Source of the DNA: the human T2T-CHM13v2.0 reference genome, Homo sapiens
Assembly (NCBI RefSeq): GCF_009914755.1
Contig: NC_060926.1
Reading direction: 5' to 3' (one strand)
Length of the DNA: 64,000 nucleotides
Within the stretch, counting starts at the first letter, position 1. The number at the start of each line of letters is the position of its first letter. A program made the position numbers and the translations under genes. The notes under the pieces are model-generated. The model was not told the DNA's origin, ran no database searches, and saw only the letters and a list, made by a program, of their open reading frames with translations. This document shows, one piece after another, positions 1 to 64,000 of the stretch.

Positions 1-37
1 GTTTTGTCTTGTTTTTTAAAATTATGCTAAAAGACGA

Positions 38-565
<528 letters not shown>

Positions 566-1744
566 TCAGAGTTTTGAAAATGCTTATTTAATATCTAGTG
601 TTCTGGGGTGTACTTAGTGGGAAGAATAGGGAAAAGTACATCTAGTCTGTTTTTGGAGGGGATTCTTTGTTCTCTGTTACTTAGGGAGGACTTTAACAAA
701 CTTCTTGCTAACAGGTCTGGTCTTCCGGAGATAGTCACATTTTAAAAGAAAATTGTTTTTTCCTTAAGGATCGGCTTTTTAGTAATAGTAATTTACGTAC
801 TGGTAGGCTGGAGTATATGTTTTGGGAGTGGCATGATGGAAAAGTTAACATGAACTGAGCATCTCATCTGGGTCTTATGAAAGCCACAGTTGGGCCTCCG
901 GCAGTATCAACCCCAGACCCCCAGAGGGGAAAGCCCCTTTGAGACCCTGGCCAGACAGTATTGCCTCAGAGCCTTTCTGTGACATTTGGCATGCTGCCAG
1001 TGGAGAAAGCAGAGGGAAACCTTTGGTTAAGTAAACATGATATTGTATACAGTATTCATATTTCATTGCAAGAGTTGAATGGTCTGAGTCAGCATAATCA
1101 GTTCCATATGTTTGGCATTGATAGTCCAGGCATGACTAGTTGCACCTTTGAAACAAGACAGATCAGATGTTTCATGTTAGGAAAATAATAGCTGCCATTT
1201 ATTGCATGTCTGTGGATGCCAGACACTGTGCATTGTTTCACGTGCAATATTCCACTCTTATCTTGGAGAGAAAACAGGTACTGAAGTAGAGAATTCAGGT
1301 ACTGGTGAGCTGGAGGGTATGTTTTGGGAGTGGCATGATGGAGAAATTAAACTTGGGGACTCAGCATCTCTTCTGGGTCTTGTGAAAGCCACAGCTGAGT
1401 CTTGGGGAGAATCAACCCCAGAGCCCCAAAGGCTGGAGGGAAACTGTCTCATTTTACAGAAAGAGGAGAGTGAGTTTTGAATGGACAGGTGACTTACACA
1501 AGGTCACCTGGCCTCTACGTGGCTGAGCTGGGGCTATGCCTTGTCCCTCTGACTTTAGGGTTCTTGTTCTCACCCCACCTCTCCTGCAGCCTCCTCATCT
1601 CCTAAAGCACGTGCAGTCAAACCTGGGCCCTCTGCATGAGGATTTGCGAGCTCCATCCAGGCCATTCAGTGCCCCCCATCCCTGGCCTTCCGCAGCCCCC
1701 TGGCCCACCTTAGAGTGATCTGTGCCACTGAATCTATTCCCTAA

Positions 1745-1921
1745 AGTAGGGGTCTGACCCTGGCTGCACATTAGAATCATAAGAGGAGATTTTTTTTTAA
1801 ATCCCAGTGCCCAAGCTGCACCCTGAGCCAATAAATTCAAGCCCTGGGTGGGCCATGGGCATCAGAAGCTTAAAAACATTTCCTGGAAGATTCTGATGTT
1901 CCGCTGGGTTTGACAGCATAG
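1745..1921. mobile_element. MER5-type hAT-Charlie MITE
   Basis: cctggctgcacattagaatca...gattctgatgttccgctgggtttgacagc. Confidence 0.65.
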
Positions 1922-2559
1922 TGGGAGAGTTGGAAGAAGATAGTGAAAAGTCGAGGTCAGATTCTGGAAGGCTCTTTTCTGGTTGCATTGGTGCCCCCCA
2001 TGGTAGGGACATGGACATTGCAGTCTGTTTGGGAAGCTTCTTTTGCAAAGCACCACCAAGAAAAAGGCAAATGCCCCAGTGAAAAAGTGGGGGACAGGCT
2101 GAAAGGGATGATGAGAGGGTACCTAAAGCCCTTTGGGGCCCTTGGGGCTTGCCCTGCTAACATGTGTGTTCAAGGCCAAGCAGAGAGGTACCTCTGCTCA
2201 TTTTGTTTTTTGATGTTTTTTCTTTTTCTTTTCTTTTTTTTTTTTTTTTTGAGCCAAAAGGAATGTATTGGGCCAGGGGCAGTAGGAAGGTCACCCCACT
2301 GATAAGCAAGCCCCTTGTGCTTTTGCTCAGATGTCTCAGCCCCTTCATGCTGCAAGCCTTGGTTCAGAGAGGTTGGATAGCTTTCCTGGTGTGCCAGGTC
2401 CCTGTTTGCCCCTCCAGACCCACTCTCCATGCTGCTCTAAGCCCCAAGAAGCAGCCTGTGGGAAGGGCAACAATGAAATCCCCAGTGCTGTGGCTCCAGC
2501 TGGTTTTGACTAAATGATACTAAGTTATATTTGTTCCTCTAAGTAAATCCGGGGTGTTC

Positions 2560-2625
2560 CCATATTGGTTGCTTATCTGAAATTCAGGTGTAAAGGGCTG
2601 TACTGTTTTTTATCTGGCAACCCAA
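2560..2625. mobile_element. MER53 right-arm fragment
   Basis: ttatctgaaattcaggtgtaa...ttttatctggcaaccc. Confidence 0.55.
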
Positions 2626-3075
2626 TGCCAACACCGTGTTTTACAGGCAACTTCACGTTCCTTCCACCGTGCAGGCATTTCTGGGCTTTCACTGGCACTT
2701 GGGCTTTTCTCCTCCTGTGGCTGGGCTGTGACCTCTTGGGGCACACACTGCCCAGCCATTTACTTCCTTTCCTTCCTGCAAGCGCCAGGCCTGTTCTCTC
2801 CAGCACTGACTCAGAGCCAGCCACCCGCTTTCTCTTGCAGGGCTTTGCTACACTTAGGGCAAATGGGTGGCGTGATCGCCTCTTCCTCCTTTAACATTCT
2901 CCAAGTGGCCCAAGGGTCACTCCAGTGAAGTTAATAATTACCATTTGCAATTTAGGACTGATCCATCAGGTCAAGTGAGTTCTGATTGAAGGTTTTTTTT
3001 TTTTTTCTTTTTCTTCTAATGAAGTGTTGCTACTCTGTTTGTTTGTTTTTCTTCTAATGAAGTGTTGCTACTCTT

Positions 3076-3388
3076 TATTTTATTTATTTATTTATTTATT
3101 TTCCGAAACAGAGTCTCACTGTGTTGCCTACGCTGGAGTGCAGTGGCGTGATCTCAGCTCACTGCAACTTCTGCCTCCCGGGTTCAAGCAATTCTCCCTG
3201 CCTCACCCTCCCGAGTAGCTGGGATTACAGGCGCCTGCCACCAGGCCTGGCTACTTTTTGTATTTTTTAGTAGAGACAGGGTTTTGCCATGTTGGCCAGG
3301 CTGGTCTTGAACTCCTGACCTCAGGTGATCTGCCCGCCTCGGCCTCCCAAAGTGCTGGGATTACAGGCGTGAGCCACTGCGACTGGCC
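3076..3388 (-). mobile_element. Alu (AluS)
   Basis: Full antisense dimer with a (TTTA)n tail. Confidence 0.95.
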
Positions 3389-3685
3389 ACTACACTTTAT
3401 CAATCAGGAATCCTTTGGGTATTGCATAAATAGTACTAAGTAGAAAATTTCCTTTTGTGCTATGTTTGGCCTCAGCTAGCTGTGGGGGTAAAGGGAGTGG
3501 GGTGGGAGTCCTTAACCTGGGTGACAGGGCAGCTGCTCAGGACATGATTCAAATATCAGCCTGGTGTGTGCACACAGAATGTGGGGTGGGGGCACTGGTC
3601 TAGGTTCTGCGTTTTCTCCTAGAGAGGGTAGGGAAACAGGGATACCAGCATTTACAGGATTCCAGATGCAAAAGCCTTTCTCTGA

Positions 3686-3951
<266 letters not shown>

Positions 3952-4188
3952 GCCTTTCTCTAAATCACAAACCCACCTGCAGAAGGGCTGTAGGGCTGTT
4001 TGATAGCAAATACCTTCAGCAGACAGCAAGACTGGTGAGGAAACAGCATACCTCTGGAATAAGGTGCATCCTCTTGGCCATGCATTTATGTGCCATATGT
4101 TCATGTGTGCTTGAGTTGGGAAGCAAAGAACCTCTAGGAACTGAAAGATAAGCCCTCACTCTTTTGCAGCCTCCTCTGGGCCTCGTTT

Positions 4189-4319
4189 TTCTTTTATTTC
4201 TATTTTTGGTAGAGACTTGTCTCACTCTGTTGCCCAGGCTGATCTTGAACTCCTGGGCTCAAGCAATCCTCCCGCTTCGGCCTCCCAAAGTGCTGGGAGC
4301 CACCACGCCTAGCCTGGGC
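4189..4319 (-). mobile_element. Alu monomer (FLAM/AluJ left arm)
   Basis: gaactcctgggctcaagcaatcctcccgcttcggcctcccaaagtgctggga. Confidence 0.85.
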
Positions 4320-6425
4320 CTCTTGAGTTTGAGGCTGAACTTTAGAGAGCTCAGCTGATGCTTCTGCCCATTTTATTGTTGGGGAAGGAATAGAAAGAGC
4401 AGGAGTAATGGGTCCCACAGGCTGGCACTCACTCCTGCCATTACTGTAACTCTGGTAGAGGAGCTATTCCTCTCTCTTCCCAGGTGCCTGGGATCATAAA
4501 GCAGGCTGATGGCACACAGCATCCTGGGGTAGCTGGGGTGGGGTGGAACTGAACAGGGTTCACCAGCCAGCACCCTCAGTCCCACAGGGCTGCCACCTGC
4601 CCTGCTCAACCCTCTTCCCACAGCATGGAGGGACTCCAGGGCCAGGGAGGCTGCTTGCTGCCACATCCCCACCCACTATCATGGGACCTGCAATTTCAGT
4701 TGCTGCTGCTTTCTTTAGTCACCTCGGTGATCACCTTGGGCTGTGATCACCAAGCTTCAAGAAAATCAAAGGAGCTCATGTTAGGAAAGGCTGGTGGAGA
4801 CCATCCCTGGAGAGATTGAGAGATGCCTTAGAGCTAAGAGCCCTTCGCATCCCAAGCCCGATGTATATTTTTTCCTCTCACTCATGGCTGGCAATTATAT
4901 TACTCTAGTATTGCCCTTCCCCATGCATTGTCCAAGGCAGACATCACTAATTAAACTCAGCCCTTATCCCCGCAGGGCCCAGACCTGGCTTTAGAAATTC
5001 CTACTTTAGGTGGCCAGCAGGCCAGGGTTCAGATGCAAGCCAGTAACAGCCATGTCAGCCAATATTTTTGGAGTGTGCTGGTGGACTCGATGCCTATCAG
5101 CTCCTACTGCTGAGATCCTCTTGTCCTCACAAGAGTTCAAAGAAGTTATAGAGCTTTCCTGAGGCCATACCTTGAGGTGGTGAGGGACTGGGTGGGCCTC
5201 AGCCCTCTGACTGCAAAGCTGCTAGCTAACCTCTGAGCAGCACTGCCCACCAGCCCTTCTGCCTTTGCACACTGCATTTGACAAGTGCTCAGCAAGGATT
5301 CATGGATTTGAGGGTAGGATGCACTAGTTGATCACATGGAAAATAACATTCTTTACTGGCTTGCCCTAATGAACGAATTTTGAGTCTAAGAGACTATTCA
5401 CAAAGTCCCTAAATGTCTGAGCCACTGTAATTGTGTGTCATAGGCATGCTGACAGCCTCTCCAAGTTCTGTCTCCAGCCACAGCAGTGTCCTTGCCTGGA
5501 CCACCTCTCTTCCCTGCTCACCCTTCAGGACCTCTGCACGTCACACCCGTTTATTCTGTAAATGTTTGCTGCATGTGACTCCATGCCAATCATCATGATG
5601 GGTTCAGATGATGCCACCTCCAGCCTTCAAGGAAGTTACAGACAAGTATGTTCAGAAAAACAGGGCAAACTCACACAGAAAAATGGGCAGTATGTGAATA
5701 AACATTCACTAATCAGGTCCCTTGGGCCTGTCCTGTGCTGGGTGCTGAAGAAAGATGATGGAGACAAAAGCCCTGACTTTAAGAAGCGGACGCTAGGGCT
5801 CTGGTCAAGGGCTGCATGGTGATTGGAAACACATGGGCACAGTGCAGGGGTGCTGCACCACACAAGTCCAGGACTGGATGGAGTGGCCCCTGGAGTTGGT
5901 AAATGCAGCTGCTGGAGCAGCTGGGCGGCTACTCTGGGACCTGAGTGGGAGGCTAGTGATCCAAGGCAGCTTAGCAGCACTCGTTTATGTGAAGTTAAAA
6001 TTCCACTCCAGCTGTTTATCCAGTCCACATGAGGAAGCAATCCTGGAAGAAGGTGGGAGGGATAAGGTGGAGATTTCTTGTGAATTCCACCCAAATTACA
6101 ACCAGAGGCACCCCACTTTTCCATGTGCTGTGTAGAAAGGACCACATTTGCATTAAGTCTTTGATGTGGGTAAGCCTTTCAGTCTGAATTCATCTGCAAT
6201 CACTACCCAAAAATAATTTTGAGAGTATTCCACTTCTGTGGGGGAAAAACAGGGGGAAAAGATACGTTATACAACCAAAGTAATAGAAACAATGAAAAAT
6301 TTAGCAACTTAAAATATAATTTCTAATTCATCATTGCCCAAACCCTTGGGTCCAAAACCTTGGAATGGTTTTTGTTTTGGCTTTTTTTTCTTCACATTTT
6401 GTATAATCACCCAGTGCCCCCACAC

Positions 6426-6550
6426 AGGGCTGGTGAGGTTATGCATTGCACAGCTCTAGAGAACAATTTATACAGCCAACAACGATGTGAATGGCAATAC
6501 CACCCCACTAAAATTGTGCAGTACGAGCCTCACCAATCTCACCAGCCACG
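6426..6550. mobile_element. MER91-like palindromic MITE
   Basis: Inverted ends ggctggtgagg...ctcaccagcc with internal tgcattgcacagctc and atgtgaatggc. Confidence 0.45.
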
Positions 6551-7649
6551 TGGGGGTCCAGCCTCAGTCCCAACAGTTCTCAAGGGTTAGACCATGGAAG
6601 ATTTTTACTAACTCATAATAAAATGAGAAAATAATTAAAATAATAGCTAACATTGAGTGCTTACTGTGATCCAGACAGTAATAACTCCTTTATTCCCGTT
6701 GGCAACCCTATGAGGCACCATGGTTGCCATCCCCACTTTCCCTGTGAGCAAACTGAGCCTGAGCAGCCTCGAGCCACCAGCTGTCCACTCCTGAGAACTC
6801 TCCTTTATGCCAGGATCGCATCTTTCCTCAATATCTGGTGTCAGACTGACTTTCCTTTGTGGAACACTGGTGGTAGTGAGGATGCTGTTGCTGTCAGCCC
6901 CCTCTTCTTGGTCTCCTGTATCCTTCCTACTCTTCACTGACTGCCCCTGTAGTCAGGTCTTCACTGCCTTCCTGGAAGGTTCCCACTTCCTGCTCTTCTT
7001 CCTCCTACTCAGCCAGTTGCTGGTGCCAGAATCCCCCTCATCAAGCCTAGCTCTGAGCCTTGCTCTCCCTTGCTCAGAAGCCTTCCAGGAACTTCTCCTG
7101 CCTCGACTGGGATTCAGGGCTCTCCACATTCACCTTAATTTTGGTTTATCTCCCATTTTTGTTCTAGCAGAGTAGCTCTACTCTTCAGCTAAATTGCTGT
7201 TCCCAAACTGGTTGGGCTACTTCCTGTCTCTTCAGTTTCCCACCACCTTTGACCCTGGCAGCCCCAGGCACCTTCTCCATCCCTCAGATCCATCCTTTAC
7301 TCACTCATTCAACAAACCTATTTTGAGCACCTCCTACATACTGGCTGTAGTGTAGGTGGTAGGTATCATGGAGCTTTCAGTCCGGCAGTGGAGAAAGAAC
7401 TGGATGAGTAATCGTAAGATGTATTACAAAAGGGTCCTAGCACCTAACCTGGGGGTGCTAACTATAGGAGGTTAGTCAGAGAAGGCCTCCCTGATGCTAT
7501 GGGCAGCCTCCCCTCCCCACCCCCAGTTAGCCATGTCCATCTCCCCTTTAGCTCCTGGGACCCACTGTGGCTCTGTTCCTGAAATAAGTCTCTTTCTTTA
7601 TCCCATTTGACTGTCGTAGCAAATCTTGAACCCAGGAGGTGCTATATAA

Positions 7650-8066
<417 letters not shown>

Positions 8067-8251
8067 TGAGTGATTTCAGGGTAGGTTTCGTGGCTCCCGG
8101 ACTTCAGTGATGTCACTTTAGTGGGTGGCCTTGCCCCTAACCAAGTTAACACTTTGTTTGGTGAACAGCTTGGCTCATGGAAAACTGAAGATTATACCCC
8201 AAATTGTAATCAGAGGTTATTATCTTGCAGGGTTGGGCTTACAAAACAGAC

Positions 8252-8566
8252 TTTATTATTATTTTTTTTAATTTTTTTTTTTTTCTGAGACAGAGTCTCG
8301 CTCTGTCCCCCAGGCTAGAGTACAGTGGCGCGATCTCGGCTCACTGCAAGCTCCGCCTCCCGGGTTCTGCCATTCTCCTGCCTCAGCCTCCTGAGTAGCT
8401 GGGACTACCCGTGTCTGCCACCATGCCCGGCTAATTTTTTGTATTTTTAGTAGAGATGGGGTTTCACCGTGTTAGCCAGGATGGTCTCGATCTCCTGACC
8501 TCGTGATCCGCCTGCCTTGGCCTCCCAAAGTGCTGGGATTACAGGCGTGAGCCACTGCGCCCAGCC
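8252..8566 (-). mobile_element. AluY
   Basis: AluY diagnostics gcaagctccgcctcccgggttc and gtgttagccaggatggtctcgatc; TSD cagacttt. Confidence 0.93.
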
Positions 8567-8882
8567 CCAGACTTTCATTTTATATTGTATATGCTTCAAT
8601 AAATATTTGAATTTTTTCACAACAAATTTGTTAAGTTCCTAATTAAAAATTTAAAATATTCTTAAATAAATTAAACCAATGAAGGTATAATTTGCTTCTC
8701 CCACTTCCCATTTTTGCCTTCTAAGAAAGGGACCTATATTTAAATGGGGGAAAAAAGTGATTTGGATTAAACCCCTAACTCCTGAGTCCTCTGTAGCTCA
8801 GTGAATAGGAAGAACCACAGATGAGTGTGCCCACCCAAGTGGCAAAGGTGAATTGTCAAGGCTTCAAAGTACATGAATAAAG

Positions 8883-9187
8883 GGCCAAGTGTGGTGGCTC
8901 ACGCCTGTAATCCCAGCACTTTGGGAGGCCGAGGCAGGTGGATCACAAGGTCAAGAGATGAAGACCATCCTGGCTAACATGGTGAAACCCCGTCTCTACT
9001 AAAAATACACAGATTAGCCGGGCATGGTGGCGCGCACCTGTAGTCCCAGCTACTCAGGAGGCTGAGGCAGGAAAATCACTTGAACCTGGGAGGCAGAGGT
9101 TGCAGAGAACTGAGATTGCGCCACTGCACTCCACTCCAGCCTGGTGACAGAGCGAGACTCCATCTCAGAAAGCAAACAAAAACAAAG
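8883..9187 (+). mobile_element. Alu (AluSc-like)
   Basis: Full dimer; TSD tacatga(a/g)taa. Confidence 0.93.
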
Positions 9188-9905
9188 CCTACATGAGTAA
9201 GTAGAGCACCCTTGAGGGAGCTCTGCAGGTATGAGACAAACAGCCAGAACATGCATTGCTGCAGAAAGCATCCACACATCAGAGGAAGGGGAGCCCCCTC
9301 CTCCTACCAAGAGCATAGGTCCACCCTTGTGAAGGTTTGCCTGGCATGTGGGCTGTGAGTGACTGGAGAGGCAATGGTCCCTGTCTGTTGTCATCCTGAT
9401 CTTCACTCCCTAGCATAAGTGAACACTCCCATGATGGCACATTCATCTGTCTGGACAGCTGGGCTCCAGGCCAGCCCACAGCTGACCCACATAGCCCTCC
9501 CCTAAAGCACACAGAAGGCCCTACACTCCCACACTCACCAAGACCTCAGGATAAGGAAAAGTCTTCCTGTATCCTTGTAGGAAAATCTCTTCTCTTCTAT
9601 CTGGCATTGATCCTGACTCACTAAGGAGGCAGTTCCCAAAGGCAACAGCCATGAGAGTTGGCCCCCAACATCAAAGGGGCCTGGGAGGGAGCAGTTGCTG
9701 GAATGGGAGAGGGAGCTGCATGGCAAGGGCTCCCAGACAGGGGTATGCCCTTCAGTTGAGGCATATGTGCTGTCCAGAGTGGCTTGGCAGAGAGGAACCT
9801 AGAGGAAAAATTCCCAGATCCCCTCCCTTCTGCCCCACGATTTCCTACTTATATCTCCCATTAGCCAATTAAATACTTAACTGAATACTTAAATTTAAAA
9901 AATTC

Positions 9906-10116
9906 CAGCCTGGGCACATACATAGCCAGACTCCCTCCCTACAAGAAAAAATTTTAAACTAGCTGGACATGGTAGCACGAGCCTATAGTACAACCTACTC
10001 GGGAGGCTGAGGTAGGAGGATCGCTTGAGCCTAGGAGATTGAAGTTGCAGTGAGTTACTGTACCACTGCTCTCCAGCCTGGGTGACAGAGCAAGAAGGCC
10101 CTGTTTGTTTAAAAAA
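9906..10116 (+). mobile_element. AluJ, 5'-truncated
   Basis: ggaggatcgcttgagcctaggag diagnostic. Confidence 0.85.
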
Positions 10117-10190
10117 CAATTATTTGTTGTTCATCTGAAATTCAAGCTTAACTGGGCATCCTGTGTTATTTGCTAAATCGGGCACAACTC
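10117..10190. mobile_element. MER53 right-arm fragment next to an AluJ
   Basis: aattatttgttgttcatctgaaattcaagcttaactgggcatcctg. Confidence 0.65.
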
Positions 10191-10647
10191 TGAGCAAAGA
10201 ACACCCTACTCCCTGCACACACACACTCAGGAGCCCAGGAGGGCATGATGTCCTGAGCATGGCAGGAGGCCAGCCCTTGAGCAAGGATGGAGCCCCCACT
10301 GTGTACCCCCAGTCACCAACCCATAATGTAGACTGCTAGGCCTATATCTCTCTCACCCACCTGTCTCACTCACTCCCTCCCAACGTATTTGAATAGATAA
10401 CAACCAGTGTAGAATCTGTGTCCAAAAATGCCACTCAGAAAGCTAAAAGTACAGCTATTATGAGCCTTCCCTTGCTCAGAAACCATCTAAAATACTTGTG
10501 GACCAGATGAAATAAAAACATTTCCAGGTTTATTCCAGCAAGCAAGCATTTTCCTGGAAGCTTCAGTATTCTATAGCTGGTAACTTAAGAACACTTTTTT
10601 TGTTGTTAAGGCACAAAAATTGTAAACTCATCTCTTTGTGGCCATGA

Positions 10648-11222
<575 letters not shown>

Positions 11223-11524
11223 AGAAAAGTGACCTTGAGCCCTGCTGTGTCATCACCTTCTTCTTATACTGCTGAGTTGGGCATGAAGGACTTGGAATGA
11301 GTCAGTAATAAGAAAATTTTTATTTTTGGTGGGGGTGGTTACATTTCTTCAGGACTCTTCCAGAGGCGAGTTTACAAACGAATGAACTGGTGAATAAGAA
11401 TATGTCCAGATGTGTGTGTTAATGAATTCTGCTTATCTTTTCCTGGGGCACAGAGGACACCCCAGTGCTCTCTCTTCTTGGCCTAAGAAGTTGGGAACCT
11501 ACTTGGGAAACTCTTCTTATTTAA

Positions 11525-12007
<483 letters not shown>

Positions 12008-12016
12008 TAGTTTTAA

Positions 12017-12336
<320 letters not shown>

Positions 12337-12663
12337 TCTTCCTTTCTTTTTAAATGTCATTATGCTAATGCTGCCTCAAAAGCAAAAGCCTTTTGTTTTC
12401 TATTTAAGCAAACCACTGGTCCCTTTAGAGAGTTGAAGGATAACTGACAGTGTGTGTTCAATCTGAGCTTGGCAGTGTTGGAACTGTTGGTTAACAGATA
12501 CTCAGGGGCTGGGCCTGGGAGGCTACTTCCCACCTGACCTACATATCATATCAAGTACAGCTGGACCCAAGAGCTCTACCAGTGAGTGGGAACAGTGTTT
12601 CTTACCGGGTAGGAGGAGACGTTAAAATCACCCTGGCCATGTGGGGCTTTTTAAACAGTGCAA

Positions 12664-12927
12664 TTGCTTGAGCTAGAGAGTTCTGGGCTATAGTGTGCTA
12701 TGCCAATTGGGTATCTGCATCAATATGGGGATTCCCCCCACTACCACCAAAAGCAGGGGACCACCAGGTTGCCTAAGGAGGAGTGAACTGGCCCAGGTCA
12801 GAAACGGAGCAGGTCAAAACTCCTGCACTGTTCAGTAGTGGGATTTCACCTGTGACTAGCCACTGCATTCCAGCCTGGGCAACATAGTGAGACCCTGTCT
12901 CAAAAAAAAAAAACCCCCAAAAAAAAG
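12664..12927 (+). pseudogene. 7SL (SRP) RNA pseudogene, 5'-truncated
   Basis: Contains the 7SL S-domain that Alus lack (ggggaccaccaggttgcctaaggaggagtgaactggcccaggtcagaaacggagcaggtcaaaactcc), followed by the 7SL 3' end and an A-rich tail. Confidence 0.93.
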
Positions 12928-13872
12928 CCAGTGCAGCTCTCTCGTCCCTTCAGTTACCCTGCCGCCCCTGCCTTCCACCTCTCCCCACCGCCTCCCAGTG
13001 CTGATGTAGCCCCCGTGCACCGTGGGGCAGGAAGAGATGGAAAGTCTGTCTCTGGAAATGAGACAGGCCCTAAGCCTCAGACCATCATCTCAGTACTCCA
13101 CTTTGTTTTTTAAGAGCAAGCTAGATGAGGTGGAGGGTTGTGTGTGACAGGGATAAGCTAAGCCAGGACTTATATCTGGAATACTCTGTTTTCCCAGGGA
13201 CCCAGCTGTCATGTCTCAGAATGCTGCAGACGGGCAGGTAGATGCTTCTCTTCTTGCCACCCCTTTTGTATTCTCCACTCTTTCCTCTTAGCCAGGAGGT
13301 GTTTTGCTTTTCTGTTTTTGTTTTTTTGCATCAGGACTTCGTTGCGTGCACAGTTTTAGAATTGGGTTGGCCTGTGGTTGTTAAAAGCACAAAATGAGGT
13401 CAGAGCCACACAGGGTGGAAGCAAGAGCCTTTTTCCTGCAATTTCTCCACTTTGGAGTGGAGCCTTCTTTGATCTGTTACATTTTCACTTTCTGTGACAT
13501 GATACTTGGCACCATCCCATACTGTGTCATGCCTTTTAGTGAATCATTTTGTTTCCTTTTCAGAAAACCACCTCACAATTACCACAGACCTAACTACTCA
13601 GGTTAGTGTGCCAACACTTCCACAAGATGTGCCCTTTTTTTTACATTTTTTCCCCCAGGTTGTAGGCTTGCTTAGTGGATAATCCCTTAGCCTCCAGGCA
13701 GAAAATGCAACTTCCACATTACTCTGGCTGAGTCTCTCGGCAGCCGTTCTCAGCCAGTGGCTAAGACTGCTTAGGAGATTTGACTATATTTTTTCTGCAT
13801 CAACTATAAAAAGCAGATGTCTTACAATTACATAGACATAGCTTCTGAAGAGATAAGTAAAACTATCATTTA

Positions 13873-14159
<287 letters not shown>

Positions 14160-14536
14160 TTAAAGATTTCAAGAACAGCAAGCTGGCACATTGGTCTCAT
14201 TGGGTGTCACCTAGGAGGGGAGCATAGCCCTACCTTGCTGTCTCTCTGGACTTGGCCAGTGTATGACTGTGGGTGAGCTGCCTCATCTTCCCTGGTCTAT
14301 TTTCCAAAGGAAGAGATGGACTTGGACCATGTGACTGCCAGCTCTACTTCTGCTCTCAGATGCCATGAGCTGTTCAGAGGACTTAAATTGTAGAGTTTTA
14401 AAATTTTGATTAGTCAGTTTCTTGTTTTGGACCCATCTCTTTAGAGTACAGAAGATGACCTGGGTATTATTTTGAGAACTTTAGAAATTTGGAGTAGAAT
14501 TTATTCTACTGTGTGTTTTCAGCTTATTATATATAA

Positions 14537-14916
<380 letters not shown>

Positions 14917-15050
14917 ATGATGAGCATTTAGTTGAATTAGGTAGCATACAGGATGATACCAAATTTGCCTGTATATGATTCTTCAACTTTATTAAGATAA
15001 TGTTCAGGGGCACAGTAGTTGTACAGTGATTCAGTGAAATAAATTATAGT

Positions 15051-15519
15051 TGTAAGAGTTAAAGAAAGAGGAAAGAAACATGAAATGCAGCTTAACAGTT
15101 AAAGATGGGTTTATTTTAGAGAAATAAGCCTGAGAGGGGCTCCTGGCCAATTTTGGTGAGGAGCATTATCTTTTATAGACTAAGAGTATATATTAGTTTC
15201 AGGGTAGGGGGCTTATCACAAGCTTGGAATGTTTGTATGTTGGGGAGAAGTTTATAGCAGGGTTGGAATGTCTCTGGTCAGATGGGAGGTTATCTTGGGG
15301 CTGACATCTCTCTGGCCGAAGGGGACGTTATCTCAGGGCTGGCATGTCTCAGGTCAGGGAGGGGTTTGGAGTGTTTTTGGTTGGAGATGTTATTTGTTTT
15401 TTATGGTCATGCTGACCTTAGCCATTAGGCTGATGCCCTTTAGATTTAGGCGGTTTTTAATCAAGGTGAACTTTAGAATGACAGTGCTTGTCCAAGATGG
15501 CGATACTCCTGCTCTGTCA
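15051..15519 (-). mobile_element. ERV1-class solo LTR (LTR19-like), 469 bp
   Basis: TG...CA termini (minus strand TGACAGAGCAGGAGTATCGCCATCTTGGACAAG...TAACTCTTACA), minus-strand AATAAA near the 3' end, perfect TSD ATAGT at 15046-15050 and 15520-15524. Subfamily is from memory. Confidence 0.8.
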
Positions 15520-16153
15520 ATAGTTACTTAATCAAGATGACAAATATTTATATAATTTCTTGGCAAGAGAGGATGATGTTGGAGTTGCTAAATGTGCATT
15601 GTTTTTTAGGTGAGGACACTGAGCCCCATGAGCAGGGTCACTAGGCAGTGAGCTAGTCTTACTTAAACAGGGAGCCTGATTTGCATACCTGCAGTGACCT
15701 CTCTTCTCACATCTCCTGGGCCCTAAGGAAATCTACTGTGGCTCCCAGGAACAGTGAAGAGTTAAAAAATAGTTTTAGGCTTTCAATATAAGTAATTTTG
15801 TTAGAAATTCATTAGCCTGCAATTTTGCTGGAGTTGCCATTAGCGACATCTATGTGGACTATGTTTATTCAAGAGAATGTGCAATTAAAATCACTAGGGG
15901 CAGAGAACATAGATGTATATTGGCAGAGGTCAAAAGGACTCTAGAGAGAAACACCTGGTATTTTCAGTTTGGTCATGGGACCTTTTTTTTCTAAAAGGTA
16001 TTAGGATCACACATAGAAATTCCCGTAAGAATAGGCAGAATTTATGTGAATTTTTAACATGATGAGGTCTCTAGATTGAGGACCCCATACTTTGTATCTG
16101 CACTCATTCTTTAAATATGGCACAATCGTGAGTTACTAGAGACTGACCCTGTG

Positions 16154-17300
16154 TTTTATCTTTCTTTTCATTATACTTTAAGTTCTGGGATACATGTGCA
16201 GAATGTGCAGGTTTGTTACATAGGTATACACGTGCCATGGTGCTTTGCTACACCCATCAACCCATCATCTACATTAGGTATTTCTCCTAATGCTATCCCT
16301 CCCCCAGCCCCCCCACCCCAACAGGCCCCGATGTGTGAAAGTTCCCTTCCCTGTGTCCACGTGTTCTCATTGGTCAATTCCCACTGATGAGTGAGAGAAT
16401 ATGCAATATTTGGTTTTCTGTTCCTGTGTTAGTTTGCTGAGAATGACGGTTTCCAGCGTCATCCATGTCCCTGCAAAGGACATGAACTCATCCTTTTTTA
16501 TGGCTGCATAGTATTCCATGGCATATATGTGTCACATTTTCTTAATTCAGTCCATCATTGATGGACATTTGGATTGATTCCAAGTCTTTGCTATTGAGAA
16601 TGATGCTGTAATAAACATACGTGTGCATATGTCTTTATAGTAGAATGATTTCTAATCCTTTGGGTATATACCCAGTAATGGGATTGCTGGGTCAAATGGT
16701 ATTTCTGGTTCTAGATCCTTGAGGAATTGCCACACTATCTTCCACAAAGGTTAAACTAATGTACACTCCCACCAACAGTGTAAAAGTGTTCCTATTTCTC
16801 CACATCCTCTCCAGCATCTGTTGCTTCCTGACTTTTTAATGATTGCCATTTAAACTGGTGTGAGATGGTATCTCATTGTGGTTTTGATTTACATTTCTCC
16901 AATGACCAATAATGATGAGCTTTTTTTCATGTTTGTTGGCCGCATAAATGTCTTCTTTTGAGAAGTGTCTGTTCATATCCTTTGCCCACTTTTTGATGGG
17001 GTCGTTTGTTTTTTTCTTGTAAATTTAAGTTCTTTGTAGATTCTGGATATTAGCCCTTTGTCAGATGGATAGATTGCAGAAATTTTCTCGCATTCTGTAG
17101 GTTGCCTGCTCACTCTGATGATAGTTTCTTTTGCTATGCAGAAACTCTTTAGTTTAATTAGATCCCATTTGTCAATTTTGGCTTTTGTTGCCATTGCGTT
17201 TGGTGTTTTCATCATAAAGTCTTTGCCCATGCCTATGTCCTGAATGGTACTGTCTAGGTTTTCTTCTAGAGTTTATATGATTTCAGGTCTTACATTTAAG
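16154..17300 (-). mobile_element. L1PA (about L1PA7/8) 3' fragment with ORF2 C-terminal remnant
   Basis: Canonical antisense 3'UTR (ttatactttaagttctgggatacatgtgcag). ORF 16973..17230 ([31 protein letters not shown]) is L1 ORF2. Confidence 0.92.
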
Positions 17301-18071
17301 GGGAAGAGAAGGGAAAGCATCTGGTCTTTGGTCCTAAAACAGCACCTGTCCTAGTTGAAGATGTGGTTTAGAGTATCTAATGGCCCAGAGCTTTGGTTAC
17401 TCCTCACACCTTCCATTGCTCTTACACCCTCTTTCCCGTAGTGGCCCCTGCTGTTATATAGCTCTCTCCCTTCCAAAGGAAGAAAGGACTGTGATAAAGT
17501 CATTTACTCTAAGGAAAGCTGTAACATTCACTGGTGATGTCATTTTAGACACCAAGAAATAGAGATATTGTAAAAATCAATACACATATGCAAGTACACA
17601 CTAGTTATCAAAATGGCCATCCTTGCACATGAAGGTGTTTTCCGGCAATTCATTATTTGTTGGCTGCATAGTTAACTGAGGGATGGCTGAACATTGAGGC
17701 AAGTTGGGCAGACCTGGTCCCTGTCCTCCTGCTCATGGTTGTGAACAGAATGGAGGGGAAGGGCCAAATCAAACGTCAGGTGCGGCAGCGCTAAGGTACT
17801 GTTGCCTTCAGATTTTAGATTTGTCCCTGACGTATTAATTTAGAGGAGGAGGAACTGGCACCAGGACTGGGGGAGGTACACTTCTGCCTCTCAGGAGCAA
17901 CCGCATCTTGCAATCAAATCTCAGTTAATTGAAACTTGGGGAAGAAAGATGGAAATAATAGGAGCTCATGGACATTTAAGTACGAATCCCATGTACTCTG
18001 GAAAGACTAAGGGAGATTTGGCATCATGCACAAGAGTGTCCCTGAAAGATTTTTAAACTACTTGGTCTTGG

Positions 18072-18074
<3 letters not shown>

Positions 18075-18126
<52 letters not shown>
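18075..18126. repeat. (TG)n microsatellite, about 26 units
   Basis: Read directly. Confidence 0.97.
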
Positions 18127-18128
<2 letters not shown>

Positions 18129-18360
18129 AAATTATTTTAATAGTAATGTATGTATTTTGTCAAAAACTTGGAAAATACCAAACGTACAAAGAAAGAAACA
18201 ATGGCTTATAATTGCAACTCTGAGAAAAATTTTCCAATTATATATAAATAAATTAAATGTTCTTGAAATTAATCTTTTATTGCATAGATGATTATATATC
18301 CTGTTTCATTCAGTTTATATTATGAATATTTCTGTATATTATTAAAAGTCTTCAAAAAAA

Positions 18361-18654
18361 TTTTTTTGTTTTTTGAGACAGAGTCTTGCTCTGTCACCCA
18401 GGCTGGAGTGCAGTGGCGTAATCTCAGCTCATTGGAACCTCCACCTCCCGGGTTTAAGCAATTCTCCTGACTTAGTCTCCTGAGTAGCTGGGAGTACAGG
18501 CGCCCGCCACCATGCCCAGCTAATTTTTTGTATTTTTAGTAGAGACAGAGTTTCATGGTGTTAGCCAGGATGGTCTTGATCTCCTGACCTCATGATCTGC
18601 CCGCCTCGGCCTCCCAAAGTGCTGGTATTATAGGCATGAGCCACTGCGCCCGGC
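18361..18654 (-). mobile_element. Alu (AluSc/Y-like)
   Basis: TSD aagtcttcaaaa. Confidence 0.93.
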
Positions 18655-19601
18655 AAGTCTTCAAAATATTTTAAGGTATTTTATTGCATAGATGATTACA
18701 TATTCTGTTTCATTCAGTTTATATTATGAACATTTCTGTATATTACTAAAAGTCTTCAAAATATTTTAAGGCTGCTATATGCCACTGTAATCTGCTGTTG
18801 TGAAATAAAAGCAAATATAGAAGGATGCAAATGAAATTATAAAATTAAAAATTTTTTAATTTTTGTAAATGAAAAATTCTTTTTAAAATGCTGAGTTTGG
18901 GGTATATACAAGGGAAGAAATAACTGATGTTCTGCTCCTAGCCTAGGTGCCCTCTTGAGCTATGCTTGTTTTATGCTAATAATCTCCCTCTTTTTTTCCT
19001 GTTTCACTTGGATGTCTGTTATTGTTGATGGAGCCAGGAGTCATCTTTGATTAATAGGTGTAGAAAACATTCAGTGTCTGCTACAGGTTGAGGTCCCTCG
19101 AGAGCATTCACCTGGCCTCCTTTATGAGACTTGAGTCAGTGGGCTGGGCCTCCTCCTTGGTGCTGTAGCCACTAACCTGCCTCACCTGTATCCAATATCA
19201 GCTCGAAACTAGCATATCCGTTTGTCCAGGTTCCAGGACACTGCTTGGCCAAGACCTTTCACTGGAGTCTCCAAAGAAGGGTGTAATTTGGGATATATAT
19301 TATAATTAGCTCTGATGTCTAGTATAGCAAGTAAACAGCCCTCTAGCTTGGGTGGAAATGTGCCCTGGTCAGGCGCAACACTCCAGAAGGGCAGCAGCCA
19401 CCAGACCAGACGACAGGGAAGCCCAGCTCCCAAGCAAAACCAAAAACTGGTGGGAGTCTTGTGGTGAGGGGAAAGTATTTGTTGTTTTCTGTTTAGTCTA
19501 GGGATTCACACTGCTTTTTAAATTCTGGCATAGTTCCCAGTGGCTAAAGCTGGAATGATTCTACTGTTTCATTAAATTTTCTTTATAAAAATGTTAAGTT
19601 G

Positions 19602-19905
19602 GGGCCAGGCATGGTGGCTTATGCCTGTAATCCCCGCACTTTGGGAGGCCAAAGAGGGAGGATTGCTTGAGCCAGGGAGTTCGAGACCAGCCCGAGCAAC
19701 ACAATAGGACCCCATTGCTACAAAAAATTAAAAAAAAAAAAATTAGGCAGACATGGTGGTGCACACTTGTGGTCCCAGCTACTCAGGAGGCTGAGGTGGG
19801 AGGATCGCTTGAGCCTCGGAGTTTGAAGCTGCAGTGAGCCATGATCCACTCCAGCCTGGGCAACGGAACAACACTGCCTCGAAAACAAAACAAAACAAAA
19901 CAAAA
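19602..19905 (+). mobile_element. AluJ
   Basis: Full dimer with a (CAAAA)n tail. Confidence 0.92.
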
Positions 19906-20484
19906 GTGGGTAGTTTGCGTCTCCTGACATCCTGTTTCCTTTGGGGCCCCCATCTCCATGCATCTCCATGCAGGCTCCTGGTACTGTGGATGCTGTGTTT
20001 TCGGGGCCCCCATGGGCTCTCTGTGCTGGGCTTTTCCCTCCCATCTTGCCTTACTGGGGCTGATGCCTGTTGCCGGTTCTTTATTCTGCTGCTCTTGGTG
20101 GCAATGAGAACAGAATCTAGAAAATAAAAATCTAATTTCTTTAACCAAACTATCTGCTGGAAAAGCTGTTATTAACCACAGATGCCTGATACTTTCTGAC
20201 TTGCGACCTGTTCACAAGACTTCCTTTCAGCTCGAACTTCCTTGCCCTTGGCTTACCCTGTCGGCACCATGTGAACGGTGGCAGGTAAAAACAGGGCGCT
20301 TACAGTGGACCTATTTCTTAAAATTATTTTTTTCATTTTTAATTTTTTTGACATGGTAAAACATATATATAACATAAAGTCCCCCATTTCAACCCATTTT
20401 GAGTATACAATTCAGTGGCATTCACGTTTTTGTGCAACCATCAGCACACGTTGCACATCCATCTCCAGAACTCCAGTAGAGTAA

Positions 20485-20800
<316 letters not shown>

Positions 20801-21478
20801 TCTACTTTCTTTCTCTGTGAGTTTGACTACTACAACTACCTCATATAGGTGGCATCATACAATATTTGTCCTTTTTTTGTATTTCTTTTAAAAAGACTCT
20901 AGAGCATAACTGCTACTTCCAAGTCATTTCTGAGCAGGCTAGACTGGTAGTGGTAAGGACTGAGGGTTAGAGACATGCTGTGTGTGTATAAGATGTGCCT
21001 GGGCTAACCCAGCCTGTGCTGCCCTGGGGTGATGGGTTTCTGCAGCTGCTGGCCATGCAGCTGTACCCAGGTGGTTCCTGTCTAGACACCATGGCTGAGT
21101 ATGTGCCATTTCTTTTGTCTTCCCTCATTCAGATGTTTGTATTTGGCCAAAATCTGATGAGATTTTTATACCATTTTTTTTAAGCAGTGGTAGAACATTC
21201 TGACTATTCAAAAAGTCTTTTTTCCACTCCAGCCCCCAGCCCTCTCCCTGTAGGGAATGGAGATTACCCATCTCTTGGGTATCTTTCCAGAGATATTCAA
21301 TCCCTATGTAATCCTATGTATGTCTGTATGTGTGTGCTAGTCTCCAGCATGGTGTGTTAATCTAATAGAATGCTACTCATAGCTGTGGTTAAATCAATAC
21401 CCAGGGTATTTTTTTGTAGCTATGGAAATTCTGTTTTCAGCTGAATCATGTAATATGCTATAATTATATTTTACTTCT

Positions 21479-21900
21479 TGTCTTAGTCTGTTTTCTGTTG
21501 CTTATAAAAGAATACTTGAAACTGAGTAAATTATAAAGAAAGGAAATTTATTTCTCACAGTTAAGGAGGCTGGGACATTCAAGGTCAAGGACCCCCATCT
21601 GATAATGGTCTTCTTGCTGATGCGACTCTGCGGGGTCCTAAGGCAACGCAGGGCATCACACGGCGAGGGGGCTGAGCGTGCTCATGTGCTAGCTTAGGTC
21701 TCTCTTCCTCTTCTTATAAAGCTGCCAGTTCCACTCCCATTAATTCTTTATCCCATTGTTAATCCATGAATGGATTAATCCATTCATGAGGGCAGAGTCC
21801 TCATGACCCAATCACCTCTTAAAGGCCTCACATCTCCATACTGCCACATTGGGGATTAAGTTTTAATACAAGTTTTGAAGGGAATATTCAAGCCATAGCA
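21479..21900 (-). mobile_element. MaLR solo LTR (MLT1A/MSTD-type)
   Basis: Typical MaLR ends: tgtcttagtctgttttctgttgc...ttcaagccatagca; internal tttatttctcacagtt...ggaggctggg motif. Confidence 0.8.
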
Positions 21901-21936
21901 CTTAAGGACTTAGCACTTAATTAATTAATTAATTAA

Positions 21937-22244
<308 letters not shown>

Positions 22245-22550
22245 CCATAGCGATTCTTGAGTAGCTTTTTGATTATCTTGAATTTAATAGTTTCCTAAGT
22301 ATCAATCACTCATTCTTCTCTAAAGGAATGTATGCATCTCCTCACACCACAACAAAATTATCAGTACTGATATTCATTTATTTATTTAGGAGATGCCTGT
22401 CCTGGCTTCTTCCCTTCTGCCTCTGTCTAATCAGGTTCCCTCTGGGTCTGGGGTCCAGCTATCTTTACTACTATTCTGAGGATCCTCTATGCCTCCTGTG
22501 GTCCAGCTCCTGTTTCCTAGAGCCCAGGTCCTCTTTCTTGGCTTCTACTC

Positions 22551-23498
22551 TTTTTTTTTTCTACTTTCCTAAACTTTATTAAAGAAAAAAGTAATGGTGG
22601 TAAACCTCTAGAACTTACTCAATTTTCTGGGATTCCTCCCCCGAGAATGTGATATATTGATTTCCAAACATGCCGGAAGTATACATGGTTCCCAATTGTA
22701 CTAAATAGACTAAATAGGTGAAAAGCTGAAGTCCTAAAGTGTTCATCTTCCAACTTTTCCCAGCCTGTGGTCTGTCCTTGCATCAGCAATAATTGCCTGA
22801 ACAGCTGCTATGGCTTCATTAATTTTTGTCTGTAGCTGTCTGAGCTCTTCTGTATACAGCAGTCACAGAATTTGAGTAGCTTCATTAAGAACTGCATCTC
22901 CTGTGTCAAAACCAAGAATATGTTTGTCTAAAGCAACAGGCAAGCCCTCTTTTGTTTGATTTGCTTTAGCAACTGCATCCTGTGTCAGGTGCTCCTGAAC
23001 CAAAATTTGAATTGCCTTAAGCATTACCAGGCAATCATCATGACATTGAACCTGAAGCAGGTTAGCCAAAGCCATTACACCAGGCTTAAAATCAGGATTA
23101 TTTACGTCCAAATTTATCAATGGTTCTGCATTTTTAGTTGCATTGTCAGCAGTTTTTGCATTATCAGGTACTAAGTCCTTGTATTTTTCAGCATTATCTC
23201 CATATTCAAATCTAACAGCTAAACCAAGAAGCCAGTCAATAGCTTCTTGTCGATCTTGAATCTTTAAACGACAGTTAACATCTCTGAGATACTTTTGAAA
23301 GAACTCGGGCCAGTCACTGCTGTGGATGTTTCTTAAATTACCTCTGTCTTCAGTCTTGTAGTATCTGATTTTCTGGTCTTCAAGCCAAACAGTGAAGTTT
23401 CTAAATTCTGTTTCATCTTTGCAGTTGAAACCGGCGGGGTTGTGGTAGTCAAGAGCCGTCAGCTTTCATTGGAACATGCTCCCCGCTTCTCACTCTCT
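22551..23498 (-). pseudogene. Processed pseudogene of RTRAF (C14orf166/CGI-99)
   Basis: Intronless 735-bp CDS remnant at 23477..22743: MFQ*KLTALDYHNPAGFNCKDETEFRN...INLDVNNPDFK...EATQIL*LLY...DHRLGKVGR*. AATAAA (minus strand, 22575-22580), poly(A) remnant at 22551-22560, and TSD ttggctt(c/t)tactc at 22538-22550 and 23499-23511. Confidence 0.95.
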
Positions 23499-25831
23499 TT
23501 GGCTTTTACTCTTTTACTTTGGCAAGGAGCTTATCCGTCACTAACTTCCTGGGACTTGCATGCCTGAAAATGCCATTCTTTTTCCTACCTTCACCTTGAG
23601 GTAGTTTGGCTGGGTACAGAGTTCGAAAGGAAAATATTTTTTGTTTTAACTTTGAAGTCACTGATATATTTCCTTTGAGTTCTGGGTTGCTCTAGAGAAG
23701 CAGGATGTAATTCTGATTCATTCATAAGTGATCTGCTTCTGTTCTCTCTGGAAGCTTTTGGGATCTTCACCTCATCTTAGAGTTGTAACGTTCCCTGATG
23801 AAGCCCCCATGTGGTGGGTCTTTTTTCTCCTACTGTGCTGCCCAGCCGGGGGCCCGGTTAGGAAACACCCATATCTTCAGTGCTGGGGCACTTTCTTGAA
23901 CTTCCCCCCTTCCGCATCCACTCTCCGCGTTTCCTCTGGAGCTCCTCTTACATGGTGGTTGGGATGCCTAGATTGCTGTTCTGAGCCCGGAGCCTTTCTG
24001 GTTGAGCCTCCACAGAGACTGAGCCTCCTGTTTTTCTGGGCAGAGGGAGGAGAGCCAGGGACAGCCCCTCCAGTCTCCAGCCCCACCCCACACCCCACCC
24101 TCCCAGTGGGAGCCTTTCCCTTGGATGTCTAGAAAGCGACAAGTATAATGATTTATGGAAAATCTTTGCTGTAATATAGGTGGCATGGGTCAGGCCTTGC
24201 TAATTAATGCAGGTGCCTATTTTTACCAGACAACTGCTAAGCCCTTCCTGCCTTGAATGACTAAAGACAAACTTCCGATTGAGTTCTCTTTGCATTCTGC
24301 ATGCTCCTTTTCTATTTCTGGTGTGTATCCTCCTTGCTGGTTGGCTTAAGGTTCTCCTGGGCATCTTACGCAGTCTGATTTCTACAGTCCAGGGTGAGCT
24401 GCCAGACGGTCCTTTGTGCCTCATAGTTTCTCGGCTTCTGGGGGCTCTGCACCTCCGCTTTGTACCTCTGGTCTGGGTGCAGTCCCCTCAGGCTGCCTTC
24501 CTGGGGCTGTGCCCCACCTCCCTCCCGGCCTTCACTTTCTCTCTGGTCCCTGTCTCCCTGAGTCCAGCTGCAAGCCTGCTGCCACTCCCGGGTCCCAGAC
24601 CTTGAGGCAGAGCCGGTCTTCAAAGGCACAAGTGTCCTCAGTCTGTCCGATCTCATGGTTCACTCTGTTGAGCCCCTGGGTCTTGCCTCAAGAAAATGAT
24701 GCCTCTTCTAAAGTGGATTTGTGAAATATGTAGAAGCACCCCCTCTTCAGTAGCCTTGGTTTCCCTTTGAACTCCAAAGATTAGATCCATCTGTTGTGCA
24801 GGATCTTCAGGAACTGCTGAAAGCCAGGGTCACCGCTCAACCACTAGTCATTGCCCACGATGGGCAGGACATCATTCTAGGCACAGAATTCTCCCATCTT
24901 TCTTCAGCCCTTCCTGTCACCATGATATCCAGGGGGCTACCAGGAGAGGGTCAGCCAGCTCCTTATTTGGAGATATTTGTCCTGTGTATTCTCTTTTCAT
25001 CTTCTCCTGGTAACCTCTAAGCATTGTGACATCCAGCCACTGCCCCAAAGCATGAAAGGATCTGGCCTTTCCTTGATCCCTGGGACCTCCCCCATGCCCA
25101 CCATTCATTCATCAGGTGCATTCCAAAATTATATTGCTCCTACAAAAGAACGAGGGGAAAGGGGAAGACAGAGCATTTCAAGTCAAAGGGAAGCCACTCA
25201 GATTTACACATCAGGAAATGCAATGACAGGGGACTGTTAACTCCTGGATCCTGGGAACAGTAAGGAAGTAATGTTAACCTGAGTAGCTCTGACCCCCCGA
25301 GTTCTGACTGATGCCATTGTTGAGCTGTGTCTTAGCTGCTCTATTTATCACAGGCCAATGAGGATCTGCAAAATGGTATTGTTGGGAAGAAGTAAATTTA
25401 AAATGTTTAGTGTTCAGAAAACTGAATTCAACCTAAGGAAACTCTGTCTCATTCAGACCTGGGGACCTCACTCACTACCACATGTCTGCTCCAGATGCTA
25501 ACCAGGCTGTGCTATCCTCTGGCAGCTGCCACCCCTGCCTATCAGGCCATGGTTCAGGATGGAGCCCCCTCTACCCTTGACAGCTTCCTGGTTTCTTTTA
25601 AGCCTTAAGCCTCAGCCCTTCACAGGTTGAGGGATGAGATTTATTTTGTTTAGAAATAAATAGGTTATACAGGGAAGCAAGCTTCTAGGAAGGAAGGTGG
25701 AACTTCCATGTTTTTCTTCTTTTTCTTCGTTCCCCTGGTCATGGTCTTCTTTGCTGTGTTTAAAGAGGAGTGTCTTTGAGCCAATAAAGAAATCCTCTGG
25801 AGAGCATCTGAAAGTATTTAAAAATGTTCCC

Positions 25832-25998
25832 CGGCTGAGAACGGTGGCTCATGGCTGTAATCCTAGCACTTTGGGAGGCTGAGGTGGGAAGATGGCTTGA
25901 GCCCAGGAGTTCAAGGCTGCAGTGAGCCATGATGGTGCAACTGCACTCCAGCTTGGGTGACAGAGCGAGACCCCATCTAAAATAAAATAAAATAAAAT
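25832..25998 (+). mobile_element. Alu monomer (FAM/FRAM-like or recombined AluJ)
   Basis: Single arm with a (TAAAA)n tail. Confidence 0.85.
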
Positions 25999-26299
25999 GT
26001 GCATTTCAACATGTAAACACCGGGCATGTCCACCCCAGGAGAGATCATTAAGTACCCAGGGACTTGCACCTTAGGTGCACCTTCAAGCACTTGACCTGTG
26101 ACTGCTGCAAATACAGTCATGCTGTCAGTGAGAGACCTTACAAAATGATGGCTAGGGCCCCAGAAAGTTCTAAACAGGACAAAGGCTACCAGCTCTCCAT
26201 TTTTATAGTCATTGCAGTCCTGGTAAATTAGGTGAATATTGAAACCATACAAGTATGTTAAATGGAATTAGGGTCTAGTCTCAGGAGGTCATTTGGGAT

Positions 26300-26767
<468 letters not shown>

Positions 26768-26787
26768 TCAAGACAAGTGATAGCACA

Positions 26788-27818
26788 TATATTAGTCAGG
26801 GTTTTTCCAAGAAACCGAACCTATAGGATCTGTGTCTACAGCTTTATCTAGAAAGAGAGAGAAAGAGGAATTATTTTAAGGAATTTTCCTTAGTTCCTTA
26901 AATTAACTCCTAAATTATTTATTAATTCCTAAATTATGAATTCCTTAAAATAATTCCTCTGTTTTAAGGAATTATTCCTTAAAATAATTCCTCTGTTTTA
27001 AGGAATTATTCCTTAAAATAATTCCTCTGTTTTAAGGAATTATTCCTTAAAATAATTCCTCTGTTTTAAGGAATTATTCCTTAAAATAATTCCTCTGTTT
27101 TAAGGAATTATTCCTTAAAATAATTCCTCTGTTTTAAGGAATTATTCCTTAAAATAATTCCTCTGTTTTAAGGAATTATTCCTTAAAATAATTCCTCTGT
27201 TTTAAGGAATTATTCCTTAAAATAATTCCTCTGTTTTAAGGAATTATTCCTTAAAATAATTCCTCTGTTTTAAGGAATTATTCCTTAAAATAATTCCTCT
27301 GTTTTAAGGAATTATTCCTTAAAATAATTCCTCTGTTTTAAGGAATTATTCCTTAAAATAATTCCTCTGTTTTAAGGAATTATTCCTTAAAATAATTCCT
27401 CTGTTTTAAGGAATTATTCCTTAAAATAATTCCTCTGTTTTAAGGAATTATTCCTTAAAATAATTCCTCTGTTTTAAGGAATTAGCTCACACACAGTGGG
27501 GGCTGACAAATATGGAATCAACAGGGTGTTGGGTGGAGACCCATGAAAGACTTGATGTTGCAGTCTTGAGTCCTCAGGCAGTTTGGAAACAGAAGCCCCT
27601 CTTTCCCTGGGGACCTCTGTCTTTTTCTTATAAGGCCTTCAACTGTTTGGATGGGGCCTGCCCCCATCATGAAGAGTAATGTGCTTTACTCAAAGGCTGC
27701 TGCTTTAAATGCTAGTGACATGTGAAAAGTACCTTCACAGCAACATCTAGGCTAGGGTTTGACCAAACAACTGCGTACAATGGCCTAGCCAAGCTGACAT
27801 ATAAAATTAACTATCACA
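26788..27818 (-). mobile_element. MLT2 (HERV-L) solo LTR, interrupted by the 34-bp minisatellite
   Basis: Minus-strand start TGTGATAGTTAATTTTATATGTCAGCTTGGCTAGG; other end tattagtcagggtttttccaagaaac. Imperfect 5-bp TSD gcaca/gcata. Confidence 0.85.
26941..27484. repeat. Minisatellite: 16 perfect copies of the 34-bp unit TTCCTTAAAATAATTCCTCTGTTTTAAGGAATTA
   Basis: Read directly: 544 bp = 16 x 34. Palindrome TTTTAAGGAAT-T-ATTCCTTAAAA spans each unit junction. Confidence 0.97.
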
Positions 27819-27884
27819 GCATATGACAAAGAAGTTGAAGAAGTTTCCATCCTATAATAGGAACTCAAAGGGTAGTCACTGTAA

Positions 27885-28091
<207 letters not shown>

Positions 28092-29944
28092 TAGAGTTTT
28101 GCCTGCCTATTTATAACTCTGTATGCAAACCTTGCAAATCTATCAGCACTGAAATTTTACAAGGTACTCCACTTTGTAGTCTATAAGTAATAATGAAATG
28201 AATTCAATTCCTGAAGTTTGAGCTCTATTATAGGCATTACAGGTGAGATAAAAAGAGATTTTGGACTTCCTTGTCCACAGATTATTGACAATAAAAATAA
28301 GCTGAAGACTTCTTTTTAAGAAGCAAAATGCTTTCTACTATCCAGTTTCCAGTACTGGTACCAGATACCACTCACCTGGTCAAGTGGCTGTTGGCTTATT
28401 ATTCAGCATCTTTTCCTGTCTTGCCTATGCAGACAGTGAAACCCTGGAGGGTGAGTGGTTTTCCTCGACTGGCTCAACAGCTCAGCCTGAGACTTCTTTT
28501 GGGCACTGGTATCTGTCAGGTGCATGGTTCAGAGAAATTCCATGACATCATATGAAGGTCCATGGGGATGAAGAGTGAGACATCAGGCTAGGAAAAGGCA
28601 ATCTCTGCCCTCAGGGAACTTGAACTCTAATGGGCAATGTGAGCTGATGCACAGGTGAACCAGGCCAGGTGAGCCCAGGTCCTGGTTTGGTGCCCTGATT
28701 TGGGGGTTTGCATGCCTGGTTCTGCAATGGCAGTGCTGCAAGGAGGAAGCATCTTTATTATCACCCTCAGAGGTCACTCCTCACTACCCCTGGGGGCTTC
28801 CCTCTGGGGGCCTTGTGCCCCTCCTCTCTGAGGTGCCCCTCTTAGCAGAGCCATTAGGTCACCTCCCTTTTCTACTTTATCCTGACCTTCCTTGTCACAG
28901 GCTTTAGAGCAGGTGATTAGCTTTTCAGTCAGAAACATCTCCCACTGAAAGTCTGCTATGCTACCCATTCTTTTGTGAACCTGAAATTGATGCCCACCAA
29001 TGTGGAGGGAAGCCTCAGGGAGCACAGATGGAAGGAGGAGGAGTGAGTGGGGAAGACAGAGGGGAGGGGGAAGAGACTCCCTCAGAGGAGTCTCTTCATG
29101 ACCTTTGCTCTAGGCCCATCCCAGGCTGGACAGCTCTTTCTCAGGGTTACGTCAACATCAGCCAAAGAGGGGGTTTCCTACATTTGCAGCTAATTTGGGA
29201 AAAAAATATTTACAGGAGATTTTATTTGTCAGAATCCCAGAAAAATGCCCAGAGCAGGAACATATTAAGTCCAAACAGAGTTTCAAAAAAACCTTGAAAC
29301 AGGATAAAAGAATTCCATTTCACATAACTGCCACGTCATTCCTGCTGGAACCAGATCTGTGAGTTCCCAATCCCCAAAAGAACACAATTAGCTGGACTCG
29401 TTATATTTTTGAACACCTGCCCCAAATGAGTACTGACTGGCTTTCTCTGAGCTTCCTTGGGACCTTGATTTTGGAAAGTACGGTAGATTTAAGGATTGTA
29501 ACTGCAACTGTGTTTATACAGTTTTCATGAGAATTTGCTTTGAAAAGCACTCAGCCTTATACAAGGCTGTGGATTTTAAAATTCCTTATGACCCATCTGA
29601 AAGTCACACACATAATAGAATGTCTTCGTACCATGGACAGATCTATTACATAGCTTTGTTTTACTCTGCGTTTATTTTGGTAAGAAATACTGAAAACCTG
29701 CCAACTAGTCAGTCCCAGGAGTTTGAGCAACACCTGATGTAAGAACTGCCTGTGGCCTGCCTTCTGGTAAAACCAGTTCTGAGTCACTATTTATAGCCCC
29801 TTTGGCAAAGCATCCTAGAAAGCTGGCTTAAAGTAGACTGGCAGGAATTAGCCTCTGTGCTCCTTCTTATCCAACTTAAGGAGGTGAAAACTGATTAATA
29901 CAGACCTGCCTGAGGCTGTAGATAAAGAACTCTTGTTTGCCAAG

Positions 29945-30249
<305 letters not shown>

Positions 30250-30313
30250 CTATTGCCAAGTTCTAGTCCAGTTTCCATTCCCCTTTGGGCTCTGTCTCTG
30301 TTTTCAGATCTGA

Positions 30314-30541
<228 letters not shown>

Positions 30542-31099
30542 TGATTTATTCTCTAATAGCGGACAGGATCAAAAGTTTGGCGACCCTTGCTGTGCACCAC
30601 TAGCAGGCAGTGGAGACAGATGAAAATACAGGTGTGGCAGCAAAGTTATGGGACCAGGTAGACGGGAAGGCAGGTGGGAATCACAGGTGTGAGAATTCAC
30701 AGGCCAAGGTGGGGAAACAGGTGAGGGCCTCTGGGGGTACATAGGGTTAAGTTGTTGAAGTGGCCAGAATCCCTGAGCCCAGGCAGCAGGAGCCCTGCTC
30801 GCATCTCCCATTGTAGCTGTGGCCTTGCTGGTCTGTCAGGTCTTGCGTTTATGGAACCACTGACGTGAAGACCTCAGTGGATTTGACACCGAGAGAGTGG
30901 ATTCATCATGGGGAGCTATTGCAGGAAGTGTGAGCCCTTGGGGGATTGTGGCTGAATGGACATTCCATGGTCGTCTTGATTTCCATCCAAATGAAAGTGG
31001 CCCAGTTTTAGTCCCGCACATCACTGATGATGCTCTTGTCAATACCACTGACGTTTCCCATGCACTGAAGTCAGTGGGCTCTTCTGTGGCTCCTCTCAT

Positions 31100-32345
31100 T
31101 GCATCTTTCAGCAACATCAGGCAAGGTTACCACACTCCCTCCCTCCTTCCTTTCTCCAGGGACTGCTGTATGCCTGAGGCTGTTCTAGGCCTTCAGGACA
31201 CAGCGTGGACTTTTGGAAACACTGTCCTGGCTTCCATTTCATTGAGTGACACCAATTCATTGCTCCTCCTTTGTCATTGACTGGAGTTTTGAATGGCAGG
31301 GCTCAATCCTGGGTCCCCTTCTTTTACTCTGAGATGCTTCCCCTTGGGAGAGTTTCTTTGGGCCCATGGTTTAACACCATCTATAAGAAATGACCTTGAA
31401 CTCCAGCCCAGACCCCTCTCCTGAGTTGCAGGCTCATGTATCCAACCGCCTCCTTGGCATTGCCACTTGCTGGGTACATAGGCATCTCAGAATGAAACTC
31501 TTAACCCCAGACTTGTTCCACTCCAGAATTCTCCATCTTAGTGAATGATATCACCATTTTCCCATCCTTCCTTTTTCTCATTTTTCATGTTGGCATCAGC
31601 AGTTCTGTCAGTTCTGCTCCTACAATACATCTGAAATCTGTCTTTTCTCCACCCTGCTGCCAGCACCCTGGTCCGTGTCACTGCCAGCTCTTGCTGTCGC
31701 CTCTGCAGTAGCTTCCTAACTGGGCCTTTTTGCTCCCAGCCTTGTCCCCACTCCCAACTACCCTCCTGGGTGGCAGATGACATCACCTGCCTGCTGAAAA
31801 CCCTGCAGTATCTCCCTTCTGTCTTAGACTGTCACCCAGTCCTTCCTGCCCTTTCCCTAGGGGCTGCGTGTCCTAGCTCCTTCCTATCTATCCAACCCAG
31901 CCCCATCCCATGCTCTCCATCCTGCTTGTTAGGCACGAGTCACATTGATTGTCTTTCACTTCTCTAGGCACATCCTGTTCCTTCCTGCCTCAGGACCTTT
32001 GCACTGTCTCTTCTATCTGCTTGCAGTGTTCTTCCATCGGCCCTTTGTCCCATGACCCAACTCATCACTTCTTCAGAGAGGCCATCCCTGATCACTCTTA
32101 ACTGTTTTAGGTCCCCTCAATCCCATATTCCTGTGTACTCCTCCATTGCACTTGTCACCGTCTATAATTACCCAGTTTATTCATTGGGTCTCCTTGTCTA
32201 GCTTCTTAGAGAACATATGCTCAGTAAGGACAAGAGCTTTGTCTCTCCCATTCACCTCTGCACTGCCAGTGGCTGAAAAGGTACCTGCCTCCTAGTAGTA
32301 CTCAGTAAATATTTATGGCTAGGATGGATCAGTAAGTGAATGCCA
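31100..32345 (+). mobile_element. L2 LINE 3' fragment
   Basis: ctccagcccagacccctctcctgagttgcag...atccaaccgcctccttggcat; ends with an L2-like ctcagtaaatattt...gtgaatg tail. Confidence 0.7.
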
Positions 32346-32534
32346 GCCCCTACCTATTAACTCTGAATCACTTTTCTAACCCGTGACTTCAGGAGGAATG
32401 TTATGGTTTTCTCTCCTTCATCTGAGTTTTCTTTGAGTTTTTTTAGGGAATTAAGTAACTTTTTATTCAAAATCAATTTTAAAAAATAGACTCTACCCTT
32501 TATAGGATGATCACTCTGAAATCCCATAAAGACT

Positions 32535-34870
<2,336 letters not shown>

Positions 34871-36435
34871 TAGGGACAAAATCTGTCCATCTCTGTTTGT
34901 CTAGAACTTTTCTGTATGTTTTCTCAAAATTAGAAGTGTGTTTTTGTGACAAGATGTGCAAACTATTTTAATACCCAAGGCTGTAGTTTGTCTTAGCTTG
35001 GAGATCTGATTTATTTCTAAAAGGTCAGTTACACCCTTACAACGACCACCTATTTTGCATTTCAAGTTCTTTACAATTTAATTTTACTTTTTAAAATTTG
35101 AAGCTTTTTTTTTTCTTTGGTAGAGAAGACTTGGGCTCACGTTTTTTTCCAGGGTGTTACGTGAAAATTCTCAAGGTGGACTACTAGGTTTAGCTGGAAT
35201 CAATCTGACAGTGTTCATATCATCAGTACCCTTTAAAAGAGTCATTGGAATTACATGATGATCTGAAAAGTTTAGGAGACAGACCCAGACAGCAGGGCAG
35301 CCTAATCCAATCATCCTTAAAAATCTGAACAGTCAGAATAGAACTGTAGCATACAGCCTGTTGGTCACAGGAACAAGAACTATTTGTTCATTTGCATCTC
35401 ACCAAATTCTTACATGCACTGATCCAACAAATGAGCCAAAACTTAGGCTCCAAAAATGTTCATTTTCGTCTTCTAAAACTCTGTAAAGTCTATCCAGGGT
35501 AGATACCTGTCTGAGTTTGTCCAGCTGACCAGTGCACGGGGTGGTGGAACCGAGTGTTGTTGCTTTCCCACTGTACACACTCATGGAATCCACAGTACCA
35601 CATGCTGTCAGGGCAATGGCTCCACACTAATCTTCCCTGTTATTGTTCCAGTTTTAGTGTATGTGCTACCAAAGCGAGCACCACCAGTATTTCTTTAGGA
35701 GGGATATCTAAATGGGAGTTGAAGGGAAAAGTGAACATATTTTAAATTTTAATACATTCTAATCTCCCTCCAAAAAGGCCTTGCAAGTTGGCAATCTTTT
35801 TAGTGGAATATGGTAATATGTGCCCTATATCACATACACACAGTATTCAGTCTTGACTTTTTGCCAGTCTGATGGCAAATACTCTCATCTGTCAGAATAT
35901 CTGATTTACGCCTCTGCCTGTTTCCATGAGACCAGGGGGGCTCTTGAAGGCAGGAACTGAAGGATTTTTTGGCCACATATTCAGGGGTCTGGTTCAGTGC
36001 CTGGAACATGGTAGTTGTAGAAATGACCAGTAGGAGAGCACTTGCGGCAGCATTCACCAGAAGGTGCTTCTGAATGTGGGTGTGCATGATGAATTCACTC
36101 TCCATCAGGGGCCATCGGGTACCAAAAACCAAAAACTGAACCATGATGATGGAAATCCTCACTAACATTTCACCAGCTGTTCTAGAGTTTTTAGAGTAGT
36201 GACAAATGTGTCTGTAAATGAAGAACTCTTACTTAAACTGCTGAGTCGAAATTCTAGTTTCTAAATCAATACGCAGTATACCGCACTGCTCAGGCAGTTT
36301 TCCTATTTGTGAAGGGTTTGGAAAGTGGGGCTGCTGACTTTATTTTTCTTAGTGACAGTATTTATTAAATGCCTGTTTCATAGTGAAGATGGTCTAGCTC
36401 ATGCTATACAGTGAAGTGAAGGCCTGGAGGAGTAA

Positions 36436-36824
<389 letters not shown>

Positions 36825-38254
36825 CTGTACATTGTTCTCAAATGTCAATTGTGCTCATTTCTTCCTCTGCCCTTCCACCACCATGGCCTTAATTCAGGCT
36901 TTCCTGGTTCATCGCCAGGACTGTTGCTGTCACCTCTTACCTGTGGTCCAATCTTTCTCGTTCTCATCCCTCTACCCCACCACCATAGTGAGTGATGCTC
37001 CACCTTGTGATTAAAGAGGTTCTCCTAAAATACAGAGCTTCTCATTCCTGGCATGACTCCCCACTACATGCAGGTTAAAATCTACCATTTTACCCTGAAG
37101 TCTGAGACCCATTGGGGCTTCAGCCTAACTTTCCCACGGTCTCCGCCTGCCTCACCTGCAAAGGCACCTGCTTGTGAGACCTGATGAACTTTTCGCAGGC
37201 CCATGAGCGACTGTGCCTTCTTGCCAAGCTGCCTTCTCATTGTCTGGCAAACCCCTGTTCACTTGACACACAGATCACGGCTCTCCTCTGAAAACCTTCC
37301 TGGTCACCCCCTTGTCTGTATATTCACAAGGCCTCTTCCCCATTGCATTGAAGAACAAACCCTCTATCTATTTGTCAGGCCTCCAAGAAGACTTACTAAT
37401 CAAGTGATTATTATGTATGATTTATTAGTTAGGTTAGCCCCATCACCCAGCACAGTGCCTGGCACATAAGAACTATGTGAATGAATGAATGAACTAATGA
37501 GCAAACAAATGAATTACAAATAGTCCCCGAGTTTTAGGTCCTTTCACTGGGACAAAGGGACATCATGATAATGAAGTAACTTGTATTTATAAAATTATTT
37601 TTACATTTAAACTCTTATCTCTTTTCTCATTTATATCTCCAGCTGGTCCTGTAAAATTAATAGAACAGGATCTTTAATGTCCATTCTGTAGACCCAAAGG
37701 GCTAAAACAAGTCCAGGGAGGAAGGGCGTGGGGCCCAGGCTGCTGACTGTGGGGATTGTGCTGGGCTCACAGGGGTTACTCTCAAAAGTCAGCTAGTTGC
37801 TGACTGTTCCCTTGTGTCTGCGTTTTGTAACATTATAAAAGAACTACGTAAAAACTTATTTTTAATTAATTTTTTTTTAATTTTGAGGAAGCTTTAGTTT
37901 GATACCTGAGTCCCTTCCAGTAATTCATGTATGAGGAACTAGGTGCTGAGGTCAGCTTTGGGGGGCCTTGTGCAGAGTAGCTGCCCCTGACATGCTGATG
38001 TAAATAAAGCAGTGAGTGTTCCCAGGGGACGCCATTCTATCTGAAATTGACCCCTAAGTAAACTTTGCCGACCCCTTCTACTGAGGGAATGCTAAGTGGT
38101 TTAAATAGCCGATTGTTTGGACTGCTTTGAGCAAGCATTGTTTATGGAACAGGAAGGTCATATGCCTTTTCCCTCTTGATACAAGTTTTTATTTTTCCTC
38201 TGTGTTGTATGAGCTTTCTTTAAGGGACATGAAAAGAAGTACTTTGTCTAAAGG

Positions 38255-38720
38255 ACATTATTCTGAGTGAACAAAGCCAATCTCAAAGGTTACGTGCTGT
38301 ACAATTCCATTTAGATAACATTCTCAAAAGGACAAAATTTTGCTAATGGAGAACATATCAGAACAATTTCAGGGGTTAGGTTTGGGGGTAGGATGTTCTA
38401 TAAGGGGGTAGAAGAGGGAGCTTCTTTTTGGCAATGGAACAGTTCTGTAGCCACAAATCTGTACCTGTCATAAAATTGCATAAACCTATACACTCATTCT
38501 TCCCCCCAAAATAAAACAAAGCAGAAACTGGTAAAATCTTAATAAGGCCTGTGTTTTAGTTAATAATATTGTACCAAAGTCACTTTCCTGGTTTTGATCA
38601 TTATACCATGGTTATGTAAGATCTTATCATTGGGTAAAGCTGGGTGAAGGATGTACAGTAACTCTGCTATTTTTGCAACTTCTTGTAAGTCTAAAGTTAT
38701 TTCAAAATAAAAAGTTTCTT
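38255..38720 (+). mobile_element. L1MC-type 3' end
   Basis: ctgagtgaacaaagccaatctcaaaggttac...ttttgcaacttcttgtaagtctaaagttatttcaaaataaaaagttt. Confidence 0.7.
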
Positions 38721-38834
38721 TTTTAAAGAATTTTATCATGGGCAAAACCAAATCCCAAAATAAAGAGCAGAACTGCAAAGAGCTTTAGCTTCATGGTGTT
38801 CAATGGTGGAGTGCTTTATAAGTTAGTGGGTAAG

Positions 38835-39073
38835 CATGTTCTCACTCATAGGTGGGAATTGAACAATGAGAACACTTGGACACAGAAAGGGGAACATCAC
38901 ACACCGGGGCCTGTCATAGGGTGAGGGGAGGGGGGAGGGATAGCATTAGGAGATATACCTAATGTAAATGACGAGTTGATGGATGCAGCAAACCAACATG
39001 GCACATGTATACATATGTAACAAACCTGCACATTGTGCACATGTACCCTAGAACTTAAAGTATTAAAAAAAAA
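38835..39073 (+). mobile_element. Severely 5'-truncated L1PA (about L1PA4/5) 3' end
   Basis: catgttctcactcataggtgggaattgaacaatgagaac...cctagaacttaaagtattaaaaaa; 15-bp TSD aagttagtgggtaag at 38820-38834 and 39074-39088. Confidence 0.93.
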
Positions 39074-39606
39074 AAGTTAGTGGGTAAGAGCTCTAGCTTT
39101 GGCATGTAGACTGATGCCACTTTGCTGTCATGTATCCCTGGGCAAGTTACTCAACTTCTGTATATAAAATAGGGATAATAGCAGTGTCTACTACATAAAA
39201 CATTTATGAGGTTTCAGTGAAATAATGAATGTAAAGCCCTTGGTACCAGGATTGCCTATAGGAATGATTGAAATGCTACCTATTATATTTTTTGTGTTGT
39301 TATTTTTATATGCAATAGTTACTAACTCATTGTCAATTTTGACCTGCCTTTCTGTTAACAGTGGTGGGCTTGCGTTGATCTTTCAGGCTTTTCTTTTTTA
39401 AAAAATACACATTTTATATTTAAATCCACATCTAGGAAACAGCTAAGCTAGCTTTTGTTTTAGTTAGCTGGATATAATTATTAATATCCTTGTAATAACA
39501 GAAACAACAGTAATAACTAGAATTTATACAAATTAGTTCATAATGCCCACAGTACTTTCTGTAAAGAATTACTTTGAATCACATAGCAAGCTGTGATAAT
39601 TAGGCA

Positions 39607-39812
39607 GTTTTGTTGTTGTTGTGTTTAGAGACAAGGTCTTCTCTGTCACCCAGGCTGATGTGCAGTGGCGTGATCTCTACTCAATGTAACCTCAAAACTC
39701 CTGCACTCAAGCAAATCCCCCTACCTCAGCGCCCCAAGTAGCTAGGACTACAGGGATAAGAAGCTTTTTTCAAATTTTTTGTAGGACGGGATCTCACTAT
39801 GTTGTCCAGGCT
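39607..39812 (-). mobile_element. AluJ fragment
   Basis: Degenerate antisense Alu. Confidence 0.8.
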
Positions 39813-39828
39813 AGTTAGGCATTTTTAA

Positions 39829-40168
<340 letters not shown>

Positions 40169-40184
40169 GAGACCTGCCTTCTTA

Positions 40185-40682
40185 AGGTCTATTCTCCATG
40201 TGGCCGCTGGAGCAATCCTGATACAAGTCAGATCATATCAGCCCTCTGCTCAGAGCTCTGGGTTTTCTACCCAACTCAGAGAAAAAGGCAAAAGGCCTCT
40301 CCCACATGTTGCCTCTGCCTAGAACCTCCCCAGGCCCCCGAGTATCAACTTGGCCCATTTCCTCACTCCTACTCTTTCCTCAGAGGCCATTTCTCAAGGA
40401 ACCACCTCTGATACCCCCCCGCCCATCATTTAAAATTACAGCTTGCTTCCCCACCCATCCTGACCCTCTGATCGTCTTCTGTTTTTCCATAGTACTTATC
40501 ACCTTCTAATATATCATACATCTTACTTATCAAGGTTATTATTTATTGCCCATTTCTCCCCCTGAAAATGTGAGCTCTATAAGGGTGGGGATCTTGGTTT
40601 TATTCATGGATATATCCCAAGTTTCTGGAAAAAATGTCTGGCTTGTAGTACATACTCAGTAAATATTTGTCAAGTCGATGAA
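40185..40682 (+). mobile_element. L2 3' end fragment
   Basis: aagtcagatcatatcagccctctgctcagag...tgtgagctctataagggtggggatc...actcagtaaatatttgt. Confidence 0.65.
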
Positions 40683-42369
40683 AGCAGAGCAGATAGAGAG
40701 GTCCAAGTTAAGAAGCTACCTCACTTATGCAGCATGATCTTCCATTTGTTGCTTCCTTTGGTAGAAAGATGGACACTAGGGAAAAAAGAAAAAGAAGGGA
40801 CAGAATTGTTTATCTAGTTAATTTGCGGGATTGCTTAATCCAGAACTCAAAGAACTGGCTCAACTGTGCTCTTAGGAGTTGCTCCCTCAGCAATTCGGAT
40901 TGTCCTTCTCTCAAGGGAACATCCTGTTACTGAATGTTCCTTAAAAATATCTGTCAGAGCTGTGTCATAAATATCTTTTCTCAAACCAGCAGAGGACCAA
41001 GCAAGAGGGGCGTGAACCATCATAATGGAGTTGGGTGAAAAGGAGAAATTGCTCTAAGAGGGACGACCTACCCACTAGAAGAGGAGTTGGCTCAGGAGAT
41101 TGTGGGGGTTCCAGTGCCCGGGGCCATTCAGGATAGAGTGGGTGGGAGGGTGGAGACTTAGGGAGTTGGATGCTTTTTCTCCCTGGAAAGTCACAAGGGT
41201 TTGGGGCTGTAAATGTCAAGGTCTATTCCAGTCTGGTAGTTACTGTTCATCCACACAGAGAGAACTGGCGAGTGAGAGGGAGCTGTCTTCTCCTAGTGTA
41301 CACTCATTGCTATGGTCAATCCAGGCTTATAAACGAGTGTCTAGTTGGGAAGCCAGTGCCATTAAGCCATTAAAGTTTAGCTGAAAAATTAAGCAAAGAA
41401 GACTATATTTGGCCCTAAGTGCTGTCTGGTTTTGGAGAAATTTACCTTTGGTTTGAACTAGTTTCCTCTTCTCTCTACTGGTATCTCTTTGGCCTATGGG
41501 CACCAACCACCTGACCTTGTACACTGTTTTAATACATTGTGTGGTTACTGCCAGGCAATTCAGACTTGGTGTAGGTGTCTTGTGCTAGGACATTTGCTAT
41601 AGATTGTTTTTTTGACCTTGGGTGCACTATGAAAAGAAACACACAGGAGAAATGACTGTCCATTTGACCTGAAGTCATGTTCTGTGATAATGTTTCCCTT
41701 TCAGCATTAATAAACCTGTTAGGACTAAAGATCACTGGGCCTGAAATCTGCTACTATAGGATCCTACTATAGGTTCTATAACTGGATAATGGATCTCAGT
41801 GAAATAAACCTCCGGTTTTACCACAGGGCTGGCTCTTCCCCTTATGACAAGTTTGGAATGTAATTTTGTAGTTTGTATTCAAGGGTTTCCTAAGAGTTTT
41901 GATAATAATTGAAGTCAAATGACTAATTTTAAACTGCCAATGTCTCCTCCAATATATAAAAAAGATAAGTTAGTAACTCCCTGTATCTTCTGATTGAGCC
42001 AAGGCCAATTTTTCTAAATATAAGCCAGGTTTTGCAAGTTCATGCAGCCTGGTGGTTGAAATGGGCATATCACTTGGGAGCTTAGGATCTGGAAGGTTAA
42101 AAGTGATGCCAAGGCATGAAAATCAAAGTGTTAAAGGCCTCACTGTGAAACAGTGATCAGCAGAGCATGGACCCCTTAGTGGGATCAGTGTCTCCATCCT
42201 CATCCTATATGTATCTTCTTTCTTAAAATCAATGCTTGACAACGTGCCCAAAGTCCAGTTACTTCGCCAGTTCTCCCTTTCCACCTCCCTATTTTCCTTT
42301 CATCTCTTCCTTGCATTACAAAAGAAAAAAGACCTCTCTTGCTTGTCTGGAATCACCACTATGAAGCAT

Positions 42370-43525
<1,156 letters not shown>

Positions 43526-44101
43526 TTACATTGTTTTGATTAATTGCATCCTAATAATGAGTATAATCAATTCAGAAGAAAATATTTTTGCAATTTCAAG
43601 GTATATATATGTTTTTGTTGCCAATAAGTTCCCATGGTTTAAGCAAAAACTTTCAAATGTGTACCATTAAGATGAAATTCTTGGGGCTGGTAGAAGAGTC
43701 ATGGTGGAAAACTTGCTGCTGGGGAAGAGTCGTTACAGTGGGTGTTGGTGTCAAGATATTCAAGGTACCTCAAATTACATTTTTTGAAGATGTTTAAATT
43801 ACGAAAAATTTAAGGATGCAAACTTCAAAATGTGTCAGAGTCCACGTATATTTTTCAAAATTCTCTAGGAGTAATACAAGCAGAAGATATAAAGACCCCG
43901 AGGCAGAGTATCACAGGGATCCTTTTATAGATGTGTGTGTAATGGGTGTGAGAGAAATATTCCTCCTCAGTGCAATAAATATTTTCTAATTCACTACACA
44001 AACTAGTAGCAGTTTCATGCCTCACTTGAGAAGAAGTGACCAAAATATGAAAGTAGATGGCTTCTACCAGGAGTTTTTGTTTCTTAGCACTTTAAATTTT
44101 C

Positions 44102-44403
44102 TTTCTTTTTTTTTTTTTTTTTTTTTTTGAGATGGAGTCTTGCTCTGTCGCCCAGGCTGGAGTGCAGTGGTGTGATCTCGGCTCACTGCAAGCTCCGCCT
44201 CCCAGGTTCAGCCATTCTCCTGCCTCAGCTTCCCGAGTAGCTGGGACTACAGGTGCCCGCCACAACGCCCGGCTAATTTTTTTGTATTTTTAGTAGAGAC
44301 AGCGTTTCACAGTGTTATCCAGGATGGCCTCAATCTCCTGACCTCCGCCCGCCTCAGCCTCCCAAAGTGCTGGGATTACAGGCATGAGCCACCGCACCCG
44401 GCC
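44102..44403 (-). mobile_element. AluY
   Basis: TSD ttttaaattttc. Confidence 0.93.
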
Positions 44404-45174
44404 GGCGTTTTAAATTTTCAAGAGAATTTAATTAAGCAATCCAGCTTAGGGTTTCCTCCCATCTGAGGGAAGTATTCCTCGTCTTTGAAAATTAAGATAC
44501 TGTGAAGTAGCAGTCAAATCCTCTCCATAATACCATGTTATTTTTGAAGAAATGAAAGGTTACCACCGAATCATAGGACAGAGATGTATGGGTTTGCTTT
44601 TCCCTGAGGGACCCGTGTGTAGTCAGGGAAACGCAGACACTGGTGACAACCTTCCATCTAGATGGAAAATAACAAAAACCCACCAGCACTGATTTTCTTT
44701 TTTATGCACATTTAACCCCTCAGGAGAAGCACTAATATAAAAAGGATCAGACATGCATTTTTTCTACAGCGTCTCTCAGTCACAGCTCTCTGCCATGTAG
44801 TGACCACTTGGCTGCAGCCGGGGCGCAGTCGTGGCCATGCAGACATCCGACCAGGAACAGCTTTTCTAGGCTGATGCCTGCTGTGCTTCCCTCAGCAAGT
44901 TTTTTTCCCTTTCATTCTTCAAATATTTTATTACTGTTATTAGTGATAAGCTTTGAGTTTAAAAATATCTGATGGAAAATTTCCTACACATGTAGACAGA
45001 AGACACAAAATAAGCTTTTCTGCCAAGAAGCAAATGGTGGCATATTTTCAACAATTTTATGAAGATACTACTGTATGTCAGATGATGTTTCTGTGTGCCA
45101 CAGATATAGAAGTTTCCAGATTCAACTACATAGTAAATACTTGTATAGTTGTAATTCTAAAAAATAACCATTCA

Positions 45175-45462
<288 letters not shown>

Positions 45463-45791
45463 TTTCAAATTTTAGGATTGTTTTAGACTTATAGAAAAAC
45501 ACTGGGGATAATACAGTGATTTCCCATAAACCCCACCCCCACTTTCCCCTATCGTTAGCATTTTACATTGGTGTGGTGCATTTGCTACAATTGATGAACC
45601 AATACGGATACATCATCATTAACTAAGGTCCATACTTTAGTGATATTTCCTTAGCTTTTTACCTCCTGTCCTTTTTCTGTCCCAGGATCTCATCCAGGAC
45701 ACCACATTGCATTTAGTCATCTATGTCTTATTAGGCTCCTCTTGGCTGTGACAATTTCTCAAACTTTCCTTGTTTTGAATGACCTTGACAG

Positions 45792-46756
45792 TGAAGGGGT
45801 GGGTTGCTCCTCCACACCTGTGGGTGTTTCTTTTTAGGTGGAACGAGAGACTTGGAAAAGAAAAAGACACAGAGATAAAGTATAGAGAAAGAAATAAGGT
45901 GGCCCAGGGGACCAGTGTTCAGCATATGGAGGATCCTGCCGGCCTCTGAGTTCCCTTAGTATTTATTGATCATTCTTGGGTGTTTCTCGGAGAGGGGGAT
46001 GTGGCAGGGTCATAGGATAATAGTGGAGAGAAGGTCAGCAGATAAACACGTGAACAAAGGTCTCTGCAACATAGACAAGGTAAAGAATTAAGTGCTGTGC
46101 TTTAGATATGCATACACATAAACATCTCAATGTCTTAAAGAGCAGTATTGCTGCCGCATGTCCTACCTCCAGCCCTAAGGCGGTTTTCCCCTATCTCAGT
46201 AGATGGAACATACAATGGGGTTTTATACGGAGACATTCCATTGCCCAGGGATGGGCAGGAGAGCAATGCCTTCCTCTTGTCTCAACTGCCAAGAGGCGTT
46301 CCTTCCTCTTATACTAATCCTCCTCAGCACAGATCCTTTACGGGTGTCGGGCTGGGGGACGGTCAGGTCTTTCCCTTCCCACGAGGCCATATTTCAGACT
46401 ATCACATGGGGAGAAACCTTGGACAATACCTGGCTTTCCTAGGCAGAGGTCCCTGCGGCCTTCCGCAGTGTTTGTGTCCCTGGGTACTTGAGATTAGGGA
46501 GTGGTGATGACTCTTGAAGCATGCTGCCTTCAAGCATCTGTGTAACAAAGCACATCTTGCACAGCCCTTAATCCATTTAACCCTGAGTTGACACAGCACA
46601 TGTTTCAGGGAGCACGGGGTTGGGGGTAAGGTTACAGATTAACAGCATCTCAAGGCCGAAGAATTTCTCTTAGTACAGAACAAAATGGAGTCTCCTATGT
46701 CTACTTCTTTCTACACAGACACAGTAACAATCTGATCTCTCTTTCTTTTCCCCACA
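45792..46756 (-). mobile_element. HERV-K(HML-2) LTR5 solo LTR, full length (965 bp)
   Basis: Minus strand begins TGTGGGGAAAAGAAAGAGAGATCAGATTGTTACTGTGTCTGTGTAGAAAGAAGTAGACATAGGAGACTCC and ends CAACCCACCCCTTCA. Perfect TSD GACAG at 45787-45791 and 46757-46761. Confidence 0.95.
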
Positions 46757-47312
46757 GACAGGTTTTAGGTATCACTGGTCAGGTGTTTTGTAGAATGTCC
46801 CACAATTTAGAACTGACTGGTATTTTTTTCATCATTAGCCTGGGGTTTTTTTGTTCTCGGGAGGAAGGCCATAGAGGTGAAGTGACATTTTCATCACCTG
46901 TTTCCAAGGGTACATTCTGTCAACATGATATAGCACTTGATCATCTGGCTCAGGTAGTTTGTCAGTTTCTCCACTCAAAAATTTTCTTTCTTTTTTTTTT
47001 TTGCTCTTTCCATAATGTACTTGTTGGAAGGAGTCACTGTATGCAGCCCATTAAGGAGTGGGGAGTTATGCTCCACCTCTTTGAGGGCAGAATATCCAAT
47101 AAACTATTTGGAATTATTCTGCAAGAAGGTTTGTCTATTCTCTCCAATTTATCTAATTATTTGTTGATATCAGTAGAGACTCCTGGATATTTTTTTCTTC
47201 TTTGGGTTATAATCCAAAGCTACTTTATTTTCCTGCTCAAATTGTTCCAGCTTTGGCCATTGGGAACTCTTTGAGTTAGCTGCTGTGTCTCTTTGACATG
47301 CCCCATCATTGT

Positions 47313-47314
<2 letters not shown>

Positions 47315-47361
<47 letters not shown>

Positions 47362-47381
47362 GCATGTGTGTGTGTGTACGT
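47315..47381. repeat. Compound (TG)n(CG)n(TG)n microsatellite
   Basis: Read directly. Confidence 0.95.
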
Positions 47382-48139
47382 TGTGTGTTGTGTTTGTTTT
47401 ATATTTTACTCCAGACTTATATATTTCCTGCTCCAATCTGAGAATCAGCCATTTCTCCAAGGAGCCCTGGTTCCATTTATTGGAGAATGGCATTAGAAAA
47501 CAAGATCTGGCTAACTTGTCTTCCTATTTAAAATTAATAAATCAATTTTTTAAAGATGTCTTCAAACCTCTGAAATGATAGAATTTTTCATTTAGCACTA
47601 GTGTCTTCTCTTCGATTAGTTATAACGCCTTGCATTTATATGATGCATCCTTGTGAATTGACCAGTTTTTACTATTAAAAAAGGATTCATTACAACACAT
47701 CATCTGAGATTTTTAAACTGTGGCTTTTATTTTGCTATTTCTGGTATTCTGAAATATGCATAGCATAGTGGCCCTGTATGTACTGGGGGGTTAGGCAGCA
47801 GGATCAGGTGAGCCTCAGAACCCACTTTCCTTGATATTGGGGCTAGCGATTTGCAGTAAAAATCTAAATGATCCTGCTTTATTACCTAATGTCTCACCAT
47901 TCAGGATCTGAATAAATGAAAGCAGCTGCCTTTTGGGCCCATGGCTACCTTGCTCTTGGTGCCTTGGGTTTAATCCCAGGTTTGTTTCTCCATAGCTAGC
48001 ACACCTTTTAAATTAACTTTGCACTAATGCCCAAAAGCCATGAACCAAGAAATAAAATAATACAAAGACAACCATAGAATTGTAGTGAACAGCAGCCTGT
48101 TTCTCTGCTGCTGGTCTCATGAGTCTCCTTCCATTCCAG

Positions 48140-48226
48140 GCCTGACGGAGATGGCGGTCTTCAGTTGTGAGGCCCACAATGACAAAGGGCTGACCGTGTC
48201 CAAGGGAGTGCAGATCAACATCAAAG
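48140..48226 (+). CDS. MERTK: MERTK exon 5 (87 bp; end of Ig2)
   Basis: Acceptor ccttccattccag|GC and donor AAAG|gtaagc. Translates (G)[28 protein letters not shown](A). Confidence 0.97.
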
Positions 48227-51039
48227 GTAAGCAGCAAGGCTAGGCTCCCCATGCATGTTCTGGGAGCTGGTGAGGGTACAGCATGAGCTTGCAGCTGGCT
48301 GCCTGGGTGTGGATCCTGGCTTTCTCACTGTCTCAAGGTTCTTTGTGACCTTGGACAACTCACTTCTCCTCTTTGGTGTCAGGGTTCCCCTCTGAAAAGT
48401 GGAGATAATTACAGAACCTACCTATTGTTGAGGCTTATTGATTTAATACAAGTAAATTACTCAGAAGTGCCTGGCATATAGGTCTTTGATAAACATTCAC
48501 TCGTTTAGCTCTGCTTACTCCAAGAAGAAAACAAGCTAAAATGTTTTCTCTTTCTTAGTTCCTATTTTCACTTTTCCCTCTTCCACCGTGAACTACTCAT
48601 TAACCCTTGAAGAGCCCTGGGGATGGGGCTTTCTTGGGGCATGATCTAGGAAATGGACCCTGTCCTTCCCAGGTCAGCGGGGCCTGCTGACTGACTCCCT
48701 GCCACCTACTGACTCAGGGAGACAGAGGAAAAGCAAGAAGCAGATCACTCTTTGGAGCCCAATGCTCCTATCCCTCTTCCTCCTAAACTCCCTCTTCCTC
48801 TTGTTTCCTCTGAGCTAGGATTTCACTAGGCTGAGCTTGCTTGGCCGTGAGTTATGATAATAGAATTAAAGGCACACATTTGAAGGCCTCCAAGCTAGTG
48901 GAGACATTTCAATCCAATCTACCTTATTCTCCTTCTGTGTGATCAAAGGTGTTAAACTTGAAATTTGAAAGAAAAGAAAAACCTACAATTAGGTAGTATC
49001 TTTTTATTTCATTTTAAATCATCCTCCTTAGTGTGTCATAGAAATTCAAGCAAATTTTATGTTTTACTATTTAATCATAGTTTAAATATTGAGAAGTAAT
49101 TATTTGGCTCATGTTCTTTTCCTCTTGTCCTTAGGGAAACAGTGCAAGGAAAAAGGAGAACTTGTTTAATAATGAATTAAAGGTTGGGTACATACAGAAG
49201 GAGACTCAAAATTACAAAAGAAGTTATACTCAAAAAAGATGCTAATTTTAGTTTCAGCAAATCAACTGGACAAACGCTATGAAAGGGAATATTCTAAAAG
49301 TTCACTGGGATAAAAAAATAACCAAACTAAAAGTTATTACTGGAGGAAGTGTATAACTTCCTTCCTTCATCACAATTCCCATTATTACAATTTCCAAAAG
49401 ACATGTTGGGAATGTCAAAAATTCATGAGTGTGTGTGAGTTTGTAAAGACATTTTCATGAAGTATAAACCTCTTAAAATTTAAAAATGTATAAAATGAAA
49501 AGCACTTCTCCAATTTTATGCTTCAGAATCTCAGCTAAGGTTTTATTCTATTAGATCATTCCCCAAACTTCTGTTTTTGGCTTTCATTTATTATAAAATT
49601 TATGTCAAAGCTACCAAGCCTCCCTTCTTCTAATGTGTAATTACTATGGTATATGTGGTCAAATTTTGGTCTGGAAAGGCAGATGCTTTAGGGCAGTTCC
49701 ACAAATAATCTGTGGAGGAAAGTGAGTCAAACCTTATTCTTCCCCATTCCCAAGGCTTTGTGTGTACTAATCAAACCCAAACTCCTAAATGTGGCCCCCA
49801 GGGCACGCTTGATATGGTCTTGACACACCTTCCTCCTTCTCTCCTGCTCATTCCATCATCACCTTCATCCTCACCACACCCTCCCTGGGCCTCATCCACA
49901 GTTCCCCACATTTATTCCTCACCACAGCTCCATGGAGCAGTGCTGGTACTATCCCCATTTATAGAGGAGACAACTGTGTGTAGTTGTAGATAGGGCGTGT
50001 GTAGCTGTGCCTGGGGCCATACAGCAGGTCAGGTGGTAAACCAGACTCACAGTCCCTGCTGGTGTTCCCACTGTCTGCTTGCTGCCCTTGGCAATAGGCC
50101 TCCAGTGTCCTGTTGAGGGACACAAGCTCCAGGGTCAGGCAGACCAGAGTTCAAGTCCCTGTTGTACTGCTTACAACCTCTCTGTGACTTTTGCCAAGCT
50201 TTTAACTTCTCTGATCCTGTTTCCTTATCTATGAATGTGGATTGTAAGACTACTTCTCTAATTGGATTCTAGGAATGATTAAAGAAAGCCCTCAAAGTGT
50301 CTGGCACATAGCAAGCACAGGAAGTGTTAGCCTTCATTTTTAATTATGAGTGTAATTATTATTATGAATTAAATTCAGCACAAAGAAATAAGATTCCCCA
50401 AATTTAAGATCCTTCTTGGATTCTAATTGAAATAGCTACCCTTCACCCATCTGTTTCCAAGGTCATAGCCCACCCATTCGAGGACACACACCCCTTCCCC
50501 TCCCCCAGCAGATGCAGCTGGCTCTTTTGCTTGAACTGACTCTTAGTGTTTCCTCGGCCTGGAAAGCTCCCCCTACACATGCACACATACACATGCACAC
50601 TCATGCGTGCACACACTCTCCTGTGGCACCCCTCTCTTCTGGTGACAGGGCGCTCTTATTCTTGGTTAACGTGGGTCTCCTATACCAGGCCATGTGCTCC
50701 ACGAGGGCAGGGCTATGACTCTGTCTCTGTTTAGTAAGCTAGTGCCCAGCCAGGTGCACACAGTAGGGTCCATGAACATGTACTCAGTAAAGGACATGAG
50801 TATTTCCACATCTTTTCCAGTTCAAAGGTCTCCTCATTTCATTAGTGAATAGGAAAGTGGGTCTGCGTTCACTTCTTTGGCCCTTCACTGGAAGACTTCT
50901 TTGGCCCATCCATAGGCTAACACAATTACCCTCAGGCATAGGGAGGCTCCTCTTGAAAACATGTTTCCCTTTACTAATCTCAAGGAACGAAAACAGGTAT
51001 TAATGCATTTGTTTGGTAGCTGTAGCCTGTCATCTATAA

Positions 51040-51378
<339 letters not shown>

Positions 51379-51469
51379 TGATACTGTGTCCTTCCTGTGC
51401 AGGATTCAGGGCTCAGTCAGAAGCAAAACGTGTTTCCAAGGGAGAACATCATGAGACCAGGGAGAGTTC

Positions 51470-51799
<330 letters not shown>

Positions 51800-52575
51800 T
51801 AAGGTCCCGAAACACATGCTTGTGACCAAGAGTTGAGGAACCCAGGCACTCCCCAGTGTGGCTCCTTCTGGGCTGGTGGCCATGAAGGACAGAAGGGCCA
51901 GGACAAGATAGGTCGTCTGTGCTACTGAGCGTAGCACCTTACCCAGTGTCACCGGGGGATCCTGGTCATTGCAGGCCTTGTGGAATCTTCAGCCATTTTT
52001 CACTGCTGCCTTGAATGGGTATGAAACGGTGCTATTAGCCATCCTAAAATGATAACTTGCCCATGATGTAAGCTGTGCTCTTGAGTTTTCACTTCATAAA
52101 AATGAAAATGGTGGCAGTAACAACTGTTTACTAAGGGACCACAGGGGCTTTGCAAACATTATCTTACTTAACACACGCTGCACTGCAGGCTCAGAGTACT
52201 CACACAGCCTGTGAGTGGTAGAACCAGAACTCAAGTCCAGGAAGCTCCAGTGCCTAAAGCAGCGGTCAGAACCATCAGCTCTTCCGTCTCAGGAGGGACA
52301 TCGCATCTGGGAGCAGGTTACCGAACATGCAGGAATTATCCACTAAAAGTATTAATGCATCCTGCCTGGTACTTAATCATACAGTAGGGTCAGGAATTAG
52401 TTTACTAAATATCTGGTCTCATTAGTTAAAAATATGTTAACCTGACACAGGCCAGTCATGCCAACACAGCTCAAAGAATTTTGTGTTGACAACTAGATGT
52501 TTTTACTCGCTAGTCAAATTAATTTCTCTGTTCTTAACGCCTCCCACTTTTATCTAACAGGTGTTCCTTCCCTGA

Positions 52576-52939
<364 letters not shown>

Positions 52940-53100
52940 CAGCCTTTCTTAATTCTTGCTCAGTTTTGTTTTTTGTTTTTTTTCCTGTAAGCCTCCCAAG
53001 CACTGGTAAGTGTTAGGAATTCTTACTGCATCTACAATTCCTCACCAGGAATGGTCTTTTTTGTGATTGATTTTTTTTAACACCTTTTTTTGAGATATAG

Positions 53101-54945
<1,845 letters not shown>

Positions 54946-54966
54946 GGCCTCTTTCCCTAGAGGTAG

Positions 54967-55193
<227 letters not shown>

Positions 55194-55632
55194 GAGGTAG
55201 ACATTTATATACATGGACATAACTGAAGCATGGGCCAGCCCTTTTTAAAACTGTTACCAAAGTGCTGAGTTGTTTGAAGAGCCTGAGAGGACATGAAACA
55301 TGAGGATGGTGAGCTTCAGGGAGACTCTCAGGAAGAGTACCACCCCACCTTGAGACGGCAGGTCTCAGTGACGTGAGGTGGGTAGGATGGTTGAAAAGTC
55401 TGAAAACACCAGGTCACCCCTGATGATGGAAGATGATCACACACAAGATTTACCTGCTCTCTTTCTGCCATGGTTTTGGGTGTTCATGGTACACATGAAG
55501 AAGCATCCTGAGACAGCCAAAGTCCAGTGTTTTCTTGCCCACCTTGGATTCTGTGGTGCTGGATATGATGATTCTGTTCTTGTCCCCCTTGGCTAGCTCA
55601 GCCTCCATTCATCCTTTCTCCTTTCCATCTCT

Positions 55633-55780
55633 GGTAGGCTTTCCAGATTTGGCAAATAAGAATACAGGACACCCAGTTAAACTGCATGAATAATGTCGTG
55701 ACATACCTATACTGAAAAGTTACTTGTTGTTTCTTTGAAATTCAAGTTTAACTAGGTGTCCTTTATATTCTCTTGCAGTC
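55633..55780. mobile_element. MER53 hAT MITE (internally deleted)
   Basis: Inverted arms: ccagatttggcaaataagaatacaggacacccagttaaa...gaaattcaagtttaactaggtgtcct. Confidence 0.75.
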
Positions 55781-57056
55781 CCACTGGGGTTAATCAGCAC
55801 AAGCTCTAAAAGTTATCTTTTCTATTCTGTCATTAACAGTGTATTCCCAGTTTTTGAAGGGACCAAGTATGGCTTTGTAAAATTATAATTTTAAACTCTG
55901 ACTCGGGACCAAATGAATGTTTTGGATGAGATTCAGATCCATGCACTAGCAGGACACACCCTCTCACTTCCTTTGGTCCTGATCTTAGCTCTTTTCTTCA
56001 CCCATTTTTGGGCCACACACTCCATTTCTAATTTTAGCTCTCCCATGTACTTCTTGCCACTTCATGCCTGTTTTCCCTGAGGACCCACTGACTGAGAAGG
56101 ACTGTTATAGAAACTCTGTTTTCCTCTAGGAACGTGCTCTCAGACAGTGTCCCTGAGCCTGGAAGTGCTCCCCACATGTCTCTGGAAGTGGGGCGGGGAG
56201 GAGAGCCAAAGGTTTCCTCCACCTTCGCTTTGGTGGTTGGTCACCAGGAAGTAGGTGCACACTCTAAAGTGAAACAAACAAAAAGTGATGTCTGCCAACA
56301 GCCACCACCAAGACAAGCGTCTGGGTTCTCGTTTCTCCTCTGGTGGCTCCTCAGGCCAAATGATACCTTCTTGTCACCCACGGGGTCTGAGTCAGAGGTG
56401 AAACTCAACCCCCACACCGTACTCCTGGTATCTGCCAGGGGATTTGGAATTCCAGAATGTTTATTTCTGGTTCATTGACCTAAGATTCAAGCACACATAG
56501 CCTGAAATTACAGTACTGTATATCCAGAGCCCAGAACTGCAAGCCCATTATTAACAGTAATACATTTTGTGGCCTGAGGATTTTTCCCAAATTGCTCTCA
56601 GTTGCATGTTTTACCCGATATCATTTTGTCTGTTCTGATTTTATAAGTGCCACATATTACAGAAATTTTGAAAAAGCATGTAATGGAGAACAAAATCCCA
56701 TACTCTCCCTTATCCCCATACCCAGACAGGAGGTATGCGAGGAAAGAGATGGAAGTTTCGCCCAGGACTAGACTTGTGCTGGGAATCGCCCTCTCTTGCC
56801 TATGTATACAGAGATTTGGAGGGGGATGTGGAGAGACTGGTGGAGTTATGGAGGGAAAGATAAGGCAGTATGTTTAAAGGAGATTTGGAGAAAAGTTTTC
56901 TGAAGGAGGGGCAAATGACCCTTTGCTATATCTCCTCATCAAAAAAAAAAAAAAAAAAAAAGCCAAGAATCTACATTTCCTGTGTGTGCCTCTGGAATTC
57001 AATTTCTGTTGGGGTCGAAGGGGTTAAGAATAAAGGACACACTAAAATTAGCCTCA

Positions 57057-57376
57057 GGATGAGTGCATTGGCTCACGCCTGTAATCCTAGCACTTTGGGA
57101 GGCCAAGGCAGGCAGAACCCTTAAGATCAGGAGTTCAAGACCAGCCTGGCCAACATGGTGAAACCCCACCTCTACTAAAAAAAAAAAAAAAAAAAAAAAA
57201 AAGTTAGCCAGGCGTGGTGGCAGGCACCTGTGATCCCAGCTACTCTGAAGGCTGAGGTGGGAGAATCACTTGAACCTGGGAGACGGAGGTCAAACCATTG
57301 CACTCCAGCCTGGGCAACAGAGTCAGACTCCATCTCAAAAAAAGTAGTAATAATAATAACAATAAAATAAAATAAA
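57057..57376 (+). mobile_element. Alu (AluS) with expanded middle A-tract
   Basis: TSD ttagcctca. Confidence 0.9.
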
Positions 57377-57412
57377 GTTAGCCTCAAGGCAAGAGCAGTG
57401 TTCCTTAGGTTA

Positions 57413-57817
<405 letters not shown>

Positions 57818-58239
57818 TTAAAAGGCAAAATAGTAAATATTTCAGGGTTTGCCAGCACATATTATATCTGTTTCCTCTGTTGCATACTCCATGAAGCAGC
57901 TGAAAGAAGTCAAGAATCGAAGAGGTTCTAAGAGAGGAGAGGCTTTATTTTATAGTATAATATGAATTCTAATCATCATAATTATTTGCTCCGTTACCTG
58001 CCACAGTGAGAATTGTTAATTGTTATTTTAGGCGTTTTCCTCAGGTGTTCAGTTATTGTCCGAGGGCATGAGTAACACACAGTGATGCTGGCGGTAAAAT
58101 GTGTGTGTGCCCAGAAAGGAAGCAGGTCCTTCCCCTTAGCGTAGAGGAAGGGCCACGTGCACCGAATGCACACAGGCCCCGTGCCTGACATTCCCACCAC
58201 CTTACTAATGCCCGGTCCTCATGTTTACTCTTCGTTTAG

Positions 58240-58497
<258 letters not shown>

Positions 58498-58639
58498 TGA
58501 GAGTTGAAACTTTGCTTTGTTTGGACTTTGTCTCTGGAGGAGAAAATTATTGAGGCGACTGATGAAAATGGGAAAGATATTTCCTCCATACTGTAAAAGC
58601 ATTCAGTGACAAAACTTAGCCGTGTTATGTATAGGTAAT

Positions 58640-59470
58640 CTTTTCTTTTACATAGGAGATAATAGCAGCACACTTTAAAACATGCTCTCTCACAACACAA
58701 CAATCAATACATGTTACCAACACAGTGGTCAATACAGAAGCCTTCGGCCACTCCAATATATGTGGGGATTTCTCTCCACCAGCAAGCAGTCGGCTCTGCA
58801 GCGGAGACCAGCTGAGTGTCCTCCATTCAAGTCTGACACTACATGGAGATAGCTTCAGATCCCATAGGTTGAGGACTCAATCCCCAGGCCTCCCCTCCCT
58901 CCCAACCCCGTCCCCAGCCTTTAGATGCCAATCACAAGTCTGGGCCTCTGGAACTTCTGACTAAGTGTTTCCCATGACCTCAGCTTTGTGTCCAATTAAT
59001 TTGCTAGAACGGTTCACAGACCTCAGGGAAATACTTATATTTACCAGTTTATCATAAAGGATATTACAAAGGATACAAATGAAGAGATGCGGAGGATGAG
59101 ATATAGAAGGAAAGGGTGTGGAGCTTCCATGCCCTCCCTGGGCGCACCACCCTCCAGGAACCTGCACATGTTCAGCTATCTGGAAGCTCTCTGAACCCTG
59201 TTCTCTTGTTTTTTTGTGGAAGCTTCATGATGTCAGCATTCCTTCCTCCAGGTTATGGGTCAGGACCCCCTTTGTAATAAGGGTCTTATGACCCACAGTC
59301 AGAAAGATGGGGAAGATTAGAGTCCTGCATTGAGGCAGGTGAAAGGAGGGCGGGAAGAGGTCAGAGAGATTGTTTTCTGAGGCCTGCCCCTGAGGCGTAA
59401 AGCACCCAACATCATAGCAAAAGATTGTAACCAGGGCTATGGGAGTTGTAAGCCAGAAATCATGACAAAA

Positions 59471-59473
<3 letters not shown>
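58640..59473. mobile_element. MER21-type ERV LTR
   Basis: Motifs typical of MER21: cagatcccataggttgaggactca, aattaatttgctagaacggttcacaga, aaggatattacaaaggataca, ggctatgggagttgtaagccag. Left boundary is approximate. Confidence 0.7.

Positions 59474-59523
<50 letters not shown>
59474..59523. repeat. (TG)n microsatellite, about 25 units
   Basis: Read directly. Confidence 0.97.
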
Positions 59524-59524
<1 letters not shown>

Positions 59525-60899
59525 GTTATTATATATATGTACATATACACACATATATACACATAAAATAACCCACAAGTCCATTAAAATGTAATCGAAT
59601 CATTCAAATGGATAGGTTTAATTGCATCGTATTTTCTATTTGTTCTATCTGTAATTTGTTCTCCTTTTCTTCTTTTTCTTCATTTAAAAATATTATTTTT
59701 ATATTTTTAATATTAATATTTTTATGATTCTATGTTTAATATTTTTATGATTCTTATTTTTTATTCTTTGTTTGGCTTATTAGCCATAGCTCTTTTTCTG
59801 TTCTTTTAGTGGTTGCTTTAGGATTCACAGTGTACATATTTAACTTATCACAGTGTACCTTCAAGTGATTTATACCATTTCACATATATTCCATTTTCTC
59901 CTTCAGATATTTTTGGCTACTGTTGTCAAATATTTTACTTTAATGTATCTTAAAATACCATTGCTACACTGTTGTTATTTTTGTTCAGTCAGTAATCTTT
60001 TACAAAGAGATTTATATAACCAGGAAAAACACATGTTTATGCATTATAGTTACCATTTCTAGTGGTCTTCATTTTTTGGTCTTTATATTTTATCTGACAT
60101 CATTCTCCTTCTTCCTGAAGAACTTTTTTAAAAATCATTTCTTCTAGTGTGGATCTGCTGGTATGGTATTCAGCTCCTGTAGTCTGGGGAAAAATATTTA
60201 TTTTACTTTTGAAGTGTTCTTATTTTTATTTTTAGCCTTCATTTTTGAAAGGTATTTTTATGAGGTATAGAACTGTAGGTTCACAATTTTAGCTTTTGTT
60301 TGTTTGTTTTTACTTTCAGTACATTAAAAGAAGTTGCTCCCCTATCTTCTCGCTTGCATTGTTTCCCACATGAAATCTGTGATCATCCTAACTTTGTTCC
60401 TCTGTATGTAATGTGTCTTTTGTTCCTATTTTTACCCTTATCACTGATTTTGAGCAATTGAATTGTGACAGGCTTTGGTGTAATTTTATTTATATGCCTT
60501 GTGTTTGGAGTTTATTGAACTTCTGGGGTCTCTGTATTTGTTGTTTACATCAAATTTGGAAAAAGTTTGGCCATTATTTCTTCACATTTTTTTTCTGTTT
60601 CCACCTATCCTCTTTTTTAAGGACTCCAGTTACATATATATTAGACCATTTGAAGTTGTCCCATAACTCACTGATGATCTGTTATTATTTTCCCCTTCTT
60701 TTATCTCTACATTTTATTTTGGATAGTTTCTGTTGCTATGTCTTCAATTTCACTCATCTTTTTTGGTGTAGTATCTCATCTGACATTAGTCCTATCCAGT
60801 TTATATTTCATCTCATACACCGTAATTTTTATCTCTTTTTTGCATTTTTATGTCTCTAAGTTTTGGACCATCCAGAATGCAGTTATAATTACTTTCCTT

Positions 60900-61567
<668 letters not shown>

Positions 61568-63360
61568 CTTTTCATAACTGTTTCAATGTCTTTGTTTGCT
61601 ATCCTAACATCTATGTTATCTGTGGGTGGTTTCAACTGATTCATTTATGTTTCCACTCTAGGTAGTATTTTTCAGGTTCTTTGCACGCCTGATAATGTTT
61701 GATTGGATTACAGACATTGAGAATTTTACAGTGTTGGATGCTAGATATTCTTCTATTTCTGTAAATAGTGAGCTTTGTTTTGAGACACAGTTAAGCTAGT
61801 GGGAAACCGTTTAATCCTGTAGGGTCTTGCTTTTAAGATTTATTAGGCAGAACCTGATAAGGGCTCAGTCTCAGGTCGGTTATTACCCACTGCTGACACA
61901 AGACCATTCTGTGTGCCCTACTCAGTGCTTCTTGAATCATTAGATTTTCCAGTCTGATTGATGGGAACAGGCACTATTCTTCCCCCGTGTGAAGCCTGGA
62001 TACCATTACCTTTAACTGTTTCGTGTGGTTCTTTTTCTATTTTCCTTTAGAGGCATCCTAAGGATTCTGGTGCCTTCTCCTGGGTATTTGCCTTTCTTAG
62101 TTTATGCCCTCGTTTTTATGGAGCCCATTCTCAATTAGCTTCCACAAAATGTATACATAAAAAGTAAAGATTGTGGGAACTTGCATATCCTTATGTAATA
62201 CTGGCTTAGTAATTTTTCCAAATATAGAAATTTAGGTTGAAATTATTTTCCCTCAGAAGTTTAAAGGCGTTTTTGTATCATTTTTTAGCTTCATGGGTTG
62301 CTGTGGAAAATTCTGATACTTAAGTTTTCTATGTGAACTGTTTTTCAGTTTTAGTTTTTAAAATATCTTTTCTCTTTAATCCTGGTTCTGTGATAAGCTG
62401 TGATGTGCAATTTGTTTTGGTCATCAAGGGCATTCAGTGGCCCCTTTGATCTGGAAATGCAAGTCTTTTGGTCCTTAAACTTTTTTTTTTCCTTTGGAAA
62501 TGTTCCACTCTCTGTTTTTTCCAGGAATTGTGTTAGACGATTGTTAATTAGACCTCTTCGATTGCTTCCTCAATTTTCTTTTTTCAAATTGGCCTATTTT
62601 CTTTGCCTTTTTATTCTACCTTCTTGGAGATTTACTTGATTTATCTTCCAATTCTTCTATTAAATGTTTTATTTTACTTATCATGTTGCTAATTTCAAGT
62701 TTTTTTCATTGAAAATTTTTTTCTGGTTCTCAATCATAAGAGTCTTTTCTGGATATCTCAATTATTTTTTGTTTGTTTGTCTTTAGTCTCCCTAGTTCCC
62801 TACACTAGCTTTGTCTCCTCTAAGCCCTCTGTTCTGTGTGGTTTTTTTTGGTCCCTGATATTCAGTGGGGAGGCTTCGCCAGACCTCTGCTAATTTCTGC
62901 TGTCTGCTCCTATGGAAGAGTGAAGAATCATTGATTTGATTGGAACTCTGTGGGTATGGGCAGAGCTTGTAGGCTTCACTATAGGTGATTGGACAGTGAC
63001 CTAAGTGTTTTGATCTAGATACGATACCCCCCAACTGTCAAAATTGGTTTCTTTCCTCTGTAGCCGCTCACTTCCTCTAGAAAAGAAGTGTCCTGCTCCA
63101 GGAATTAAACGTGGCTGCTGATATTCTAGTAGCCAAGTGGGGGAGGAGGGGAAGGTAGAGTCCTTGTTATTTAGTATATAAACTTTCACTTATTTTCCCA
63201 GTTTTCAGCCTGGCTCCTTATCATGCCTCCATTCTACAGGTGCCCTAAGTTTAGTGGCTTTCTGCTTCAGAGAATAAATCACCCTGTGTCCTATGGATAT
63301 TTGAGGGCATACTTGCCAGGTGTGTAGGCATGGAGAAGACAGACTTTGAGACGCAACTAT

Positions 63361-63667
63361 TTCTTTTTTTTTTTTTTTTTTTTTTTTGAGACGGAGTCTC
63401 GCTCTTTCGCCCAGGCCGGACTGCAGTGGCACAATCTCGGCTCACTGCAAGCTCTGCCTCCCGGGTTCATGCCATTCTCCTGCCTCAGCCTCCTGAGTAG
63501 CTGGGACTACAGGCGCCCGCCACCACGCCCGGCTAATTTTTTGTATTTTTAGTAGAGACGGGGTTTCACCGTGTTGGCCAGGATGGTCTCGATCTCCTGA
63601 CCTCGTGACCCACCCGCCTCGGCCTCCCAAAATGCTGGGATTACAGGCGTGACCCACTGCGCCCGGC
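63361..63667 (-). mobile_element. AluY (young, CpG-rich)
   Basis: cccaggccggactgcagtggc; TSD gagac(g/a)caactattt. Confidence 0.95.
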
Positions 63668-64000
63668 AGAGACACAACTATTTGTTAATCAGACTTCCAA
63701 TCATTCTTTCCAGTTTTAGTCCCCATTTTACTACCTGGGCCCACAGCTTCTGAGCTGCTCTGTGATTCTTTGGGAGAATATTGGCTTGCTGAGTTAATTA
63801 TACCTTCTTCATCTCTTTTTCAGCTTTCAAATATGTGTTGAAATCTCTCTTCTACTGTTGACTCCTCTTTGCCTTGTGAGTTTATATCTTTTTAAATTCT
63901 TTATTGCCATCATAGAGGGGTTTTGGGAGGAGGCAGACATACAGACATGTTGTGTTGGCCATATTTATCCACAAATTCTACAACAGGTTTGAAAGTGTGC

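What the first reader, a model, noticed from the sequence alone, without database searches (positions are those of the whole stretch)
26941..27484. Perfect 16 x 34-bp palindromic AT-rich minisatellite, 427 bp upstream of MERTK exon 3
Seen: 16 identical units (8/34 GC) with no mismatches. Each junction carries TTTTAAGGAAT-T-ATTCCTTAAAA (11-bp arms, 1-nt spacer), separated by an invariant 11-nt linker (TAATTCCTCTG). Perfect homogeneity inside an ancient, diverged LTR implies a very recent expansion. Inference: it can form serial cruciforms in DNA (PATRR-like) and serial or long-range hairpins in the pre-mRNA near the exon 3 acceptor, so it is a candidate copy-number-variable splicing or expression modifier that short reads would miss. 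My unverified recollection is that the GRCh37/38 intron 2 is about 0.5 kb shorter than the 15,934 bp here, roughly 15 units, which would make this an expanded non-reference allele.
Basis: partly seen in the sequence, partly recalled or inferred. Interest (0 to 1): 0.8.

Follow-up and report, generated by a model that had tools for sequence, protein, structure and literature searches.

The report
Hairpin-prone AT-rich minisatellite in MERTK intron
A flawless run of 16 copies of a 34-base AT-rich unit sits deep in intron 2 of the human MERTK gene; it is a real tandem repeat of a known kind that grew out of an old retroelement, probably varies in length between people, and shows no sign of a function.

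Summary
Window 26940-27484 is a perfect period-34 tract (545 bp, 16.03 copies, no mismatch), ending 426 bases before MERTK exon 3. The unit occurs nowhere else in T2T-CHM13.

It lies inside an old dispersed LTR-like repeat. Each unit is a 21-nt inverted copy of the LTR's own segment at 26864-26884, then G, then a 12-nt direct copy. So the array arose by inverted duplication followed by tandem amplification.

Single strands fold far better than shuffles (DNA z -19, RNA z -25). The arms are only 11 nt, so it is not a PATRR. The closest known class is the AT-rich hairpin-forming minisatellites such as FRA16B and FRA10B, here at unexpanded size.

Two papers give hg19 coordinates that put intron 2 at about 15,419 bp (range 15,414-15,464), against 15,934 bp here. 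The difference is about 515 bp; 15 units are 510 bp.

Folding predicts no effect on the exon 3 acceptor. I found no paper on this repeat. My verdict is an ordinary, probably neutral and variable intronic VNTR.

The parts
26940..27484 (.). Perfect 34-bp x 16.03 AT-rich minisatellite (T2T-CHM13 chr2:112370940-112371484). Each unit is a 21-nt inverted copy of the LTR segment, then G, then a 12-nt direct copy of TTTTAAGGAATT.
26886..26939 (.). 54-nt degenerate AT-rich stretch (80% A+T) with decayed TTCCT(T)AAATTA-like repeats. Probably older, eroded units.
   Evidence: Local alignment to the array scores 17, against a shuffle mean of 10.2 (sd 2.1). 5 of 500 shuffles reach 17.
26864..26885 (+). Progenitor segment of the LTR, AGAGGAATTATTTTAAGGAATT. 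It is 22 of 22 complementary to 26939-26960, and its last 12 nt equal the direct part of each unit.
   Evidence: (pair I1)
26780..26885 (+). Left part of the host LTR-like dispersed repeat, which starts TG.
   Evidence: The left flank matches 5 of 11 paralogous loci at 69-86% identity; sequence.
27473..27818 (+). Right part of the host LTR-like repeat. It begins with the last direct TTTTAAGGAATT and continues AGCTCAC..., ending ...ATCACA.
   Evidence: Of 1989 candidates, 40 were scored; the 39 that are not the window's own copy are 72-78% identical, and most matches end at query 338-353. 11 of 11 fetched paralogs match.
27911..28011 (+). MERTK exon 3 (context only), 426 bases downstream of the array.
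   Evidence: Hub annotation; one search shows the ...tttgcag|CATAACC acceptor.

Best explanation
This is a locus-specific AT-rich minisatellite born inside an old LTR-like retroelement copy in MERTK intron 2.

Origin. A 21-22-nt piece of the LTR (AGAGGAATTATTTTAAGGAATT) was copied in inverted orientation next to itself. This probably happened by fold-back or template switching at the self-complementary AATT. The resulting 34-bp unit (inverted copy + G + direct copy) was then amplified head to tail.

Behaviour. Every unit carries both an arm and its complement, so each arm can pair with either neighbour or with distant units. Such slippery hairpins on the replication template favour slippage and unequal exchange. 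That keeps changing the copy number and keeps the copies identical.

Consequence. The most likely consequence is a neutral length polymorphism of the intron: about 1 unit in hg19 against 16 in CHM13. It has no dedicated function.

Shown: the anatomy, uniqueness in the genome, the inverted-copy origin of the unit, the folding potential, and the shorter intron 2 in hg19. Inferred: the template-switch step, the slippage mechanism, that the length difference lies in the array, and neutrality.
For: - The array is perfect.
- The 34-nt unit at up to 2 mismatches gives 15 forward and 0 reverse hits in 3.1 Gb, all at this locus; the control gives 0.
- The 23-nt palindrome at up to 1 mismatch occurs only here. 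Six singletons elsewhere have 2 mismatches; the control gives 1+1.
- The flank is a dispersed repeat: of 40 scored matches out of 1989 candidates, one is the window's own copy and the other 39 are 72-78% identical.
- In 10 of 10 paralogs printed (11 were fetched; L012 was left out because its match does not reach the junction), the motif or its remnant occurs once and runs straight into the GCTCAC-like continuation. None has an inverted copy or an array. The exact 12-mer is present in 3 of 10.
- Segment 26864-26885 is 22 of 22 complementary to 26939-26960. The unit equals the reverse complement of 26864-26884, then G, then 26874-26885.
- Decayed units lie at the 5' edge.
- Folding: ssDNA MFE -134.2 kcal/mol against shuffles -40.7 (sd 4.9), z -19.2. 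RNA -220.2 against -79.8 (sd 5.6), z -25.0. The centroid is nearly empty, meaning many equivalent registers.
- Two alternative local hairpins exist: DNA -6.6 and -7.2, RNA -7.3 and -11.2 kcal/mol.
- hg19 intron 2 is about 15,419 bp (15,414-15,464) against 15,934 bp here. The array is the only large tandem repeat in intron 2.
- 14 copies of the 33-bp FRA16B unit were unstable on replication in human cells (passages). A review states that this number of copies stalls replication forks in vitro (passages).
- The acceptor region of exon 3 is predicted to be unaffected.
- No Rfam family reaches its gathering score.
Against: - Only one haplotype could be read, so copy-number variation is not shown directly.
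- The hg19 length rests on two published coordinates. One has unknown padding; I inferred 5 bp from a 10-bp excess over the CHM13 distance from exon 3 to exon 7. The genome build of the other is also inferred.
- The place of the roughly 515-bp difference within the 15.9-kb intron is not shown, and 515 is not an exact multiple of 34.
- Neutrality is a default, not a result. No expression, chromatin, conservation or population data could be consulted.
- Each unit holds one AG preceded by 11 of 14 pyrimidines, which resembles a splice acceptor. It also holds three GGAA/TTCC cores: 16 GGAA and 32 TTCC in the array. A regulatory side effect is therefore not excluded.
- VNTR catalogues gave no row for the site. 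That fits a one-unit reference, but it is equally silent on variability.
Confidence: 0.78

Rival explanations
1. One reading: the array is a copy-number-dependent cis modifier of MERTK splicing or expression. Possible routes are pre-mRNA hairpins near the exon 3 acceptor, decoy acceptors, cruciforms, or arrays of factor-binding cores.
For: - The RNA folding potential is strong.
- There is one acceptor-like AG per unit, with 11 of 14 pyrimidines upstream, and 48 GGAA/TTCC cores in the array.
- MERTK has a known monocyte eQTL, rs7422195 (search listing and start of the abstract of PMC10752576 only).
- Another MERTK VNTR is reported as an expression-associated motif in pancreas (supplement row of PMC10234305).
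Against: - The array lies 426 nt from the acceptor, well outside the branch-point and polypyrimidine zone.
- In a partition-function fold of 26700-28030, 385.2 of 417.8 pairing mass of the array stays inside the array. Only 0.001 of 35.15 pairing mass of the acceptor region goes to the array. Acceptor pairing is 0.639 with 16 units and 0.639 with 1 unit.
- The AG is in an AAG context, which is weak (recalled knowledge).
- The hub table lists one transcript and no exon here.
- No paper links this repeat to any trait.
- The listed MERTK expression-associated VNTR is at hg38 chr2:112012208, about 67 kb away.
Confidence: 0.08
2. The array is essentially fixed at about 16 units in humans. The shorter hg19 intron would then be a deletion that arose in the cloned reference DNA, because hairpin-forming AT-rich repeats are unstable in E. 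coli. It would not be a natural allele.
For: - Palindromic AT-rich repeats undergo extensive deletion in wild-type E. coli (abstract).
- The FRA16B study measured a background instability of its constructs in E. coli (passage).
- The difference of about 15 units would leave a single unit, which is what recombination or slippage to completion gives.
Against: - The arms here are only 11 nt, far below the roughly 150-200-nt arms said to be almost unclonable (passage).
- Pure 16-copy arrays are generally polymorphic (recalled knowledge).
- Nothing here tests the clone.
Confidence: 0.1
3. It acts as a replication obstacle like FRA16B and FRA10B. At 16 copies it would already stall forks measurably in vivo, and larger alleles would make a rare fragile or rearrangement-prone site inside MERTK.
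For: - Unit size (34 bp against 33 and about 42 bp), AT-richness and hairpin potential are alike.
- A fragment with 14 perfect FRA16B units lowered replication efficiency and gave deletions and an expansion in HEK293T cells (passages). [quoted passage not shown]
Against: - Fragility is seen at more than 5 kb for FRA10B and at up to 2000 copies for FRA16B, whereas normal FRA16B alleles have 7-12 copies. This array is 545 bp.
- It is 76.5% A+T, against 91% for FRA10B.
- No fragile site or breakpoint cluster at this place turned up in the searches.
Confidence: 0.1
4. It is an assembly or consensus artefact of CHM13, with a wrong copy number or falsely homogenised units.
For: Perfect arrays are where consensus errors could hide. 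Only one assembly was seen.
Against: - At 545 bp the array is far shorter than the long reads used for T2T-CHM13 (recalled knowledge).
- Both junctions are unique sequence and read cleanly into the LTR.
- The published hg19 coordinates show an independent length difference that is close to a whole number of units.
Confidence: 0.02

Closest known systems
AT-rich minisatellites of the rare fragile sites FRA16B (33-bp unit) and FRA10B (about 42-bp unit)
   Same: Unit length is in the same range (34 bp). It is AT-rich and uninterrupted, and single strands are predicted to form hairpins. Copy number is near the normal range: FRA16B normal alleles have 7-12 copies, and a 14-copy fragment was the experimental model.
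   Different: It is less AT-rich: 76.5% against 91% for FRA10B. The unit is built from GGAA/TTCC-containing arms taken from an LTR. No expanded (kb-scale) allele and no fragility are known, and the locus is different. Sequence similarity to those units was not tested by alignment.
PATRRs (palindromic AT-rich repeats PATRR22, PATRR11, PATRR17)
   Same: It is AT-rich, of similar total length (545 bp against about 190-600 bp), and can fold back on itself. The whole-array fold-back pairs 440 of 545 nt.
   Different: A PATRR is one long, nearly perfect palindrome. Its extrusion depends on length and central symmetry, and a short central spacer greatly reduces it (abstract). Here the perfect arms are 11 nt and the longest quasi-palindrome is 23 nt at 96%. 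The fold-back is interrupted every 12-16 bp. The object is a tandem repeat, not a palindrome.
Ordinary intronic VNTRs catalogued from long-read assemblies, including expression-associated VNTRs
   Same: It is a head-to-tail array of a 34-bp unit in an intron, and its length probably differs between reference assemblies.
   Different: It is absent from the catalogue files I could search (some files were cut when stored). It is unusual in being 100% pure and in having a unit that is itself an inverted duplication.
Tandem repeats arising inside old LTR-type retroelement copies (MaLR/MLT1-type; the name is recalled and not tested here)
   Same: The array sits between two copies of the LTR's own TTTTAAGGAATT motif. 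In at least 8 of 10 paralogs the position just upstream carries various microsatellites, so this is a repeat-prone spot of the family.
   Different: None of the 10 paralogs has the inverted copy or an array. The unit is unique in the genome.

Membership tests
Minisatellite / VNTR | Head-to-tail tandem array of a unit of roughly 10-100 bp | tested here: met
   Period 34, 16.0 copies, 100% matches. 16 of 16 units are identical.
Minisatellite / VNTR | Copy number varies between individuals | tested here: inconclusive
   hg19 intron 2 is about 15,419 bp (15,414-15,464) against 15,934 bp in CHM13. The difference is 515 bp (470-520); 15 units are 510 bp. The place of the difference is not shown, and no other haplotypes were available.
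AT-rich fragile-site minisatellites (FRA16B/FRA10B class) | AT-rich unit of about 33-42 bp, uninterrupted | tested here: met
   34 bp, 76.5% A+T, no interruption. It is less AT-rich than FRA10B at 91%.
AT-rich fragile-site minisatellites (FRA16B/FRA10B class) | Secondary-structure formation by single strands | tested here: met
   In silico only: DNA MFE -134.2 kcal/mol, z -19.2, with 0 of 100 shuffles as good. Unit hairpins are -6.6 and -7.2 kcal/mol.
AT-rich fragile-site minisatellites (FRA16B/FRA10B class) | Expansion to several kb with inducible cytogenetic fragility | tested here: not met
   This haplotype has 545 bp. Fragility is reported above 5 kb (FRA10B) or at up to 2000 copies (FRA16B). 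Other alleles and fragility itself are not testable here.
PATRR | AT-rich tract of a few hundred bp | tested here: met
   545 bp, 76.5% A+T, against about 190-600 bp.
PATRR | Single, nearly perfect palindrome with long arms and central symmetry | tested here: not met
   The longest inverted pairs are 22-23 nt. Perfect arms are 11 nt. The fold-back has an interruption every 12-16 bp.
PATRR | Mediates recurrent constitutional translocations | not testable with these tools
   No breakpoint data. The literature searches found nothing for this locus.
Old LTR-type dispersed repeat (MaLR/MLT1-type, name recalled) | Many diverged copies across the genome with shared ends | tested here: met
   1989 candidates, of which 40 were scored; the 39 that are not the window's own copy are 72-78% identical and most end at query 338-353. 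The element reads TG...CA.
Old LTR-type dispersed repeat (MaLR/MLT1-type, name recalled) | Match to the curated family model (Dfam/Repbase) | not testable with these tools
   No repeat-family library was on hand.

The most novel reading that the evidence does not exclude
The array may be a common multi-allelic length polymorphism, about 1 unit in hg19 and 16 in CHM13, that SNP arrays and short reads cannot see. It might causally contribute to the strong MERTK cis-eQTL and multiple-sclerosis risk haplotype in monocytes or microglia. Possible routes are its 48 GGAA/TTCC cores acting as a dosage-dependent factor-binding platform, or a 0.5-kb self-pairing RNA or DNA segment slowing transcription or replication through intron 2.
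Probability: 0.05. Interest if true: 0.6.

Novelty: new member of a known kind. Interest (0 to 1): 0.25.

Why it matters
MERTK matters for inherited retinal dystrophy and for macrophage and microglial clearance of dead cells. It also carries an eQTL and a multiple-sclerosis association (listing and abstract starts only).

A 0.5-kb length difference between reference assemblies, 426 bases from exon 3, has practical uses. It helps primer and probe design, the reading of long-read or CNV calls in diagnostics, and fine-mapping, because such a repeat is poorly typed by short reads.

The anatomy is also a clean textbook case of how a minisatellite can be born: an inverted duplication of a 21-nt piece of an old LTR, then tandem amplification.

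Beyond that it is one of very many human VNTRs. Nothing here points to a function.

Tried and rejected
- **Main-text literature.** MERTK+VNTR gave 11 papers, none relevant. Four 19-nt pieces of the unit searched as text gave 0 papers. MERTK / tandem repeat / intron 2 gave nothing relevant among the 20 of 1,398 papers listed or the 25 of 65 listed; the 'intron 2' hits were other genes or the rat Mertk model.
- **VNTR catalogue supplements.** Bakhtiari 2021, Eslami Rasekh 2021 and Lu 2021 hold no 'MERTK'. Lu 2023 holds one MERTK row, at another VNTR, hg38 chr2:112012208-112012351. No chr2 row starts at 111943-111945 kb. Several files were cut when stored, and one file each could not be read, so these blanks are weak.
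- **Structural-variant lists.** Audano 2019 is not held by DOI. A PMC id I recalled for it was wrong and gave an unrelated paper. The supplements of Linthorst 2020 and Wu 2021 gave nothing.
- **Coordinate searches.** Most hits were DOIs or page numbers. Two were useful.
- **An independent human copy among contaminant contigs.** The unit gives 0 matches in genome contigs and 0 in viral contigs.
- **Rfam.** Nothing reaches gathering score. The mir-2363-like matches score 30 bits against a cut-off of 90, and the MIR2934 and K10_TLS matches are also sub-threshold; all were rejected as chance hits on AT-rich hairpins.
- **Splice-site scoring.** No scoring model was on hand, so only the sequence context is described.
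- **Rejected readings.** PATRR membership, a microRNA or other structured-RNA gene, and an assembly artefact.

Full report
**1.
Tandem Repeats Finder reports one array at 26940-27484: period 34, 16.0 copies, 100% matches, no indels, score 1090. It is the strongest tandem repeat in the 64-kb window; the next scores 235.

The 23-nt element TTTTAAGGAAT-T-ATTCCTTAAAA occurs at all 15 internal junctions, and the linker TAATTCCTCTG occurs 16 times. Shuffles give 0 matches against 30 observed (15 sites on two strands). There are 426 bases between the array and exon 3, and intron 2 is 15,934 bp.

**2. It is unique to this locus.**
In the whole T2T-CHM13 assembly (3.1 Gb), the 34-nt unit with up to 2 mismatches gives 15 forward and 0 reverse hits. 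All lie in this array, at chr2:112,370,940-112,371,484; the control pattern gives 0. The 23-nt palindrome with up to 1 mismatch is found only here. Six single sites elsewhere carry 2 mismatches, against a control of 1+1.

**3. The host is an old dispersed repeat.**
The right flank (27473-27850) has 1989 candidate relatives in the genome. Of the 40 scored, one is the window's own copy at 100% and the other 39 are 72-78% identical. Most of their matches end at query 338-353, which is window about 27818.

The right flank matches 11 of 11 fetched paralogs, and the left flank matches 5 of 11. The element reads TG... at about 26780 and ...ATCACA at 27818. From memory it looks like a MaLR (MLT1-type) LTR. 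No repeat library was available to test the name, and I built no consensus.

An Alu with an A23 tail lies directly upstream.

**4. How the unit was made.**
I printed 10 of the 11 paralogs; L012 was left out because its match does not reach the junction. In 10 of 10, the motif TTTTAAGGAATT or its remnant occurs once and runs straight into a GCTCAC-like continuation. The exact 12-mer is present in 3 of 10. None has an inverted copy or an array.

In the MERTK copy the motif is present at both edges of the repeat region, at 26874-26885 and 27473-27484. The LTR segment 26864-26885 (AGAGGAATTATTTTAAGGAATT) is 22 of 22 complementary to 26939-26960 (pair I1).

Each unit equals the reverse complement of 26864-26884 (21 nt), then G, then the direct 12-mer of 26874-26885.

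The 54 nt between the LTR segment and the array (26886-26939) look like eroded older units. Their alignment score is 17, against a shuffle mean of 10.2 (sd 2.1), and 5 of 500 shuffles reach 17. The fold-back or template-switch step is my inference. In at least 8 of 10 paralogs the spot just upstream carries various microsatellites, so this part of the family is repeat-prone.

**5. Age.**
The array has no CpG. I assumed a recalled human rate of 1.2e-8 substitutions per base per generation. The whole array then mutates at 6.5e-6 per generation. The waiting time to the first difference has a median of about 1.06e5 generations (about 3 Myr) and a 95% upper bound of about 4.6e5 generations (11-13 Myr).

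Perfect identity therefore shows the array is much younger than the LTR, whose copies differ by 22-28%. It does not show that the expansion is 'very recent'. Ongoing turnover by slippage would also keep the array pure.

**6. Structure potential.**
As single-stranded DNA the array folds to -134.2 kcal/mol, against shuffles at -40.7 (sd 4.9); z is -19.2 and 0 of 100 shuffles do as well. As RNA it folds to -220.2, against -79.8 (sd 5.6); z is -25.0.

The optimum is one long fold-back, but the centroid is almost empty, so many registers are equivalent. Limiting pairs to a 40-nt span still gives -116.7 (DNA) and -185.2 (RNA).

Each arm can pair with either neighbour:
- Across the 1-nt spacer: 10 bp with a 3-nt loop (DNA -6.6, RNA -7.3).
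- Around the linker: 12-13 bp (DNA -7.2, RNA -11.2).

A review puts the minimum stem for stable cruciforms at about 6 bp (passages), so extrusion of single small cruciforms is conceivable. The array is nevertheless not PATRR-like. PATRRs are single palindromes of about 190-600 bp. Their extrusion depends on length and central symmetry, and a short central spacer greatly reduces it (abstract). Here the longest inverted pairs are 22-23 nt.

**7. Splicing.**
I folded 26700-28030 as RNA with 16 units, and again with 1 unit. In the 16-unit fold, 385.2 of 417.8 pairing mass of the array stays inside the array. Only 0.001 of 35.15 pairing mass of the acceptor region (27861-27915) goes to the array.

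The mean paired probability of the acceptor region is 0.639 in both versions, with a mean change of 0.007 and a maximum change of 0.022. Each unit has one AG preceded by 11 of 14 pyrimidines, which makes it a weak decoy acceptor. No exon is annotated there in the hub table. No Rfam family reaches its gathering score.

**8.
A table in PMC13205176 gives MERTK c.436C>T, p.Gln146Ter, at Chr2:112687071 (passage). The build is not stated there. The value lies inside the hg19 range of MERTK given in PMC5800348.

Window 11930-11932 reads CAG, which is codon 146, and exon 2 ends at 11976. So c.482 is hg19 112,687,117.

Table 1 of PMC5800348 lists a deletion c.(482+1_483-1)_(3000+1_3001-1)del with 'hg19 coordinates of implicated exons' chr2:112702532-112786446. 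It also lists an exon 1-7 deletion ending at 112733054 (passage). The capture design was coding regions +/-50 nt, so the padding of these coordinates is uncertain.

The listed distance from exon 3 start to exon 7 end is 30,522, against 30,512 in CHM13 (27911 to 58423). That fits 5 bp of padding at each end, if introns 3-6 have no net indel.

This places the hg19 exon 3 start at 112,702,537 (range 112,702,532-112,702,582). hg19 intron 2 is then 15,419 bp (15,414-15,464), against 15,934 bp here. The difference is 515 bp (470-520), and 15 units are 510 bp.

This supports 'about 0.5 kb shorter'. The array is the only large tandem repeat in intron 2, which makes it the likely site. However, the place is not shown, and neither is the direction of change. 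The possibilities are:
- CHM13 expanded.
- The reference allele contracted.
- The reference clone suffered a deletion; AT-rich palindromes are unstable in E. coli (abstract).

**9. What is in print.**
I found no paper on this repeat. The supplements I could search from four VNTR catalogues hold no row for it. One other MERTK VNTR, at hg38 chr2:112012208-112012351, is listed as expression-associated in pancreas. Some files were cut when stored and two files were unreadable, so these blanks are weak. They would also be expected if the reference holds only one unit. Two further supplement sets gave nothing.

**10. Comparison and verdict.**
The closest known kind is the AT-rich hairpin-forming minisatellite class of FRA16B and FRA10B.
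- FRA16B has a 33-bp unit, 7-12 copies in normal alleles and up to 2000 when expanded. A fragment with 14 perfect copies replicated less efficiently and gave deletions and an expansion in HEK293T cells (passages). A review states that 14 copies are enough for fork stalling in vitro (passages).
- FRA10B has a unit of about 42 bp, is 91% A+T, and is fragile above 5 kb (passages).

The MERTK array shares unit size, purity and folding potential. It is less AT-rich (76.5%), is of unexpanded size, and has no known fragility.

I file it as a new member of a known kind: a real, locus-specific, probably variable and probably neutral intronic minisatellite with a neatly readable origin. Its interest is modest.

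Noticed in passing
window 53612-53825: A 214-bp TCC-rich polypyrimidine tract (period 3 or 16, about 80% matches, 10% indels) lies in MERTK intron 6, between exons 6 and 7. Sequence of this kind can form triplex DNA (recalled knowledge).
   Followed up: no
window 18075-18126 and 59474-59522: Two perfect dinucleotide microsatellites, (GT)26 in intron 2 and (TG)24.5 in the intron after exon 7. Both are likely polymorphic and are a possible source of the few bases by which the hg19-CHM13 difference departs from 510.
   Followed up: no
window 26459-26767: An Alu element (sub-threshold SRP RNA matches at 26459-26575 and 26595-26740) with a pure A23 tail at 26745-26767 abuts the 5' end of the host LTR-like repeat.
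   Followed up: partly
loci L010-L020 (paralogous LTR-like copies), about 80 nt upstream of the aligned motif: In at least 8 of 10 paralogs, the position just 5' of the TTTTAAGGAATT motif carries a different simple repeat (GA, TA, CA or TTGA runs). This part of the repeat family is a general hot spot for repeat formation.
   Followed up: partly
outside the window (hg38 chr2:112012208-112012351, near the 3' part of MERTK): Another MERTK VNTR, with a 37-nt motif, is listed as an expression-associated motif for MERTK in pancreas in the supplement of PMC10234305: nominal p 4e-22, slope -0.53.
   Followed up: no
window 27032-27424: Repeated sub-threshold Rfam matches to microRNA precursor models (mir-2363 at 30 bits against a cut-off of 90, and MIR2934), one per two or three units. 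They are taken as chance hits on AT-rich hairpins.
   Followed up: yes
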